In this document: piece after piece, positions 1 to 56,620 of the stretch | Layout: each line of letters begins with the position of its first letter | Numbering within the stretch: the stretch's first letter is position 1 | Virus record (IMG/VR): IMGVR_UViG_3300036835_000176 | Span: 1 to 56,620 of that record | Length of the DNA: 56,620 nucleotides | Source of the DNA: a virus | Lineage: Duplodnaviria > Caudoviricetes | Reading direction: 5' to 3' (one strand) | Program-made: the position numbers and the translations under genes | The notes under the pieces: model-generated | Database searches by the model: none | Seen by the model: the letters and a program-made list of their open reading frames with translations, nothing else | Told to the model about the DNA's origin: nothing

Positions 1-13
1 CAGAGGCGCGTCA
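1..13 (+). repeat. Terminal direct repeat CAGAGGCGCGTCA (copy at 56608..56620)
   Basis: Exact identity of the first and last 13 nt. Confidence 0.95.
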
Positions 14-395
14 CTGGGCTTCTATGTCACCTGAATGGCGATATAACAAGACTCCAGTATATGAGCCGCGCAAAGACAGGAAAGAAGGGGCAACCGTAGG
101 GCGCATAGATGAATTCCTTGGCGCTATACAGCGCTACGTCAATAACTTTCTATGGAAAAACGACGGCTGCGATGAAGTTCTTGAGATGTTCTACAGCCAA
201 GATCAGAGATTAAATCAGTTAGAGGTTCGATCTTTTGGCTGGTGTGAGCCAACGATAGGAAGCGTTCTGTATGAAATCCTATCAGAACGCAAACGTGACC
301 GTCCTGTCCTGAATGACATTGGGCACATGCTGGCCGAAAGAACGCAACGTCTTGAGAAACATACAGGCTTGGCAGATAGGGATAGCGAGTCATGA
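1..395 (+). CDS. C-terminal part of the GIY-YIG nuclease that starts at 56370 (wraps the junction)
   Basis: Joining the ends gives an open frame ...SEAEARHWASMSPEWRYN..., completing the GIY-YIG E..W...YN motif. Confidence 0.85.
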   Translation, partial: EARHWASMSPEWRYNKTPVYEPRKDRKEGATVGRIDEFLGAIQRYVNNFLWKNDGCDEVLEMFYSQDQRLNQLEVRSFGWCEPTIGSVLYEILSERKRDRPVLNDIGHMLAERTQRLEKHTGLADRDSES

Positions 396-718
396 CAGAA
401 GATCAGCCTAAAGTCGGTGACATTTTGGCCCGACTAGACAACGGGCTGGTCCTCCAGCGCATGACCGCTAAGGATAGCCCTGAGCAGGCGATGATGTGGG
501 CGGATTCCGGCGATAACATCATCAAGAGCAATGTGGTGGTTATCCGCATTCCCTGCGTTGCGAGCGACTGCCAGGGCTTTGCGTTGGCGAGAGTAGACGT
601 GACGGATGCGCTCTCATCAGTCGAGGTTGACGCGCCGTGCGATTTGTGCGGCCAGGTCTACCATATACGTCATCAGTTCAGCAGCAACGACGTTCAGGTG
701 AGTTGGGAGAGCGTCTAG
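392..718 (+). CDS. Hypothetical protein, possible zinc ribbon
   Basis: ATGA coupling to upstream ORF; CVASDC and CDLC cysteine pairs. Confidence 0.65.
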   Translation: MTEDQPKVGDILARLDNGLVLQRMTAKDSPEQAMMWADSGDNIIKSNVVVIRIPCVASDCQGFALARVDVTDALSSVEVDAPCDLCGQVYHIRHQFSSNDVQVSWESV

Positions 719-719
719 C

Positions 720-959
720 ATGACCTGGCCTGAGTTCTTCCTAGCCGCGATCATCGCCGCCGTCACGTTCACGAACGTGTGCATCCTGGCCGTTGTCATG
801 CGCCAGTGGCGCCCGCGCAAGGTGGAGGTCATCGTGCGGAGCGTCTTCGCGGGCGATGTGGTGCAGGAGGAAAGAATCGTGGTGAAGGGCCGCGATAACA
901 CGCCGGTAGAGCTGACGTTTGATCTGGATCAGCGTGAGAAGGTAAAGGAGTGGTTATGA
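720..959 (+). CDS. Small membrane protein
   Basis: N-terminal hydrophobic helix; tightly packed in operon. Confidence 0.65.
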   Translation: MTWPEFFLAAIIAAVTFTNVCILAVVMRQWRPRKVEVIVRSVFAGDVVQEERIVVKGRDNTPVELTFDLDQREKVKEWL

Positions 960-1537
960 CGGTACGCAAGATCGGCGAATACACTGGGCCAGATGGGCGC
1001 GTGGTATTGCGGCGCTGGCGGATAGAGGAAAGAAAGGAAAGAGGCGCGACCATGAGCAATCCACTGAACGATGAGCGACTTGAGGAAATTAGGGCGCAAA
1101 CCAAAAGCGCAACACCTGGCCCATGGTCAGTCCTGGCTGATATTGCCGGTGGTAAAGTTTTCGCCTGGATGATTCGGGAGCCGCAGGCACGCACATTGTA
1201 TCCAACTGATGCGGTGTTTATTGCCGATGCGAGATTAGCCATTCCCGAACTGCTGGACGAGGTAGATCGCCTGCGCGCCGAGAACGACCACCTGCGCGCG
1301 CAACTGGCGCGGGTCATGCCGATTGTGGAGGCGGTGGCGGAAGGTTCAATACTTCGCCATGGCGATGAGTTCGGGCTTCGCTGTAGCAGTTGTGATGCGG
1401 ACCTAGAAATGGTTGAAGCGCATAAGCCGGGCTGCTTGCTGATACAAGCCCGCGCGGCGATGGAGCAGGGACAGGAGGCGAGCGTGCCAGAGGAGATGGA
1501 ACGGCTGGCCGAAGATGATCTGGCGCAAGACGATTAA
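956..1537 (+). CDS. Ead/Ea22-like phage protein (alternative start 1052)
   Basis: ATPGPW motif and DAVFIADAR..IPELLDEVDRLRAE coiled coil; SD before 1052. Confidence 0.65.
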   Translation: MTVRKIGEYTGPDGRVVLRRWRIEERKERGATMSNPLNDERLEEIRAQTKSATPGPWSVLADIAGGKVFAWMIREPQARTLYPTDAVFIADARLAIPELLDEVDRLRAENDHLRAQLARVMPIVEAVAEGSILRHGDEFGLRCSSCDADLEMVEAHKPGCLLIQARAAMEQGQEASVPEEMERLAEDDLAQDD

Positions 1538-1602
1538 TCGTGCGCGCCCGATTCTTTTGCGGTCGCGCACGTTTTTGCGTGCAAAGCGCCCGTTTTCAGG
1601 CA

Positions 1603-1647
1603 ACAAAAAGCAGCCCCTTGGACGGTGAATCCAAGGGGCTTTCGTTG
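1603..1647. terminator. Bidirectional intrinsic terminator
   Basis: 11-bp stem AGCCCCTTGGA/TCCAAGGGGCT with A-run and T-rich flanks between convergent operons. Confidence 0.8.
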
Positions 1648-1701
1648 GTACGGCTTTACGATGCCAACTCCCCAGGGCGTCCCCCAGGTAGCATCAGTAT
1701 A

Positions 1702-2154
1702 TCACTCAGCAGGCGGCTCGGCTGACAGCGCAGGCTGCGGAGCCGCTGGCGTTCGCAGTTCCGCGCCGCCGTCATAGTCGCTCGGCGGATAGATCAGGTC
1801 AGGATCGTCAACTGGCGCGTACACGGCCTCGCGCTTCGCCTTCGCGTTGCCCGACACTTGATCATAGATCACATGGCCGCTCGCGGTCATCAGGCCGGCC
1901 GTCGCAAGGATGCGCTGTAAGAGTTCGACGCCGGCGTCGAAGCTGTGCGGCATCATGCCTGTCGCCAGGCAGAAGATCAGCACAGCGACCGCGCAGATCA
2001 CAAAGAGCAGCTCGCGCAAGTTCTTTGCGTGCGACGGGTTGCTCTGGCTAAACCAGCCGAGCTTGCCGAGGTACGGCTTGAGCTTGTCGAAGGCCCAGAT
2101 CAGAAACGGCATAAACGCGGCAGGCAGCACGATCTGCTCAACTTGGAGAGGCAT
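1702..2154 (-). CDS. Putative holin
   Basis: 2-3 hydrophobic segments; directly downstream of endolysin; SD GAAAGGA. Confidence 0.6.
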   Translation of the reverse strand: MPLQVEQIVLPAAFMPFLIWAFDKLKPYLGKLGWFSQSNPSHAKNLRELLFVICAVAVLIFCLATGMMPHSFDAGVELLQRILATAGLMTASGHVIYDQVSGNAKAKREAVYAPVDDPDLIYPPSDYDGGAELRTPAAPQPALSAEPPAE

Positions 2155-2219
2155 AGTACGCGGTTCCTTTCTGGCGGCCAGCTCGGCCGCCTCACGCTTG
2201 CCAGAAGACGATCTGGCGA

Positions 2220-3230
2220 CTACTTGAGGGCAGCGGCGAGCGCTGCGAGGGCCGACGCGCCGCTCTTGGCAGCGGCCAGAATGGCCTGATCGGCGGCCGA
2301 GATCACGCTCGCGCCGAACAGATGGGCATCCGCTGGCGTGATGTGGCCGCGATAGGCCGCGCCAGGCACGCCCGGCACGCTGTCGTAGCCATGCGCGCCA
2401 TCAAGCACCAGCACGCCGCGCTCGCACACGATGCGCCAGGCGTTCGGGATCACGTTGCCTTTGGCGTCCTTGCACGTCTCCTCTAGCGCTAGCGGCAACC
2501 CGAACTCTGAGAAGCCAAAGAGACTGCCGATAGACGGATACTGCCGGTACGCCGTCAGCAGCCCGCCACGAATCAACACGGTGGGCTTATCGTTGCGCGC
2601 CCACCCATCGCCGCTGGCGTGAAAGAAGCCACTCACCTGCGAAAGCTCAAGCATGGTCTGTGTCCCTCCGGTTCCCCCGCTGACGCTCATTGGCCAGCAC
2701 TCGTTGTAGCAAAGCAACTTCTGCCATGTGGCGATCTTGCGGCGATCTGCGAACCCGCCCCACGGATTCATGACCGTCATGTACCCGGCGGGATCGTCGT
2801 CGATCTGATAGACCGCGCCGACGTGGCTAGAGCCGGGATGCATCGGGTCAGCGGGCGGTGTATTCCAGGCGCTCGGCATGGTGATGAGCGTGGGATGGCC
2901 CGCCTTGATCTCTGAGCGAATGGCCGATACCAGCGCCGCTTGACTCGACGCCTTCTGACTCCACAACAGGACGTTCCTGGGCAGGTAGAGCTTGGCGACC
3001 TCTTTGATGTAGTCGCGCGCGGCGGTGCCAGCGTTGGCGTACTTCTCGCCGTACACGTCGTCTTTGAGCCGGTCGCCACTATGCCAGACGCCGGTGAGCC
3101 AGCGACAGGACGCCGCTATCGAGGTCGCCACGCAGTTGTAGCGCTTGTTCTCGCTCACGCCGTCGCGGTCCTCTGCCTCGACGGGTTCTGTGAGCTGGTC
3201 TTGGGCCTTAAATCCTGCGAGTTGCGCCAT
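2220..3230 (-). CDS. Endolysin, C39/papain-like cysteine peptidase domain plus C-terminal putative wall-binding domain
   Basis: NCVATS Cys, GHPTLI, SHVGAV His, MNPWGG; C-terminal FGLPL..E..ERG segment; lysis-cassette position. Confidence 0.7.
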   Translation of the reverse strand: MAQLAGFKAQDQLTEPVEAEDRDGVSENKRYNCVATSIAASCRWLTGVWHSGDRLKDDVYGEKYANAGTAARDYIKEVAKLYLPRNVLLWSQKASSQAALVSAIRSEIKAGHPTLITMPSAWNTPPADPMHPGSSHVGAVYQIDDDPAGYMTVMNPWGGFADRRKIATWQKLLCYNECWPMSVSGGTGGTQTMLELSQVSGFFHASGDGWARNDKPTVLIRGGLLTAYRQYPSIGSLFGFSEFGLPLALEETCKDAKGNVIPNAWRIVCERGVLVLDGAHGYDSVPGVPGAAYRGHITPADAHLFGASVISAADQAILAAAKSGASALAALAAALK

Positions 3231-3244
3231 AGGTTCCTCACACG

Positions 3245-3272
3245 AAAAAGCGCCCCATCCGAGACAGGGCGC
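3245..3272 (-). terminator. Intrinsic terminator-like hairpin upstream of endolysin
   Basis: GCGCCCTGTC/GATGGGGCGC stem followed by TTTTT on minus strand. Confidence 0.65.
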
Positions 3273-3298
3273 ACAGGCTAGAATGGACGTGCTACGGG

Positions 3299-3625
3299 CT
3301 AATGGATTGAGACGCGATCAGAGATTTGGATGAGCGTAAAGATCAGCGCCGCCGCGCCGCCGAGGGTGAGCAGTAACCGCGTCCAAATGTTTTCGATGCG
3401 CTTGCGTAGCGCCGCGTTGGATCTCCGCAGCCGCTTGATGTCGTTTTGTAGCGCCAGTATCTGCGGCTCGTACTCGATACGCTGAATGGCCGTGCGTTCG
3501 ATTCTGGCCGTGATGTCCTTGACGCTGCTGATGTCGGCCTTGAGCGGCGCGATTACGTCAAGGATGATCTGGCGTATATCGTCGGATTCCAAAGGCGTAC
3601 CCTCGCGTTGCACTGTCATACTCAC
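3299..3625 (-). CDS. Coiled-coil protein with C-terminal TM helix (XhlA-like lysis accessory/holin)
   Basis: Coiled coil then LLLTLGGAAALIFTLI; precedes endolysin. Confidence 0.6.
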   Translation of the reverse strand: MSMTVQREGTPLESDDIRQIILDVIAPLKADISSVKDITARIERTAIQRIEYEPQILALQNDIKRLRRSNAALRKRIENIWTRLLLTLGGAAALIFTLIQISDRVSIH

Positions 3626-3652
3626 ACCGCCTTGCCAGCCCGCTACCCGCTG

Positions 3653-4279
3653 TTACCATATCCGCTGCGGCGCGCCGCCACCGGTCCCGCCCCAATAGAC
3701 GCCAAGCACCGCCGTTGGCGCGCCTGATGAACTCTTGCCGTAGACGCCCTGCACAGGCGTTGGCGAGCCGCTGGAGTCGTTGCCGTATATCTCTTTCGAG
3801 TACTCGGCATAGGCGCTGAGTTGTGCAGTCACCGATCCAGAGGCGAGCGTACCAGGCGCGGTTGGGACATTGGCTGTACTACCTTGCGGGTCAGGATGAA
3901 CCTCGCCGCCTGAGTTGATGTAACTGTAGTTGGCCGTCTGCGCAGGCGTGCGCCAGAAGCCGACGTAGAGGACCTCATTCTCAGCCGCCAGATAGGGCGT
4001 CAGCAGGTCAGCGGCCTGGAAGCTCTGCTGATTGACGCCGGTTCCAGACGCCGCCGAGAAGGTAATCGGGCCAGTCTGCGCGACCACCGCGCGTGAGCTA
4101 TTCCAGAGGACTAGCTGGCCAGTGATCGTGCCGCCGTTGCCCGCCACGTAGACATGAAGGCGGGTAATCAAGCCCGCTTCCGGCATGGTGATCTTCATGC
4201 CTACTTGGTTGTTCGAGCCGGTATTGCTCCTTGATAGGTTATTTCCGCTTGTAGTCGTTCTTCCTACTGTGGAAGTCAT
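3653..4279 (-). CDS. Minor tail protein, beta-sandwich domain
   Basis: G/S/T-rich, beta-rich; end of tail module. Confidence 0.6.
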   Translation of the reverse strand: MTSTVGRTTTSGNNLSRSNTGSNNQVGMKITMPEAGLITRLHVYVAGNGGTITGQLVLWNSSRAVVAQTGPITFSAASGTGVNQQSFQAADLLTPYLAAENEVLYVGFWRTPAQTANYSYINSGGEVHPDPQGSTANVPTAPGTLASGSVTAQLSAYAEYSKEIYGNDSSGSPTPVQGVYGKSSSGAPTAVLGVYWGGTGGGAPQRIW

Positions 4280-4296
4280 GGCGCGCTCCGGCTTGA

Positions 4297-4581
4297 CTAG
4301 CTCAGATGAACGAATATCTCATAGGCGTCGAGCGTGCCTGGCAGCGACGTTCCGACGCTGAGCGTGAAGGCATGGCCGTTGTGCGTGCCGACGACGACGA
4401 CCGCTTTACCGTTCGTCGTGAGCGCTGCCGTGACCTCTACCGCGCCCGTGAACGTCGCGCCAGCAAGATCCGCCTTGGCGTCGTCTACCGCCTCAATGCC
4501 GTCCTCGATGTTGTTGGCGTTGGTATGGGTGAAATTGCCGCCGTTGGTGTACGGACCTTCCGGCGTGAAGTGGTCAGACAT
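4297..4581 (-). CDS. Small tail/fibre protein
   Basis: NANNIEDGIE and KADLAGATFTGAV fibre-like motifs; SD TAGGAGG. Confidence 0.6.
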   Translation of the reverse strand: MSDHFTPEGPYTNGGNFTHTNANNIEDGIEAVDDAKADLAGATFTGAVEVTAALTTNGKAVVVVGTHNGHAFTLSVGTSLPGTLDAYEIFVHLS

Positions 4582-4589
4582 ATGGCCTC

Positions 4590-4973
4590 CTAAGCGAAGG
4601 ATTCTGTAAAGACAACGCCGATTGATTCCTTATCCGTCTTTGAGTGCGAGTACAGCCCACGCCCGATGAGCGTGCCGGTGTCCGCTGTGGCGGTCGCGTC
4701 ATCACCGCCAAACCAACCCACCTCGGCGATAGCGACCCCTACCGCGTCTTGTGGGCTGAGGTAGAGCGTAAAGATAGACTCGCCGGTCGAAACACCGTCA
4801 TCGCCAGCGGTGAGCGCCTTGCGAAAGACCTCAGCGCCGAGCGTCGTATCACTGCTACTCGGTGAGGTGTTATCTGTGCCTACCGCGACATACTTCACAC
4901 GCGCATCAATGAACGAGCGCGCCGCCAGCGCGTAGAGGTCAAGGCCGCCATCAGTTATGGTCACAGTCGCCAT
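4590..4973 (-). CDS. Tail-collar/baseplate-like protein
   Basis: TITDGG..YVAVGT..LGAEVFRK..AEVGWF pattern typical of fibre-attachment proteins. Confidence 0.65.
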   Translation of the reverse strand: MATVTITDGGLDLYALAARSFIDARVKYVAVGTDNTSPSSSDTTLGAEVFRKALTAGDDGVSTGESIFTLYLSPQDAVGVAIAEVGWFGGDDATATADTGTLIGRGLYSHSKTDKESIGVVFTESFA

Positions 4974-4993
4974 AGGTCGCTCCTAGCAGAGAG

Positions 4994-7624
4994 TCAGCAG
5001 AGAGTGAGCGGAAAGACGGACGTGCCGAGCAATGGGCAGGCGTAGACGGTTGCGACAAAACTGCCTGTGACGCTAATTGAGCCAGTAAAACTTTCTGTCA
5101 GCGCCAGCGTCGAACTGCTGCCCACCTGAAGCGTGTCGCCGCTGCTACTCGCGTCCTTGACCAGCGCGCCGAAGAACTGTTCCCAACTGGTGTTGATCGG
5201 TCCCAGGATGGCCGACACGTCGTACCAGATGATCTGCCCTTGCTCATCGCCGATATGCACGCTCTCGATGAGCATGTCATCGTTGAGACCGTGACGCGGG
5301 ATGGTAACGTGGATCAACTGGCCCGGCTTCAATCCCGCGCGTCGTGTCTGAAAGCGCAACTGCGTCGCATTCTGCGCGTACTTGGCGAGCAACGCCGCCG
5401 CTTCGGCAAACGCCGCGTCACTGGTCGTTAGCGACGCATCCGAGACGATGCTTTCGACTTTGCCCGATGTCCCGCCGCCTTCCAGCATCTGCTGGAGCGT
5501 GATCTCGGCGTTATCCTCTGAAATCACGATGAGTGGGAACTCGCCAACATAGGTGACACGCAGGATGTCGCTACTGGTGAGTGGTGTGCCGCCGCTATCC
5601 TGGGATACCTCGTTCTTGCCGCCGTTCCAGTACCAGTCCTTGCCTGAGTCCGATCCGCCAATGCCGACCGTCTGCGCGACGTAGCCGCCACTGGCGATAT
5701 TGACCTCAACGGTCGGTACGGCGTGTAGCGGGAAGCTCATGACAAAGGCTCTATTGGTTCCGTCGCCAATGCGCGTCTCGATCTGCGGGTCCGTCTGACC
5801 CTTGATGTCGCGGATATATTGGACGTTGCGATACTTGGGCTTGGCGCGCTTGACGCGCACAGTTCCGCGCCGCGCATCGGTCACAACGCCGTTGACATCG
5901 CTGGTCAGATTCCATGGCGCAGGGATGCCTGCGTAGGGCTGGAACCAGAACTGCCGGTACTGGTCGATCTGCCACCAATACGCGCCAGACTTTTTCGCCA
6001 GCGCATCCGAGCAGTCGGCGGCGGTCGCGTAGTCGAACACGACATCCGGCAGCATCGCGCCGTTCGCGATATGGTGAGTGGCAGTGAGCGCATTATCCAG
6101 CGTCGCGCGGTAGTTGGCGCCATCGTCGAGCGTCAGGAAATCCGTCAATGCAGCGTCAGCGGCGATCTCGGTCGCGCTCAACTTGCGCGGGCTGAATAAC
6201 CAGTCCTGATAGAGCGTGTTGATATGGTCGCCACCGCTACCATTGGAGCCGATGTAGAAGAACTCATCAAAGGCGGCTGGCAGCGGTGGATTATTCTCAG
6301 TGCAGCGCAGCGTCCCGTCCACGTAGACGAGCAGGCTCGCGCTATCCCACGCGACTACGAACTTGTGCCAGCCATCCGGCGTACTGCTGTCAGCGAAAGA
6401 AGGGAACTTGGCGCCCGCGATATTGACGACCCAATTGGCGCTGCCGTCGCTATGAAAGAGCGACAGCCCGCCGCCACCGCCATCCTTGTTGACGCCAAAG
6501 AAGTTCGGGAAGTTGCCCGATTCTTCCCGCCGCACGGTCGCATCCACATAGGCGCGGAACTGCAATGTTCCCTCGTCTGGCCGTACGTTGCCCTTACCCG
6601 GCAGTTTCAGCGTCTCAGCAGCGCGTGGCGTCCCGCCGATCTGCCATTGCGTCGCGTGGCCCTTCGCTTCGATTTGCCAGCCATCCACGTAGAACGTCAG
6701 CACCTCCGCGTTCTTCGACTTGACGCACATGCGCAGATCCGTGACCGCGCTCGCGCCCGTCGTGATCGTGACCGTCACCCTATCCCATCCACCCGTCAGC
6801 GTGAGGTCAGTTGAGCCGACAACCGAGTTGGTGAAGTCGCGCAGCGCCAGCGTCACAACCTTGCCCGCCGTGCCTTTGACCCTGGCCTGTGCGCTGTGCT
6901 TCGTGTTGGCGCTGGCCGCTATGGCCGTCGTCTCCGCGCCTTCACCCGCGTTGGCGTTCGTTGTCACAACCTGAAGGCTTGCCGCGCCAGACCAATGCTC
7001 AGTAGTCACACGGCTGATACTCGCGCCAGTCGCCAAGAGCGCGCTGGCAGATGCGCTAAACCCGGTCGTATCGGTCTCGACGCTGCTCTGATTCGCACTC
7101 AGCAGGTTCGTCGTACCTTCTTCAACACGTACCGCCTTGCTGCCCGCGATGTCGCCCGTCTCATAGCGCGGCGCGTCGCTGCTGACGCTGGTCCCGTCGA
7201 GCTTATAGGCCGTGCTGGCGCGCGCAAACGCTGGTTGTGTTGTGGTTCCAACGACGCCCTCTTCAGCGAGCCAGCCCGCTACGATGTCGGATGCGACATC
7301 CCCCGCCGTCTCACCCGCGTCATACGTGGCCGCGACTAAGCGCTTATCCGCTAAGTAGTGCCAATCTTTCAGCGCGACCTTGTGCCGTAGCCCGCCGTTC
7401 GGCTCAAGCGCTTCCTCGTCATCACCGTCCATGACGCCTGAGAAGATGAGCAGATCATCTTGCTCATCATCGAAGACATCTACACGTTGGCCATCTTCGT
7501 AGTGGTTCTCGGCGTCATCGTCTCTGAGCGTCAGTTGCGCCGTCGAGCGTTGCCCAACGGCGTTGTCCAGGCTCATCGAGTTGACATAGATGGGTGTGTC
7601 TACACCGTCTACTTCGACGCGCAT
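4994..7624 (-). CDS. Tail tip/hub protein with inserted carbohydrate-binding and LamG/ConA-like domains
   Basis: Follows tape measure; internal RASTAY..EEGTTNLL, CBM-like and WHKFVVAWD..LYVDG segments; C-terminal GLKPGQLIHV hub motif. Confidence 0.7.
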   Translation of the reverse strand: MRVEVDGVDTPIYVNSMSLDNAVGQRSTAQLTLRDDDAENHYEDGQRVDVFDDEQDDLLIFSGVMDGDDEEALEPNGGLRHKVALKDWHYLADKRLVAATYDAGETAGDVASDIVAGWLAEEGVVGTTTQPAFARASTAYKLDGTSVSSDAPRYETGDIAGSKAVRVEEGTTNLLSANQSSVETDTTGFSASASALLATGASISRVTTEHWSGAASLQVVTTNANAGEGAETTAIAASANTKHSAQARVKGTAGKVVTLALRDFTNSVVGSTDLTLTGGWDRVTVTITTGASAVTDLRMCVKSKNAEVLTFYVDGWQIEAKGHATQWQIGGTPRAAETLKLPGKGNVRPDEGTLQFRAYVDATVRREESGNFPNFFGVNKDGGGGGLSLFHSDGSANWVVNIAGAKFPSFADSSTPDGWHKFVVAWDSASLLVYVDGTLRCTENNPPLPAAFDEFFYIGSNGSGGDHINTLYQDWLFSPRKLSATEIAADAALTDFLTLDDGANYRATLDNALTATHHIANGAMLPDVVFDYATAADCSDALAKKSGAYWWQIDQYRQFWFQPYAGIPAPWNLTSDVNGVVTDARRGTVRVKRAKPKYRNVQYIRDIKGQTDPQIETRIGDGTNRAFVMSFPLHAVPTVEVNIASGGYVAQTVGIGGSDSGKDWYWNGGKNEVSQDSGGTPLTSSDILRVTYVGEFPLIVISEDNAEITLQQMLEGGGTSGKVESIVSDASLTTSDAAFAEAAALLAKYAQNATQLRFQTRRAGLKPGQLIHVTIPRHGLNDDMLIESVHIGDEQGQIIWYDVSAILGPINTSWEQFFGALVKDASSSGDTLQVGSSSTLALTESFTGSISVTGSFVATVYACPLLGTSVFPLTLC

Positions 7625-7638
7625 GGTCGTACCTTTGG

Positions 7639-10155
7639 CTAGTAGTCCTTGATCGCGCCAGCGCGGCGTAGCTCGTCAAGGATGTAGGGCATGAAGCCGC
7701 GCACGATGGTACGCCCGTCGAGGTCAAACCGCGCCTCGCCACCGGATGCGCTACTGCCACTGCCACTGCTCGGCGCGACTGAGCCGAGCCGGTTGAGCGG
7801 AATCACTGCCTCTGGCACGTCGCCCACGCCGACGACTTGCGGACTCATGAAGATGCCGCCCTTGGCGTACCAGTCCACGTTCAGATGTGGCACCGATGGC
7901 GGGTTGATCGAAAAGCTACCGCCGATACTGAAATGGGGAAGCGGTATGTGTGGGATGGGAATGTGAAGTGAACGGAAGAAGCCAACTACCTTATCCAGCC
8001 CACCACGGAATAGCCCGACGAAATCGTTGATCTTGCCCGTCGCCATACTCACGAGACCGGATAGTCCCGCCGCAGCTCGCCCTGGCAAGGACAGGATTGA
8101 CGACACGATGCTAGAGACCATGTTGCCGATGATTGAATTGGCCTGGTCTTTCGCGCTCTGGAATCGCGCGATCAGGTTCAGCACGAACGAGACGGCATTG
8201 GCCAGTGCGTTCATGAGCGCATCGTGGATCGTGGTTCCGAGGTTCGAGAACCATTGGCCGAGCACCTGTATCCCGACCTGTGCGGCCTTGACTACCGCAT
8301 TCCAGACGCCGGACAGGAAATTACTCACTTCCGTCCAGTGCGTCACGAGCAGGATAATGCCAGCGATCAGGAGCGCTATCGCTGCGATGATGAGCAGGAT
8401 AGGCCACGTCGCGGCGATGGTGGCAGCCGCAGCGGCCCATCCTGCGGCGGCGTAGGCAATCAGTCCGGTAATTGCGGCAGCGATGCCACCCGCAGCGGCA
8501 GTGGCCATTGCCACCGCCTGCGCGATGACCGCCGGGATGAGGGTACCGAGCATCTGGCCTGCTGTAATGACCGCCTGTACGCCGGTCGTGATAAGCGATG
8601 CGACGAAGGACGCGACGACCTTCGCGCCGTTCACGACCGCTTGCGCTCCCGCCGTCGCCATAGACGCCACGAAACTAGCCGCAACCTGCGCGCCTGCGAC
8701 AACCGCTTGCGCTCCCGCTGTGGCGAGCGAGGCAATGAACGATGCCGCGATTTGCGCGCCCGCCGTGACCGCCGCAGCGCCCGCGCCGATGAGTGATGGC
8801 CCAAAGATGAGCGCCAGCACACCCGCGACGCCCGCGATGACGCCCTTCCACTCGTTGAACTTGTCTATCGCGCCCTGCGCCACGCCGGTCGTGAAGCCGG
8901 ATACCTGCGTGCCAAGGTCGCTAAAGAACTGGCCTACTGTGGATAAGCCAATTTGTACGCCAGCAACGGCGGCAGCCCATACGCCAGTGAGGAAGGTAGA
9001 GACCTCCGACCAGTGCTGTATGAGTAGCTTGATTCCGATGACGAGCAGCGTGATACCGGCAATGATGGCGATGATGGGCGCGGCGGCCACAATCGTAGCG
9101 AGGGCCGCAGCTCCAGCAACACCCGCCCATGCGATGAAGGCAGGCACAAGTCCAACCAGAATAGGCGCAGTCACGGCGGCGATACCAAGACCCAGTCCGA
9201 GTAGCACGGTCTTGACCATATCGCCGTTCGTGATGAGAAAGTCAATCCACGAACGCAGAGTAGTGAACGCGGCGATGGTCGCGGCAATAGCGGTTGGTAG
9301 GTTATTGGCCAGCGTATCCACGATCGGCATGATCTTATCAAGCATCTTGGTCAGCACTGGCAGGAGCGCGCCGCCGATGGTTTCCTGCACGTTGCCAAGT
9401 TTGCCCTGTAAGATAGCCAGCTTACCTGCGAATGTGCCTCCTGCCGCCTCAGCAGCCCCGCCGAATTCGGTGTTCAATTCCCCCAGGATGATTTTTTGCG
9501 CGCCAAGCACGTCATTGTGCTTCATCAGCGTTTCGATTTGTTTCTTCTGCGTGTCCGTCAGCTTGACGCCGACCTTTTGCAGCGCCGTCACGCCAGCGAC
9601 CGGATCATTCAGCGCCTTGCCCACTTGGATGGCGGTCTGGCGCAACTGCTCTGCGCTTGGAATAGCGCCACCGTTCATGGACGTGGCCATGTTCAGCACG
9701 GCTTTGGTTGCTGGCTCAAAGGCGGCGCTGCGAATTTGGGTAAACGTCGCCAGCATGTTTTCCGCGCCCTGGATCGCCTCGTCATCCGCGCCGGACAAGT
9801 CCATAAGGCGTGTCGCCAGGTCGCTGATGCTCTGCGCGGTCTGGCCGCTGATACCCTTGGTTGATTGCAGGACAGCGTTGGTCTGCGCCATGACCGACTC
9901 GGACTCAGCGGCGGCTTTGACGGTATCTATGATCCCGCCAACGAGACTCTGTACGCCGACCGTAACGCCCGCGATAGCCAGACCAGCGCCAACGAAGCCA
10001 AGCACACTCTTGGCAGCGCTAACGAAGCCTCCACCGCTCGCCTCAGCCTGTTTCCCCATCTTCTGCGTATCGTCGCCAGTTTGTTTGATTTTCCGCTCGG
10101 CGTCGGTATTGTCACCGAGAATCTTCACGACCAACTCTTTGAGTTCACCGCTCAT
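7639..10155 (-). CDS. Tape measure protein
   Basis: 838 aa Ala/Gly-rich; QVGKALNDPVAG motif; repeated amphipathic blocks; downstream of tail chaperones. Confidence 0.9.
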   Translation of the reverse strand: MSGELKELVVKILGDNTDAERKIKQTGDDTQKMGKQAEASGGGFVSAAKSVLGFVGAGLAIAGVTVGVQSLVGGIIDTVKAAAESESVMAQTNAVLQSTKGISGQTAQSISDLATRLMDLSGADDEAIQGAENMLATFTQIRSAAFEPATKAVLNMATSMNGGAIPSAEQLRQTAIQVGKALNDPVAGVTALQKVGVKLTDTQKKQIETLMKHNDVLGAQKIILGELNTEFGGAAEAAGGTFAGKLAILQGKLGNVQETIGGALLPVLTKMLDKIMPIVDTLANNLPTAIAATIAAFTTLRSWIDFLITNGDMVKTVLLGLGLGIAAVTAPILVGLVPAFIAWAGVAGAAALATIVAAAPIIAIIAGITLLVIGIKLLIQHWSEVSTFLTGVWAAAVAGVQIGLSTVGQFFSDLGTQVSGFTTGVAQGAIDKFNEWKGVIAGVAGVLALIFGPSLIGAGAAAVTAGAQIAASFIASLATAGAQAVVAGAQVAASFVASMATAGAQAVVNGAKVVASFVASLITTGVQAVITAGQMLGTLIPAVIAQAVAMATAAAGGIAAAITGLIAYAAAGWAAAAATIAATWPILLIIAAIALLIAGIILLVTHWTEVSNFLSGVWNAVVKAAQVGIQVLGQWFSNLGTTIHDALMNALANAVSFVLNLIARFQSAKDQANSIIGNMVSSIVSSILSLPGRAAAGLSGLVSMATGKINDFVGLFRGGLDKVVGFFRSLHIPIPHIPLPHFSIGGSFSINPPSVPHLNVDWYAKGGIFMSPQVVGVGDVPEAVIPLNRLGSVAPSSGSGSSASGGEARFDLDGRTIVRGFMPYILDELRRAGAIKDY

Positions 10156-10254
10156 GTTGGTCTGTCCTTGCTACTGGCTGTTACGCAGGCGAAACACTGT
10201 GCGTATGGATGAATAGAGCGCCTGATAGTCAGGCAAGAAAGGAGAGACAAGACG

Positions 10255-10638
10255 ATGGCAAAAACGACATGGGGCGACGTGGCGAAAGCCATGCGAGATG
10301 GGTCATTCAAACCGTGGGCGTGCGCTGAGTGCGGGCAGAAAAACATCAGCGCCAACAAGCAGGTATGCCCGAAGTGCCATATCGCGCGACCGGGCAGCGA
10401 CGCCGCAAATGCTGAGGCGGCAGAAGTCGCCAGCGGCCAGACGACGCGCACCTATGAGGGCGAGAAGGCGCGTGACGCCGGAATTGTCGAGATGAGCAAG
10501 CAGGGTTGGAAGGTCACGAGCGTCAACGCTTACCAGCCGCGTGCAGGAGCGGGTCGCATCGTCGCGCTTGGACTACTTGCGGCAGTGGCTAAACCGCCCA
10601 TGCGCTTCACAGTGATATTCGAGCGGGCTACCGCCTAA
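10255..10638 (+). CDS. Moron protein with RanBP2-like zinc finger
   Basis: WACAEC...N...CPKC; SD AAAGGAG; opposite strand within tail module. Confidence 0.7.
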   Translation: MAKTTWGDVAKAMRDGSFKPWACAECGQKNISANKQVCPKCHIARPGSDAANAEAAEVASGQTTRTYEGEKARDAGIVEMSKQGWKVTSVNAYQPRAGAGRIVALGLLAAVAKPPMRFTVIFERATA

Positions 10639-10667
10639 ACTTCCGGTTCTGCTCGCTCGTCTAAGAA

Positions 10668-10676
10668 TGGTAGAGT
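10668..10676 (+). promoter_or_regulatory. Extended -10 promoter (TGGTAGAGT)
   Basis: TGn-TAnnnT just upstream of structured leader. Confidence 0.4.
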
Positions 10677-10682
10677 AGAACT

Positions 10683-10769
10683 GCCGTCTAGGTTGGGAGT
10701 AATTAACCCAACCGAAAAGCCGTTCCCTAGCGGCCTGGCGGCGCACATTCTAGGGACCACCATAGGGAG
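10683..10769 (+). ncRNA. Three-way-junction leader RNA with loop complementary to downstream SD
   Basis: Stems GCCGTC/GGCGGC, GGTTGGG/CCCAACC, GCCG/CGGC; loop TTCCCTAG pairs with CTAGGGA (10750) and TAGGGAG (10763). Confidence 0.55.
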
Positions 10770-10777
10770 TGGCAACC

Positions 10778-11530
10778 GTGGAACCCTCTGCCTCCGCGTG
10801 TCCGTCAGGCATCTATGCCATTACCCACATCGCTAGTGGTAAGTGCTACATCGGCTCCACAAACAACTTTCGTCGGCGCTGGAGCGAGCATCGGGCAGAA
10901 CTGAATCATGGCAAGCATCATAGCAAGCCACTCCAGAACGCTTGGCGCAAATATGGGTCTGCCGCTTTTGCGTTCACCATCCTTGAGTATGTACCCGATC
11001 TTACACTGCTCATAACTCGCGAGCAGTATTACTTAGATACACGGCTCATTGCCAAAGGCAGCAGAGAATACAACGTTCTCTTGGACGCCACAAGCATGCT
11101 CGGACTGAAGCACACCCCAGAGACACGGGCAAAATTAAGCTGGCTCCTCAAAGGTCGAAGCATCACGTGGTCTGATAAATTGCGTGGGCGCGTTGTGTCT
11201 GAGGAAACACGTATCAAATTGAGCGAGAATGCCAAGAAACAAGCGCGCACGCCGGAAAGCAACGCGAAACGTTCTGTTACGCTGAAAGGTCGCCCTAAGA
11301 ATGCGCGCCTTACTGAGTTGGCGCGCGAGACACGACGCAGAAACATTCTCGCAACGCAAACGCCAGAGGCGCGAGCGAAGTCTATGCAGACGCGGCATAG
11401 TCGCCCACCAACTGAGAAACAATTAGCCTATTGGGCACGATTGAGCATTGAAACAACTAGGCGGAATCGCCAAGGAAGGCGCAAACCCTTGCGCGCCACT
11501 CAGCCATTCTTGTGGCCCGATGAGGATTAG
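10778..11530 (+). CDS. GIY-YIG homing endonuclease with NUMOD3-like repeats
   Basis: GIYAITH..CYIGST..RWSEH..EQYY..EYN; HTPETRAKLS and SEETRIKLS repeats. Confidence 0.9.
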   Translation: MEPSASACPSGIYAITHIASGKCYIGSTNNFRRRWSEHRAELNHGKHHSKPLQNAWRKYGSAAFAFTILEYVPDLTLLITREQYYLDTRLIAKGSREYNVLLDATSMLGLKHTPETRAKLSWLLKGRSITWSDKLRGRVVSEETRIKLSENAKKQARTPESNAKRSVTLKGRPKNARLTELARETRRRNILATQTPEARAKSMQTRHSRPPTEKQLAYWARLSIETTRRNRQGRRKPLRATQPFLWPDED

Positions 11531-11721
11531 CGCCTACGCCTGGCGGCTTCCTGCGCGTCCTTAGCTGCCTTATCCTTCATCATCAGCCACGTGATTTCCT
11601 CTAGGATGTCGCGGGCTGAGAGGCGGTCAAGCATGTCATCTACGGATAAGCCTTGATAGGACTCATCGCGTATTCTGTAATACGTTCCGAGTTCGCTATT
11701 CCTCAGACGGAAACTCCGCAT
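11527..11721 (-). CDS. Tail assembly chaperone, frameshifted C-terminal extension (gpT-like)
   Basis: GLSVDDMLDRLSARDILEEITW resembles gpGT tails; overlaps upstream ORF end; no SD. Confidence 0.65.
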   Translation of the reverse strand: MRSFRLRNSELGTYYRIRDESYQGLSVDDMLDRLSARDILEEITWLMMKDKAAKDAQEAARRRR

Positions 11722-12127
11722 CCGCTTGCGCGGCTTCCTCGATTCCGCTCAGGACGCGCGCCGTCTTTGCCAGCTTCTCCAGTGGCCCTGATCCCAGGTT
11801 CAGCAGACTATCGCGGTCTGTCGGCTCAAAGAGCAGTTCGCCGTCCTCAGGATCGCGCGCAGTCATAAGGACAATCTCAGCGGCGAAGCGCTCGTAATTG
11901 ATTTGCACTTGCCCCGGCGCTTGCCGTTGTCCTGGCTGTGCGGCGGTGATTCGCGTTATAAGATGTGCGCGTTCCTTCGCCGTGAGGGATCGCACAAGGA
12001 TGACGCACTTCGTCTCGCCCTCATCCCACTCAGGAACGTGAACTAATTCCTCAGGTAGCTTCGTCTGATTCAGCACCCTATCGCGTAGAGCGCTGAATTT
12101 GCTGTTTGCCTTCACCGCCATGCTCAA
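11696..12127 (-). CDS. Tail assembly chaperone (gpG-like)
   Basis: VPEW..VRSLTAKER..DGELLF..LSGI; between tail tube and tape measure genes. Confidence 0.8.
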   Translation of the reverse strand: MSMAVKANSKFSALRDRVLNQTKLPEELVHVPEWDEGETKCVILVRSLTAKERAHLITRITAAQPGQRQAPGQVQINYERFAAEIVLMTARDPEDGELLFEPTDRDSLLNLGSGPLEKLAKTARVLSGIEEAAQADAEFPSEE

Positions 12128-12150
12128 TCTGTCCTTTCACCTACCGGAAC

Positions 12151-12774
12151 TCAGCTTGCCCGGTAAAATACTTTTCCGTCCACTTCCCAGTCCAAATCCT
12201 CACCTATCGCATCCGCCACCGCGCTCTTGATGCTATTCGCCTTCAGGTAGGCGTAGGCTTCAAAGCGCTCGCCCGCGCTGAAGTGCGGGTAGAAGATCAT
12301 CACGAAGCGCGAGCCGAGCAGGGCGAAGAACGTGCCGTCCAGGTAGTATTGCGATGCCTTGCCCGTGGCGTCGTGCAGCCCGACGCGCTTGACCTTCCAA
12401 TCATCGCCAAACGTGGTGATGTCCAGAATGTCAGCGCTTGGCGACAGTTCCCAGTTGAACGCCTGGCCCACCTGCGAGATGGCGAGGTACTTCCCACTCG
12501 CGCGGATCAGGTCCGTTCCGCCGTTGGCGCTAGCGAACGTGACGACGCCGCCAACATAGTCCACGGTGTAGTTGGTAACGGTAGACCAGTTATCGCCATC
12601 GTCCGTGGATTTCTCTATCAGCAGCGTGGCGGTATCATCCCAGTACCGATGCGCGGTCGTCGTCGGCGTGTAGATGGTGTGGTCGCCACTATCCGTCATG
12701 GCCTCCTCGGTGAAGGTGACACCGGCGCCACTCGCCATATAGAGATCGGCTTGGTAGCCAGCAATCGCGGCCAT
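12151..12774 (-). CDS. Tail tube protein paralogue 2 (with internal insertion)
   Basis: NWELSPSADILDITTFGDDWK shared with 12806..13195. Confidence 0.75.
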   Translation of the reverse strand: MAAIAGYQADLYMASGAGVTFTEEAMTDSGDHTIYTPTTTAHRYWDDTATLLIEKSTDDGDNWSTVTNYTVDYVGGVVTFASANGGTDLIRASGKYLAISQVGQAFNWELSPSADILDITTFGDDWKVKRVGLHDATGKASQYYLDGTFFALLGSRFVMIFYPHFSAGERFEAYAYLKANSIKSAVADAIGEDLDWEVDGKVFYRAS

Positions 12775-12805
12775 GATCGTTGCTCCTTCGGTATCCGACT
12801 AGAAG

Positions 12806-13195
12806 CTAGCTGGCGTTATAGGCAATCGCGTCGTTGCCGTCCAGGTCTATGTCCACGCTCACCACGTCGGCCACGCCCGCCTTCGGGCTGACAGCCTTCA
12901 CGAACGCGGTACCCGTGAACGTCTGCGTCCCGTCAGGCGACAGCACGAGCGAGACGGTGGAACCGTTCAGGAACGCCGTCCAGAGCGCGAGCTGCCCGTT
13001 CGTGTCGCTGAAATCGAACTGGCCACTGACTTTCGCGGACCAGTCTTTCAGCCCGGCGATCTTGTTTTTCCAATCATCACCAAAGCTGGTAATGTCGAGA
13101 ATGTCACTGGACGGCGACAGTTCCCAACTGTTGAGCAGCACGACGGTGAAGGTGCCTATCTTCACACTGCCCTCATAGCCCACTACAGCAGACAT
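12806..13195 (-). CDS. Major tail tube protein (TP901-1-like)
   Basis: SWELSPSSDILDITSFGDDWK..GLKDWS..FTGTAFV. Confidence 0.8.
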   Translation of the reverse strand: MSAVVGYEGSVKIGTFTVVLLNSWELSPSSDILDITSFGDDWKNKIAGLKDWSAKVSGQFDFSDTNGQLALWTAFLNGSTVSLVLSPDGTQTFTGTAFVKAVSPKAGVADVVSVDIDLDGNDAIAYNAS

Positions 13196-13224
13196 GTGTT
13201 TCCTCACAATCCACTAGAGGCGCA

Positions 13225-13650
13225 CTAAGATGTCGCCTCGACCAGCGCCATGTAGCGCGTCACACCGTGCCAGGTGATTCCGTCTGGATCTTCGAGCGTG
13301 TCGTTGTAGTCGAGACGCAAATAGACGAGATGCAGCGTCGCCAGCGTCAGCGCTTGCCGATTGAGTAGCGCAATCTGGCTCGCCTGTATCGCCTGCGCTT
13401 CCGTCCGTCCCTTGTAGCGACTCCACACGTCGATCTGTAATGTCACGAGCCGGAAGCCGTCCGTAAACCCATCCGCCCATGTCTCGGAGAGCGCCGCGAA
13501 GGATTCAAACGGGAACATGGCATCCGTCGCGTCGGGAACGTGGTCATACACGCCCGTCACGAGCGCCATGTGGTCATTGTCGCCTGTCAGCGCGGCATAC
13601 ACGGCGTCTTGCAACTCAGGGCCTGCGGTGGTGATATTGAGAGCAGTCAT
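13225..13650 (-). CDS. Tail terminator (DUF3168/gp17-like)
   Basis: LQDAVYAAL..GVYDHVP..QIDVWS..DPDGITWHG. Confidence 0.85.
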   Translation of the reverse strand: MTALNITTAGPELQDAVYAALTGDNDHMALVTGVYDHVPDATDAMFPFESFAALSETWADGFTDGFRLVTLQIDVWSRYKGRTEAQAIQASQIALLNRQALTLATLHLVYLRLDYNDTLEDPDGITWHGVTRYMALVEATS

Positions 13651-13777
13651 AGGCGGCTCCTAGACCATGCGGATTTGCGGCCACCGTCAGGCAGGCGTCG
13701 CGTTGACTGTTTCTCACGACCGTAGGGGCCAACTTGCCAGAATCGCCTTACAATGCGTCTGGTATGGTTGAGCTTGC

Positions 13778-14266
13778 TTAGAGCGAGTCCAGCATCCGAT
13801 TCAGCGCCGTCGTCAGGTCGCGCACGAACTTGACGCTGACCGTATCGTGCGCCCGACTCAGCCACGGCCTTGCGCGGATACCCACCAGCCGTATCTTGCG
13901 GGCGATGAGGTAGCCGCTGCCCGGCGGGAAGCCATGCCTAGCGCCCCACCGCTCTAAGGGCGCGGATGGCGGCTGATGCTGTGCGAGTTTGCCCGCCGGC
14001 GCGGTGCCGAATTCGATAGCGGCGGCAACGGGATTCGGGCTGTACACTTCCGCGCCAAGCCCGCCATCACTGGCCCGGTAGCGGGTCTCTGCGCGCGCCT
14101 GGCCGGTATCCACGCCGCCTACGTCGCCAAGGTTGCGCTTGGCCTGCGTTTCCATCTCCAGGCCCGACGCCGCAAGTTGGCGTTTCATGACCTCTAGCCC
14201 CTGCTCGCTGGCCCGCTTGAGCGCCGCCTGTAGCTCAGGAATGCCCTCGATTTTGACGCTGGCCAT
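13778..14266 (-). CDS. HK97 gp10-like tail component
   Basis: VKIEGIPEL..VDTG..IEFGT..ARPWL. Confidence 0.85.
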   Translation of the reverse strand: MASVKIEGIPELQAALKRASEQGLEVMKRQLAASGLEMETQAKRNLGDVGGVDTGQARAETRYRASDGGLGAEVYSPNPVAAAIEFGTAPAGKLAQHQPPSAPLERWGARHGFPPGSGYLIARKIRLVGIRARPWLSRAHDTVSVKFVRDLTTALNRMLDSL

Positions 14267-14276
14267 AGGTCACGTC

Positions 14277-14480
14277 CTAGCGCATGCGACCAAGGCAGAG
14301 CGCAAGGCCTCTTTCCCGGTCGCCATACTCGTTCTTGTGCCAGGGTGATAGGTGGATGGCAACGCCGCGCCACCGACGCCCCTCTTGCGTGCGTCCGCCG
14401 CAACGGTCAACGATGGGCGCGCCCGTAGGCTGGATAACCGTTGTGAAAATGAAGCCGAACAAAACGTGTGCGCCTCGCAT
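14277..14480 (-). CDS. Hypothetical protein
   Basis: SD AGAGGAG; fills gap in operon. Confidence 0.5.
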   Translation of the reverse strand: MRGAHVLFGFIFTTVIQPTGAPIVDRCGGRTQEGRRWRGVAIHLSPWHKNEYGDRERGLALCLGRMR

Positions 14481-14490
14481 GTCGTCTCCT

Positions 14491-14862
14491 CTATGCTCCC
14501 GTCGCGCCGGGCACGTACTCGCATGTCAAGGTAATCCAGCGGTTCTGCTGATCTGGCCCGGTGATGCTGCGAATGTTGTAGCCCCGGCTGTCTGTCAGAT
14601 CCACGAGGCGCATAGACGCGGCAAGGGCAATCGAGCGCGGATACCGAATCTTGTAGCGGCGGAAATAGGTCGCGGTCATCTGCGCCGCGCGTAGCGTCTC
14701 GCTACCGGACAAATCCGTACGCTCCGCTCGTGTCGCGTAAACCGTTTCCCATCCTGCGTCCGCTTGCCCGCCGCGTGTATCCGGCGTGGTCAGGTGGCGC
14801 TCGATACGGATAGGCGTCCGCAGTTGCGGCATGGGGTCGCAACCGTTCTTGCGTGCGCTCAT
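14491..14862 (-). CDS. Head closure/head-tail adaptor (SPP1 gp16-like)
   Basis: LRTPIRIER..DTRGG..W..SGSE..IRY..YNIRSI..ITLTC. Confidence 0.8.
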   Translation of the reverse strand: MSARKNGCDPMPQLRTPIRIERHLTTPDTRGGQADAGWETVYATRAERTDLSGSETLRAAQMTATYFRRYKIRYPRSIALAASMRLVDLTDSRGYNIRSITGPDQQNRWITLTCEYVPGATGA

Positions 14863-15107
14863 ACGATGGTCACCTTCCGCGCCCGGCGGCGTTCCCTGCG
14901 TAGGCGCATGCGAAGCTGGCGCACTTCGCGCTCTAGCCGCTGCTCACGTTTTGGGTTATTCGTGGTTGTTGTCGTGATGATCGTCCAACCGCCCATTGCT
15001 GGCGCCCACGGCGCGATCTGCGGATTCCAAGGCGTGATGGGATATGGCTGTGGAATCGCCGGATACGTCGGCCAGTAGTCACCAGCGCCAAGAGGAAAGA
15101 TCGACAT
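14859..15107 (-). CDS. Hypothetical Pro/Trp-rich small protein
   Basis: SD GGAG; coupled to adaptor gene. Confidence 0.45.
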   Translation of the reverse strand: MSIFPLGAGDYWPTYPAIPQPYPITPWNPQIAPWAPAMGGWTIITTTTTNNPKREQRLEREVRQLRMRLRRERRRARKVTIV

Positions 15108-15129
15108 GAGCAATCTCCGCGCACGAAAT

Positions 15130-15257
15130 AGCGCCGCGAACGCCCGCCACCGTGCCGGGTAGCGAACGCCGCGACGCTCCTATATCAAGACGAAAGGCGA
15201 AGGGCGCCGGGCACGCAGGCGGAGAAAGGACGAAAGCACGCCTACGCCCCGGCGCTC
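15130..15257 (-). ncRNA. Tandem hairpins; first has an anti-SD-like loop, second is terminator-like
   Basis: GCGCCGGG/CCCGGCGC plus CGTAGGCG/CGCCTGCG enclosing TCCTTTCTC; 21-bp G-U-containing stem 15130..15178. Confidence 0.4.
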
Positions 15258-15258
15258 G

Positions 15259-15867
15259 CTAATCAAGCCGGTAATCCGCGCCATCATACACGTAGTGGCC
15301 CAAGTGGCCGCAGGCTACATCAAAGTCGCACAGCACCGGGAAGCCCGCCGCTTGCGCCTGTCGGCAGAAATACAGGTCTTCGCTAATCGAATGCTGGACA
15401 TCCGGCGCGATCTCAAAACGGAACCACGGCGGGTCAATCGCCTCCATGACATCGCGGCGGATGAGCAGGAAGCCCGCGCCAACGCCGTCCACCTCGCGCG
15501 CGCCCTTGCTCACGTCGCTTACAGGCGTGTAGCCGCCGCGCTCGTCACGCTCATACGCCACCGGATGCACCGGCGCGGCGCGAGTATAGTAGAGTCCTGA
15601 GGCTATCGGCGCGTCGTGGGCCAGCAGTCGCATCAGGCCGTCGCGTGGAGCTAACACGTCATCATCCCAAAAGAGCAGATGCGTCGCGCTACTGCCCACG
15701 AACTGCGCGGCAAGGATATTGCGCGCGGTGGCCACGTCGGTGCGCAGCGTCGCGCCACGGACCCATCCTGAGCCTTCGCCGCGCGGCTTGTCGAGCATGA
15801 GGAAGTTATCCAGCCACATGGGTTCTATCAGCCCGCCGTGTGGCGTGGCGATCATGATTTTACTCAT
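15259..15867 (-). CDS. GT2-like glycosyltransferase
   Basis: IMIATP, ARN, HLLFWDDD, GAGFLLIRR, SEDLYFC, CGH. Confidence 0.8.
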   Translation of the reverse strand: MSKIMIATPHGGLIEPMWLDNFLMLDKPRGEGSGWVRGATLRTDVATARNILAAQFVGSSATHLLFWDDDVLAPRDGLMRLLAHDAPIASGLYYTRAAPVHPVAYERDERGGYTPVSDVSKGAREVDGVGAGFLLIRRDVMEAIDPPWFRFEIAPDVQHSISEDLYFCRQAQAAGFPVLCDFDVACGHLGHYVYDGADYRLD

Positions 15868-16549
15868 GCGCTGGCTCGTTTGGCGGCTCGGCGATGCAAT
15901 CCTCTAGCCCGTAGGCGCGCTGGCCGACGTGCAGGCATTGCACATCGAAGTCAAGCCAAATACGGAAGCCCGCCTTTTTCATCATGCGGCAAAAGTAGAT
16001 GTCCTCACTCACATTGCGCCGGATGTCTGCCGAGCAGATGAACTGAAACCACGGCGCGGGCAGGGCCTCGAATACCTGGCGCTTGATGAGCGTGAACGCG
16101 CAGCCGATGGCGTCTACTTCCTGCACGCCCTCGACGAACTCAGTGAGGCTCTGATAGCGCCCATCATCGGTGGCGCGATACGCGCATGGGATGACGGGCC
16201 GCCCGCGTGTCGTACAGAAGCCGCTGACCATATCCAGATCGCGCGAGAGCAGCGTCATCAGGCCATCATTGGGCGGGATAATGTCATCATCCCAGAACAG
16301 AATGTGCGTGGCGTTGCGCTCAAGTTCAGATAGATTGCCGCCGTTGATGTGGCGCACCTGCTCAGATTCCGGCGCAACAAAGAGCGTCGCCAGGAAGTTG
16401 CGCGCGGCGGCGATCTCCATTCGCACAGTCGAGCCACGGAACCAGTCCGGCGCGCCGTCATCGGATTTGGGCTTCTCAAGCCGCATGAATGCGCCAAGCC
16501 AGAGCGGGTCTACTGTGCCGACATGCGGCGTCGCGATCATGACCGACAA
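15860..16549 (-). CDS. GT2-like glycosyltransferase (paralogue)
   Basis: VMIATP, ARN, HILFWDDD, GCAFTLIKR, SEDIYFC. Confidence 0.8.
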   Translation of the reverse strand: MSVMIATPHVGTVDPLWLGAFMRLEKPKSDDGAPDWFRGSTVRMEIAAARNFLATLFVAPESEQVRHINGGNLSELERNATHILFWDDDIIPPNDGLMTLLSRDLDMVSGFCTTRGRPVIPCAYRATDDGRYQSLTEFVEGVQEVDAIGCAFTLIKRQVFEALPAPWFQFICSADIRRNVSEDIYFCRMMKKAGFRIWLDFDVQCLHVGQRAYGLEDCIAEPPNEPAHE

Positions 16550-16570
16550 TGCTGTGTCCTTTCACGACAC

Positions 16571-17206
16571 TCAGAGGCGGTACGGGATGTAGTCGCTGGA
16601 TAGGATGCTGTCAGGAATGGGGCAGTCATGGCAATCGTAGAGATGCGCCGCGCCCATCTTGACCGATTGACGCAGATTCATCGGTACATCGCTTGCCGCG
16701 TCGCCATAGCCCGCTATGTACGTCACGCGCAGACGTGGCCCGCGACGCTCGATAGGAAACACGCCGATACCGGTGAATGTGCCAGTCCAGTAGCTCAGTG
16801 TCCAGTCAGCCAGCGCGATATACGCGGGCGCGTCAGGACTCGGATTGTCTAACTGCCACTCCGTATCCGCAACCAATGTTTGCCACTGATTCGTACTGGT
16901 CTCAATCTCCACCGTGGTCACGCTCTGCGCGGGTCCTGGCGTCAGTTCCACGGCAAGATCAGATCCAAAGCCGATGATGCCTGAGAGCGGCGCATGCACG
17001 AGTTCGTCTGTAAGCGTGGCCACCAGTCGTACCGTCTGTGTGATGAGCGCACGTCCCGTCTTGCGCTCAAGCCACTGGCGGCTGGCGGTGATGAAGTCGC
17101 TGATATCTTGGTCGTCCTCGCCAAAGTCCACACGCAGGTAGCGTTTGACTTCCGAGACGGTGACTGGCTCCACAGCGGGAGCCACCGTAACCACATACTG
17201 GCGCAT
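16571..17206 (-). CDS. Head-tail connector (gp6/phiE125 gp8-like)
   Basis: PAVEPVTVSEVKRYLRVD..TGRALITQT..YIAGYG..VP..AAHLY. Confidence 0.88.
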   Translation of the reverse strand: MRQYVVTVAPAVEPVTVSEVKRYLRVDFGEDDQDISDFITASRQWLERKTGRALITQTVRLVATLTDELVHAPLSGIIGFGSDLAVELTPGPAQSVTTVEIETSTNQWQTLVADTEWQLDNPSPDAPAYIALADWTLSYWTGTFTGIGVFPIERRGPRLRVTYIAGYGDAASDVPMNLRQSVKMGAAHLYDCHDCPIPDSILSSDYIPYRL

Positions 17207-17245
17207 AGGTGACTCCCACTAGGAAACGACTCAGGAAACGACAGG

Positions 17246-17644
17246 CTAGAAGGTCGGCGCGTTGTGCGGGTCGCCAAGCACGATAGACGCGCTAAACAGC
17301 CCGCCCGTGGTGGTGGTACCCGTCACGGTGTCCTTGACACGCACGTAGCGCTTGCTGCCCTTGTAGCCCACCCACTGAATCGCCTCGTCACTAGACGAGT
17401 CAGCGGCAGTGAACGCGCCCATCAGGTCCGATGCGCTCACGTTCGTGAAATCGCCATCAGTGGTCGTCGCCGACTCCTGAAGCGTAAACGTGTGCGTGCC
17501 ATCGGTGATGACGCCAATGCTGACGATAGCGGCCACAGACTCGTAGCCCGCCGTATCCTGCGCGGTGCCGGTCGCGGTCGCGGTGATCTTGATCGGCTCG
17601 ATGTTCTGCATAACCTTTACGTTGTGCGCGAGGTCTCTCTTCAA
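17246..17644 (-). CDS. Conserved head-associated protein following the capsid gene
   Basis: TTG start with SD AAGGAG; DTAGYES..LQES..GYKGSKRYVRV. Confidence 0.7.
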   Translation of the reverse strand: MKRDLAHNVKVMQNIEPIKITATATGTAQDTAGYESVAAIVSIGVITDGTHTFTLQESATTTDGDFTNVSASDLMGAFTAADSSSDEAIQWVGYKGSKRYVRVKDTVTGTTTTGGLFSASIVLGDPHNAPTF

Positions 17645-18330
17645 GGTAAAGACTCCTTGTCTTTGCTCCTGCTGGCGGCAAGCCATGCAAGGAACTCTTC
17701 GTCGGTCTTGGTATGCTTGCTGTGGTTACAGGGGCCACAGGACGGCACGATGTTGGAAATGTCATTACTGCCACCGCGAGCAAGTGGAATACGATGTTCC
17801 GCTTGAATCTTGTCTGCGCGGATTCCGCAGTAATAGCAGCGATAACCAGCCACAAAGCAAAGCGCTTCAAATTCATCAGCGGTCCAAGAGCCGCCAGTGG
17901 CGAGTGCGCGGGCGCGACGCCGGTTCTGGTTAGCGCGCTTGATTGCGCGATAACGCTGGCGGTTTTCGTTCCGCCAATGCCTACCATATTCGGCATACCG
18001 TTCCGCGTTGGCATTCCGATGTTCTCGGATATCATCACGGTGCTGGACGCGATATATCCGCGCCTGTTCCCGACGATATTCGCGATTAGCTCGGAAATAG
18101 GCCAACTTTTCATCGCGGTGCGCGTAATGGTAGGCTAACGCCTGATCATTGCGTTTCCGAGCATGCTCAGGGTCATTGCGCCGCCGTTCTCGCCAGTAAG
18201 CGTTGCGGTAGTCCTGTAGTTCTCTAGCGCGACAGGGAGGGCATCGCTTTTGGACGGTATTACCAGCGGTAAATGACGCACCGCATTCACGACACACTAT
18301 CTCGAACTTCATTCCGGCTGGCCTGCTCAC
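17641..18330 (-). CDS. HNH homing endonuclease
   Basis: RRRAR..GSWTADE..CYYCG..EHRIPLARGG.N..NIVPSCGPCNHSK; N-terminal CxxC pairs. Confidence 0.88.
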   Translation of the reverse strand: MSRPAGMKFEIVCRECGASFTAGNTVQKRCPPCRARELQDYRNAYWRERRRNDPEHARKRNDQALAYHYAHRDEKLAYFRANREYRREQARIYRVQHRDDIREHRNANAERYAEYGRHWRNENRQRYRAIKRANQNRRRARALATGGSWTADEFEALCFVAGYRCYYCGIRADKIQAEHRIPLARGGSNDISNIVPSCGPCNHSKHTKTDEEFLAWLAASRSKDKESLP

Positions 18331-18433
18331 CCGCTACTCCTAATCCTGCGCCACCTATCAGTAATATTGTATTCCTGCTAAGCGGCGCAAAACCGGAAAT
18401 AGCCTGGATTGGTACCAACCGAACGCGCTAGGA

Positions 18434-19699
18434 CTAGCTGTGCTGCTTCAGGAGGGCGACCGCCTCAGGCTGCACGAGCAGTCCGCCAACGCGCTTGTAG
18501 AACATGAAGCCGACCTGTCCGCTCATCGCAAACAGTTCGTTCAGCCGCAGCGTCGTGATGCCCTGGCGATCAACGAAGCGGTAGCCCTTGTTGAAGTCGC
18601 CAACGGCCATCGTGACCTTCGTCGCGGTCACGGCGCTGTCCATGTCGGTAGCTTCCTTGTAGGGCTTGCCCAGAATGGTTGGCTCCCATCCCGCCTGCAT
18701 GCCCGCCATGCCCCACGCCTGCAGGAGCGGACGGCCATTGGCCACGTCCGTGATCTCGCGCAGGTACTCCAGCACGGCCTGATTCAACAGCCACACGCAA
18801 TTCGGGCTGTTGCGATAGGCGGGCTTGAGCTTCATCAGCGCGCCCACGACATCGGCGTAGACAATCGCCGTCGCGCCCGCCGTGGTCTTGATGTTGCCGC
18901 TCGGCACATCCGCCACGAAACCGGACATCTGGCCAACGCCAGTACCGGACACGAAGCCGGTACCCTCAGTGACGCCGAACTGCTCCGCCACGTCCGCCGC
19001 GATGTCGGATTCCAGGTCAAAGTATTCGTCGTCAAGCTGCTGACGCGTGAACTGGACTTCCGCGTACATCTCGGATGTCGGGATGGTGCGGTTGCCGTAC
19101 GTCTGGCCGGTGGTCTCCGTGCGGGTGCCAGCTTCGGCGATCCACTGCGCGGCCAGCGTGGTCTTGCGGTAGCGAATCTCGACCGCGTTGGCGTTGGTCG
19201 GCTGCACACGGGCCACGTCACGAACGGGCGTGTACAGGATGCTGTCCTTGATGACCTCGTTCTGCAGGATTTCCGGCAGAACGAAGTAGCCGCCAAGCGT
19301 GTCATCGATGGTGCTGAACGCCTTGCGCTCGCCACCGCCAAGCTCAATGGCCTTGGCCTGCAACGCCTGAACGTCTTCCTCACCCGCGCGCATCGGCGCG
19401 AGAATGGCGCGCTGCTCGCTGGACATCTTGAGCAGGCCATGCTTGAGGAAGGCTTTGAACGCATCGTTGCGCGCCGCCTTCGCCTCGGCCTCTTCATCAC
19501 TCTTTGGCTCGGCCTGCGCGGGGCGCTTCGCCCTCGCCTCAAGCTCGTTCCAGTCGGCGTTGATCTTCTTGATCGCCGCCTCAGTTTCGCCAAGACGTGT
19601 GTCGTACGCCTTGGCCTCTTCCTGACCTTGCTTCACGCGCTCCAGCAACTCATGCTGGAGTTCCAAAATCTTCTCAGCCTCTTCAACGGAAAGGGCCAT
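18434..19699 (-). CDS. Major capsid protein, HK97 fold with N-terminal scaffold domain
   Basis: GGYFVLPE, WIAE, FVSGTG, ILGKP, GDF..Y..VDR, KRVGG. Confidence 0.95.
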   Translation of the reverse strand: MALSVEEAEKILELQHELLERVKQGQEEAKAYDTRLGETEAAIKKINADWNELEARAKRPAQAEPKSDEEAEAKAARNDAFKAFLKHGLLKMSSEQRAILAPMRAGEEDVQALQAKAIELGGGERKAFSTIDDTLGGYFVLPEILQNEVIKDSILYTPVRDVARVQPTNANAVEIRYRKTTLAAQWIAEAGTRTETTGQTYGNRTIPTSEMYAEVQFTRQQLDDEYFDLESDIAADVAEQFGVTEGTGFVSGTGVGQMSGFVADVPSGNIKTTAGATAIVYADVVGALMKLKPAYRNSPNCVWLLNQAVLEYLREITDVANGRPLLQAWGMAGMQAGWEPTILGKPYKEATDMDSAVTATKVTMAVGDFNKGYRFVDRQGITTLRLNELFAMSGQVGFMFYKRVGGLLVQPEAVALLKQHS

Positions 19700-19701
19700 G
19701 A

Positions 19702-21090
19702 TTAGCCTACCTTCTCTAACTGGTGGCGTAGCATATCCGCTCGTAACATGAGCAACTTGACACGCGCGCCCTCACTCAACTGGTCATCGTCACTACTCGG
19801 AGTGGTCTGACTGTCGAGTGCATCAGTAGATGCGGCTCCGTCCCCGACTCCGTTCGCATCCGGCGTTGCCGGTGCTATAAGCGATTTCTCGGCTCCATCC
19901 TGAGTGTCGTCACCCGTGACGGACGGCTCAGTGTCAGCGAGAAGTTGCTTCAAATCCTTGTGACCGCTTTCGATAGAATCCAGCGCCTTATACATGCGGT
20001 CACGGTTAGCGCTAGAAATGGAACGCCCGGCTTTTTGATCGCGCGGGCGGGTATCGCTCATGTATCCGGTGTCGCTGTCCTCAGCGTTGCAGCCGTCCGG
20101 GTCAAGGAATTGATCGCCATCGCTATCCAGCATCGGCGTGAAATCCGCCTGAAGGCTGCGCGCGACGAGATCCAGCAGCGCCGTCGTGAAGTCGCCCATG
20201 TTCGCCTGAATGGCTTCCTCGGCGTCCACCTTTGGCGCATCGGGTGCGAGCCAACCATTGGCCTGCGCGTGCTGCTGCCACATAACCTCAGAGATAGCGT
20301 GGGTAAAGGCGATGAACATATCGCCCCACTCGTCTTGCAGGTCATCCGACTGCGCCAGCGACTGAAAGAGCGTGTTGAAGTCGCGCGCCTTGTGGTCGGT
20401 CGGGCGCTGATACTGATTACCGTTCATGGGCTTGGCCTCCGTGGTGATTATCACGGGGCGCTCTGGTTCCGCAGGTGGCGGTAGCAGCCCCTTTAACTGC
20501 TTGAGGTAGCGTGTCAGGGTCTCGCCTACGCCGTCTGTGCGAATGTCGCCATTCCTGAGCAGGCTGTCTATGCGCTCGGCTTGCGCCGCGATAGCCTCAG
20601 CGCCGTCGCCACCGTCCAGTCTCTTGAGTCCGACTACCGGCGTATCTTCGTTGGAGCCTAACGTCACGCTGCTGAACTCGAATAAACGAAGCTCAGTGAG
20701 TATCCTGGCTTGTGCCTTAGAGTCGTATTGGCTCTGGATAACCTGATAGCCGATGGAATGCTCAGTGATCGCGCCCGCTTCGTAGAGCAGAATCACGTCC
20801 TTGCCGAGTGCGGTAGGGACGATCTGATTTTCAAAATACAGGCCCTTCGCGTCCTCTTGGAGGACACGCGGCGCGCCGAGTATCTGATCTACCTGATGCT
20901 GCCAGACGTGCTTGATACGCCCCTTGCCAGTCGGCCCCCACTCGGCAAGCGTCTTAGCAAAGCAGCCTTTGCGGGTAATATCATCGTCCGCGTCTTTGCG
21001 GTCAAACGTGTTGGCGTATCCGCAGACGATACCCTGCTTGGCGTCTATGTCTTTCACCGCGATAGCGGTAGGGATGCTTTTGTAGCGCAT
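19702..21090 (-). CDS. HK97-family prohead protease with long C-terminal extension
   Basis: GYANTF..D..KGCF..WQH..EDAKGL..SIGY..LFEFSSV; SD GAGG before ATG 21090. Confidence 0.88.
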   Translation of the reverse strand: MRYKSIPTAIAVKDIDAKQGIVCGYANTFDRKDADDDITRKGCFAKTLAEWGPTGKGRIKHVWQHQVDQILGAPRVLQEDAKGLYFENQIVPTALGKDVILLYEAGAITEHSIGYQVIQSQYDSKAQARILTELRLFEFSSVTLGSNEDTPVVGLKRLDGGDGAEAIAAQAERIDSLLRNGDIRTDGVGETLTRYLKQLKGLLPPPAEPERPVIITTEAKPMNGNQYQRPTDHKARDFNTLFQSLAQSDDLQDEWGDMFIAFTHAISEVMWQQHAQANGWLAPDAPKVDAEEAIQANMGDFTTALLDLVARSLQADFTPMLDSDGDQFLDPDGCNAEDSDTGYMSDTRPRDQKAGRSISSANRDRMYKALDSIESGHKDLKQLLADTEPSVTGDDTQDGAEKSLIAPATPDANGVGDGAASTDALDSQTTPSSDDDQLSEGARVKLLMLRADMLRHQLEKVG

Positions 21091-21095
21091 GGGAG

Positions 21096-23312
21096 TTATC
21101 CTCTTACGTGGTAGCCCTGAGTACACCTACACGCACAATCCTGTGCAGGGTCGCCCGTCGTCCCTGGCGTGTCGCATTCTTCGCCACCCACAATGAACGG
21201 CTCATCCAGGTCAACTATCTGGCCGTCCGCATCGGCGTGATCGTCGCGTGTCCTGTCATCCCTAGTGGCTATCCACTCTTTTTGGAGGTCTAGCCCTGTG
21301 GAGCGCGCGCCATAGATAGAACCAGCATTACTGGCCGCCAACACTTCAGTCCTCGACACCAACTCAGCCCGATAGCCCTTGAAGCCGCTGTACACGTCCT
21401 CAAGCCGCGTAGCGAGCTGGTCTATCGTCTCCTCGTGAGCGATACCGTCTGCCAACGTGGTTTGGATGCGCGCGCGTGTCGTCTCGGTGATACCCTTGAT
21501 GCGCTGTGCGCCGTCCGTGTTCAGATATTGCGCGACGAATGTTTGCCACTCGTCGAGCAAGGCGCTTTCCGCTGCGGCTTTCCTGGCGGGAATGCGGCGC
21601 GCCTTCGCCTCATCGGTGATATCCTCGACCGCCTGCACAGCGAATGGCCCGCCTACCGCCACATGAATCGCCGCAAGCAAATCTTTCCAGTCACCATCGC
21701 TGATGACCTTCTGCGCGGCCTTAATCGCGCCTTTACCCGCGCCCGCGCTCTTCAGCGCCTTGACGACCGCTTTGCGTTCAGACTCAAATTGCGCCGCCAC
21801 CTGATCGGATACCGCGCCGTACCACGCCTCACGGCTGGTCTCAGTGCGTTTCCAGTGCGCCGCCTTTTGCTCCTCCGTGTCGAGTCGCAACGCTTTGTTG
21901 GCAGCGCGTGGGCGTCGCTTCGCTGGCGGTTGGTTGTCGGTTGGTGGCGTGTCGGCGTCAGCACCTTCATCCGGCGGGTTGTTCTGTCCGGCGAACGGCT
22001 TCAGCACGTCAGGAACCGGCGCAGGTGGCTCTACGGCTTGCTCAAGTGGCACGTACGTGGATGGGATAATCCGCACGCCGCCGAGGTCGCCACCAACCTC
22101 GCTCTCGCCGATCATCTTGAGCGACTGGTCGAGCGTCAGCAGGCCCGCCGTCCAACCTTGATAGGCGCGTTGGTAGATCGCTTGGCGGTCCTCTTGTAGC
22201 GCCTCAATATCGTCGGTGTCGTAGTCGAGTTCGTAGCGCTCAGTGTCCATGCCGTAGAGTGGCAGGAGCCAACTATTCAACTCGCCTTTTAGCACGTCCA
22301 TCCGTGGCAGGATGGTTTCCTGATAGAAGGCTTTGCGGGCGCTCTCATAGTTGGCATGCGTCTTGTTGGCGCTATCGCCGAGCAACTCAGGCGGGACGGC
22401 CAGTGCTATGGCGATCTCGCGTGCGGCGTGCGCCTTGCCGTCCAGCCAGTCCATTTCTGACGGGTTTTCGCCCATCTTCTCCCACGTCATCGGCGCACGC
22501 GGGATGAGCGGCTTGCCTGCGTTCCGCGGCCCACTGTAGCGCGCCTCAAGATCGTTCTTCAGCGTCTCATGTACGTCGGCTGGAATGACAACCGGCTGCC
22601 CGCCGCTGGATTGTGGCGTCAGCATGCCGGATGGCCGCGCCATGTTCTGCAGCAGCGCAGTATTCCAGTCATTCGCCGCGTTGTGCTGGTCTACAGCGCG
22701 CGCTGCGACCTTCGCAGGAGCAAGGCCCGTGTTGTCGTCTTCGGGCGAAAACTCGGTGATGTAGCGCACGTCAGACGGGTCGTAGTATTGCTTGTCATGG
22801 CCGTTGGCGCTATAGACCCATCGGATTAGCTCGCCTGTCGTGCGGTTCGTGTCCGCCTTCATGCGATCAGAGCGCACAGCGTAGAGTTCCGCAACGCTCT
22901 TTTCCCGCGTGGTGGTAAGCGCGATAAGATAGGCGTCGCCACTCAGCAGTAAGAGCGAGTGCGAGCGTATCCACAGGCGCGCTGCGCTTTCACGTCGGTT
23001 GGCGCGGGCGTTCATCAGGGTCAGCAGCGGATGGTCCGTCACCTCCGTGCGCTCTTTGCCGCGCTTATCGTAGAGTAGCCAGGGGATACCCGCGCAGGAG
23101 TTGGCGGTGTACATGACGGCGCGAAAGAGGTACGGGTTCTCAGAAAAGCCGTGATGCACCATGCCCGCGAAGTTGCGCGCGCTCGGATAGGATGCTGCCT
23201 GTGGCCCGACGAACGTAGCGAGCGAGTTGCCACCGCCTGATGCTGGCGCATCAGTGGCCTTGCGCGCCATCGTAAAGATTGGTGGCAGCCACAGGTCCGT
23301 CCAGCGTCCCAT
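21096..23312 (-). CDS. Portal protein fused to MuF/SPP1 gp7-like domain
   Basis: HPLLTL, GLAP, NAGKP, VPPELLG..NYE portal motifs; C-terminal RAELVSRTE..KEW..DDRTR..H..CACRC. Confidence 0.9.
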   Translation of the reverse strand: MGRWTDLWLPPIFTMARKATDAPASGGGNSLATFVGPQAASYPSARNFAGMVHHGFSENPYLFRAVMYTANSCAGIPWLLYDKRGKERTEVTDHPLLTLMNARANRRESAARLWIRSHSLLLLSGDAYLIALTTTREKSVAELYAVRSDRMKADTNRTTGELIRWVYSANGHDKQYYDPSDVRYITEFSPEDDNTGLAPAKVAARAVDQHNAANDWNTALLQNMARPSGMLTPQSSGGQPVVIPADVHETLKNDLEARYSGPRNAGKPLIPRAPMTWEKMGENPSEMDWLDGKAHAAREIAIALAVPPELLGDSANKTHANYESARKAFYQETILPRMDVLKGELNSWLLPLYGMDTERYELDYDTDDIEALQEDRQAIYQRAYQGWTAGLLTLDQSLKMIGESEVGGDLGGVRIIPSTYVPLEQAVEPPAPVPDVLKPFAGQNNPPDEGADADTPPTDNQPPAKRRPRAANKALRLDTEEQKAAHWKRTETSREAWYGAVSDQVAAQFESERKAVVKALKSAGAGKGAIKAAQKVISDGDWKDLLAAIHVAVGGPFAVQAVEDITDEAKARRIPARKAAAESALLDEWQTFVAQYLNTDGAQRIKGITETTRARIQTTLADGIAHEETIDQLATRLEDVYSGFKGYRAELVSRTEVLAASNAGSIYGARSTGLDLQKEWIATRDDRTRDDHADADGQIVDLDEPFIVGGEECDTPGTTGDPAQDCACRCTQGYHVRG

Positions 23313-23348
23313 ATCGCGCTCCTGGGCCGCTGGCCCGTTTTGGCGGTC

Positions 23349-24683
23349 TTAGTAGTCCACGAAGCCCCATTGCTGGCCCGCGCCGTCAATCATCAGGTCA
23401 GTCAGCAGCCACACGAGCGCGTCCATGCGGTCAGGGCTGCTATCGCCTGGCGTCCACTGGCACATCTGATCTTCCAGCGCAGGAAACGCGCCGACGTGAT
23501 GTACCCTGGACTGTTCGTAGAGCGCGGCGACCGGCTCAGCGCGCGTCAACTTGCCTCGTGAGGCATGGACGGCGCGATAGGGTATCGTGGATTCAATCGT
23601 GCGTAAGGTATGCTCGACCATTTCGCCGCCATTATTCGTCTCGGCGACGATGCGATCAGCATGGTACTTGTGATAGCCCGTGACAGCAGCGCGCGCCCAG
23701 CCATCCGGTGACGCCTTCAGGCTTGCGTCTTCCAGGATGTAGCCGTGGCCGTCTTTGCCTAACGCGCCGACAATCACGCCGGTCTCGTCGGAATCTTCGC
23801 TGTGTGTCACGGCAGGGTCTATGGCGACGACAACGCGGCTGAAGGCGTCTGGCGGCTTCGTGGTGCGCGACGCTTCGATCTGGTCTCGCTTCCACAGCGC
23901 GCCCGGATTGTCGTCTAGGATTTCAGCGTCTAATTCCTGGCGCCCTAAGCGCGTCCCCGCATACTTCGCGGTGATTTGCTTCATGAAGGCGGGCGCAAGG
24001 TTCGCCGCGTTGTCATAGGTGCGACCGCGCGTCACATGGGACGTTGACGCCGCCACCAGGTCGCGCACGATCTTGGTTGGCCGTGGCGTGGTCGTTACAA
24101 CGGCGCGCGGATCGCTGCCAGCGCGTAGCGTGAACATGAGCATGTCCCAGGCTTCCTGGGCGTACTTCCATGCCGCCAGCTCATCACACCATGCGCCGTC
24201 AACGTTCGGGCCGCGTAACTGGTCGGGTTCCTCTGCGCTATAGGTCGTCGCGGTCGCACCGTTGGGCCATGTGAGCCTGCGCTTGGATGGCTCGTACTCT
24301 GGACGGAACCACGGTGGCGAGATACGCAGGATGCCGGACTCGCCCTCGATCATCACGTCACGTACGTCAGCAGCGGTCGGCGCCACAAGTGCAAGGCTGC
24401 CACATTGGCCGCTCTCGACTTGCGCGCGCACCCATTCACTTCCCGTGCGCGTCTTTCCAAAGCCTCGACCAGCGAGCAGGAGCCACACGAGCCAGTCACC
24501 TTCGGGTGTGAGTTGATTGTCTCGCGCCCAAAACGACCAGCGGTAGCGATGCTCAACCTTCTGCGCTGGCGTCAGGCTTTCCCAATACCTCTGGCGTAGC
24601 TGTTGCGGCAAGGAGTGAATAGAAACGCGCGTCGGCCTCGGCGGCAAGTCCGTTGATGTCGAGTTGACCTGAGAGCTTGACAT
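23349..24683 (-). CDS. terL: Terminase large subunit (start uncertain)
   Basis: AGRGFGKT Walker A, WCDE Walker B, TTTP, VAIDP, SPDRMDA nuclease motifs. Confidence 0.95.
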   Translation of the reverse strand: MSSSQVNSTSTDLPPRPTRVSIHSLPQQLRQRYWESLTPAQKVEHRYRWSFWARDNQLTPEGDWLVWLLLAGRGFGKTRTGSEWVRAQVESGQCGSLALVAPTAADVRDVMIEGESGILRISPPWFRPEYEPSKRRLTWPNGATATTYSAEEPDQLRGPNVDGAWCDELAAWKYAQEAWDMLMFTLRAGSDPRAVVTTTPRPTKIVRDLVAASTSHVTRGRTYDNAANLAPAFMKQITAKYAGTRLGRQELDAEILDDNPGALWKRDQIEASRTTKPPDAFSRVVVAIDPAVTHSEDSDETGVIVGALGKDGHGYILEDASLKASPDGWARAAVTGYHKYHADRIVAETNNGGEMVEHTLRTIESTIPYRAVHASRGKLTRAEPVAALYEQSRVHHVGAFPALEDQMCQWTPGDSSPDRMDALVWLLTDLMIDGAGQQWGFVDY

Positions 24684-25050
24684 CGGCTCGTTCCCGGTAC
24701 TTCTGCGGTCGCGCGCCTTTGAGCAGGAAGATAAGCAGCGTGTCGCTATATTTGCGAACGTAGAGCGGAGAACCGTCGTCGTTGTGAACGATGCCCTTGA
24801 CCGATGTCACTGGTTCCTCTACGCCCTCGTAAGCGCGGCGTCGCGCCTCGTCTTCCAATGCCTGCGCACCAAGTTCCGCGCACTCATCCCATTCGGCAGC
24901 GAACGCCTCATCCGTCTTGCGATACTGGTAGAGCCGCTGAGGAGTAACGCCAGCAGTTTTCGCCGCCTTCGTCACGTTGCCACACTCAGAAAGGGCGGAC
25001 AGGAATAGCGTGCGTTTTTTAGCTGCCAATAGTTGTAAAGCCGAGGCCAT
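24553..25050 (-). CDS. terS: Terminase small subunit
   Basis: HTH GNVTKAAK; LEDEARRRAYEG; YSDTLLIFLLKG.RP.KYRE. Confidence 0.85.
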   Translation of the reverse strand: MASALQLLAAKKRTLFLSALSECGNVTKAAKTAGVTPQRLYQYRKTDEAFAAEWDECAELGAQALEDEARRRAYEGVEEPVTSVKGIVHNDDGSPLYVRKYSDTLLIFLLKGARPQKYRERADVKLSGQLDINGLAAEADARFYSLLAATATPEVLGKPDASAEG

Positions 25051-25062
25051 CTCACACCATCC

Positions 25063-25449
25063 TCAGCTTATCGCCCTGGTAACATCCGCCGACACGATCA
25101 AGAATCCGCCCGCGACGGTATACGGTCGCGGTGGCGACTGCCCGCCGTCCATCACCTGCACGTCGTAGGGCAAGCGTACCTCGTGTGAGGGCAGGCCAGA
25201 GGTATCATCGGCGTCAAGCAGGACGGTCAACGCGCCAGGCGTCGTGTCGCTGCCATTCGTGGTGATCGTGACGCCGCTGCCGAGCGTCTTTTGTATCTGG
25301 GCGTCGGCGTCCGTATCCTCTACGTCGCGTTTGGCGGTGAACACGATGGCGCTGTAGGCGGACAGGCCACCGGCGGGCAGGTTGGTGATAGCCGAGAACG
25401 TCAGGACCGCTGCATCGCCGCGTAGGATGTCGAAGTCGTGTTCTAGCAT
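25063..25449 (-). CDS. BppU-N-like Ig-fold structural protein
   Basis: ILRGD..FTAK..DT..YDVQV..G.L.V..DVT pattern. Confidence 0.55.
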   Translation of the reverse strand: MLEHDFDILRGDAAVLTFSAITNLPAGGLSAYSAIVFTAKRDVEDTDADAQIQKTLGSGVTITTNGSDTTPGALTVLLDADDTSGLPSHEVRLPYDVQVMDGGQSPPRPYTVAGGFLIVSADVTRAIS

Positions 25450-25455
25450 GACATT

Positions 25456-26892
25456 CTATCCTTGTGAGGCAGCGCCTGCGGTTACTGCGGTGACGCTAGC
25501 GTTCTGGGCGGAGGGCGAAGCGACAATGGACGCCGCGCTGACCGTGGGACGTGGCAGAATCACGTGACCCTCGCCGCTCAGGCAGATCGTCGCGCCAGCC
25601 GATACGCTCTTGACCGCCTTCAGCGCAATAGCCGCAGCGGCAATGACCGCGATACCGGATTGTTTCAGCGCGAGGCTCGCGCCAGCGGAAACGCTGTTAT
25701 CGAGTGACTTCAGCGCGATACTGGCCTGCGCGCTCTGTGCGAGGTCGGTGGCTTTCAGTGCCAGTGTTGCGGCGGCTGACTTGCTCAGAGTCGCGGATAG
25801 CGCGATTGACGCCGCTGCGCTCTGGGCGAGGTCTACGCTTTTCAGGGCAACCGTAGCGCCCGCGCTCTTCGTGTTGTCTGCGGACTTCAATGCAATGCTG
25901 GCCGCTGCCGAGACGCTAGTAACGCCAGCATCGGCTAGCGCGATGGTCGCGCCTGCTGAGACCGTATTATCAGCCGAGAGTAGCGCGATGGACGCGTCCG
26001 CGTCTACCGTGTTGTCGGCGCTCAGGAGCGCGAGACTGGCCGCAGCGGATTGCTGGTTATCAACGCTCTTGAGCGCAACCGTCGCGGCGGCTGACTTGCT
26101 CAGGGAGGCCAGGAGCGCAATCGAGGCTGCGGCGCTTTTGCTGAGAGTGGCCGAAAGCGCGATGCTGGCCGCAGCGCTCTTGGCGTTATCTATCGACTTG
26201 AGCGCGATACTAGCCGCTGCGCTTTTGGTGAGGTCAGCCGCTTTGAGTGCGAGAGTGGCCGCAGCGGAGACCGATGAGGAGGTCGCGCCGGGCTTGAGCG
26301 CGACGATAGCCGAGCATGCGCCGTTGTTGGCGTCTCCGAATGACCATGCCTCGTTGCCATAACTGGTCGCGGTCGTCACGAGCCGGTATTGCGACCCCAT
26401 CCCATCAAACGTCCCACCGGTCGGCGTCGCGGCGGTATAGGGTGAGGAGTCGGACCAGTTCGCGCCATTCCAGAACGCCTGACAGGCGGCAAGCATGTCA
26501 TTGGCGACGGTGGTTGTGATCGAGGGGAGGCGCTTATCGGTATGCGAGTCGCGGATGCCATGCACATCAATTGGCGAGGCGTTGTCCACGCCGGTGAAGG
26601 CGAGTATCTGGACTTCGGCGAACGTGTTACCGCTGACCGTCCAGGTGTAGGTAGACGGCTCACTGCCACCGGCGACGAGGTAGTAACTGCGCAGGATGAA
26701 CGATTGGCCGGATGTGCTCGCCTGGGTATCAATCTGTGTCCAGCCGCTCGGCGGCGTGATGGTGTGGCTGCCCTCGATGAGCAGGAACGCGATAAGCACA
26801 TCACCCGATGCGACGCCCGATGGCTTTGTGCCCGCAACGCCGGAGCCATTGCCGGGTTTTGTGAGACTGGCGCTGCGGAATGCGATAGCCAT
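25456..26892 (-). CDS. Putative virion fibre protein: N-terminal beta domain plus ~16 tandem 14-16-aa repeats
   Basis: PSGVASGDVLI..PPSGWT..EPSTYTW domain; repeats of SAAASIAL. Confidence 0.7.
   Translation of the reverse strand: MAIAFRSASLTKPGNGSGVAGTKPSGVASGDVLIAFLLIEGSHTITPPSGWTQIDTQASTSGQSFILRSYYLVAGGSEPSTYTWTVSGNTFAEVQILAFTGVDNASPIDVHGIRDSHTDKRLPSITTTVANDMLAACQAFWNGANWSDSSPYTAATPTGGTFDGMGSQYRLVTTATSYGNEAWSFGDANNGACSAIVALKPGATSSSVSAAATLALKAADLTKSAAASIALKSIDNAKSAAASIALSATLSKSAAASIALLASLSKSAAATVALKSVDNQQSAAASLALLSADNTVDADASIALLSADNTVSAGATIALADAGVTSVSAAASIALKSADNTKSAGATVALKSVDLAQSAAASIALSATLSKSAAATLALKATDLAQSAQASIALKSLDNSVSAGASLALKQSGIAVIAAAAIALKAVKSVSAGATICLSGEGHVILPRPTVSAASIVASPSAQNASVTAVTAGAASQG
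25580..26280 (-). repeat. Coding tandem repeats (consensus SAAASIAL-K/S-S-x-D), approximate bounds
   Basis: 16 units counted in the translation. Confidence 0.8.
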
Positions 26893-26900
26893 GACTTACC

Positions 26901-27341
26901 TCACAGCCGTTTGCGGTCGTCTGTGAGGACACAAGAGCCATCATCGAAGAGCGCGAGCAATGTCTTGACGGTGCGGCGCCCAATCTTCTGCTGATAGCCA
27001 ATGACCGTCGCGCGTGGGTCTTGCGCGACGGGCGCGCCAGGATCAAGGATGGCGTAGGCTTGCCGGATACGAAACAGGATCGGTTGCGCGCCGTCAGGGA
27101 TCAGCACGAAGACTTGCTGGAGCGCACCGTAACGTTCGGGATACTGTGGAATGAGCGCAAGCGTCTGCGGTGGATGGGCGACGATCAGTGCGAAGTTGCG
27201 ATGTTCGCCGGTTTCTTCGCAGTATTCGCTAATCGTCTCGCCATTCGCATAGACCGCCAGCCAGTGCCAGGGATCGAACATGTTATCCTCTGGCATGGCT
27301 GGATTCGGTTTGGCGACATGCGGGTTGTTCGGGTCAAGCAT
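26901..27341 (-). CDS. Hypothetical phage protein
   Basis: In operon; W.AVY..G and IGYQ motifs. Confidence 0.65.
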   Translation of the reverse strand: MLDPNNPHVAKPNPAMPEDNMFDPWHWLAVYANGETISEYCEETGEHRNFALIVAHPPQTLALIPQYPERYGALQQVFVLIPDGAQPILFRIRQAYAILDPGAPVAQDPRATVIGYQQKIGRRTVKTLLALFDDGSCVLTDDRKRL

Positions 27342-27395
27342 GGAATTGCTCGCTTCCCGTCGTAGTCACGATCATTGAATTGACCGTCAAGCAAG

Positions 27396-27950
27396 CTAGC
27401 TCTCATCGTATGTTATGGTCAAGTTGGGCAATGCCGTGCTCGCGTTGCCGCCACCGGCGTAGGCGGCTGCCACGGCGGCGACGGTCTGCGCGTACTTGCC
27501 ACACTTCGCGCTGTTGGTCGCTGAGCCGCCGGTGGAGTCGTACGTGTAGTCAGAGGTCGAGAGCGCGGTGTAGTTCGTCGGCGCGGCGCCGTTCGTGACG
27601 CTATCATCGGCGGGGTAGTTGCCGCTGGAAGTCCCCTGCGAGCCGTTGTTCTGCACATACGAGGATGCGCCGCCGGTGAGTGTGTGAACCTCTAAGCCGG
27701 ACGTAATGGAACTGGCGAGCTTGATCCGCAGGTTTGACAGCGTGGTCGAGCCGCCGCCGCTACTCACGTAGAGCGAGAGCTGGCGGTAGTAGCTAAACCG
27801 GCGCGTGCTGCCCGTGGGGATGGTGATGGGGCTGGCGGTATCGTTGTACGTGTCACTGCGCGAGAACGAGACTGAGCCGGTACCGCTCGTGACATCGTGT
27901 GAGGTCGGGCCGCTACCATCCCACGCCCTCACTTGCGTAACAGCAGCCAT
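27396..27950 (-). CDS. Putative structural protein (S/T/G-rich beta protein)
   Basis: SD AGAGG; composition; ends LTITYDES. Confidence 0.65.
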   Translation of the reverse strand: MAAVTQVRAWDGSGPTSHDVTSGTGSVSFSRSDTYNDTASPITIPTGSTRRFSYYRQLSLYVSSGGGSTTLSNLRIKLASSITSGLEVHTLTGGASSYVQNNGSQGTSSGNYPADDSVTNGAAPTNYTALSTSDYTYDSTGGSATNSAKCGKYAQTVAAVAAAYAGGGNASTALPNLTITYDES

Positions 27951-27954
27951 GTGG

Positions 27955-28149
27955 CTACCTCTCTTTGCAACGCCCAAGCGCCACAGCGGCGGGGCCGATA
28001 CCGTGTGCGAGGTCTAACGCCGCGCGCCAGACGGATTGCTCAGGACGGATAAAGAGCCAGATGACGAGCCACGCTTTGCGGTCAAGCGCGTGGCGCTCGC
28101 AGAAGCGCTCGAAGCGTTCAGGGTGTACGCGGTAACTGTTGGCGCGCAT
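27955..28149 (-). CDS. Hypothetical protein
   Basis: SD AGAGG; overlaps 28014..28379. Confidence 0.35.
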   Translation of the reverse strand: MRANSYRVHPERFERFCERHALDRKAWLVIWLFIRPEQSVWRAALDLAHGIGPAAVALGRCKER

Positions 28150-28379
28150 GGTCTGACCTCTAACTGGACGGCGGGGCGGCCACGCTGGAATGTCGCCAGC
28201 AACTTCGCGTGCCGTGACTGTGCCTCTTTGCGTACATCCGCCTGCGCGCTGTCATGTCCAGCGGTCTTGAGCGCCGCTTCGACTGCCGACGCCACCAACG
28301 CGGCGCTTGAGCGACTGCCGTACTCGCCAAGGCGATACCAGTGCGAACCGAGCGCGACGCGATACCACACCACGAACAT
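28014..28379 (-). CDS. Hypothetical protein
   Basis: SD GAAAGG before ATG. Confidence 0.4.
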   Translation of the reverse strand: MFVVWYRVALGSHWYRLGEYGSRSSAALVASAVEAALKTAGHDSAQADVRKEAQSRHAKLLATFQRGRPAVQLEVRPCAPTVTAYTLNASSASASATRLTAKRGSSSGSLSVLSNPSGARR

Positions 28380-28434
28380 GCGGCGACCTTTCAGGCTAGG
28401 CGATTTGCGGATTTACTGGCTGTAAGGTACACTT

Positions 28435-28464
28435 GATCTAGCGGAACTTAGATCGTGATATGAT
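28435..28464 (+). promoter_or_regulatory. Inverted repeat GATCTA-N8-TAGATC next to an extended -10 (TGATATGAT)
   Basis: Seen directly upstream of the tyrosine recombinase. Confidence 0.4.
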
Positions 28465-28501
28465 CGGGCTATTTTCGGGCCATATGAAAGGGGATTTTGT
28501 G

Positions 28502-29494
28502 ATGTCAGGGAACGAGATACGCGACGTGGAGATCATTGGGTATCACTCGTTGCCGTGGGAGGTTGACGCGCTACGCGAGTGGATGGCGTCGCTTCGTGGG
28601 CGCTCTGGCTCGCAGAAGACTTTGCGCGGCTATTGGGATACGTTTACCGACTTCGCGCGCACGCTCGCATCTGCGGGCTTCCGCCTTGATGACGATACGC
28701 AGGACGTGGCGCGCGTCGCGCGGGAATGGTCGGAGCGATGGGGCAAGGGCAAGCCACCATCTAAAGCGACCATCGCGCTACGCCTTACGGTTGTCAGCAG
28801 CTTCTATCGCTTCGCCCGGAAGCGGACGAAGTTCGACAAGGCCAACCCGATTGACTTGCTTGACCGGCCCAACGTGGCAGGATACGAGAAGGCGCGCCCA
28901 CTGCCATTCGGAACCGTGAGCGCCGCGCTCGCAAAGATTGACCGCTCAACGCCACAAGGCGCGCGTGACTACGCCTTGCTCTTGCTCGGCTTGCGTACCG
29001 GCAAGCGCAAGTCAGAACTGGCCGCGCTGTCGTGGAGCGATCTGGCATTAGAGGGCGCTATCATCACCGTGACATGGCCGCGTCTGAAAGGTGACAAGAG
29101 CGCATGGACGGAATTGAGCGGCGAAGTATCTGACGCGCTCTTGGCGTGGCTGGAGATGGCCTATGGTCACATCAGCCCGAATGCGATCATTGCGCCGGAC
29201 GCGCCGGTGTGGATCTCATTCGCCCGCAGTCTGCCCAAGGGGCGTATCGAGCGTATGACGCCATCTGCTATCGCCTATATCTGCCAGAAACGGCTCGGTA
29301 CGTCGCGCGTTCACCGTTTGCGCCACACCTACGCGCGTGACTTACTCGCATCCGGCGCATCACCAACAGAGATACAGGCGCTCTTGGGGCATTCCAGCCT
29401 GGTCACGACAGACCGCTATCTGCCACACCTGACGCCAACGCGCGACCCATACGCTGTGAAGATTGCCGCGCTCTATGCTGAGAAGGGCGACTAG
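28502..29494 (+). CDS. Tyrosine recombinase (XerC/D-like)
   Basis: RDYALL..TGKRKSEL, KGDK, HRLRHTYA, LLGHSS..TT.RY. Confidence 0.92.
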   Translation: MSGNEIRDVEIIGYHSLPWEVDALREWMASLRGRSGSQKTLRGYWDTFTDFARTLASAGFRLDDDTQDVARVAREWSERWGKGKPPSKATIALRLTVVSSFYRFARKRTKFDKANPIDLLDRPNVAGYEKARPLPFGTVSAALAKIDRSTPQGARDYALLLLGLRTGKRKSELAALSWSDLALEGAIITVTWPRLKGDKSAWTELSGEVSDALLAWLEMAYGHISPNAIIAPDAPVWISFARSLPKGRIERMTPSAIAYICQKRLGTSRVHRLRHTYARDLLASGASPTEIQALLGHSSLVTTDRYLPHLTPTRDPYAVKIAALYAEKGD

Positions 29495-29620
29495 AAAGGC
29501 GATGGCCCCGGCAGGCGACAGGGGGAGAGGAACCTATCGTCAGCGCTCCTGCCGGGGAAGCCAGAGGCCCGATGGGGTGACTTACACATCCGGAGTAAGC
29601 CGTACGGTCCCCACCGGGCC
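29494..29620 (-). ncRNA. Tandem hairpins at a convergent junction; one with an anti-SD-like loop
   Basis: CCCCGGCAGG/CCTGCCGGGG stem, inner CGATAGG/CCTGTCG with loop TTCCTCTCCC; second 12-bp stem 29566..29620. Confidence 0.4.
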
Positions 29621-29623
29621 AGA

Positions 29624-29812
29624 TTAGAAGATCACGGCTAGCAGCCACTTGAGCAACGGGCGCCGGTATCTGCAGGAGTCACAGGTGCGTTGCGTGGGCG
29701 AACAAGAGACATCGCATTCCGGGCAACGCCAGCCAAAGGGATAATAGACGAGCCGCCTGTCAGCCTTCCATGGCAGTTGCGGCGTTGGCTCGTCGCGTTC
29801 CGGCTTATTCAT
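29624..29812 (-). CDS. Small zinc-finger protein
   Basis: GWRCPEC..SP..CDSC. Confidence 0.55.
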   Translation of the reverse strand: MNKPERDEPTPQLPWKADRRLVYYPFGWRCPECDVSCSPTQRTCDSCRYRRPLLKWLLAVIF

Positions 29813-30036
29813 CGGCGCTCAAGCCAGTCCAACATATTCAGCGCCGTACGTTGCGATAGGCGCCGCCCATCGTGCATCTGCACGTAGATGGGCCAGCGCT
29901 GGCACGCTAGCGTCAGGAGCCACGCTCGCATCGCCTTGGGCATTGGCAATGCTCTCAGGACCGTGACGGCGCGCAGAAGCTTGTTGATGTTGGATACGTT
30001 GATGTGTACCCGCGCCTTCAACTCGCTCGCGCTCAT
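29809..30036 (-). CDS. Hypothetical protein
   Basis: ATGA coupling; operon position. Confidence 0.5.
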   Translation of the reverse strand: MSASELKARVHINVSNINKLLRAVTVLRALPMPKAMRAWLLTLACQRWPIYVQMHDGRRLSQRTALNMLDWLERR

Positions 30037-30137
30037 GTCTACATCCGTTCCTGTTTCAGAGTATGCGCCGCCATCGCGTCATCCAGGTTTACCGTCTCAA
30101 GACGGAAGGTGTGGGAACCGCTCGCCTAATGTGTCTA

Positions 30138-30707
30138 CTACCCGCAGGACTCGCGCATCTGCGTTCTTCTGGCCTTCGCAACAACCGCGTAATGCGTTTG
30201 CCGCCAGTAGAACGGAACGAGCCGGACCAGTAGATTTAACTCGCTCGACAGCTTGATAGGCTTCATGCTCACGGCTTCGGCGGCTTGCGCCACCGTCCGC
30301 TCATCTCGCCAGATCATGACCGCCGCGTCGGTCACCTGCTTGCCAAACCTGGCGTACAAGCGACCCTTGACGTAGCTGACATCCCACCATGCCGCGTCAC
30401 CCCGTTGCTCTGCGACCCATCGCGGAAGTGAATCCTTGATATATCGCGTGAACTCCGGCGCATACGCGCATCCGCCTAAGCGGTCTGGTGTGGCGTCCTT
30501 TCCCTCAACGCTGTCTACCTCCAGGACGTTAATCCTGCCAGGCACACTATCGTGTCGGGTAATGGCTGGCCCTATCGTGTACACCGGCGGGTCAGGGCGA
30601 TAGGCGGGAATATGCGAGGCGGGCGTGCCGTCCATACGGACTGACGCATTGCGCGCCCGGCGCTTCCTGCTCACACGGCTCCTGCTCCTGGGCTTGACAA
30701 CGATCAT
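30138..30707 (-). CDS. Putative late transcription regulator with C-terminal HTH
   Basis: TVAQAAEAVSMK HTH-like segment; end of replication operon; own promoter. Confidence 0.45.
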   Translation of the reverse strand: MIVVKPRSRSRVSRKRRARNASVRMDGTPASHIPAYRPDPPVYTIGPAITRHDSVPGRINVLEVDSVEGKDATPDRLGGCAYAPEFTRYIKDSLPRWVAEQRGDAAWWDVSYVKGRLYARFGKQVTDAAVMIWRDERTVAQAAEAVSMKPIKLSSELNLLVRLVPFYWRQTHYAVVAKARRTQMRESCG

Positions 30708-30735
30708 GGAAAGCCAAAAGCAAACGTCATCAAAA

Positions 30736-30765
30736 GTGATACCACGAAGGTTCCACGCGTGTCAA
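30736..30765 (-). promoter_or_regulatory. Sigma70-type promoter TTGACA-18-TATCAC
   Basis: Consensus -35; TG extension. Confidence 0.55.
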
Positions 30766-30805
30766 GTGCGAAATGCTATTGGTGGAACTTTTGGCTATGC
30801 AAAGA

Positions 30806-31159
30806 TCATGCACGCCCTTGGTAGAGCCTATGTCCGCACGGTTTCGCGCAGGCACAGCGCCCGATCTGGACTCGCTTCTCGACTGCGACGCCGCAATGTG
30901 GGCAAACGTTCGTGTCCAGGGCGCGCAGATATTTCGCCAGCGCCTCATCAGACTGCCGTTTCTGCTCTGCCCACTCCTCTGGCGTCAGTGAGGCAAAGGA
31001 AGGGCATTCACCACAAATAGACGAGCCTTCATAGCACGGGCGCGGCCCCGGCTTGGGATAGGCGATGCCAGCCTTGCAGACCTCGGCGGGCATGATGTAA
31101 TGGCGACACCAGCCGCCTAGCGGATGCTTGCGTATATCCTGGCTATCCTGAGTCATCAC
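30806..31159 (-). CDS. Cys-rich hypothetical protein
   Basis: Multiple Cys pairs (CPHCG, PCGH). Confidence 0.6.
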   Translation of the reverse strand: MMTQDSQDIRKHPLGGWCRHYIMPAEVCKAGIAYPKPGPRPCYEGSSICGECPSFASLTPEEWAEQKRQSDEALAKYLRALDTNVCPHCGVAVEKRVQIGRCACAKPCGHRLYQGRA

Positions 31160-31160
31160 C

Positions 31161-31430
31161 CTATCCTTCCCGCAACTCGCGCAGTATCTCGCGCGCTTGC
31201 TTTACCCACACGGTTATCTCCTCATGATGGACGAGTGCGAGATCATGCGCGACTGGCACATCAGCCACTGCCTCGGCAAGCTCTATCAGCCGCTCGGCGA
31301 TATTATTACGCTTGGCGGAATCGTCCAGCGCGTGCGCCAACGGCGTGTACTCGCCCAACGCTTCGGCGGCGGCCTCATCGCGGCGGCGCGCCTTCTCGAC
31401 CAATTCGCGGCTGTCAGGGTCGTGTGTCAT
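31161..31430 (-). CDS. Hypothetical protein
   Basis: SD GGAG; operon packing. Confidence 0.6.
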   Translation of the reverse strand: MTHDPDSRELVEKARRRDEAAAEALGEYTPLAHALDDSAKRNNIAERLIELAEAVADVPVAHDLALVHHEEITVWVKQAREILRELREG

Positions 31431-31443
31431 GGGTTACTCCGCT

Positions 31444-32124
31444 CTAGTCTTCGCTGAACGAACGATTTTGCTTGGGGTCCGTGATGAACTCGCGTCCGCG
31501 TGGGTCAACTGCCGGACGGCTCGGAGAATCAATGAGCGCTACATCAGCTATCATCATGGCGATGTTGGCCAGCGCCGCCGCTGATTTGGCGATATCAGCG
31601 GAAGTGCTACGCTCCACCGCCTCACTCACTGCCGACACCTGACCGCGTAAGCGCCCAGCTAGCATGCGCAGGTTGCGCCGGTCACGCCATCCAGGCTCAT
31701 CATCATGAAGCGCCAAATCGGCTTCCATTTGATCGGCAAACCAGAGAAGAACCTTGCGCGCCTTACGTTGGCTTGAGATGGTACGCAGCATAGATTTCAC
31801 ATAGGCGAGGCGCGCATTGATGATTGCAAGGCGCTTCTTGACCGCAATTGATTCCTGCGTCTTGCGATCCTTGTAGGCGAAGAAGTTCCGCTTTGCGTTG
31901 TAGTCATATTCCCCATTCCGCAACGATACCTGCTGTCGATGGAGAATGTCCGCGCGAATCTCTGCGAGTTGTGTGTCCGCCTCCTGCTTGAATACCGCAA
32001 GCAACCCCTTCCACTGCACAAGCCCCTCATGCATGTGCAGGAATGCCCTGTCCTCATCTGACGCTGAATCCGCAAGTTCGCGCTCAACGACCTGGCGGAA
32101 GTCAGTTGCGCTCATCAGTTCCAT
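31444..32124 (-). CDS. Hypothetical protein with MazG-like C-terminal helices
   Basis: FADQMEADL..GW..ALANIAMMIAD; SD GAGGA before ATG 32124. Confidence 0.55.
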   Translation of the reverse strand: MELMSATDFRQVVERELADSASDEDRAFLHMHEGLVQWKGLLAVFKQEADTQLAEIRADILHRQQVSLRNGEYDYNAKRNFFAYKDRKTQESIAVKKRLAIINARLAYVKSMLRTISSQRKARKVLLWFADQMEADLALHDDEPGWRDRRNLRMLAGRLRGQVSAVSEAVERSTSADIAKSAAALANIAMMIADVALIDSPSRPAVDPRGREFITDPKQNRSFSED

Positions 32125-32125
32125 G

Positions 32126-32635
32126 TTATTCCTCTTGATTTTGTGGCGCTGGCAGCATGGGCGGCGTCGCGCTCGGCAAGAGCGGCGGCATGCGTCCACT
32201 CGCGTAGACATCGTGTAGTTGCGGCTCAAGCCATTGCCCGACCGTCTGATGATCCGGCAAAAGCATTTGCGCCAGGAACGCGCTCTCGAAGGTTTCGACG
32301 CCGGAATCAATCGCTACCAGCTTCGCCTTGACGATCATGTACAGCGCGCGCCAGCGCTCCCGTAGCGCCTGCTCGTACAGGTTGCGCGCGGCAGTCTCCG
32401 AACGCGCACGCCAACTATCCAAGTGGGTAAACCGGCGCTCTTTGGCGTCAGGCAGAGGCAAGGTGATGCGCACTTGCCAGCCATCCTTCTTGAACAGCAG
32501 CGCCGCCATTGGCCCTTCGGTCATGTAGGCGAACGCCGTAGCGCCAAAGCGCGTCAACTCATGCTCGATGTCTGCCTTGGTCTTTGCCACCGCTACCGTT
32601 GTGCCAGCGGCGTACGTCCGCTTCGTTGTTGTCAT
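32126..32635 (-). CDS. Conserved phage hypothetical protein
   Basis: YAAGTTV..KADIE..FGA..RWRAL..KAKL..FESAFL. Confidence 0.7.
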   Translation of the reverse strand: MTTTKRTYAAGTTVAVAKTKADIEHELTRFGATAFAYMTEGPMAALLFKKDGWQVRITLPLPDAKERRFTHLDSWRARSETAARNLYEQALRERWRALYMIVKAKLVAIDSGVETFESAFLAQMLLPDHQTVGQWLEPQLHDVYASGRMPPLLPSATPPMLPAPQNQEE

Positions 32636-32659
32636 GTCCTTTTCCTCTCCCCTTCATCC

Positions 32660-33517
32660 CTAACTCTTCGCCATCACCGGAACCATGATATTGCGCCCGG
32701 TATCCGCCGCGTAGCGCTGACCATCAGGACATTGCCCGATGTAACCGCAATAGCAGCACAAAGGCCCTGTGCGCGGCTCGAAGACGTTGCGCTCTTTCGC
32801 CCACTCTATCGCCTGCGCGGCTTCCGTCACATGGCCGACGTACGCGGCGATCTGCCCGGACGTACGCTGTGTGATGCGTATGTCGCTGTCGCAGCGGTAC
32901 GCGCCCGCCTGCGCGCTCGTGACGCCTAGCACGATGAAGATAACCTTGCTCGCGCGCTCAGGCTGTGGCCGCTGCGCTTCGGCCCAGAGATACGCACTCG
33001 CCTGTGGCTTTTTGTGTTCTTCGCTCACCGGCCACGGCTTGCTGGCAGTCTTCCAATCCACAATCCCAACCGAACCGTCTCTCAGCTTCGCGCGGGCGTC
33101 TATGCGTCCGGTGAAGTCCCAATCCGGCATACCGGGCAGCGGGAAGCTAAACGCTTCTTCGACGGATGAAGGCGTGAAGTAGGGCTGTATCTGCTCGACA
33201 TAGGCGCGCAGGATGGCAAGTCCCTTCGTCTTCATCGTGTCTATCGCATCGCGCGACAGCAGCCCGTCAGGATCGTCTTGCTGTAGCTGGCGATCCAACG
33301 CGCCGCCAAAGAGCGAGACGAGCGCGGGCAGCGGGAGCGAGTGCTTGCCGTGCGATTCGATAGCGGTCAAGCCGTCCTGCTCGATTGCGTAGTGGGCAGC
33401 CGACCCCGTGATGAGTGCTTCCGAGGGGCTAGCCTTCTTGCGGTGGATTTTCTGAAACGCCCACTTGGCCGGGCATTGCTGCCATGTTTCCAACTGCGAA
33501 TGGCTCAGGGATGTCAT
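32660..33517 (-). CDS. PD-(D/E)XK RecB/Cas4-like exonuclease
   Basis: LSHSQLE..CP..GSAAH..E..GRID..VDWKT..Q..Y..C.YC..C. Confidence 0.85.
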   Translation of the reverse strand: MTSLSHSQLETWQQCPAKWAFQKIHRKKASPSEALITGSAAHYAIEQDGLTAIESHGKHSLPLPALVSLFGGALDRQLQQDDPDGLLSRDAIDTMKTKGLAILRAYVEQIQPYFTPSSVEEAFSFPLPGMPDWDFTGRIDARAKLRDGSVGIVDWKTASKPWPVSEEHKKPQASAYLWAEAQRPQPERASKVIFIVLGVTSAQAGAYRCDSDIRITQRTSGQIAAYVGHVTEAAQAIEWAKERNVFEPRTGPLCCYCGYIGQCPDGQRYAADTGRNIMVPVMAKS

Positions 33518-33529
33518 GGCTTTGTCCTT

Positions 33530-34201
33530 TCAGTGCCGATATGGCCCGTCAAGATCGGGTGGATTATTCCAGGCGTCGCCATGGCGCCGCGCAAGTTCTG
33601 CGTATTGCTCATCGCTCATGCGCGTCACGCCAAAGCCAATGGGCAGCACGTTGAGCATCCGCATGCGCTCAGGCAATACCGGGCTGTTGGGATCACCGAC
33701 CTGGAGCGACGGATCGTAGGATGTCTCGTTCACCCACGCGGTTTGCGTCATGAGCGCAAGCACATTGGCGTCTGGGTTCGGTTCGCCACGCCATGTTTGC
33801 GCCTGCCAGTTGCGCTGGTTGTGTTCGTACGCGGTTGAGCCGCCGAGGGCGCGCATGGTGTGCGCGTGTTTCAGCCACGCCAGAGACGGCATGGTGTCTA
33901 CCAACTCGCGTACCTTCGCGGTACGCCGCGTGACGTGTTCGAGCCGGTAGACCTCGGCCTCACAGAGACGGCAGAAGACGAGAAACGTCATCGGGTCCGG
34001 TTGGCGGCGTGGCTTGTAGGCGCGGAAGGTTCCCACCGCGCGCGGCGCGTCTGGCCCGCCAGCAATACAGGCGCGACAGAAGAACTGCGTTGCACCCTTG
34101 CGCGCCATCGGGTAGGCGTGATTCGCGCAGTGTGGTCGCCCGCAGCGCGCGCAGGAACGGCCAGCGTCACCCGCGCAATGTTCAACGGCGCATGCTGGCA
34201 T
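33530..34201 (-). CDS. Hypothetical protein with zinc fingers
   Basis: CARCG..C..H..CRAC; SD GAAAGGA. Confidence 0.6.
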   Translation of the reverse strand: MPACAVEHCAGDAGRSCARCGRPHCANHAYPMARKGATQFFCRACIAGGPDAPRAVGTFRAYKPRRQPDPMTFLVFCRLCEAEVYRLEHVTRRTAKVRELVDTMPSLAWLKHAHTMRALGGSTAYEHNQRNWQAQTWRGEPNPDANVLALMTQTAWVNETSYDPSLQVGDPNSPVLPERMRMLNVLPIGFGVTRMSDEQYAELARRHGDAWNNPPDLDGPYRH

Positions 34202-34224
34202 GGTTGTTTGTCCTTTCCTTCCCT

Positions 34225-35256
34225 CTACCGCGTCCGCAGATTCGGCGCATCGGTGTCCATTTCGATCAGGTCGCACATCTCTGCCAGGCGATCCGCCACG
34301 CCCTTGCCGACGCGCTCGATCAATTCCTCTGGCGCGTAATTGGTCGTGATGAACGTCGGTAGGCGATGGTCATAACGATGATTGATGAGCGTAAAGAGCC
34401 GATCAAAGACCCACTCGCTCGGCTTGTCTTTGCCGAGGTCGTCAAGCAAGAGCAGGCGCGTACGCATCATCGTGTCAAAGAGCGCCGCGCGGTCGCTCTC
34501 CGGTTCCGCGCTTGGGCGTAGCGCCTGCATCAACTCGACAGACGGCGTGAAGCGCATCTTGTATGGCGTGCCAGCGTAGAGATAGGCAATCTCGCGCGCC
34601 AGCCCGATTGCGAGGCCCGTCTTTCCAGTGCTATAGCTACCACTCAGCAATAACCCTTGGTGTCCGTCCCATGCGCCCAGAAACTCGCGCACGTCGCTAT
34701 AGGCTTGCAGGTGCTTCGCAGGGTAACTCTCTAGCGTGCGGTCACGCTGGCGCGGCGGGATACGCGCGCCGTCCCACAACTCGCGCACTTGCCGGTTAAG
34801 CCGCTCCTGCGCAATGGCGCGGCCATGTGGGCATGTGCAGGGATCATTGAGTGACCCCATCACGATCCCGCCATCACGGCACGACCAGCAGCCGCCAGGA
34901 TGCGCCGCTTCCCATTCCACGCGCTCGGCTTCTTCCTGCTCGCGCTCGATGCGTTCGCGTTCCCGCTGACGCTCGCGGATACCCGCGATCTTCGCTTGCA
35001 ACTCTTCGGCGTCACCGCGTGTTATCAGCGGTTGCATAGAGCCAGTGGACCGCGACGGCGCTGCCTCGTGTTGGCTGTATTGGCTACGTGGGCGCAGTTG
35101 GCGGATGTTCGCCTTCTGCGCTTCCTCCCAGGTTCCTGCGGCGATTGCGCCAGTTGTCATAGCGTCTTGGCGTCCCGCTGCCTTGTCCTGCGCTATTTGC
35201 TCCCGGCGCGCCAGCAGCGCCCGGTTTGCCCACTCCAGTTCTGTTTGGCTGTCCAT
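34225..35256 (-). CDS. DnaC/IstB-like AAA+ helicase loader
   Basis: CWSC..CTC zinc site, GSYSTGKT, LLLLDDLG, INHRY..TFITTN, DRL.EMC. Confidence 0.88.
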   Translation of the reverse strand: MDSQTELEWANRALLARREQIAQDKAAGRQDAMTTGAIAAGTWEEAQKANIRQLRPRSQYSQHEAAPSRSTGSMQPLITRGDAEELQAKIAGIRERQRERERIEREQEEAERVEWEAAHPGGCWSCRDGGIVMGSLNDPCTCPHGRAIAQERLNRQVRELWDGARIPPRQRDRTLESYPAKHLQAYSDVREFLGAWDGHQGLLLSGSYSTGKTGLAIGLAREIAYLYAGTPYKMRFTPSVELMQALRPSAEPESDRAALFDTMMRTRLLLLDDLGKDKPSEWVFDRLFTLINHRYDHRLPTFITTNYAPEELIERVGKGVADRLAEMCDLIEMDTDAPNLRTR

Positions 35257-36187
35257 TGCTCCCTCCCTCCGACCTGTTGCAAAGCGCTGTGAGATAGTCC
35301 AGCGGCCTGCCGTCTATGTGTTGCGCTGAGGCTGCCATGATGCGTTTCACAAGTAGCGATGCGGTGTGTTTTTTGGCGAGGCTGCCAATGCGCGAGTAGC
35401 TGGCGGTATCTTCCAGGGAAACGTTGATCTTCTCGTTTGCCAGCCGCACTAAGAGCGCCACGCGATCACCATTTGCGGCGTCTTTCACCAGGCGCATCCA
35501 GTAATCCATCTCTGTTTCGCTTGGACTGCGCGGCGGCAACGGGCGAAGCGGTGGCGATCTGCCGTTAGTGCCTGACCCGCTTGGTTCCATTGCTTCAGGC
35601 GCTAAAGGGCTATCAGTCTCAGGCTCAAAAGACACGGGCGCGTCAGCGCCACCGCGTAGCGGTTCTGGCTCTTGCGGTTCGCTCGGCTCGCTCACGTTAG
35701 TGTCTGATTCTGGAGAAGAAAACGTAACCGAAGAAGAAACAGAAACAGAGGCAACGTTTTGCGGCGATGTGCGCTGTTTTGCGCTGATTTGCGCTGATTC
35801 ATCACGAGATGCGCCATTATGCGCGCTTGACGCCGCATTGTTTCTGGTTTGCGCGGTTCCGCGCCGATCTTCTTTGATGTAGGTCTGATAGGCGTAGAAG
35901 CTCTCAGGGAATGCAACTACGGGGCAGCCTTCGCGCGTCCAGACGATCAAGCCAAGGTCGTGCATCGCCTGGAGTGCATCAGCTACCTCATCTGCGCTCT
36001 TATCGCGGCGGCCCGGTATCACCATCATGAGCAGTTCTTCAGGATTGCCGGGTAGCGTGCCGTCATCTTCCGCGTGGGGGATCATCCATGTGTAGAGCAG
36101 CGCAGCGAAGTCACCGTACTGCGTCGCCAGCCGGTTGATCTTCGCATCAAGGCTGATCTTTGTACTGAGATAACGCCGCCTGCTCAT
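35084..36187 (-). CDS. Phage replication initiator protein
   Basis: RRYLS..LLYTWMIPHAEDDG wHTH N-terminus, low-complexity linker, PLDYL C-terminus; upstream of DnaC-like gene. Confidence 0.75.
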   Translation of the reverse strand: MSRRRYLSTKISLDAKINRLATQYGDFAALLYTWMIPHAEDDGTLPGNPEELLMMVIPGRRDKSADEVADALQAMHDLGLIVWTREGCPVVAFPESFYAYQTYIKEDRRGTAQTRNNAASSAHNGASRDESAQISAKQRTSPQNVASVSVSSSVTFSSPESDTNVSEPSEPQEPEPLRGGADAPVSFEPETDSPLAPEAMEPSGSGTNGRSPPLRPLPPRSPSETEMDYWMRLVKDAANGDRVALLVRLANEKINVSLEDTASYSRIGSLAKKHTASLLVKRIMAASAQHIDGRPLDYLTALCNRSEGGSNGQPNRTGVGKPGAAGAPGANSAGQGSGTPRRYDNWRNRRRNLGGSAEGEHPPTAPT

Positions 36188-36936
36188 CGTTCCCACTCCT
36201 GAGGCGTTCGTGCGCCCTTCGCGCTGTTGCATGGACGGCATGCGGCGACGAGATTGTCTATCGTTGCCGTGCCGCCCTTTGCGTGCGGGATAACATGGTC
36301 AAGCGACAACGGAACGCCATTTGCGCCGCAATAGCGACATGTGAAGTTGTCGCGCGCATAGATTTTCCAGCGAAGGTCGTCTGGTATCTGCACTCTAAGC
36401 AGAGAGTCGCGCGCTTCCTGTGGGCGCAGTTTTGCGCGCTGATGGTTTCTGGACTCCTCGGCAAATACCTGATTGATTTCAGCGGGGTCAGTTTGCCAGA
36501 CATGGAAACGGAAGTTGATGCCGATATAGCCGCGCGTAGGATTTATCTCATCACCGCGAATGTGGAACGGCATGTACCAGATGATGCGTAACCGCCGCAA
36601 CGTCTCGCGCGCAGCCATGATGGATGTCATGGCCATATCCATCTCGCGCGCCCACGAGGGAAGGTCAAACGTCGCTCCAATGCCGAGGCTCTCTTGTGAC
36701 TGAAGTGCTATTTGATTCAGCAACGAATACAGGTGTTCGGGCCATTCAATGCCGATAAACGCGTCCGTCATCGGCGCGAAGATGTAATCTGCCCATTCTG
36801 CGTAGGCGATCTCTGCGTCATTATCACCGCATTCGGCTACCCAATCTTCATCTGAGCGCCCGCCCACTGGCCGCCTCCATAGAGAAGTGCGGTGACCGAA
36901 CACCCTCTCCATGCCCTCGATCTCCGCATTTGTCAT
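36184..36936 (-). CDS. HNH endonuclease with N-terminal extension
   Basis: IYARDNFTCRYCG..LDHVIPHAKGG..NLVAACRPCNSAKG. Confidence 0.85.
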   Translation of the reverse strand: MTNAEIEGMERVFGHRTSLWRRPVGGRSDEDWVAECGDNDAEIAYAEWADYIFAPMTDAFIGIEWPEHLYSLLNQIALQSQESLGIGATFDLPSWAREMDMAMTSIMAARETLRRLRIIWYMPFHIRGDEINPTRGYIGINFRFHVWQTDPAEINQVFAEESRNHQRAKLRPQEARDSLLRVQIPDDLRWKIYARDNFTCRYCGANGVPLSLDHVIPHAKGGTATIDNLVAACRPCNSAKGARTPQEWER

Positions 36937-37024
36937 GCTGCCCTCCCTAAGACCCTGCCCGCACCGCGCGGTCAAGCTCCTCGCGCGTGTAGCGCTTGCG
37001 TTTCATGCCTGGTTTGGTCGCCAT

Positions 37025-37825
37025 CTATGCCCCCTCTGGCATTTCGTTCCACTCACGGTCATCGAGCAGTCGCCCGCCGTCTTTTGGTCGCAACCCGCCA
37101 TGCTGTTTGAAGAAAAAGGCAATGCCTGCCGCCTGGCATTGGTCGCGCAATTGCTGCGCCCACTCAACGCGCATGGGCCGATGCTTTGGGCCACTTTCGC
37201 CACCAACAATCACCCATTGCAGCGGAGCGTTCCAGAAGACGCCCGATCCGGCAAGATGGTGGCTCAGGTCTACGGCACCCAATAGCGGCTCACAGGACAG
37301 GAAGCGCACCGCTGCGGGCGTCTCTAGCAGTAGCGGGATACGCACATTCGCCCAATGCTGGTTTTCGACTGAGACGCCGAGCCAGACATTGCGAAGGGGC
37401 ATGAGGAACGCGCCATCCCAGCCAGGGCGCAATCCTTGTGGTACCCATCCATTGTGCGTCAACAGCCATTCGCGCATGCGTTCCGGGCGCTTCGTAAGCA
37501 CCTGGAAAGTGTGCTGCTCGGCCTGCGCCATGACAGAGAAGACTTGCAGGATAAACTCGTCTGGTACCTGCTCGTGAAACAGGTCGCTCATGCTGTTGAC
37601 AAAGATCATGCGTGGCTTACGCCAATGCAGCGGAACCGCCAGGCGCTCAGGATGCAGCACCACATTCTCGGCTTCATTCGCCGGCGTCCAGGGTTGGCGC
37701 GTCCAGCCGTAGCGGTGGCTCAGGCGCTCGGCATAGCAATGCGCGCACCCTGGCGATACTTTGCTGCACCCCGTCACTGGATTCCATGTGGCCTCAGTCC
37801 ATTCAATCGCGCTTTTGTCGGACAT
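37025..37825 (-). CDS. Gp37/Gp68 (DUF5131) family protein
   Basis: IEWT..TWNPVTGCSKVSPGCAHCYAE..FVNSMSDLFH..LTKRP..FLSCEPLL..GGESG. Confidence 0.9.
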   Translation of the reverse strand: MSDKSAIEWTEATWNPVTGCSKVSPGCAHCYAERLSHRYGWTRQPWTPANEAENVVLHPERLAVPLHWRKPRMIFVNSMSDLFHEQVPDEFILQVFSVMAQAEQHTFQVLTKRPERMREWLLTHNGWVPQGLRPGWDGAFLMPLRNVWLGVSVENQHWANVRIPLLLETPAAVRFLSCEPLLGAVDLSHHLAGSGVFWNAPLQWVIVGGESGPKHRPMRVEWAQQLRDQCQAAGIAFFFKQHGGLRPKDGGRLLDDREWNEMPEGA

Positions 37826-37838
37826 GCCCAACTCTCCC

Positions 37839-38390
37839 CTACGCGCTCACCCGCGCGCTCTTCTTCGCCCATGCGCTTGCTGTCGCATACGCCGAGTTGA
37901 TGCGCTGCATCATCGTGGTATCCCCGCCGAGGTCGGGATGACATGCTTTCGCCAGCCCACGGTACGCCGATTGAATCAGCCAGAGCGGCGCGTCATGGGT
38001 GAGGTACAGCGTGGCGAAGGCGTCAACAACCGGTGATGGTACAAATGTGCTACTCGTGTGAGTCTGCGTATCACTCTGATGGCGACTCTCGGACGCGCCA
38101 AAGTCGTCATCCGGCTCTTGCCGCCATGTCGCGCTGTCCATCTCGCGCGCCAGGCGTGGATAGACCATGGCGAGCAGGCGCATGCCTTCGTCGCTGACAA
38201 CCCACCAGCCCGGCGACCGCTTGCGCTCATGCCAGCGCGCCATGCCATCCGGCAATGCCGCCAGTGACTCGGCCATGTCCGCCAGCGCGTCATCCGTGCC
38301 GGTGTAGGTTAGCCGCCACTTTTTGCCCACGCGCTCTAAGCAGATGTTCTCGACACTCTCCCGTACCCGTTCACGTGTCGCTGTCGCCAT
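37839..38390 (-). CDS. Protein with C-terminal J-domain
   Basis: AYRGLAKACHPDLGGD..MQRINSAY. Confidence 0.8.
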   Translation of the reverse strand: MATATRERVRESVENICLERVGKKWRLTYTGTDDALADMAESLAALPDGMARWHERKRSPGWWVVSDEGMRLLAMVYPRLAREMDSATWRQEPDDDFGASESRHQSDTQTHTSSTFVPSPVVDAFATLYLTHDAPLWLIQSAYRGLAKACHPDLGGDTTMMQRINSAYATASAWAKKSARVSA

Positions 38391-38459
38391 GCCGCCACCC
38401 CGTTTGTTTTCGGGGATCGTGTTACTTGGATATCCGCAAGCTCACTGAAGTGAGTCCGC

Positions 38460-38663
38460 TTAGTTCAAAGTAACGCGATCCTGATCCTTGTTCGCGTTCT
38501 CGGCAAGCGGTGGTAGTTTGATACCCTTCTTGCGCGCGAAGTCTAGCAATGCTTCGATACCCATGTCTTGCAGGTTGGTATCGTTTTCAAGCGCCCACTT
38601 CTTGAGCATTTTCTGAGTAGAGCGCGGAAGCCGGACAGCGTACGTCCAGCGATTATCTTCCAT
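38460..38663 (-). CDS. Ribbon-helix-helix DNA-binding protein
   Basis: YAVRLP..KMLKKWA..NLQD..EAL; SD GAAAGGGG. Confidence 0.65.
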   Translation of the reverse strand: MEDNRWTYAVRLPRSTQKMLKKWALENDTNLQDMGIEALLDFARKKGIKLPPLAENANKDQDRVTLN

Positions 38664-38694
38664 GCCCGCCCCCTTTCGTAGTTCTGGTGTAAAT

Positions 38695-38723
38695 AGCATA
38701 ACCCATAAACCTGAGACGGTCAA
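38695..38723 (-). promoter_or_regulatory. Sigma70-type promoter TTGACC-17-TATGCT
   Basis: Near-consensus boxes with 17-bp spacer, upstream of the RHH/replication genes. Confidence 0.65.
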
Positions 38724-38774
38724 GCCCCAATTCCGTCACTGTCACTTTTTGGTGGCTACAAAAGTCACCCGAAG

Positions 38775-40631
38775 TCACCCTACCGCTTCACGCGCGACTT
38801 GCGAGAGACTGAACGCCTCGGCGAAGTCTGGCCGCAACCGTATCGTCCCTAACTCGCATGACGGCGGAAGGGTGCTGGCGTCAATCCAGCGATTGTAGTA
38901 TCCCTTGCTCGCGCGCAGGATCAGCGGCATACCCTTCGCTTCGATCATCCGCGCCGCTATCGCTTGCCGTTCCGCGAGCGTCAACTCATCGCGCCAGAGC
39001 GTTACCGCATCGTGAATGATACTGGCTGCGTTCATGAGCCGCGTCACGTGCTGCTCGACCGTCTGCCCCGCGCCCTCTAGCCGTGAAATCTCTTTGCTAA
39101 TGGCATCGTGGCGCCGATCAAACTCGTCGCGCTCGATCTCCCCCAACGCATAGAGATGGTTGTTCGCCTCGCGCCGGCGGTGCGCCTTCGCCAGCTCGCG
39201 CATCCGTTCGCGTGTATCCGCCTGCCCGTCTGGCCGCCCATCTGTATCCCCATTGCGCGCCAGGGTCACCGCCCGCGCGTGAACGGCTTGCTCCCACGCC
39301 TCCGGTAGCGCCTGCGCGCCAAGCCAGTCCAGCCACGCCGCGCGCACGTCCTCGACCCGCGCCCACTTGCCGCTCTGGCTACACTGGACGCCACGATCAG
39401 CAGCGTCGCACACATAGCGTTCGTAGATGCGCTTGACGCCATCCTTTGCCGTGTCATGGACCGTACGCCGCACGTAAAGGACGCCGCCGCATTCGGCGCA
39501 CACCACAAGCCCGCGAAACTCTGCCGTGTAGGGTTCTGGCCTGAGTCCGGCGCTATGCCCCGTCCAGCCGCGCCGCCGTCCCTCGGCGATCTGCTGTAGC
39601 GCGTGCCATTCTTCCCACGACAGCGCCGCCGCATGTGTCCCCCGGTAGGTTCGCCCCTTGCTCACGACGGTCCCATTTGGATCTCCGATGGTGAACGGGC
39701 GATAGAAGCGGTTGCGCCGGATGACGCTCACCGTCTGGCGCGTCCATACCCGCGCCTCATTGGCCTTCTTTCCGCCGCCCGGTGTGAGCGGCGCGGGCCA
39801 GTGGCCATCCCGATTCATGCGCTCGGCGATCTCGCCATCTGTCAGGCACTCGCGCATCAGCGCATAAAGACACATCAACCCTTCCCACGTCCCGCCAACG
39901 TCCGGCTCCGCGCCCGCCTGCCCTAGCGCCTTCGTCGCGGCGCGCGGGTCGGCGCCCATGCGCTCCAGCGCCGCCTTTACCGCATCCAGGTTCTTGCGAT
40001 AGCCATACGGCACGCGACAGGCGTACAGGCCCTTCATCACGCGCTCGGCTTTGCCGTCCGCTATCGCGCCGCCGCGTTTGCGGTTCTCGCCTTCGGTCAT
40101 GGAGATGATGAAACGTAGCGCCATCCAGCCTGCCGGGGTGTTGGCGTCAAACTTCTCTTGCAGCGACACGAAGCGCACTCCGGCGCGCTCTAACTCTCCC
40201 AACGCCAGCAAGGTCACGATCTCTGAGCGCGAGAACCTATCGAGTTTGTACACGGCTACGATGTCGTACTCACCTGAGAGCGCGGCGCGTAGCATTCGCA
40301 GAAAGACGGTGCGTTTGGCGAGCTTGCGATCTGTCGCGCTCTTGGCTGGCTCGTCAAAATAGTCCACGTCCCACTGCACACCATCGCGCGTCTGCGCCTG
40401 CGCTTCCTGCTCGAAGCTTGTGTGCTGCATGGGAATAGACCAGCCATCGTTTTGCATGGCCGAGCTATAGCGGCAATAGGCGGCGACGCGCAGCGGACGT
40501 TGACGCGCGATGAGCGCTTGCTCACCATCCTGTGCAAGCGCGCTCAGGACCGGGCGTTTGCTCGGCGATGTGGCGAGCGATACCAGCCGGTCTACGATTT
40601 CCTCTGGCGACTCAGATGCTCGGCGCGGCAT
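38775..40631 (-). CDS. Large serine recombinase/integrase (start uncertain)
   Basis: YCRYSS..Q, YKLDRFSR, PYGY, recombinase domain, CAECG..C..C zinc ribbon, coiled coil. Confidence 0.92.
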   Translation of the reverse strand: MPRRASESPEEIVDRLVSLATSPSKRPVLSALAQDGEQALIARQRPLRVAAYCRYSSAMQNDGWSIPMQHTSFEQEAQAQTRDGVQWDVDYFDEPAKSATDRKLAKRTVFLRMLRAALSGEYDIVAVYKLDRFSRSEIVTLLALGELERAGVRFVSLQEKFDANTPAGWMALRFIISMTEGENRKRGGAIADGKAERVMKGLYACRVPYGYRKNLDAVKAALERMGADPRAATKALGQAGAEPDVGGTWEGLMCLYALMRECLTDGEIAERMNRDGHWPAPLTPGGGKKANEARVWTRQTVSVIRRNRFYRPFTIGDPNGTVVSKGRTYRGTHAAALSWEEWHALQQIAEGRRRGWTGHSAGLRPEPYTAEFRGLVVCAECGGVLYVRRTVHDTAKDGVKRIYERYVCDAADRGVQCSQSGKWARVEDVRAAWLDWLGAQALPEAWEQAVHARAVTLARNGDTDGRPDGQADTRERMRELAKAHRRREANNHLYALGEIERDEFDRRHDAISKEISRLEGAGQTVEQHVTRLMNAASIIHDAVTLWRDELTLAERQAIAARMIEAKGMPLILRASKGYYNRWIDASTLPPSCELGTIRLRPDFAEAFSLSQVAREAVG

Positions 40632-40836
40632 AGACGGTACCCGACTTCTTGCCTGACTGCTTGCGGCGCGTGCGCTGTGGCTGTTTCGCCTGCTCTGTCC
40701 GTAGTCCTGCCTGTTCGCGCAAGGCCCGCCGCGCCGCTGCTCTGGCGAGTATCCAGAGTACCGCATCCACGTCTGGCGTGAAACGCATCTCGGCAATTGG
40801 GCTAGCCGCCTTGGTGACTTTCCTGCGTGCGCTCAT
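40612..40836 (-). CDS. Small basic hypothetical protein
   Basis: ATGA-coupled to VRR-NUC; overlaps recombinase start. Confidence 0.5.
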   Translation of the reverse strand: MSARRKVTKAASPIAEMRFTPDVDAVLWILARAAARRALREQAGLRTEQAKQPQRTRRKQSGKKSGTVYAAPSI

Positions 40837-41153
40837 GGGCGCAACACCCGCTCGATTGACTTGAACATGGATGGGCGCCACACCGCGACGTAGACCGTTG
40901 GCGATGCCTCAAAAGCGTCTAGCCATGCCTGCTGCGCTGCTGTGACCTTGCCCCGTTCCGTCTTGAGTTCGACTACCACTAGCTCGCCATCGCGCGCCAT
41001 CACGAGGTCAGGGAACCCCGGCGCGCTGTGCTTGGAATTGTGAGTATGGTAAACGAGCCACTTGTAGCGCCGCGCCAGGTCAATCACCTGTTGCTGGAAC
41101 TGCTTTTCCGTGATCTGCGCGTCAAGGACCGCGCGCGCCGTCAGCGTGGTCAT
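40833..41153 (-). CDS. VRR-NUC domain nuclease
   Basis: EKQFQQQV..YHT..GFPDLV..ELK..Q.AW..WRP. Confidence 0.85.
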   Translation of the reverse strand: MTTLTARAVLDAQITEKQFQQQVIDLARRYKWLVYHTHNSKHSAPGFPDLVMARDGELVVVELKTERGKVTAAQQAWLDAFEASPTVYVAVWRPSMFKSIERVLRP

Positions 41154-41542
41154 GATGCGTTCCCTAGCCGTATCCAGCTATCATCAACGGACGGAGGCGG
41201 CATCTGCCCCGGTAGTCGGATACCGCGCTTGACGTGAGGCAATAGGACAATCAGGCCACGCTTAGACAGTTGGTTCAGATGCCAGGCCACATGCCCACCT
41301 TCCGCAATGCCCACGCCAGACGCTATCTCGCTTTGATGGGGCGCTAGGCCATCGTGCGAGGCCATGTAGCGCGTGATGTAGCGAAATACATCATCCGGCT
41401 TCACTCGCGCCACCTGTGGCGCCTTCATGCTTCCTTTGATGGAACCACGCGGGCGCGAAGAAACGCCCTTGCCCATCCGCTTACCATCCCGTGTGGAATC
41501 TGCTTGTTTCCCTGTCATACCTTCCGCCTTGCGCTCATCCAT
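41150..41542 (-). CDS. LexA-type winged-HTH regulator without peptidase domain (Cro-like position)
   Basis: VFRYI..G.AP..EIA..V.WHL..L.KRGLI..RGIRL. Confidence 0.7.
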   Translation of the reverse strand: MDERKAEGMTGKQADSTRDGKRMGKGVSSRPRGSIKGSMKAPQVARVKPDDVFRYITRYMASHDGLAPHQSEIASGVGIAEGGHVAWHLNQLSKRGLIVLLPHVKRGIRLPGQMPPPSVDDSWIRLGNAS

Positions 41543-41572
41543 CGCGGGCCACGCCCCGATGATTCTCCTTCT

Positions 41573-41631
41573 ATTTTACCACAAACGGTTCTATAGGTGT
41601 AGTTGTCACAGTTCTATAGGCGTGGTAATAT
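41573..41631. promoter_or_regulatory. Divergent promoters with direct-repeat operators
   Basis: Plus: TTGTCA-17-TAATAT (41603..41631); minus: TGGTAAAAT (41573..41581); repeats GTTCTATAGG at 41588 and 41611. Confidence 0.6.
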
Positions 41632-41716
41632 ACAAGGCGATGGGTCTAGTGTTTGTGCCGGAACATCTGTCCTATTCGGCTTTTGCGTGCCAGAAACTAG
41701 AGGAAAGGATTGACCT

Positions 41717-42574
41717 ATGGCCAGCGCGAAACGTACTATGAAGGAGACCATTATCCCGTTTCCCGCACGACCCTCACGGAGCCGCCGGGGTGACATGAGT
41801 AGCGTCCGAAGGAACGGAACAGGGGCGCTTATGAGCAAGCAGCCAAACGAGCATACACAGCACATGGTGAATACCATGCGGTTCTTTAAGGCGCTGTACG
41901 AGCAACGCAAGGAAGAGCGCGGCGATACCTACGATAAAATCGCGGAAGCTGCGACTCTGCTAGCGCAGGGCGATGGATGGGATATCAACATTCCCAAGCC
42001 CTACGTCGCGCGCCTGTGTGGCCAGGGCGATCATTACGTGGTCGAGGCGACCGACTTCTCGTATATGCGCGCCTACTACATCCTGCGCGTGTTCGGCAAG
42101 ACGATGGGCGATCTGGAGCGCGCGATGGAACGCATCAGCGATGAGGCCGTGACAGACGAGCAGTTAGCCGTCAACGCCATACGCCATATCCGCTATCCCG
42201 AAGTGCGGCGCGCCGCGCGCAATCTCGTGGAAGACCTGGCAGGGCTGGACGCTTCGCTGCCACGCCCGCGCACAGCGCCATCCTATCTTGAGCCACTACC
42301 GGGCGCGACACAGGGCGCAAAGCCAGAGCCGCTACCAGCAGATGGCGCGCCGCCCAAGCCTGTCTCTGCTGACCCACTCGGCGATCCGTTGGGCGACATG
42401 GCGGCGCAGAAGTTCGCCGAGGCCGATCAGAGCGAAGCGGAACGCAAGGCGCAAAAGGAAGCCGAGCGCAAAGCCGAGTTAGAGCAGCGCAAGGCGGAAC
42501 TGCGCGACCGTAAGCCGTCAGATAGCGCCAGCGATGACGCGACCGGAACCGAAAGCCCAAACGGCGGCCAGTAG
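41717..42574 (+). CDS. Putative repressor (XRE-like N-terminal helices)
   Basis: RKEERGDTYDKIAE..YVARL; divergent from Cro-like gene. Confidence 0.45.
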   Translation: MASAKRTMKETIIPFPARPSRSRRGDMSSVRRNGTGALMSKQPNEHTQHMVNTMRFFKALYEQRKEERGDTYDKIAEAATLLAQGDGWDINIPKPYVARLCGQGDHYVVEATDFSYMRAYYILRVFGKTMGDLERAMERISDEAVTDEQLAVNAIRHIRYPEVRRAARNLVEDLAGLDASLPRPRTAPSYLEPLPGATQGAKPEPLPADGAPPKPVSADPLGDPLGDMAAQKFAEADQSEAERKAQKEAERKAELEQRKAELRDRKPSDSASDDATGTESPNGGQ

Positions 42575-42578
42575 CAGT

Positions 42579-42638
42579 AACGGCGCCAGCTTGATCCAGC
42601 TACGGTATCATCTTGATTCCATTCAAGCTGGCGCCGTT
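42579..42638. repeat. Perfect 16-bp inverted repeat with 28-nt spacer
   Basis: AACGGCGCCAGCTTGA / TCAAGCTGGCGCCGTT. Confidence 0.9.
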
Positions 42639-42773
42639 TCATAAACCCATCCATAGAGCTTTCGGCAATTCCGACGTATCGTAGCGGTCACAACTCGATC
42701 ACGCCTCTTGCAAGCATCCGTATCCTGTGTTACATTCCTTGACCATACGCGCCATCTTTGATGGAACTGGAGA

Positions 42774-44144
42774 ATGGAAAGGAAACGAGTGGTAATGAGC
42801 GAGAGCCTGGAACGGGGGCCAGAGGGCAAACGCAGACGGCAGCGGGTAAGCCGCCCGATTCCGCGCGAGGGCGTGGAACCGTTAGACCAGCCGACGATCC
42901 CACTCTTTCTCGCGCCGATTGAGGACTGGCGTACGGAGGCGGACATACGCGACGCGCGTGTGCGGATCGCCTGGGGCATGATTCTGGCGACACGCGAACA
43001 GGCGGTAGACGCGGCGGGACGGGCGCTACGTTGGGTACCTTCCAGCCTGCAGGTGATCGCAAATATGTGGTGGCAATTGGGCGGCTCACCGCACTACATC
43101 GTGCAACGCGACCCGCTCCTACTGGCGCGTGTCTCGCGCAGTGGACAGGCGCCACTCATCCTGCTCTCACTCATGGCGTTAGAGGCGATGATTGCGCGCC
43201 CTGAGTTGATTGACCGCTTGCGGATCGCGATTGAGTATTGCTCGACATGGCTACGGAATCGCGCAGAGGACAGCGACGATCCGAACACCATGCTGGCGCT
43301 GGATAGCGGCGCGGCGTCCCCGTACATCCGCTGGCTACACGACTCATTTGACGTGACGCCGGATCGTCTTGAAGCGCTGCCACCTGAGCCACAGCCGCGT
43401 GTGGATACGCCCATGCCGCTGTACCTGCAAGCGCCAGCGGGTGAGGACTACTACCGCACGCATCCAAGCCCGGCTGGCGTTGATGTGGACGTGAGCGCGG
43501 GGCATACGTATCCAACACACGTTGGCAGTCGGTCACAGCGATTCACGCCAAGCCCGCAGTTCCCGCCACAACCGGAAGAGCAAGCGGTCTCACCCGACGC
43601 CGAGACGCTGCCAGACAATCAGGAACGCACGCAGGAGCGAGCAGAGGAGCGAGCAGAGGAGCGAGCAGAGGATACCGCCACACTCACCCGCGCGCCCGTT
43701 CCCATTGACCCACTTGCTACCGTCCATGGCCCGGTCCTGCCGCGCACACGCGCATTGATGCGTCTCTTACTGCCCACGCCGCCACGCGATGAGGCCGAAG
43801 CGCGACAATGGGCCGCCGATCCGTCGTACATGGCGTATCTGCTGGAACGTGAGCTGGCGTTACGCGCGAAGTATTGGCCTGAAAGCGTCGGCGTCGGGCC
43901 AGTAGACGATGATACCTGCCTGCGCTGCCATCAGGCGTGTCGGCGTATCTCGCCAAACCTCGCGCATCCCGGCCTGATCTGGCTCTGCGCCGGATGTCAA
44001 GCCGAGATCGAAGGCTATGCGCGCGGGCTGGCGCGCAGCAGGCATTGGGAAGTGTACAGCGTGATTGAGCGGATACTCTCACGAGAGCATCTGCTCAAGA
44101 CGGATCACGGAAAGCCCGGTGTCAGGCGCGTAACGCAAGGATGA
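42774..44144 (+). CDS. Hypothetical protein with C-terminal CxxC..CxxC
   Basis: 456-aa ORF; SD GGAG. Confidence 0.65.
   Translation: MERKRVVMSESLERGPEGKRRRQRVSRPIPREGVEPLDQPTIPLFLAPIEDWRTEADIRDARVRIAWGMILATREQAVDAAGRALRWVPSSLQVIANMWWQLGGSPHYIVQRDPLLLARVSRSGQAPLILLSLMALEAMIARPELIDRLRIAIEYCSTWLRNRAEDSDDPNTMLALDSGAASPYIRWLHDSFDVTPDRLEALPPEPQPRVDTPMPLYLQAPAGEDYYRTHPSPAGVDVDVSAGHTYPTHVGSRSQRFTPSPQFPPQPEEQAVSPDAETLPDNQERTQERAEERAEERAEDTATLTRAPVPIDPLATVHGPVLPRTRALMRLLLPTPPRDEAEARQWAADPSYMAYLLERELALRAKYWPESVGVGPVDDDTCLRCHQACRRISPNLAHPGLIWLCAGCQAEIEGYARGLARSRHWEVYSVIERILSREHLLKTDHGKPGVRRVTQG
43633..43672 (+). repeat. 12-bp tandem repeat AGGAGCGAGCAG x3
   Basis: Direct observation; encodes ERAE repeats. 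Confidence 0.9.
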
Positions 44145-44155
44145 CGCACGGATAG

Positions 44156-44437
44156 CTATTGCGACTGCCTGACCCGCCTTAAGGAATGGGCGGGTTTTTG
44201 TTTGCCTTGCGCCAGCCTCTTGGGATGCGACACTGGCGATTCATAGGTTTGGCGCAGTTCCTCGCGTAGCCGTTCCACGTCCTCTACCTTGATGTACCAA
44301 ATACGCATGTCGCGCGCTTTCAGCTTGTGTCGCGTTACCCCTGTCTCACTCATGAGGCGCGTCATTTTGTACGGTGTCAGCCCCAACTCTTCGCGCGCTT
44401 GCCCGGTCGTTATCCACTGCACTTCGGTCTTCTTCAT
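44156..44437 (-). CDS. Excisionase/MerR-like HTH protein
   Basis: WITTGQAREELGLT..WYIKVEDVERL; SD GGAAGG. Confidence 0.65.
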   Translation of the reverse strand: MKKTEVQWITTGQAREELGLTPYKMTRLMSETGVTRHKLKARDMRIWYIKVEDVERLREELRQTYESPVSHPKRLAQGKQKPAHSLRRVRQSQ

Positions 44438-44533
44438 CGTGTCACCTTCCTAATAAGCACAACCGTACCGCTACTCTATTAGACGCACACGGTGGCCATT
44501 TCGTCAAATTTCTACGAATTTGCATGAACACTC

Positions 44534-44562
44534 TTGACTTTCTGTGACCGTTCGTGTAGACT
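44534..44562 (+). promoter_or_regulatory. Sigma70-type promoter TTGACT-17-TAGACT
   Basis: Near consensus; heads the rightward early operon. Confidence 0.7.
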
Positions 44563-44618
44563 ACTCGTATGGAACGTTAGAGATTACACACATGGAACGC
44601 AAGTGGGGGGGCAGAGCG

Positions 44619-44999
44619 ATGGCGACGGCAGTAGTTGAGCAGACCCAGGTCCGGCGGTACACGGCGCGCAATGTGCAGAATGCGTTGTGGCGGCGGCAGT
44701 CGCTACGGGCGGCGTTCGAGCAGCACACCGCGTACACGGCGTATGAGGTCGCGGAAGTTCCGCATTGCCATCACGTCATCCGGGTACCGAGTCGGAACGA
44801 TGGCAAGCCAGTACGTGTGGTGTGGGATGGCGTCAAAGACGAGTTCTACTGCAACGAGCATGCGATGCACACCTGTTGCCACTCAGGAGCAGCGCTTTTG
44901 CTGTTAATGGCGCGCGGGTTGCTGCCGCACATGGACAGCAGCGAGCCGGGAGAGTTGGAAGCCAATACGCAGGTTTGGCGTCAGGCGAGCGGGAAGTAA
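44619..44999 (+). CDS. SWIM-like zinc-finger protein
   Basis: VPS..FYCNEH....CCHSGA. Confidence 0.5.
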   Translation: MATAVVEQTQVRRYTARNVQNALWRRQSLRAAFEQHTAYTAYEVAEVPHCHHVIRVPSRNDGKPVRVVWDGVKDEFYCNEHAMHTCCHSGAALLLLMARGLLPHMDSSEPGELEANTQVWRQASGK

Positions 45000-45006
45000 G
45001 GGAAGG

Positions 45007-45187
45007 CGAGCAGCCTATTGGTGAGTCTGTCAGTGAAAGCCGTGGCGGCGTCCGTAAAGCCGGGCGTGCCTAGCCAGAGCTGACCTGGGAAAGCTGTCGT
45101 AAGTACCAGGCTTGATGACGCATAGCGGCTCCGACAGGCCCATGTGGCTAGGTCATCACATTGGCAGATTCACCCATAGGTTGCTCG
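45007..45187 (+). ncRNA. Candidate structured RNA (~180 nt)
   Basis: 29-bp closing stem with 4 G-U pairs and 1 mismatch; several inner stems; possible pseudoknot. Confidence 0.55.
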
Positions 45188-45225
45188 GATGTCAAGAGTC
45201 GCCACAAGCGGGAGGAGAGACGACG

Positions 45226-45525
45226 ATGCGAACACTGGTTACTGAGCGACGTAACGGCGGCTGGCTTGCCGAGTACGTAGGGCGCGAATGCACCGCCTAT
45301 TGGGCAGAGCGCTATATCGGACGCGGTGATGCGCGAGTTCACTATTTCGCGCGGGTCGCTGGTGGCGATGTGGTCGGCTTCCTCAAGAAGATGAATCGTA
45401 GTGCGAAGCTGCTGGCAGTGCCCGATTTGGAATGGTTGCCGCCGGTTCCCGATGAACACCACAGACACGGCCCGTATGGCGCTTATTACGGGACCATTCA
45501 GCGTAGCAAAGAGATTGCGCTGTAG
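45226..45525 (+). CDS. Hypothetical protein
   Basis: SD GGAGGAG before ATG 45226. Confidence 0.6.
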   Translation: MRTLVTERRNGGWLAEYVGRECTAYWAERYIGRGDARVHYFARVAGGDVVGFLKKMNRSAKLLAVPDLEWLPPVPDEHHRHGPYGAYYGTIQRSKEIAL

Positions 45526-45556
45526 CAGCATAGCCCACAGGCGAGGAGACGACGAG

Positions 45557-46117
45557 ATGGGGCAATACGACTTGAGCGACCGCGAACTCTACGACGAGCG
45601 CGAAGATGACGATCCGCGCTTGCTCCACATTGACGCCGACGACTGGAAGGTAGCCGAGATGAGGAACGTGGAGATGGAACGCGACCAGAGTGCGAAGATT
45701 GAGACGCCCGCGCAGACAGCGATCCTAGCGTTGATTGCTGAGGCGCGGGAAATCGAGCGCATCAACGATATGAAGGCTGCGGAGGAAGAGCGGCTCAAAT
45801 TGCGCGAACAGGAGCAGCGCGCAGTGAAGGCGTTTACCAGCAAGATAGAGTCGCGCCTGCTGGAAGCGCTTGGCGAGGTCACTGCACAGGAGCGCGACAC
45901 ATGGTCTCGTCTCGTCACACTGCAATTCAGCGCGGGAAACCACGACATTAGCGCTCGCCTTCAGGACTGCTTTTACTACCTCGATGGTTCGAATGGTCGG
46001 CATACCTCATTTGAGGATGTGGCGTCACCGAGCGAGTACACGCAGGGCCTCTTGCTGGCGCTCGGCAATATCATCGCGCCTGCTGCGCCTGTACCTGACG
46101 ACGATATTCCGTTCTGA
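45557..46117 (+). CDS. Hypothetical protein ending in an SSB-type DDDIPF tail
   Basis: SD GAGGAG; C-terminus PDDDIPF. Confidence 0.65.
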   Translation: MGQYDLSDRELYDEREDDDPRLLHIDADDWKVAEMRNVEMERDQSAKIETPAQTAILALIAEAREIERINDMKAAEEERLKLREQEQRAVKAFTSKIESRLLEALGEVTAQERDTWSRLVTLQFSAGNHDISARLQDCFYYLDGSNGRHTSFEDVASPSEYTQGLLLALGNIIAPAAPVPDDDIPF

Positions 46118-46159
46118 GCCAGACACGAGCAGCGGCCACGCCGCAGGAGGGATGAGGGG

Positions 46160-46405
46160 ATGGCAAGACGCAAGCGCAAAGAGGACTGGCGGCAGGGCTA
46201 CGTTCCGACGCCAGAGGGGGCGCGCCTATTGCGGATTGACCGCAACTCCGAGACAACAGCGGTGAGCTTCGACCCGAAGACCGGCACGGCACAGGCGACG
46301 GTAGGATGCTCAGGCTTCTTGATTGACTCAGATGGGAGCCAGCAAAAAGTGTTTGTCGGGCTGGATGTTCTGGAAATGCTGGGAATGCTGGAGGCCGACG
46401 CATGA
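46160..46405 (+). CDS. Hypothetical protein
   Basis: SD; coupled operon. Confidence 0.6.
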   Translation: MARRKRKEDWRQGYVPTPEGARLLRIDRNSETTAVSFDPKTGTAQATVGCSGFLIDSDGSQQKVFVGLDVLEMLGMLEADA

Positions 46406-46767
46406 CCACGACGAAGCTGACGTCGGCGCAACGGACCATACTCGCGCTCCTAGCAGCGCCACCGGAACACGCCTACCGCGACGTAACGACAAGCTGGCAT
46501 CTGGTTGGATGGCTCTATGGCCAGCAAGCCGAACATTCTACGCGCCCGCATCTGGAATGCGTGTACTCCGATAGCGAGGTTCCCCCTTACCGCCGCAGGG
46601 ATGTGCTGTCTGTCACATTTCAGGCGATCATGCGTCGTGGCTGGATTGAGGAACACGTCCGTTGGTATCACGCCGACGAAAGCGGCCAAGGATTCGGCGG
46701 CCAAGGATACGCCGAATACACGCTGACAGACGCCGGGCGCAAGGCGCTGGAAAGGGTAAGCAAGTGA
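46402..46767 (+). CDS. Hypothetical winged-helix-like protein
   Basis: LTSAQRTIL..RRGWIE..YTLTDAGRKAL. Confidence 0.6.
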   Translation: MTTTKLTSAQRTILALLAAPPEHAYRDVTTSWHLVGWLYGQQAEHSTRPHLECVYSDSEVPPYRRRDVLSVTFQAIMRRGWIEEHVRWYHADESGQGFGGQGYAEYTLTDAGRKALERVSK

Positions 46768-47066
46768 GTGAGCGCTGCCGTCTCTGCGGGCGGTTCACCT
46801 ATTGGCCGAATGAGGGTCGCACGGTTCTGTGTAACGATTGCTTCTTTGGATTTCATTTCATGAAGTGCAAGACGTGCGGCCATATCTGGCGAGGCGAATT
46901 GCAGCGAGAGGGCAAGCGCCTTATGCCGGATTGTCCAGTGACAACGGTTGCTCACGCGCGCGCAAGAGGCGAGACCTACATCCCACAAGGCAAAGAGAGA
47001 GAGCGCGCCAAGCGTGATTTTTACGCCGCCCTGAGAGACGGCGACGATTTTGAGCCACAGGAGTAA
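46764..47066 (+). CDS. Cys-rich hypothetical protein
   Basis: Three CxxC pairs; GTGA coupling. Confidence 0.55.
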   Translation: MSERCRLCGRFTYWPNEGRTVLCNDCFFGFHFMKCKTCGHIWRGELQREGKRLMPDCPVTTVAHARARGETYIPQGKERERAKRDFYAALRDGDDFEPQE

Positions 47067-47072
47067 ACCATC

Positions 47073-47351
47073 ATGACCCTCACCTGGCGCACCGTGCGCG
47101 ACTACGCGCTGCGCGTTGTGACGTTCCTGGCTGTGTGCATCCTGGCATCGGTTGGCGCACTCATCACGGTCTACCTCACAGCGATGGCTCTGCGCGCGAT
47201 GTGGCTGGATGCTGTAGTAGCCAACGCCGCGACGATTGCCATAGCGCTTGTGATCGTGTTCGTCGTCCTGTGGTTTGCGTTGGCCATCAGGATCAACGTC
47301 TGGCGCAAAGACTTCCTCTGGCGGCGCTTCTGGATCGACGTGGGGCGGTGA
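47073..47351 (+). CDS. Two-TM membrane protein
   Basis: Two long hydrophobic segments; SD AGGAG. Confidence 0.65.
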   Translation: MTLTWRTVRDYALRVVTFLAVCILASVGALITVYLTAMALRAMWLDAVVANAATIAIALVIVFVVLWFALAIRINVWRKDFLWRRFWIDVGR

Positions 47352-47352
47352 C

Positions 47353-47571
47353 ATGAACGAGCAAGAGCTACGCGAGATGGCGCGTAAGACGCTAGCCAGC
47401 CTGGAGCGGCTAGAGATCAGAGACGGTCTCACCGACGCGGAGGTAGAGCAGACGCAACGAGACATCGCCCGCACCTTCGCCTACTGGCACCAGTTGGCGT
47501 ATCCCGAACTGTACCAGCGCCCGGCGTGGTACGTGCGGCTCTGGCAGCGGTTCTTCGGTCGAGTAGGCTAG
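47353..47571 (+). CDS. Hypothetical protein
   Basis: Operon packing. Confidence 0.55.
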   Translation: MNEQELREMARKTLASLERLEIRDGLTDAEVEQTQRDIARTFAYWHQLAYPELYQRPAWYVRLWQRFFGRVG

Positions 47572-47638
47572 ACGTTTCCGGTTTCAGCGCGGTCTGACGG
47601 AATGAGTAAGCAGGCAGTTCTATAGCAAGGAGAGGGCA

Positions 47639-48517
47639 ATGGATAACAGCGAATGGGGAGACGTTGGGCGACGACTCGCGGAACCTTTTGACCCTGCGGA
47701 GGTTGATTGGCGCGTCCAGGGTAAGGTCAACGAGCAGACCGGCAAAGGGAGCGTTGTCGCGTACATTGACGCGCGCTCTGTGCAGGATCGGCTAGATACC
47801 GTGGTGGGCGCGGGCAACTGGTCATTTGACTGGGAGCCAGTTGTCGTCGCCAATGGTGAGGTACAGGTCGCCAAGGGAACGCTGACCATCTATGGCGTCT
47901 CGAAGTCTGACGCCGGTTCCGCCAGCAACTTCGAGCAGACGCTAGGCGCGGTTTCCCATTGCTTTAAGCGCGCCGCTGTCCACTGGGGCGTGGGACGGTA
48001 TTTGTACAACGTCTCGGCACAATGGGTAGCGGTCGAGAAGGGCGGGCGGCTCTCTGAGCAGACGTTGACGCAACTGCGCGCCAGACTGCCCAAGCCTAGC
48101 GGAGCGTCACACGAGCCACGCCAGCAGCAACGCATGGAAACCAAGACGGAAACCAAGACCACCAGCAATCAAGGCAACCATCAGGCGGCTGATGTCTTTC
48201 CCGCGCGCGAGAGTGAGCCGGAGGAAGCGCCAGCGGTAGACCCTAACTTCCTGCCGCTGGTGGGCGATGAGAACTACTGGCAGTCGCTGGTGTTTGGCGA
48301 CGGGCAAGCCGAGTTGACCGCGCTGCTACGTCGCAAGGGCTACACGCAATTGAGCGAAGTCACAGCCTATTTCAACGCGCTGACGCACTCAGAGGACTAC
48401 CGCGATCATGCTGTGGCGCAACTCGCGCAGGGCAAGGCGAAGTGGCTCACCCGCGCGATACAGAAGGCGGCGCTAGACGACCTGAATAAGCGCAAAGACG
48501 TGAAGCAACCGGCGTAG
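47639..48517 (+). CDS. Rad52/Rad22-family (Sak-like) single-strand annealing protein
   Basis: LAEPF..VDWRV..AYIDARSVQDRLD.VVG..NW..S..FKRAAV.WGVGRYLY. Confidence 0.88.
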   Translation: MDNSEWGDVGRRLAEPFDPAEVDWRVQGKVNEQTGKGSVVAYIDARSVQDRLDTVVGAGNWSFDWEPVVVANGEVQVAKGTLTIYGVSKSDAGSASNFEQTLGAVSHCFKRAAVHWGVGRYLYNVSAQWVAVEKGGRLSEQTLTQLRARLPKPSGASHEPRQQQRMETKTETKTTSNQGNHQAADVFPARESEPEEAPAVDPNFLPLVGDENYWQSLVFGDGQAELTALLRRKGYTQLSEVTAYFNALTHSEDYRDHAVAQLAQGKAKWLTRAIQKAALDDLNKRKDVKQPA

Positions 48518-48605
48518 CTTTTTCGCGCCTGTGAGGTTACACGTATGGCATTTCCAATATTCCATCAGTGGAACGGAACGGAATAGGACAGGGGAGGGTA
48601 GAACG

Positions 48606-48737
48606 ATGATCTGGGCAATCGTAGGCGGGCTGGCATGTTGGGGCGCGGTGATCGTCGGCATCGTCGCGTTCTTCGCGGTGGCGCGCGGCGTCAAAGCGCC
48701 AAGCCCGGTGAAGCAAGAGAAGCGGGAGGCGGCGTGA
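48606..48737 (+). CDS. Small membrane peptide
   Basis: SD GGGAGG; one TM helix. Confidence 0.5.
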   Translation: MIWAIVGGLACWGAVIVGIVAFFAVARGVKAPSPVKQEKREAA

Positions 48738-48982
48738 TGAAGCTTTACACCTGTGTCGCCTTCTGCCGCACGTGCGGCAAGGAACTCAATCGCGCCGAGC
48801 ATGTGCCAGAGGATAAGCGCACGCGCGTAGCAATGGCCGCGCCGATGGTGGCGCTCTGCGACGTGCGCGACCACAACTCGCTGCCGGACCTGAACCTGGG
48901 CGTTGTGCTGGTGTGGACGGATGAGGCGACTGGCCTTGTTGACCTGACGATGAGCGATACCGCCAAGATGGAGGCGCACTGA
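48737..48982 (+). CDS. Hypothetical protein
   Basis: SD GGAGG; CRTC. Confidence 0.55.
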   Translation: MKLYTCVAFCRTCGKELNRAEHVPEDKRTRVAMAAPMVALCDVRDHNSLPDLNLGVVLVWTDEATGLVDLTMSDTAKMEAH

Positions 48983-49278
48983 TGAGCCAGACAAAAACCA
49001 AGCGCCAGCCGAAGGCGTGGGAATTCGCCGTCCACAACGAGGCAGGCGAGCAGGTGGCGACGCTGACGGTGCATAAAGGTACCGGGCGGTGGGTAGAGCG
49101 GGTGAACAGGGATGGCGAGATCATCGGTCGCGCCTATGCGTGGGATGCCGCCATTACCTATCACACCGGCCAGCAAGAGGAACTGATGGTTTCCGAGAAG
49201 GCGCTACGGGCGTACCGCAAGGCGGCGCACGCCGCTCTCGCGGCGCGGGAAGCGCAGGAAAAGGCGGCGCAACCATGA
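48982..49278 (+). CDS. Hypothetical protein
   Basis: SD GGAGG; coupled. Confidence 0.6.
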   Translation: MSQTKTKRQPKAWEFAVHNEAGEQVATLTVHKGTGRWVERVNRDGEIIGRAYAWDAAITYHTGQQEELMVSEKALRAYRKAAHAALAAREAQEKAAQP

Positions 49279-49499
49279 TCTGCCCTGCCTGCGACGGTCA
49301 CGGCTACATCATCCTGCGCGATCTGTTGGGTGCGTTCGAGTACACCTGTCGCCAATGTTGGGGAACGGGGCTACACACGAGTTATCCGGTGGCGGCGAAT
49401 GAGTGCATGCGCTGTCACAAGCGGGCGTTTCCGCGAATGGGCGGGCTGTGCGCGTCGTGTTGGGAACGCGAGCGGAAGGTGGCGACCCATGCCGAATAA
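49275..49499 (+). CDS. Zinc-finger protein (CxxCxGxG repeats)
   Basis: CPACDGHG, CRQCWGTG. Confidence 0.55.
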   Translation: MICPACDGHGYIILRDLLGAFEYTCRQCWGTGLHTSYPVAANECMRCHKRAFPRMGGLCASCWERERKVATHAE

Positions 49500-49752
49500 C
49501 CAGCCAACCGCCATCGTCGCGCGTGAACTCGCGCGCCTCGGCTATGTCGTCAACGGCGATGAGCAGTACACCATCCAAGGCGATCCCAGGCCGGGAACGG
49601 TCTACGTGTTGGTCGGCATCCAAGAGGAAGGCGCGGCGCATGGCGTCGTCATCCGTTGCCTGATGCGACCGGTAGGCGAGCCGGAAAGTTACGGCGCGCA
49701 TCCCGTCAACATTGGGCGGGTGAGCAAGGTAGAGAGCGAGGCGGTGGCGTAA
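49489..49752 (+). CDS. Hypothetical protein
   Basis: Coupled operon. Confidence 0.55.
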   Translation: MPNNQPTAIVARELARLGYVVNGDEQYTIQGDPRPGTVYVLVGIQEEGAAHGVVIRCLMRPVGEPESYGAHPVNIGRVSKVESEAVA

Positions 49753-50489
49753 TGGGCAAACCGCATCTCTTGGATTTATTCTGTGGCGCTGGTGGCGCAG
49801 GTGAAGGGTACGCCCGCGCAGGCTTTGAAGTCATCGGGTGTGATTTGGACGCCAAGCCGCTACACCACAACCCGCACGAGTGCTATCAGGGTGACGCGCT
49901 AGAGGTCTTGGATACGCTGCTGGCGGGTGAGGCGTGGCAGGGATACCACTTGCGCGACTTCGCCATGGTGCGCGCTAGCCCGCCATGCCAGGACTACAGT
50001 AGCGGCTCATCCTGGCTCACGCCAGCGCGACCGGTGAAGCTACAGCATCCACGCTTGATCGTACCTGTGCGCGAGCGCCTAATGCGAACTGGCCTGCCCT
50101 GGGAGATTGAAAACGTCAGGAACGCGTTGCCTGACATGTTGAATCCGGTGATGCTCTGCGGAACCATGTTCGGTCTGCGCGTCCAGCGCCACCGCATTTT
50201 TGATAGCTCGCATCTGCTCTTCGCCGCGGGAGCCTGCCACCATCAGCCCTATGACGTGAGCGTGCGAAAACACCGGACGGAATACCTGGGCCTGCGAACA
50301 AACCCGCACACCATGCCAAGTGGCGAGATTCGCTATCGCAACCCGCATTGTCCTATCATCGCGGCGCGATCGGCGATGGGCATTGATTGGATGAACAGCG
50401 GTGAACTAGGCGAGGCCATTCCGCCGGCATACACAGAGTTCTTAGGGCGGCAACTGTACTCAGCAATAGAAAGCGAGGCGGTGGCATGA
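49752..50489 (+). CDS. DNA cytosine-5 methyltransferase (compact phage type)
   Basis: LDLFCGAGG, ASPPCQ, IENV, QRHR, GEAIPP. Confidence 0.88.
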   Translation: MGKPHLLDLFCGAGGAGEGYARAGFEVIGCDLDAKPLHHNPHECYQGDALEVLDTLLAGEAWQGYHLRDFAMVRASPPCQDYSSGSSWLTPARPVKLQHPRLIVPVRERLMRTGLPWEIENVRNALPDMLNPVMLCGTMFGLRVQRHRIFDSSHLLFAAGACHHQPYDVSVRKHRTEYLGLRTNPHTMPSGEIRYRNPHCPIIAARSAMGIDWMNSGELGEAIPPAYTEFLGRQLYSAIESEAVA

Positions 50490-50737
50490 CCTTCGCTGAC
50501 ACACAGACGCTTATCGCCTTCATCGGCGGCGTCTCGCTCGGCGCGCTGCTCGCTGTTGTGACGCTGCCCTGGCTGACGGAACGGACGGCAAAAGGCGCGC
50601 GGGATATTCCACAACCGATTCCAACGCCAGCGCAGGCGAAACAAGACATGTTGGCGCGGTGGCGGTCACCAAACGAGCGCGCGCTGATTGTGGCGCTGCG
50701 CGAACGCTATCAAGAGGATGAGAGGGTGAGGGGATGA
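50486..50737 (+). CDS. Small membrane protein
   Basis: N-terminal TM helix. Confidence 0.55.
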   Translation: MTFADTQTLIAFIGGVSLGALLAVVTLPWLTERTAKGARDIPQPIPTPAQAKQDMLARWRSPNERALIVALRERYQEDERVRG

Positions 50738-51411
50738 GCAATCCCTATCTTGACGCGGCGCGCAAGGTCAACTTTGGCCGCGTTGATTGGACGTCAGCGG
50801 GGCGTGTCGTGCGCGAAGCCGAGCATCTGCCTGATACCGAGTTCCGCGCGGCTCTGAGCAAGGCCGCTATCAACGCTGTCTCAGTACGCGAGATGCGCGA
50901 CCATTTGCGCGCTCGCTATGCCTATGCCATCCCAAATGACAAGGCGCTAAAACTGCTGGTGCGCTTTGCGCCGTTAGTCGAGATCGGCGCTGGCGTTGGC
51001 TACTGGTGTCATCTACTGAGAGAACGCGGCGTTGACATCATCGCGTACGACCAGAAGCCGCCCAAAGATACCACCCATCGCAACGGCTATTTCAACTATG
51101 GCGGCACGGTAGGCACGCTCTGGACGGATGTGCGCTATGGAACCGCTGTCAAGGCGCGCGAACATCCCGACCGTACTCTATTCCTCTGCTGGCCTCCCTA
51201 CGATGAGTCGATGGCGGCGAAGGCGCTTGGCTATTACGCAGGAAGCACGGTGGCCTATGTAGGCGAAGGTCGCGGCGGCTGCACAGGTGATACGCGCTTC
51301 CACAACACGCTAGAGCGCGAGTGGGAGGAAGTGGATTCCTGCCGGATACCGCAGTGGGATGGGATTCACGATGCGTTGGTGATCTATCAGCGGAAGGCGG
51401 CACGCTCATGA
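50734..51411 (+). CDS. SAM-dependent methyltransferase-like protein
   Basis: LVEIGAGVGYW, IIAYD, LFLCWPPY, YVGE..GGCTG. Confidence 0.65.
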   Translation: MSNPYLDAARKVNFGRVDWTSAGRVVREAEHLPDTEFRAALSKAAINAVSVREMRDHLRARYAYAIPNDKALKLLVRFAPLVEIGAGVGYWCHLLRERGVDIIAYDQKPPKDTTHRNGYFNYGGTVGTLWTDVRYGTAVKAREHPDRTLFLCWPPYDESMAAKALGYYAGSTVAYVGEGRGGCTGDTRFHNTLEREWEEVDSCRIPQWDGIHDALVIYQRKAARS

Positions 51412-51728
51412 CGCACACCTGCCAATGCCTACGCTGCGCGCCTTCCGCCTTCCCGCGCGAATGCTACGGGCCACGTGCGAGTGAGCTACACGTTGGCATG
51501 CGGTTTATCCCGTGGCAAGAGGCCATGCGTACCAATGTCTTCATCAACGGCGAAGAGGAAAAGTGCTGCATTGAGTGCATGGTCGGGCGCGACGGATGGG
51601 CGTTAGTCCACAACGCAGACGAGCGCGGGAACCATCATCCCTGCTACACGTGCGGCGGTGAATCCTGCCTCACCCTCGTGCGTGGCCATGTGCGGCTAGC
51701 GATAGAACAGGAAGGGGAAGTGGCATGA
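51408..51728 (+). CDS. Cys-rich hypothetical protein
   Basis: Coupled operon. Confidence 0.55.
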   Translation: MTHTCQCLRCAPSAFPRECYGPRASELHVGMRFIPWQEAMRTNVFINGEEEKCCIECMVGRDGWALVHNADERGNHHPCYTCGGESCLTLVRGHVRLAIEQEGEVA

Positions 51729-52168
51729 GCTACCTCACGACACATATCCGCTTTTGCCCAACGCATGACGCGCACCTGCGTTCCTACTTCGCCGATGACT
51801 TCGCGCTGGCGGTTGGGCATGTCTGGCGGCTGTGGATTGAACGCGGCCTACCCTGGTATCGCCTGACGCTGAACTGCGATGACCTCTACGACGAGGGCCA
51901 CGCGCTGAACTGGCTCTACCGCAACTGCTGGACGGTCGCGCAGGGCTGCCCGGTGTGCCATGACCCGAAGCCCGATGAACTACTTGACCGCGCGCACCGG
52001 GCGGTGGATGAGACGCGGTTGGGACTCTACCCACACTGGCGGCTCGGATCACGGCTGGCCATGCGGGTAGCTGACCGTGATGGGCGCGACACGGCTTATC
52101 TCGCGCCATTAGTGGCGACGGAAACGCAAGTACGTCGGCCAGACACTATCGAAGCATCTTGGAACTGA
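51725..52168 (+). CDS. Hypothetical protein
   Basis: SD; CPTH, CPVCH. Confidence 0.6.
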   Translation: MSYLTTHIRFCPTHDAHLRSYFADDFALAVGHVWRLWIERGLPWYRLTLNCDDLYDEGHALNWLYRNCWTVAQGCPVCHDPKPDELLDRAHRAVDETRLGLYPHWRLGSRLAMRVADRDGRDTAYLAPLVATETQVRRPDTIEASWN

Positions 52169-52180
52169 AAGGACAAGACA

Positions 52181-52867
52181 ATGGAAACGAACGAGAACGA
52201 AGGGACACAGCAAGAGATGCCAACGGAACCACAGCCCGCGACCTATCAGGATCGCTGGCAGGACGCGAAGGCCAAATGGACGCAAGCGGCGGCGGCGTGG
52301 CCATTCTCGCGCGCCGCAACGGTTGGTGTGGCGGTAGCGCTACTCATGGTCTGCGTCGTGTGCGCCTGCTGTGGCCAGTTCATGACATCGTTTCATGACC
52401 TCGGCGGCAAGACGAGCGCGCAGAGCCAGCCGACACAGGCGCAATCTGCGAAGGCGACGGCGAAACCAACGCAAGCGCCGAAGGCCGCCGCGACGCCTGA
52501 CCTGTTCACGCCCTACAAGAACATTGTCGTAGCCGACACCACACTGCTCGTGATGGCCATGCAGGATGCGTCAGACTCCTGCGGCGCTGAGGACTTGCCA
52601 GGGTGCCGACGTGACGCGCAGACGGTGAATGAGACCGTTCACGCGTTCCAGTCCGATTTGGACAAGCACCCCGCGCCGCCGTGTCTGAAAGACGCGGATA
52701 AACACCTGCGCGCGGCGCTGAAACTGCTCGATAGCGGCTCACAGAAGGCGGTGGACGGCATAGACGATTTTGACGCCGATGAGATGGGCGACGGCGCACG
52801 CGACCTGAACGCTGGCACGGATGAACTCACCGCCGCGACGGATGCGATGAAGAACGCGAAGTGCTAG
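52181..52867 (+). CDS. Membrane-anchored protein with extracellular helical domain
   Basis: Cys-rich TM helix, P/T/A linker, helical domain with paired Cys. Confidence 0.7.
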   Translation: METNENEGTQQEMPTEPQPATYQDRWQDAKAKWTQAAAAWPFSRAATVGVAVALLMVCVVCACCGQFMTSFHDLGGKTSAQSQPTQAQSAKATAKPTQAPKAAATPDLFTPYKNIVVADTTLLVMAMQDASDSCGAEDLPGCRRDAQTVNETVHAFQSDLDKHPAPPCLKDADKHLRAALKLLDSGSQKAVDGIDDFDADEMGDGARDLNAGTDELTAATDAMKNAKC

Positions 52868-52895
52868 ATTGGGCAGTGGCATCAGGGCTAGAAAC

Positions 52896-52924
52896 TCGCA
52901 ATAATTCAGCGTTTGTGGTATCAT
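52896..52924 (+). promoter_or_regulatory. Promoter TCGCAA-17-TATCAT with TG extension
   Basis: Precedes leader copy 1. Confidence 0.55.
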
Positions 52925-52932
52925 CTAGATAT

Positions 52933-53078
52933 GAGCGGGCGTCCGTCGTACTTGCAATACGACGAGCGCCCTGACCGATTCACTGGTGTTGGCAGTGCAG
53001 CGGCTATACCTTAGTGTACCACGATACCGAGCCAATAGCTGACGTTCGCCAACGCCTCTCAAGGAGGCGTTTTGTGTT
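52933..53078 (+). ncRNA. Structured leader/attenuator, copy 1
   Basis: Hairpin with CTTGCAA loop, CGCCCTGACCGA core, second hairpin, AGTGTAC, then terminator/SD-sequestering hairpin 53051..53071. Confidence 0.6.
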
Positions 53079-53622
53079 GGATGATGTAGAGACCTTTCGC
53101 AAGTGTAAGACATGCGGCGAAGTGAAGCCTATCACTGAATATTCGCGCGGCAAGCCGTTTGCTGGCGGTAGGCGCCCGAACTGCAAAAAGTGTCTAGCGC
53201 GCTATGAGCAGGAAAACAAGGATAGGTGGCGGCGTAATCCCCATAAAGGGAAGCAGCACCGGACACAGATGCAACGTCGGTTTAGCCACGTGCGCAGGTA
53301 TTTCCGCCTATCTCGTGAAGAATATCTGGAAATGATCGAACGACAGGGGAACCGGTGTGCGATCTGCGGTGCGCCACCACCGGAAGGTAAATTTCTAGAC
53401 GTAGACCACGATCACGCCACCGGGCGCATAAGGGCTTTGTTGTGCGGTAGGTGCAACACATGTCTAGGATGGGCAAACGACAATCCGCAGGTTCTAAGGG
53501 CGGCTGCGGATTACCTTGAGGCGCACGCTAGTAATATCAGTCCGGTGCTGGCCCATGAACCGCACAGCACTCTCTGGGGGCTGCGTTGGTGTGGTATGCT
53601 ATCAACGCCTGCCAACGTGTAG
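53074..53622 (+). CDS. Endonuclease VII-family homing endonuclease
   Basis: CKTC..CKKC; Q.NRCAICG..VDHDHATGRIRALLCGRCN..LG...DN..AADYL; SD AAGGAGG before GTG 53074. Confidence 0.9.
   Translation: MLDDVETFRKCKTCGEVKPITEYSRGKPFAGGRRPNCKKCLARYEQENKDRWRRNPHKGKQHRTQMQRRFSHVRRYFRLSREEYLEMIERQGNRCAICGAPPPEGKFLDVDHDHATGRIRALLCGRCNTCLGWANDNPQVLRAAADYLEAHASNISPVLAHEPHSTLWGLRWCGMLSTPANV
53592..53600 (+). promoter_or_regulatory. Extended -10 promoter TGGTATGCT
   Basis: Precedes leader copy 2. Confidence 0.5.
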
Positions 53623-53629
53623 GTTGGTT

Positions 53630-53777
53630 GTGCGGACGGACGGCCTGCTGGTAACAGGACGCCCGCCCTGACCGAGGCACGCCGTAAACATGCCCCGGCT
53701 GCGAGCCAGTGTACTACACACCGGCAAGCAAAGCGTGTATGCGGCGTGTCTCTTTACTGAGGCGCGCCGCTTTTTTG
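53630..53777 (+). ncRNA. Structured leader/attenuator, copy 2
   Basis: Hairpin with CTGGTAA loop, CGCCCTGACCGA core, second hairpin, AGTGTAC, then terminator. Confidence 0.6.
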
Positions 53778-53778
53778 T
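53741..53778 (+). terminator. Intrinsic terminator (attenuator) upstream of secreted-protein gene
   Basis: GCGGCGTGTCTC/GAGGCGCGCCGC stem plus TTTTTT. Confidence 0.8.
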
Positions 53779-53857
53779 TGCGCGTTCGCCTAAGGCGTAG
53801 AAAGGCAGGTATCCGCGCTTCCCTTTGCTGTGCCGTAAACACACGAAAGGAAACATC

Positions 53858-54343
53858 ATGTTTTCGCGTTGGCGCGCCGTCCTGGTAGCGGTCGCGCTCA
53901 CCCTCACCCTTGCGGCCTTGCCCGCTCCCGCCGCGATGGCGGCTCCGAAATCTGTACAGCCGCATGTTGTCGAATGTAGCGCGTATCGCACCGTCGCTGC
54001 GACGGGCTGGATACAGAACGACTATCTGGAAGAGGCGCAGGTTCGCATCGAGCGCCTCTACACACCTGGCGGCGCTGATTGCAATAGCTGGCGCGCTGCT
54101 GTTCAGTACGATAATTACGCGCCGTATAGCCAGACGATGAACACTTATGTATACCTGCACAGGAACGGCTACGGCTCGTTCTATGGCGCGCATTGCGGGC
54201 CAACGACCTTCCCGCCCTACACCGGAACCACCTGCCGTACGACCTGGGTAGACCTGCACGCCATTCAAGCGGGATGTGGCATCTGGCAGGCGGAAAGCAT
54301 TAACGAGGTCGGCCATCTCTACTCGCCATCGGCGTGTGTGTAG
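53858..54343 (+). CDS. Secreted Cys-containing protein (moron)
   Basis: Signal peptide ending AMA-A; six Cys; SD GAAAGG. Confidence 0.7.
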   Translation: MFSRWRAVLVAVALTLTLAALPAPAAMAAPKSVQPHVVECSAYRTVAATGWIQNDYLEEAQVRIERLYTPGGADCNSWRAAVQYDNYAPYSQTMNTYVYLHRNGYGSFYGAHCGPTTFPPYTGTTCRTTWVDLHAIQAGCGIWQAESINEVGHLYSPSACV

Positions 54344-54364
54344 CCCGTCCCCCTAGCGCGACGC

Positions 54365-54400
54365 AAAAGAGCGCCCCTGGATCAACTCCAGGGGCTTGTT
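54365..54400. terminator. Bidirectional terminator
   Basis: GCCCCTGGA/TCCAGGGGC stem between convergent genes; resembles the one at 1612. Confidence 0.7.
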
Positions 54401-54431
54401 ATTGGGCGGTAGAGGGGCGTTTTACCTGCGA

Positions 54432-55421
54432 CTAACCAGCGGCTTCACTCGCGCCTTGATCGTCGCTTTGCTGGCGGCTATACACCTTGTCAGCCCACCC
54501 CTTCGCAGTGAGATTGTTCGCGTAATAGGGCTTGCCAACCAGCGACATAATCTGCTGATTACCTCCGAGTGAACGGACCATATTCCCGGCAGTAATGTCG
54601 TCCAATACCCGGTCATAAGCCCATGCGACATACGCCTGTAAATCCGCTGCTGTCCACTGCTTTGCCGTCTTCTTCCCCGGCACTCTACTCGCGCTAAACT
54701 TGGCGGGTTTCTCCGAAGTAGACGGCGCGTTTACCTCCAAGTGAACAGGCGTTCCGCTTTCGGCCAGTGTCTCGTCTTTCTTGCCAGTAAAGCCAGCCTT
54801 AAGCGCGCGGCCAGCAGCGCCTATTCCGCCAGCATCCACCTCACGCATCGCCGCCTTATGCCGCTTCTCAGATAGCTCTTTGGCGTGTCGTGCCTCGCGC
54901 TCTTGTTCGGTCTCTACCACCTGTGGACGCGCAGACCAACCATAGAACAGAATCAGTGAAGCATGCAGGAAAGCGACAAAGACAACGCTGATAGGAACGA
55001 CGCGGAAGATTGGGATACCGGTCGTATCTGCCAGCCATTCATCCGCTGGTGTTGGGCGCGCTTGCCGTGACCGTTCCGCGACGCCAGCCCAGATGTCAAA
55101 GCTGACTAAGAGCAGGACGCCAAACATGCCAAACGCGCCCTTTATCCACTTGCCAGCGCCGAATGAATCAGCCATTGTCGCGGATAAGCCGAGTGCGATA
55201 CCAGCGGCGGCAAGACCCAATAGGATAGCCACGACGAAGTTGAGCCAGTCATACCATGCCCACGACTGCCAGCCCGCCGGATCACCGACCGAGACCATGA
55301 GAATCATGAGCGTGGTGACGATCCACTGCGCGGCCAGTAAGCCGGACAATGCCGCGTGGCGCTGTATCCAGCTAAACCACGCCGGATGAACGTGCTGCTG
55401 TTGTGGCTGGTTAGCGCTCAT
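54432..55421 (-). CDS. Four-TM membrane protein with cytoplasmic C-terminal domain
   Basis: Four hydrophobic helices; SD GGAGGGGG. Confidence 0.7.
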   Translation of the reverse strand: MSANQPQQQHVHPAWFSWIQRHAALSGLLAAQWIVTTLMILMVSVGDPAGWQSWAWYDWLNFVVAILLGLAAAGIALGLSATMADSFGAGKWIKGAFGMFGVLLLVSFDIWAGVAERSRQARPTPADEWLADTTGIPIFRVVPISVVFVAFLHASLILFYGWSARPQVVETEQEREARHAKELSEKRHKAAMREVDAGGIGAAGRALKAGFTGKKDETLAESGTPVHLEVNAPSTSEKPAKFSASRVPGKKTAKQWTAADLQAYVAWAYDRVLDDITAGNMVRSLGGNQQIMSLVGKPYYANNLTAKGWADKVYSRQQSDDQGASEAAG

Positions 55422-55728
55422 GCAGATACGCCCCCTCCAGCACGTCCTTGTGCTGGCGCTCCCACTCACCCGGCGTCAGGCGGAACTCTTGATCGCCACG
55501 CGCGCAGTACCCTTCCGTGTCCCTGAAGTGGTTCAACTCCAGCACCGGTACCGGGCTGCTGACTGGCCAGTAGATACTGATGACCAGCCCGTTGTAGATG
55601 GCGCAGACGAGCGCGTGATGCGCGTCGGCGCTCAGGCGTGCGCGCCAGCCCTCAGCGGCGCTCAGTAGTTCGTTGCGGAGCGCGAGTTCTTCAGGCGACA
55701 GCTCGCGCATTGGTGGCAGAACGGACAT
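55411..55728 (-). CDS. Hypothetical protein
   Basis: SD GAAAGGA. Confidence 0.6.
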   Translation of the reverse strand: MSVLPPMRELSPEELALRNELLSAAEGWRARLSADAHHALVCAIYNGLVISIYWPVSSPVPVLELNHFRDTEGYCARGDQEFRLTPGEWERQHKDVLEGAYLHER

Positions 55729-55834
55729 GCTGGCGTTTCCTTTCAGGTGATATAGGCGGCTGTTTCAATCTCTGGTTAGTATATCGCCTAATCACCCATA
55801 ATGGCAACGCGCTAGACACGTATGTACCGCTATG

Positions 55835-55872
55835 TGGTATAATTTGCATAGTCATTTGCGCGATGCTAGACT
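55835..55872 (+). promoter_or_regulatory. Tandem promoters TGGTATAAT and TTGCAT-17-TAGACT
   Basis: Consensus matches upstream of HTH genes. Confidence 0.6.
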
Positions 55873-55891
55873 GCCAGAAGGGAGAATGCGT

Positions 55892-56137
55892 ATGCAAGTC
55901 TGGAGTGAGGTAGAGGTGATGCAGACGTTACGGCAAGCGCGCGAAAAAGCAGGGCTGACGCGGGAGCAATTGGCGCAGAAAACGAACGGGCTGGTTACTT
56001 CCGGCACGATCTATCGCATTGAACGAGATAAGTCATCAGCGCTGCCTGCGGTGCGCGTCGCGCTGGCGCAAGCCTTAGGCGTAGCGGTATCCGCAATCGA
56101 ATGGCCTGCGAAGGAGCGCGATAGCGCTAGCGAGTGA
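55892..56137 (+). CDS. XRE/Cro-like HTH regulator
   Basis: LRQAREKAGLTREQLA..TIYRIER..LAQALGV. Confidence 0.88.
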   Translation: MQVWSEVEVMQTLRQAREKAGLTREQLAQKTNGLVTSGTIYRIERDKSSALPAVRVALAQALGVAVSAIEWPAKERDSASE

Positions 56138-56147
56138 GGTACGGGCG

Positions 56148-56366
56148 ATGCAGGCTCTAGCTGTGAGACCGCGCCCGCTTTCCGCTTTGCGCCTTGATAG
56201 CGGGCTGACGCAAGAGGAATTGGCATACCGTTCAGGCGTGCGCCTTAGCACGGTATGGCGTATCGAGCGCGCGAGGGTCGCGCCGTGGCCCAAGACACGG
56301 GCGAAGATTGCAGCGGCGCTAGGAGTGGACATCGCGGCGGTAGAGTGGCCGTCTAGGGAGGGGTGA
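56148..56366 (+). CDS. XRE/Cro-like HTH regulator (paralogue)
   Basis: LRLDSGLTQEELAYRSGV..TVWRIER..IAAALGV. Confidence 0.88.
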   Translation: MQALAVRPRPLSALRLDSGLTQEELAYRSGVRLSTVWRIERARVAPWPKTRAKIAAALGVDIAAVEWPSREG

Positions 56367-56369
56367 GGC

Positions 56370-56620
56370 GTGAGTAATCCAGAGGAGCATATCAGCGGCA
56401 TTTACGCAATCCGCAACGCTACAACAGGGCGCGTCTATATTGGCAAGGCAACCAATATCGCAGTGCGCTGGATGGCTCACAGACGCCAATTGGCAAAAGG
56501 CGATCATATCAATAACGCGCTCCAAGAGGACTGGGACCGTTATGGCAAGGAGGCCTTTGAGTTCAGCATCCTTGAACGCGTTGAAGGAAACCGCGCGCTC
56601 AGTGAGGCAGAGGCGCGTCA
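56370..56620 (+). CDS. GIY-YIG nuclease, N-terminal part (continues at position 14)
   Basis: GTG start; SGIYAIRN..VYIGKA..RW.AH..LQEDW..YG..AFEFSILE. Confidence 0.88.
   Translation, partial: MSNPEEHISGIYAIRNATTGRVYIGKATNIAVRWMAHRRQLAKGDHINNALQEDWDRYGKEAFEFSILERVEGNRALSEAEAR

Follow-up and report, generated by a model that had tools for sequence, protein, structure and literature searches.

The locus examined here raises the question of whether a stretch of about 180 nucleotides near the start of a phage early operon (45007-45187, plus strand) is a structured RNA, and what part such an element might play in the life of the phage. The original prediction, made from the sequence, had described a long stem with further helices, a pseudoknot and mutually exclusive pairings inside it, and had suggested four functions: an RNA released by RNase III, an antitermination element, a protein decoy or a ribozyme. 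The window that we analysed is an entire IMG/VR record of 56,620 bases, estimated to be ~70% complete, and the phage is temperate, tailed, uncultured and from soil.

Genes that could be named in the record include a large terminase (23349-24683, minus strand), a Rad52-family recombinase (47639-48517) and an endonuclease VII (53014-53622); a tyrosine integrase (28460-29494, plus strand) and a large serine recombinase (38775-40796, minus strand) are both found in this one record. A Pfam scan of 61 further open reading frames (ORFs) added portal, capsid, prohead protease, tail, HNH, PD-(D/E)XK, DnaC-like and HTH families, and it returned no reverse transcriptase, TROVE/Ro, IS110 or other usual partner enzyme of dedicated RNAs. 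At E <= 1e-10 we found 371 homologues of the Rad52 protein, and among the best 120 of these the organism-named ones come from Ktedonobacterales MAGs in nearly all cases, with one from Nitrospira. Species-representative genomes yielded 13 Rad52 loci (five in Ktedonobacterales, four in uncultured Chloroflexia, one in Proteobacteria and the remaining three distant), and identity to the phage protein across the ten non-distant loci was 56-73%. Because the relatives of Rad52 are mostly Ktedonobacterales, the host is probably a member of the Ktedonobacteria, as judged from this one gene.

The stretch is held by a single sequencing run, a DNA run from a soil metagenome that is its probable source, and no RNA run containing it is listed among the sequencing runs. 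Logan contigs, a second assembly of the probable source run, match 44440-45887 with 0 differences; they derive from the same sample and are not independent, but the agreement means that the repeat described below is not an artefact of one assembler.

The closing helix and the segment it encloses

The element is bounded by a helix, P1, formed by a 5′ arm at 45007-45035 and a 3′ arm at 45159-45187, both on the plus strand; its pair list has an ensemble probability of 0.98, and the helix survives when the fold is computed in a 301-nt context. The pairing is as had been claimed: the 29 positions comprise 24 Watson-Crick pairs, four G-U pairs (45013-45181, 45025-45169, 45030-45164 and 45033-45161) and one mismatch (T45019/C45175), the bases directly outside and inside are non-pairing, and the duplex energy is -46.8 kcal/mol. 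We scanned all ungapped 29-position helices with a span of at most 460 nt on both strands of the 56.6-kb record and found P1 to be the sole helix with 28 of 29 positions paired; among ten dinucleotide shuffles, none reached 27. The closing helix is real and highly non-random. The runner-up in the scan lies on the minus strand at 18333-18403 (27/29 paired, 13-nt loop), just downstream of a 421-aa minus-strand ORF (18434-19699), and might serve a strongly expressed structural gene as its terminator or as a hairpin that stabilises its mRNA.

The complete 181-nt element folds on the plus strand at -92.7 kcal/mol, compared with -63.8 +/- 4.45 for shuffled sequences (z -6.49; 0/200 shuffles as good), and on the minus strand at -73.7 (z -3.56). 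The plus strand, which is also that of both flanking genes, is thus the more stable by 19 kcal/mol. On this strand the wobble positions of P1 comprise four G-U and no A-C appositions, a distribution expected in 1 in 16 cases under random orientation. Together, the wobbles, the energy bias and the strand of the neighbouring genes lean slightly towards the selection on plus-strand RNA that the original prediction had read from the G-U pairs. A sliding-window fold of the whole record was uninformative on the element because its 20-nt step cuts the stem.

The enclosed interior of 123 nt (45036-45158, plus strand) folds at chance level. Taken alone it reaches -46.4, compared with -44.4 +/- 3.8 for its shuffles (z -0.52; 51/200 as good), and its minus strand gives z -0.27; because the interior folds no better than shuffled sequence, the signal of the whole fold arises from the closing helix. 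Inner folds differ between the MFE and centroid structures, and a single inner helix stands firm across the ensemble, a small plus-strand hairpin at 45050-45065 (GUCCG-UAAAGC-CGGGC), present in both structures with a probability of 0.97. An 8-bp helix of the plus strand, CCTAGCCA/TGGCTAGG (45069-45076/45145-45152), has an ensemble probability of 0.57, a plus-strand hairpin at 45039-45049 has 0.51, and the CCTGG/CCAGG helix has 0.38.

The inner complementarities that had been pointed out are all present in the sequence, but the structured interior proposed from them did not hold up: the ensemble probability of the GAGCTG/CGGCTC helix is about 0, and a structure built from the proposed helices has an energy of -82.8, compared with -92.7 for the MFE structure, in which the inner part is paired differently. 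The putative pseudoknot corresponds to a 6-bp loop-to-strand match between CTGTCG (45094-45099) and CGACAG (45132-45137) that does occur in the sequence; by our own count of possible pairs, however, a segment of 123 nt would contain matches of 6-8 nt about as often by chance. The same applies to the mutually exclusive pairings, the sequences of which are present as matches of 7-8 nt. The listed short inner complementarities added nothing measurable, and the element is better called a long stem around an unremarkable interior than a ~180-nt structured RNA.

Setting within the rightward operon

The operon that holds the element diverges from a leftward HTH_17-like gene (44156-44437, minus strand; Pfam E 0.0027, below cut-off). 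Between that gene and the element, a consensus scan placed promoter-like sequence only at 44534-44562 on the plus strand (TTGACT-17-TAGACT, in the divergent region), and with one site found for 0.7 expected this carries little weight when taken alone. The first gene of the rightward operon, ORF126 (44619-44999 in the ORF list, plus strand), is without a Pfam or PHROG family at threshold. Its sole homologue, P0004 (69% identity), gives an alignment that begins at the start of ORF126, which fixes that start. The Cys/His positions common to the two proteins (C50, H52, C78, H84, C86 and H88) suggest a small zinc-binding domain; an AlphaFold model of ORF126 had a pLDDT of 45.8 and was too poor for use.

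The 227-nt gap in which the element lies (45000-45225, plus strand) is non-coding, with stops in all six frames. Its GC content is flat by codon position (0.55-0.61), and the GC3-over-GC2 signature of the three flanking genes (GC3 0.62-0.75, GC2 0.39-0.47) is absent from it. Without the 181-nt element the spacer would measure 46 nt, compared with 31 nt between the next two genes; with it, the gap is among the longer ones of the operon. The downstream gene, ORF99 (45226-45525, plus strand), begins with an ATG at 45226 preceded by GGGAGGAGAG, and its ribosome-binding site (45210-45219) is unpaired in the 301-nt fold. P0002, the sole homologue of ORF99 (68% identity), aligns from the 45226 start (a start picked by the gene caller). 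Translation of this ORF from an upstream start at 45112, against which the original prediction had set its own reading, is unlikely, because stops interrupt all six frames of the gap and its GC content lacks a signature by codon position; the GGGAGGAGAG sequence before 45226 and the extent of the P0002 alignment speak for the downstream start as well.

ORF186 follows at 45557, preceded by a site similar to GGGAGGAGAG, and has three homologues (90%, its cluster mate, and 52%) from billions of proteins. A 3145-nt contig from the same run matches the window only at 45202-45228, 45523-45560 and 46103-46120, around successive ribosome-binding sites and gene junctions; it differs between these stretches, and upstream of 45202 it is unlike the element. 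The pattern suggests a mosaic relative in which sequences at the gene boundaries have been conserved.

Known RNA classes and the search for relatives

Comparison with Rfam, which had been proposed as a check, brought no family to threshold for the element. Rfam 15 at the gathering threshold over the whole window placed nothing in or near the element, and a permissive search (E <= 10) of 1401 and 236 bases returned nothing credible. The best sub-threshold matches were WT1-AS_5 (11.6 bits), which is a fragment of a lncRNA, and MIR807 (25 bits, with a cut-off of 113); we rejected the latter, a plant miRNA precursor, as an identity for the element, its score merely reflecting a long hairpin. ARAGORN reported 0 tRNA or tmRNA genes, neither DicF nor any other sRNA family in Rfam matched the element, and with all Rfam families below threshold the suggestion of a ribozyme goes unsupported. 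The only Rfam family in the record is the int-alpA RNA (RF02996) at 10681-10755 on the plus strand (40.9 bits, gathering threshold 35.8).

The module formed by ORF126, ORF99 and ORF186 is rare, with 1, 1 and 3 protein homologues, respectively, in billions of sequences; the proteins P0002, P0004, P0005, P0008 and P0006 are on metagenome contigs of 1083-11641 nt. Zero matches were returned by blastn with 1.4 kb against 50,697 phage records and by tblastn with ORF126 and ORF99 against phages. Related loci were likewise absent from viral contigs searched with ORF126, ORF99, Rad52 and ORF456, from metagenome contigs searched with an ORF126 alignment, and from viral and genome contigs searched with an ORF186 alignment. 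Loci reached through a Rad52 alignment (13 genome, 80 viral and 80 metagenome loci) held neither the element nor any of ten neighbouring ORFs. Two exact 15-nt probes found 22 and 23 loci in IMG/VR, which we dismissed as chance, the alignment being confined to the probe and the partner arm being absent.

We also searched a host-class set of 169 genomes around one Ktedonobacterales genome. Profiles of ORF99 and ORF186 matched 0/169 of these genomes each; the ORF126 profile matched four of the 169 at E 0.002-0.01, two of them with internal stops, and these were taken as chance. The DNA of the element gave chance-level matches of at most ~48 nt in the same set (best per-genome E 0.0018) and 0 at E <= 1e-4 among 401 genomes sampled from the phylum. 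A single-sequence covariance model matched 10 of 151 genomes at E <= 1, with a best score of 35.3 bits and one match in G076, a genome marked as unpublished. These matches were rejected as homologues because they fall on both strands and skip the interior, and because the element's own minus strand scores 38.3 bits against the model; they are generic long hairpins.

We also looked for similar stems in the early regions of the closest relatives that carry Rad52 (21 loci, 163,637 bases). Only two helices reach 26/29 there and neither is comparable to P1; long stems are therefore not recurrent in such operons. One of the two belongs to a perfect 47-bp inverted repeat around 78 nt (L152:1764-1935; z -15.6). 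On its metagenome contig this repeat directly follows the Rad52 gene and falls within an ORF of 172 aa, and it is a palindrome of the DNA or else arose in assembly.

Candidate roles of the element

Of the four functions suggested at the outset, only a connection with RNase III gained support. The idealised substrate of E. coli RNase III is described as a helix of 22 bp, or two helical turns (PMC3867540), a length that P1 exceeds with 28/29 positions paired and one central mismatch. An RNase III domain (PF14622) scores above the Pfam cut-off in 5/5 Ktedonobacterales and Chloroflexia genomes, the clade to which Rad52 points as host. The element lies in a non-coding gap flanked by two plus-strand genes, and neither a promoter-like nor a terminator-like site is predicted next to it. 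Because the helix is a nearly perfect 29-position duplex of the sense strand, a textbook kind of RNase III substrate, because its wobbles are all G-U and because RNase III genes occur in the presumed host clade, we favour the reading that the element is an RNase III-type processing duplex in the early polycistronic transcript of a temperate phage, tentatively and at rather less than an even chance. On this structural ground the element probably most resembles an intercistronic RNase III signal, not a new class, an assignment that we regard as provisional. Several points weigh against the RNase III reading: the enclosed 123 nt are left unexplained by it, the strand bias comes from only four positions, no homologue in which the stem might be conserved turned up in the collections searched, and long stems do not recur in the early regions of relatives. 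In addition, the antideterminant rules established for E. coli may not be transferable to the presumed host.

If the element is processed by RNase III, the early rightward transcript would span the gap between ORF126 and ORF99 as one RNA, and as polymerase passed the gap the 29-nt arms would pair to form a near-perfect duplex enclosing 123 nt. Host RNase III, a double-strand-specific endoribonuclease, would then cut this duplex and separate the first gene from the rest of the polycistronic RNA, such that the stability and yield of the two parts would be uncoupled. The cut would also free the enclosed segment together with a stub of the stem, an RNA of ~125-150 nt, with or without a function of its own. 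An RNase III site at this position would give an initial view of how phages of Ktedonobacteria are organised at the post-transcriptional level, which would be useful and not surprising, and an enclosed RNA that proved stable and functional would matter more; in titles and the openings of abstracts, we found no publication on phage RNA biology in Ktedonobacteria.

Three known systems invite comparison. Phage RNase III sites such as those of T7 take the form of compact hairpins, in which an internal loop often restricts the cut to a single nick, and rRNA processing stalks are long duplexes of flanking sequences from which an RNase III cut excises a segment. The element is like the stalks in that flanking sequences form a duplex around a segment within a longer transcript; it differs from them in that the segment measures 123 nt, has no demonstrable fold or conservation and is neither rRNA nor a known stable RNA. 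In the account of RNase III substrates that we drew on, which counts rRNA precursors among them, the early mRNA precursor of T7 carries five processing signals, and the element shares with these an intercistronic double helix of the sense strand, longer than two turns, in an early polycistronic transcript (PMC3867540). It departs from them in being a nearly perfect helix that encloses 123 nt and bears no sequence relation to the T7 sites, and cleavage here is putative. DicF, an sRNA of the dicBF operon of the Qin prophage, is described as being freed from a polycistronic RNA by RNase III (in a 190-nt form) and RNase E, and as having a known antisense seed and targets (PMC10448788). The likeness to DicF lies in the setting, where non-coding sequence separates genes of a prophage operon that has a divergent repressor (PMC10448788); unlike DicF, the element has no above-chance target complementarity in the phage, and it has no Rfam match to that family.

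The main rival to the RNase III reading is set at the level of DNA, where the element would be a small mobile insertion of 181 bp with imperfect 29-bp terminal inverted repeats, similar to a MITE or MPME, or else a pair of inverted protein-binding sites, in either case a passive passenger of the intergenic spacer; we consider this unlikely. It would suit the sharp borders of the element and an interior that folds at chance level, and removal of the element would leave a spacer close in length to that between the next two genes. As DNA the 29-bp arms are Watson-Crick paired at 24/29 positions. Genomes of the presumed host class contain high-copy elements of ~150-166 nt with long terminal inverted repeats (G094 and G124), and small mobile elements with inverted repeats occur in phages, as exemplified by MPME1 of 439 bp (PMC3029335). 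Yet no direct repeat of the kind left by target-site duplication borders the element, the flanks of which are AAGGGAAGG and GATGTCAAG; as MPMEs are also described as lacking a classical target duplication (PMC3029335), its absence does not argue against every mobile element. Further copies did not turn up in the samples searched. The record holds one; the genome searches gave 0/401 for the phylum at E <= 1e-4 and chance matches only in the 169 genomes of the class, among which the true host may be unsampled; contigs of the source run, which may hide rare variants, show no second copy at 80% likeness and a flat depth of 9.33 over 44953-45180; and the 22 and 23 IMG/VR loci of the 15-nt probes are chance only. 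All four wobble positions, moreover, favour the RNA strand. The element thus agrees with MITEs and MPMEs in size class (150-440 bp), terminal inverted repeats and intergenic position (PMC3029335), and such families do occur in the presumed host class; it differs from them in being single-copy, in lacking a target duplication and found relatives, and in having only RNA-compatible wobble changes. Two MITE-like families were seen in the host class: G094, with elements of 150-166 nt (L047:146-311, L039:260-425 and L049:320-480) and 97 BLAST matches, and G124 (L038:1501-1652), with 68 BLAST matches. Their terminal inverted repeats are ~48 nt long, many of the matches lie at contig ends, and their sequence is unrelated to the phage element.

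One may also postulate that the element has no function and is what remains of an inverted duplication, or a neutral hairpin that the spacer tolerates. A single occurrence without found homologues, an interior at chance level and the rarity of the three-gene module itself (1, 1 and 3 protein homologues) would all be in keeping with this. We nevertheless hold it to be improbable, given that phage genomes are compact and the gap is among the longer ones of its operon, that four of the five changes in the stem still pair as RNA, and that the energy of the element is extreme for the genome. A further alternative is a trans-acting structured RNA of a new class (a protein decoy, an anti-defence RNA or a ribozyme), with the stem as its closing helix or release signal. 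A long terminal stem around a branched interior is how stable RNAs leave their precursors, rRNA processing stalks being an example, and the layout of the element resembles this; the hairpin at 45050-45065 and the 8-bp helix at 45069-45076/45145-45152 are fairly well predicted, and a position in the early operon suits a takeover function. The stem would then release an undescribed phage RNA of ~125-150 nt early in infection of Ktedonobacteria. This RNA would act in trans, for example by serving as a decoy to an RNA-binding protein or a defence protein of the host, and its interior would be kept in shape by tertiary or protein contacts to which energy models are blind. We regard this as distinctly unlikely: the interior is as stable as shuffled sequence and one of the proposed helices has a probability near zero, Rfam scores are below thresholds and no tRNA or tmRNA is present, exact complementarity to other parts of the phage extends to no more than 13 nt, which is about chance, the Pfam scan of 61 further ORFs found no partner enzyme of RNA-guided or RNA-templated systems, and homologues are absent from all collections searched.

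The element could finally act in cis as a transcription signal in the nascent RNA, whether as a nutR- or putR-like antitermination site, a pause site or a factor-dependent terminator. In lambdoid phages, nutR and putR follow the first early gene. The element is similarly placed: its operon is divergent from an HTH gene, the first gene of that operon precedes it, and the promoter-like site is ~440 nt away. This shared position is the extent of its likeness to the put sites of HK022 and the nut sites of lambda; the predicted fold does not show the two-hairpin architecture of put, no U-run stands behind the stem, and no N- or Q-like protein was recognised. Terminator-like sites of the plus strand are predicted only further downstream, weak ones at 47004 and 53051 and the first strong one at 53741, so that none falls within the next 1.8 kb, a prediction that covers intrinsic terminators only, Rho-dependent ones being unpredictable. 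With no terminator-like site near the element on that strand, the earlier suggestion of antitermination finds no backing, and we consider a cis-acting transcription signal very unlikely. Elsewhere in the record, an inverted repeat is found at 42579-42638, directly behind a plus-strand ORF (41717-42574) and before ORF456; its 16-bp arms match perfectly and are 28 nt apart.

Follow-up and report, generated by a model that had tools for sequence, protein, structure and literature searches.

A phage that carries genes for free-standing homing endonucleases or recombinases harbors dangerous passengers, and to our knowledge little is known about how the expression of such genes is restrained outside T4-like phages. 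In SymR/SymE of E. coli, and also in RalA/RalR of the rac prophage, a cis-antisense RNA covers the beginning of a gene for a nuclease-like toxin. In T4-type homing endonuclease genes (I-TevI, mobE, segB), a hairpin hides the Shine-Dalgarno sequence (SD) and read-through transcripts are therefore untranslated (PMC3014915). Two phage RNAs are described in the review PMC12197685: the P22 sar RNA (68/69 nt), an antisense RNA blocking ant translation, and CfrI of cyanophage S-PM2, an antisense RNA of ~225 nt that lies between psbA and a homing endonuclease gene and is tied to the latter. In the RnaG/icsA system of Shigella, convergent promoters stand ~100 bp apart and the antisense RNA, by pairing with the leader as it is transcribed, causes an intrinsic terminator to form; the discussion of that paper names pT181, pIP501 and pAMβ1 (PMC2879508).

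The window analyzed here, a soil virus record taken as one whole 56.6 kb stretch of DNA, contains two look-alike copies of a ~90-nt element, at 52933-53026 (copy 1) and 53630-53721 (copy 2). A first-pass annotation, made from the sequence, had described them as twin attenuators built on a shared scaffold. The scaffold itself is borne out: the composite pattern CCCTGACCGA..CGGCT..AGTGTAC occurs twice in the window and never in 100 shuffles, the exact 12-mer of the scaffold is unique to the sites of the two copies, and their cores share 79% identity. The equal length of hairpin 1 in the two copies and its compensatory stem changes were likewise confirmed. Run over the window, covariance model R1 recovered both copies alone, at 106 and 102 bits, the next-best matches (24 bits) being the reverse strand of the same hairpins, and neither R1 nor R2 detected an additional copy in the window or in four other virus records. 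Searches of Rfam 15 returned int-alpA at 10681 only (whole window, gathering score), P31 (23.7 vs 40 bits) and sR17 only (52700-54000, E up to 10) and no match at the elements in the loci of five relatives (E up to 1). A look for sequencing data turned up two soil-metagenome DNA runs and none of RNA; from one of the two, X1, a 151-nt contig matches positions 52967-53005 with 3 differences.

To extend the comparison, relaxed pattern scans were combined with model R1. Five further members were found, one on a metagenome contig (L115) and four on IMG/VR contigs (L150, L173, L196 and L214), with R1 scores of 24.4-40.3 bits against at most 16.0 bits for ~190 chance pattern matches. Free-standing endonuclease genes (EndoVII, HNH_3 and, twice, phrog_681) lie downstream of four of the seven members, and the remaining three precede a resolvase gene, an integrase module and a secreted-protein gene, one each. 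For L150, L173, L196 and L214, a correctly spaced A-NNN-TA (or TGGTA) box was part of the search pattern, and for L115 AGTGTAC was; the family-wide invariance of the CCCTGACCGA and CGGCT blocks is partly circular, because every scan required both.

Other searches returned chance matches or none. Protein searches of IMG/VR for relatives of the EndoVII and the secreted protein yielded no related loci, and blastn of the region and of single elements against phages and plasmids gave nothing or a 22-nt chance match in Ralstonia megaplasmids. With loose or strict three-block patterns, 112 IMG/VR stretches, all inspected by eye, contained chance matches only (100 were scored with R1, maximum 14.7 bits, with L103-L114 left out), a further 16 reached at most 15.1 bits, a further 6 held no match, and 4 stretches from genome contigs gave 16.0 and 13.1 bits or lower. 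Among 4 metagenome stretches L115 alone stood out, and L117 resembles coding sequence. One of the patterns that included the A-NNN-TA (or TGGTA) box matched twice in 401 Pseudomonadota genomes vs three times for its backwards control. Relatives of the L115 resolvase (L147, L148) showed by eye no such element upstream. Two candidate explanations were discarded: ARAGORN found no tRNA-like element, and a leader peptide whose reading frame would stop at the conserved CCC-TGA was rejected after comparing copies 1, 2 and L115 (copy 2 has a 13-codon GTG ORF, the frame of copy 1 has starts solely upstream of the putative transcription start, and that of L115 has no start codon).

The seven-row alignment A7 demonstrates covariation in the two hairpins. 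Paired cells amount to 88.1% vs 68.9 ± 2.6 in shuffles, 12 of the 20 pairs show compensatory changes, and the covariation score is 0.443 vs 0.135, a level reached by 0/500 shuffles, with slid controls at 0.02-0.08. RNAalifold on a three-member MAFFT alignment was discarded, L115 being misaligned. Together with the Rfam scan, the covariation supports the annotation's proposal of a real, repeated and covarying RNA-level element without an Rfam match, and the literature searched held no description of the family. The annotation had treated the scaffold as a sense-strand leader fold, which the minimum free energies (MFE) of the two strands contradict in six of the seven members:

Copy 1: plus strand -31.6, minus strand -30.2 kcal/mol
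Copy 2: plus strand -22.3, minus strand -42.4 kcal/mol
L115: plus strand -23.1, minus strand -42.6 kcal/mol
L150: plus strand -34.5, minus strand -44.0 kcal/mol
L173: plus strand -33.9, minus strand -46.9 kcal/mol
L214: plus strand -25.5, minus strand -32.0 kcal/mol
L196: plus strand -22.5, minus strand -35.8 kcal/mol

The minus-strand fold is stronger by 6-20 kcal/mol in those six, where the asymmetry exceeds that of composition-matched shuffles (0-3 of 300), and minus-strand z-scores range from -2.6 to -5.4. Copy 2 reaches z -5.4 with 7 G·U pairs and an asymmetry matched by 0/300 shuffles; copy 1 has no strand preference, its minus-strand MFE nonetheless giving z -3.6 (0/300 shuffles). The minus strand is more stable because plus-strand mismatches turn into G·U pairs, of which the MFE folds contain 31 on the minus vs 5 on the plus strand. 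Restricted to R1 pairs, the minus strand has 11 G·U pairs and 8 non-pairs, and the plus strand 3 and 16.

These results bear directly on a sense-strand cis-regulatory leader, in which the hairpins would sense a metabolite or protein and either choose between antiterminator and terminator or hide an SD. Folded by itself, the plus strand of the scaffold does take on this two-hairpin shape in 7/7 members, and a conserved single-stranded junction with invariant blocks would fit a ligand or protein site; the plus-strand folds of copy 2 and L115, however, do not surpass those of shuffles (259 and 243 of 500), and the plus-strand internal loops fall at exactly the positions that turn G·U on the other strand, a wobble pattern that favors the minus strand over a sense-strand riboswitch or protein-binding aptamer. 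Such a leader would suit the setting of each copy, with a promoter on one side and a hairpin or terminator on the other, and the textbook antiterminator/terminator pair overlapping hairpin 2 of copy 2, but expression platforms vary by member (terminator, SD hairpin or none) and Rfam offers no matching family. In L214, moreover, a perfect TATAAT on the sense strand stands only 3 nt ahead of hairpin 1, so that the sense RNA could not hold the entire hairpin. We therefore regard a sense-strand leader as unlikely.

Strand asymmetry alone is no proof of RNA, because G·T wobble is tolerated in single-stranded DNA, and the hairpins might act at the DNA level, as single-stranded or cruciform structures for mobility or targeting, e.g. 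as a recombination or nicking site or a homing-site mimic. The genes that the element accompanies, for nucleases, a resolvase and an integrase, belong to unrelated families, and Endonuclease VII enzymes (T4 gp49) cut branched DNA. Against this, copy 2 precedes a secreted-protein gene, its sense antiterminator and terminator helices use G·U pairs of their own that are sensible only as RNA, and the conserved 3' block fits the phage's own promoter motif, at a promoter-like distance from a CA start. On reading the loci, neither target duplications nor inverted terminal repeats were seen at the flanks, and a DNA-level role appears quite improbable. Given that the conserved fold is on the opposite strand, the copies are most likely antisense RNA genes, and we favor, with moderate confidence, the reading that they are two small antisense RNA genes facing the promoters of the nuclease and secreted-protein genes and repressing both genes.

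Promoter-like boxes are found on both strands. The extended -10 motif of the phage, GTGGTAnnnT (GTGGTANNNT), occurs 9 times in the window vs 2.4 ± 1.4 expected (0/100 shuffles). Among these sites are the sense promoters of both copies, a minus-strand box within the conserved 3' block and, in the 41.5-kb intergenic region, a divergent pair. The boxes that the annotation had noted ahead of each leader are present (TGGTATCAT at 52916-52924 and TGGTATGCT at 53592-53600), and AGTGTA does read as minus-strand TACACT, preceded by TGG in copy 1. The conserved 3' block is the reverse complement of the phage's extended -10 motif, placed ahead of AGCCG with a spacing of 6-7 nt in 7/7 members, a count in which the box was demanded by the search in 4/7 and lacks TG in copy 2. 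The 3' block of L150 is divergent in sequence, yet its antisense strand reads TGTGGTATGAT. The base preceding AGCCG is C in 6/7 members, giving CA at the putative -1/+1, and T in copy 1; no -35 element is conserved among the seven. Independent evidence for the putative promoter comes only from copies 1 and 2 and in part from L115 and L150.

A putative counter-transcript starting from TACACT, as in pT181/pIP501, which the annotation had suggested, is the best-supported reading of the element. We infer from sequence its production, its end point and its repressive effect. Each copy would encode on the minus strand a cis-encoded antisense RNA of ~67-70 nt with two stem-loops, beginning at the A of the conserved AGCCG, 6-7 nt past the extended -10-like box, and running through SL1, which is variable, then the conserved linker CGG-UCA-GGG and then SL2, which is long and rich in G+C; the sense leader would carry its mirror image. 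SL2 ends right at the sense promoter, and the two promoters would therefore converge over ~75-95 bp. By pairing with the leader during its synthesis, the antisense RNA would repress the downstream gene, and colliding convergent polymerases may add to the repression. The reprogrammable specificity loop of the annotation becomes a trivial consequence of this arrangement, because any antisense RNA encoded in cis is complementary to the locus from which it comes. Antisense pairing by itself does not account for the invariant CCCTGACCGA and CGGCT blocks.

The minus-strand hairpins could also be transcribed without being regulatory, as a terminator or insulator against stray antisense transcription or as the 5' leader of a divergent neighboring structural gene (L173, L214). 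SL2 is a long G+C-rich hairpin of 13-16 bp just before the sense promoter, and in L214 and L173 an antisense-strand gene lies 40-85 nt past it; in 5/7 members, however, the neighboring gene there has the sense orientation. No canonical U tract follows SL2. Its tail contains U at 25/84 positions vs an 18% background (P 0.006), with 0/12 in copy 2, but this enrichment may reflect the A+T-rich sense -10 located there and, being confounded by it, was not used as support. A non-regulatory role would leave unexplained both the conserved promoter-like box with AGCCG directly before SL1 and the exact match of the copy 2 antiterminator strand to the covered stretch, and we give it little credence.

At copy 1, the features are arranged as follows:

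52914-52924, plus strand: sense promoter 1, extended -10 TGTGGTATCAT, with a probable start near 52931
52937-53005, minus strand: putative antisense sRNA 1, 69 nt to the end of SL2, with its putative +1 at the A opposite T53005
53003-52975, 52974-52972 and 52971-52937, minus strand: SL1, linker UCA and SL2 of sRNA 1
53013-53022, minus strand: putative antisense promoter 1, GTGGTACACT, with a 7-nt spacer and then AGCCG
53051-53071, plus strand: terminator-like hairpin containing SD AAGGAGG (53061-53067), then TTTTGTGTT, a weak T tract
53074-53622, plus strand: Endonuclease VII family gene, 182 aa, GTG start (PF02945, E 3.1e-23; phrog_2633 endonuclease VII, E 1.4e-35)

The minus-strand box GTGGTACACT is the other-strand reading of the conserved 'AGTGTACCAC' block of the annotation. 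As the annotation had proposed, the EndoVII SD is hidden inside the stem-loop at 53051-53071, a local hairpin of the kind that sequesters the ribosome-binding site (RBS) of homing endonuclease genes, and its mean probability of being unpaired is 0.32 in the model. This hairpin is predicted in both states, at 0.75 in the free leader vs 0.89 with the antisense-covered stretch blocked, and no antisense-driven switch is predicted at copy 1, where a constitutive SD-sequestering hairpin would instead stand in front of the EndoVII gene. The complementarity claimed between hairpin 2 and its own downstream arm is marginal here (-24.9 kcal/mol, 100/2000 shuffles) and unspecific, with -22.5 kcal/mol even for the downstream arm of an unrelated member.

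The second locus has a different downstream organization:

53590-53600, plus strand: sense promoter 2, extended -10 TGTGGTATGCT, in the last codons of the EndoVII ORF, with a probable start near 53607
53612-53627, plus strand: small additional hairpin CCAAC/GUUGG, unique to the 5' part of leader 2 (alignment gap, fold)
53634-53700, minus strand: putative antisense sRNA 2, 67 nt, with its putative +1 opposite T53700
53698-53672, 53671-53669 and 53668-53634, minus strand: SL1, linker and SL2 of sRNA 2
53708-53716, minus strand: putative antisense promoter 2, TAGTACACT, -10 hexamer retained and extended -10 TG gone, with a 7-nt spacer and AGCCG
53674-53693 with 53733-53752, plus strand: long-range antiterminator helix of the MFE fold, 13 + 6 bp with 2 G·U
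53741-53776, plus strand: intrinsic terminator of leader 2, 12-bp stem (53741-53770) with 9 G-C pairs, then T6
53832-53841, plus strand: repeat of GCCGTAAACA immediately upstream of the next gene's SD, the first copy being at 53681-53690; longest common word 10 nt
53858-54343, plus strand: 161-aa ORF with an N-terminal signal-peptide-like sequence, called secreted from reading the sequence alone

The 161-aa ORF has no Pfam or PHROG match. At this locus the complementarity between hairpin 2 and its terminator arm stands, the antiterminator duplex reaching -34.7 kcal/mol (1/2000 shuffles). In the model, the pair probability of the terminator stem rises from 0.08 in the free leader to 0.999 with 53634-53701 unavailable, which supports a genuine antiterminator/terminator alternative in the predicted folds. 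The effect of the antisense RNA at copy 2 would thus be a relayed one: the stretch it covers is the 5' strand of the antiterminator, so that pairing would let the terminator at 53741-53776 form. The twin attenuators of the annotation accordingly reduce to one predicted switch, at copy 2. Loop-to-terminator complementarity does not extend to the family either, since in L115 it is not significant (371/2000 shuffles) and SD pairing is unchanged on antisense binding in the model.

The annotation had also noted that each loop word recurs at the next initiation region. The repeats exist, GTGTTGG of the hairpin 2 loop at 53074-53080 and GCCGTAAACA at 53832, but their duplex energies do not exceed those of shuffles. 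A second target of SL1 at the initiation region was accordingly rejected, with shared words of 7, 10 and 5 nt and duplexes matched by 1437, 246 and 1795 of 2000 shuffles.

A put-type processive antiterminator, in which a nascent two-hairpin RNA makes polymerase terminator-resistant as in HK022 putL/putR, would account for two similar ~67-nt copies in one phage, each with two stem-loops, after a promoter and before a terminator-like hairpin, an arrangement like that described for putL/putR (PMC9378689); RNA antiterminators are known in other mobile elements as well (PMC8191782 and PMC11658703). The antisense strand, not the nascent sense RNA, favors the two-stem fold, however, and hairpin 2 of copy 2 is consumed by a 19-bp antiterminator that a put-type element would not need. 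Furthermore, no terminator follows the element in L115, L173, L196 and L214, and the four other virus records searched whole contain a single copy each. We consider this explanation very unlikely.

L173, L196 and L214 have no attenuator, and their SD and GTG lie inside or adjoining the covered stretch. In all three, the SD falls inside the SL1 complement with an in-frame GTG directly after CGGCT, and the putative antisense RNA covers the nuclease SD and ends one base short of the GTG, suggesting direct occlusion of the endonuclease SD by the antisense RNA. In copies 1 and 2, L115 and L150, the start codon lies 45-158 nt past the antisense +1; in copies 1 and 2 the putative RNA does not extend to the SD, which is 69 and 158 nt further on.

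A broader and more tentative interpretation, possible though less than probable, is that the element constitutes a portable expression governor, consisting of convergent promoters and a ~70-nt two-hairpin antisense RNA with invariant linker/SL2 docking and rewirable control. Such a cassette would travel among unrelated soil phages with selfish DNA-cutting and DNA-joining genes (EndoVII, HNH and phrog_681 endonucleases, a resolvase and an integrase module). Its invariant linker and SL2 might serve as the docking site for a conserved factor of host or phage, SL1 would automatically be specific for the gene behind the cassette, and at copy 2 it would have been rewired from RBS occlusion to terminator control for a secreted moron protein.

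If the antisense RNA reading is correct, these loci would represent an undescribed antisense RNA family, a self-contained restraint module for nuclease and recombinase genes that puts one scaffold to two uses, direct RBS occlusion and antisense-triggered termination. The module involves no new principle: control by cis-antisense RNA and attenuation by countertranscripts both belong to the textbook repertoire. The seven loci do provide a concrete testable set, and the strand on which to search for structure has been corrected.

Compared with the described systems, the family resembles HK022 putL/putR in having two ~70-nt copies per phage, each with two stem-loops and located after promoters (PMC9378689), but those act as nascent sense RNA, whereas the fold here is antisense-favored. 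Like sar and CfrI it would be phage-encoded antisense RNA, but it resembles neither in structure or sequence and has no Rfam match. The EndoVII hairpin at 53051-53071 and the resolvase hairpin of L115 act in the model like those of I-TevI, mobE and segB; the latter (PMC3014915) have no antisense RNA, and relief comes from a late promoter inside the hairpin, a promoter of which there is no sign here. SymR/SymE shows no sequence or Rfam relation to the family and concerns SOS-induced chromosomal toxins rather than free-standing phage endonuclease and recombinase genes, and the putative RNAs of copies 1 and 2, in contrast to SymR, stop short of the SD; L173, L196 and L214 nevertheless show the same SD geometry, with an RNA ending one base before the GTG. 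The targets of pT181, pIP501, pAMβ1 and RnaG are plasmid replication or virulence genes, as opposed to the phage setting here, RnaG measures 450 nt vs ~70 nt for the putative RNA, and other members of the present family dispense with the terminator on which countertranscript attenuation relies, but copy 2 follows the same logic in silico.

The two look-alike elements of the window, at 52933-53026 (copy 1) and 53630-53721 (copy 2), carry all the sequence features described in the first-pass annotation. They are 79% identical over their core, and the composite pattern of their three conserved blocks, the basis of the claimed shared scaffold, occurs twice in the window and in none of 100 shuffles. 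A covariance model built from both copies (R1) scores them at 106 and 102 bits and detects no other element in the window; its next matches, at 24 bits, come from these hairpins read on the opposite strand. Extended -10 boxes precede each copy as reported (TGGTATCAT at 52916 and TGGTATGCT at 53592); 3' of copy 1, the endonuclease VII gene has its SD within a hairpin (53051-53071), and copy 2 is followed by a strong terminator (53741-53770, with T6). The complementarity claimed between hairpin 2 and its own terminator arm holds for copy 2 (-34.7 kcal/mol, 1/2000 shuffles) but is marginal and unspecific in copy 1 (100/2000), and the loop words do recur exactly at the next gene start, over 7 and 10 nt, although with duplex energies not above those of shuffles. 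The proposed Rfam scan gave no family match to the element, and a tRNA search no match at it. A 13-codon GTG ORF (53630-53671, plus strand) ends in Arg-Pro-Pro-stop exactly at the conserved CCC-TGA; a leader peptide terminating there was rejected, as the frame is not kept in copy 1 or in L115, a metagenome contig with a further member.

Protein neighbours and blastn revealed no relatives of the element, and scans of IMG/VR and of species genomes demanding all three blocks returned chance matches only; in metagenomes, these scans yielded one convincing contig, L115 (24.4 bits). Further members emerged once the third block was recast as a minus-strand promoter box with its middle bases freed. 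The pattern TGGTANNNT-N6-7-AGCCG-N15-40-CGGTCAGGG identified the IMG/VR contig L150 (40.3 bits), and CCCTGACCGA-N15-40-CGGCT-N6-7-ANNNTA identified, among 71 stretches, L173 (35.1 bits), L214 (26.7 bits) and L196 (25.6 bits), chance pattern matches scoring 16.0 bits at most under R1. The apical part of hairpin 1, demanded by no pattern, is common to L115 and copy 2. Four other virus records, searched whole, held one copy each, and the window exactly two; the family is small, rare and found in soil phages. The seven members precede the following genes:

Copy 1: EndoVII
Copy 2: secreted-protein gene
L115: resolvase, PF00239
L150: small ORF and tyrosine integrase, adjoining a tRNA
L214: HNH_3 endonuclease, reversed between terminase and portal
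L173 and L196 (related to each other): phrog_681 endonuclease

Free-standing endonuclease genes, from three families, lie downstream in four of the seven members and recombinases in two. The endonuclease VII gene matches PF02945 (E 3e-23) and also phrog_2633, and its assignment as a nuclease is sound. The product of the gene after copy 2 has a signal-peptide-like N-terminus, and this ORF has no family match in Pfam or PHROG.

When the segment spanning hairpins 1 and 2 is folded in isolation, every one of the seven members adopts a common two-hairpin shape. In their seven-row alignment, which was fitted to the model and includes two pairs of related rows, 88.1% of cells are paired (shuffles, 68.9 ± 2.6%), compensatory changes occur at 12 of 20 pairs, and the covariation score is 0.443 versus 0.135 (0/500 shuffles), with slid partners at 0.02-0.08. 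The plus-strand folds of copy 2 and L115 are no better than shuffles, and the minus-strand folds of all members have z-scores of -2.6 to -5.4. The minus strand is the more stable by 6.5 to 20 kcal/mol in six members, copy 1 being a tie, and for those six this asymmetry is reached in 0-3 of 300 composition-matched shuffles. It arises because internal loops and A·C mismatches of the plus strand turn into G·U pairs in the complement: the minus-strand folds contain 31 G·U pairs and the plus-strand folds 5, and over the 20 model pairs alone the minus strand has 11 G·U pairs and 8 non-pairs, the plus strand 3 and 16. In L115, three consecutive wobble pairs on the minus strand replace a 3×3 internal loop seen on the plus strand and so complete a 15-bp helix. 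Together, the asymmetry and the G·U pattern suggest that the conserved fold is that of an RNA transcribed from the minus strand, which is more likely than single-stranded DNA. The first-pass annotation had the right pieces and named a counter-transcript, but assigned the structure to the wrong strand. The same asymmetry disfavours a riboswitch-like sensor on the sense strand, as does the perfect TATAAT of L214, located just 3 nt upstream of hairpin 1. A DNA-level site for the neighbouring enzymes could accommodate the wobble positions, G·T being tolerated in DNA, but is less likely, leaving the cargo of copy 2 and the promoter geometry unexplained.

The third block is better read, within limits, as a promoter than as conserved RNA sequence. 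In 7/7 members a TANNNT hexamer is found 6-7 nt upstream of the conserved AGCCG that complements the CGGCT block, the box having been imposed by the search pattern in four of them and AGTGTAC for L115. CA occupies the putative -1/+1 positions in 6/7, and the third block of L150, which differs in sequence, reads TGTGGTATGAT, the form of the window's sense promoters. The box of copy 2 has TAG in place of TGG, and no -35 element is conserved among the seven. Within the window, GTGGTANNNT occurs 9 times against 2.4 ± 1.4 expected (0/100 shuffles) and TGGTANNNT 20 times against 9.9 ± 2.9. Motif matches include:

53022-53013, minus strand: GTGGTACACT, the block given in the first-pass annotation as AGTGTACCAC
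Upstream of copies 1 and 2, plus strand: both sense promoters
41573-41582, minus strand, and 41622-41631, plus strand: divergent GTGGTAnnnT pair, intergenic between ORF 41150-41542 (minus) and ORF 41717-42574 (plus)
Before the HTH gene at 55.8 kb: promoter-motif match
Before the int-alpA RNA: promoter-motif match

The divergent boxes near 41.5 kb probably mark the early or lysogeny switch of the phage. The putative antisense RNA would start at 53005 in copy 1 and 53700 in copy 2 and extend 66-79 nt to the end of its second stem-loop (SL2), a few bases from the sense start site. A canonical U tract was not found after SL2 in the members; U is in mild excess there (25 of 84 positions), which may be an effect of the sense -10 box.

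The family most likely represents convergent-promoter antisense modules that soil phages carry ahead of selfish nuclease and recombinase genes, and from the predicted folds we infer repressive steps in which one scaffold would have two uses, direct RBS occlusion and terminator control. In L173, L196 and L214, the complement of the first stem-loop contains an SD (AAGGAG, AGGAG and AAGG, respectively) and an in-frame GTG directly follows CGGCT; here the antisense RNA would span the entire 5' UTR with its SD, reaching the base immediately preceding the start codon. In both window copies, L115 and L150, the start of the gene is 45-158 nt farther downstream, so any antisense effect must be relayed. 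The model shows such a relay clearly for copy 2: a 19-bp antiterminator is predicted, with the covered stretch (53674-53693) as its 5' strand and the 5' arm of the terminator as its 3' strand, and the pair probability of the terminator stem is 0.08 in the free leader and 0.999 with the covered stretch unavailable. Antisense pairing would take the antiterminator strand, and the terminator would form. A put-like antiterminator, which according to PMC9378689 has a similar layout (two copies, ~70 nt each, two stems after promoters), is very improbable, needing a sense fold and downstream terminators that most members do not have. In copy 1 and L115, an SD hairpin is predicted whether the covered stretch is free or blocked, and the antisense RNA might add to this by promoter interference, by RNA decay or through the 7-nt match between loop and start codon. 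The twin attenuators of the first-pass annotation reduce to one, at copy 2.

The record behind the window (56,620 bases taken whole; completeness estimate 70%) reads as a temperate tailed phage, with these genes:

Minus strand: large serine recombinase, terminase, portal, protease, major head protein, tape measure
Plus strand: Erf, methyltransferase, small early genes

The best cultured-phage portal match is Geobacillus phage GBK2, with identity at most 33-35%, and only two public runs, both soil metagenomes, hold the region. A separate low-depth 151-nt contig from the same soil sample (run X1) matches copy 1 over 52967-53005, which takes in the junction and hairpin 2; it shows 3 differences and may derive from a further copy or a variant phage. 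An int-alpA RNA (Rfam RF02996; 10681-10755, plus strand; 40.9 bits against a gathering score of 35.8), a second structured RNA in this phage, lies directly 3' of an extended -10 box, TGGTAGAGT (10668-10676), and upstream of ORF 10769-11530. Between the convergent genes 53858-54343 (plus) and 54432-55469 (minus), a perfect 9-bp hairpin (54373-54395), flanked by T-rich sequence on either strand, looks like a bidirectional terminator. A weak second Endonuclease_7 match (36211-36393, minus strand; 18.4 bits against a 23.6-bit cut-off) falls within a 272-aa open frame. Two small HTH genes (55832-56137 and 56148-56366), with a TGGTATAAT box at 55835, are followed by a GIY-YIG nuclease ORF (56370-56618) running off the window end; this second free-standing nuclease gene has no antisense element upstream. 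In L150, a tRNA gene (2617-2691, minus strand, 61 bits) sits beside the tyrosine integrase (3665-4762, minus strand) downstream of the element, which makes the record resemble an element integrated at a tRNA site. In L214 (582-4562), the HNH_3 endonuclease gene and its antisense module lie in reverse orientation between the large terminase and portal genes, a position classically occupied by free-standing homing endonucleases.

The finding is real and of moderate interest: cis-antisense RNAs and countertranscript attenuation are already known in kind, the family is absent from Rfam 15, and a non-exhaustive literature search found no description of it. CfrI, a phage antisense RNA associated with a homing endonuclease gene (PMC12197685), is unlike this family. 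The predicted SD hairpin of copy 1 and L115 is similar to the constitutive RBS hairpins found in front of homing endonuclease genes of the T4 type (PMC3014915). The predicted antisense RNA over the 5' UTR in L173, L196 and L214 has the geometry of SymR/SymE (PMC4147584). The logic predicted for copy 2 is that of pT181/pIP501 and of RnaG/icsA, for which PMC2879508 reports that convergent promoters 120 bp apart also interfere directly.
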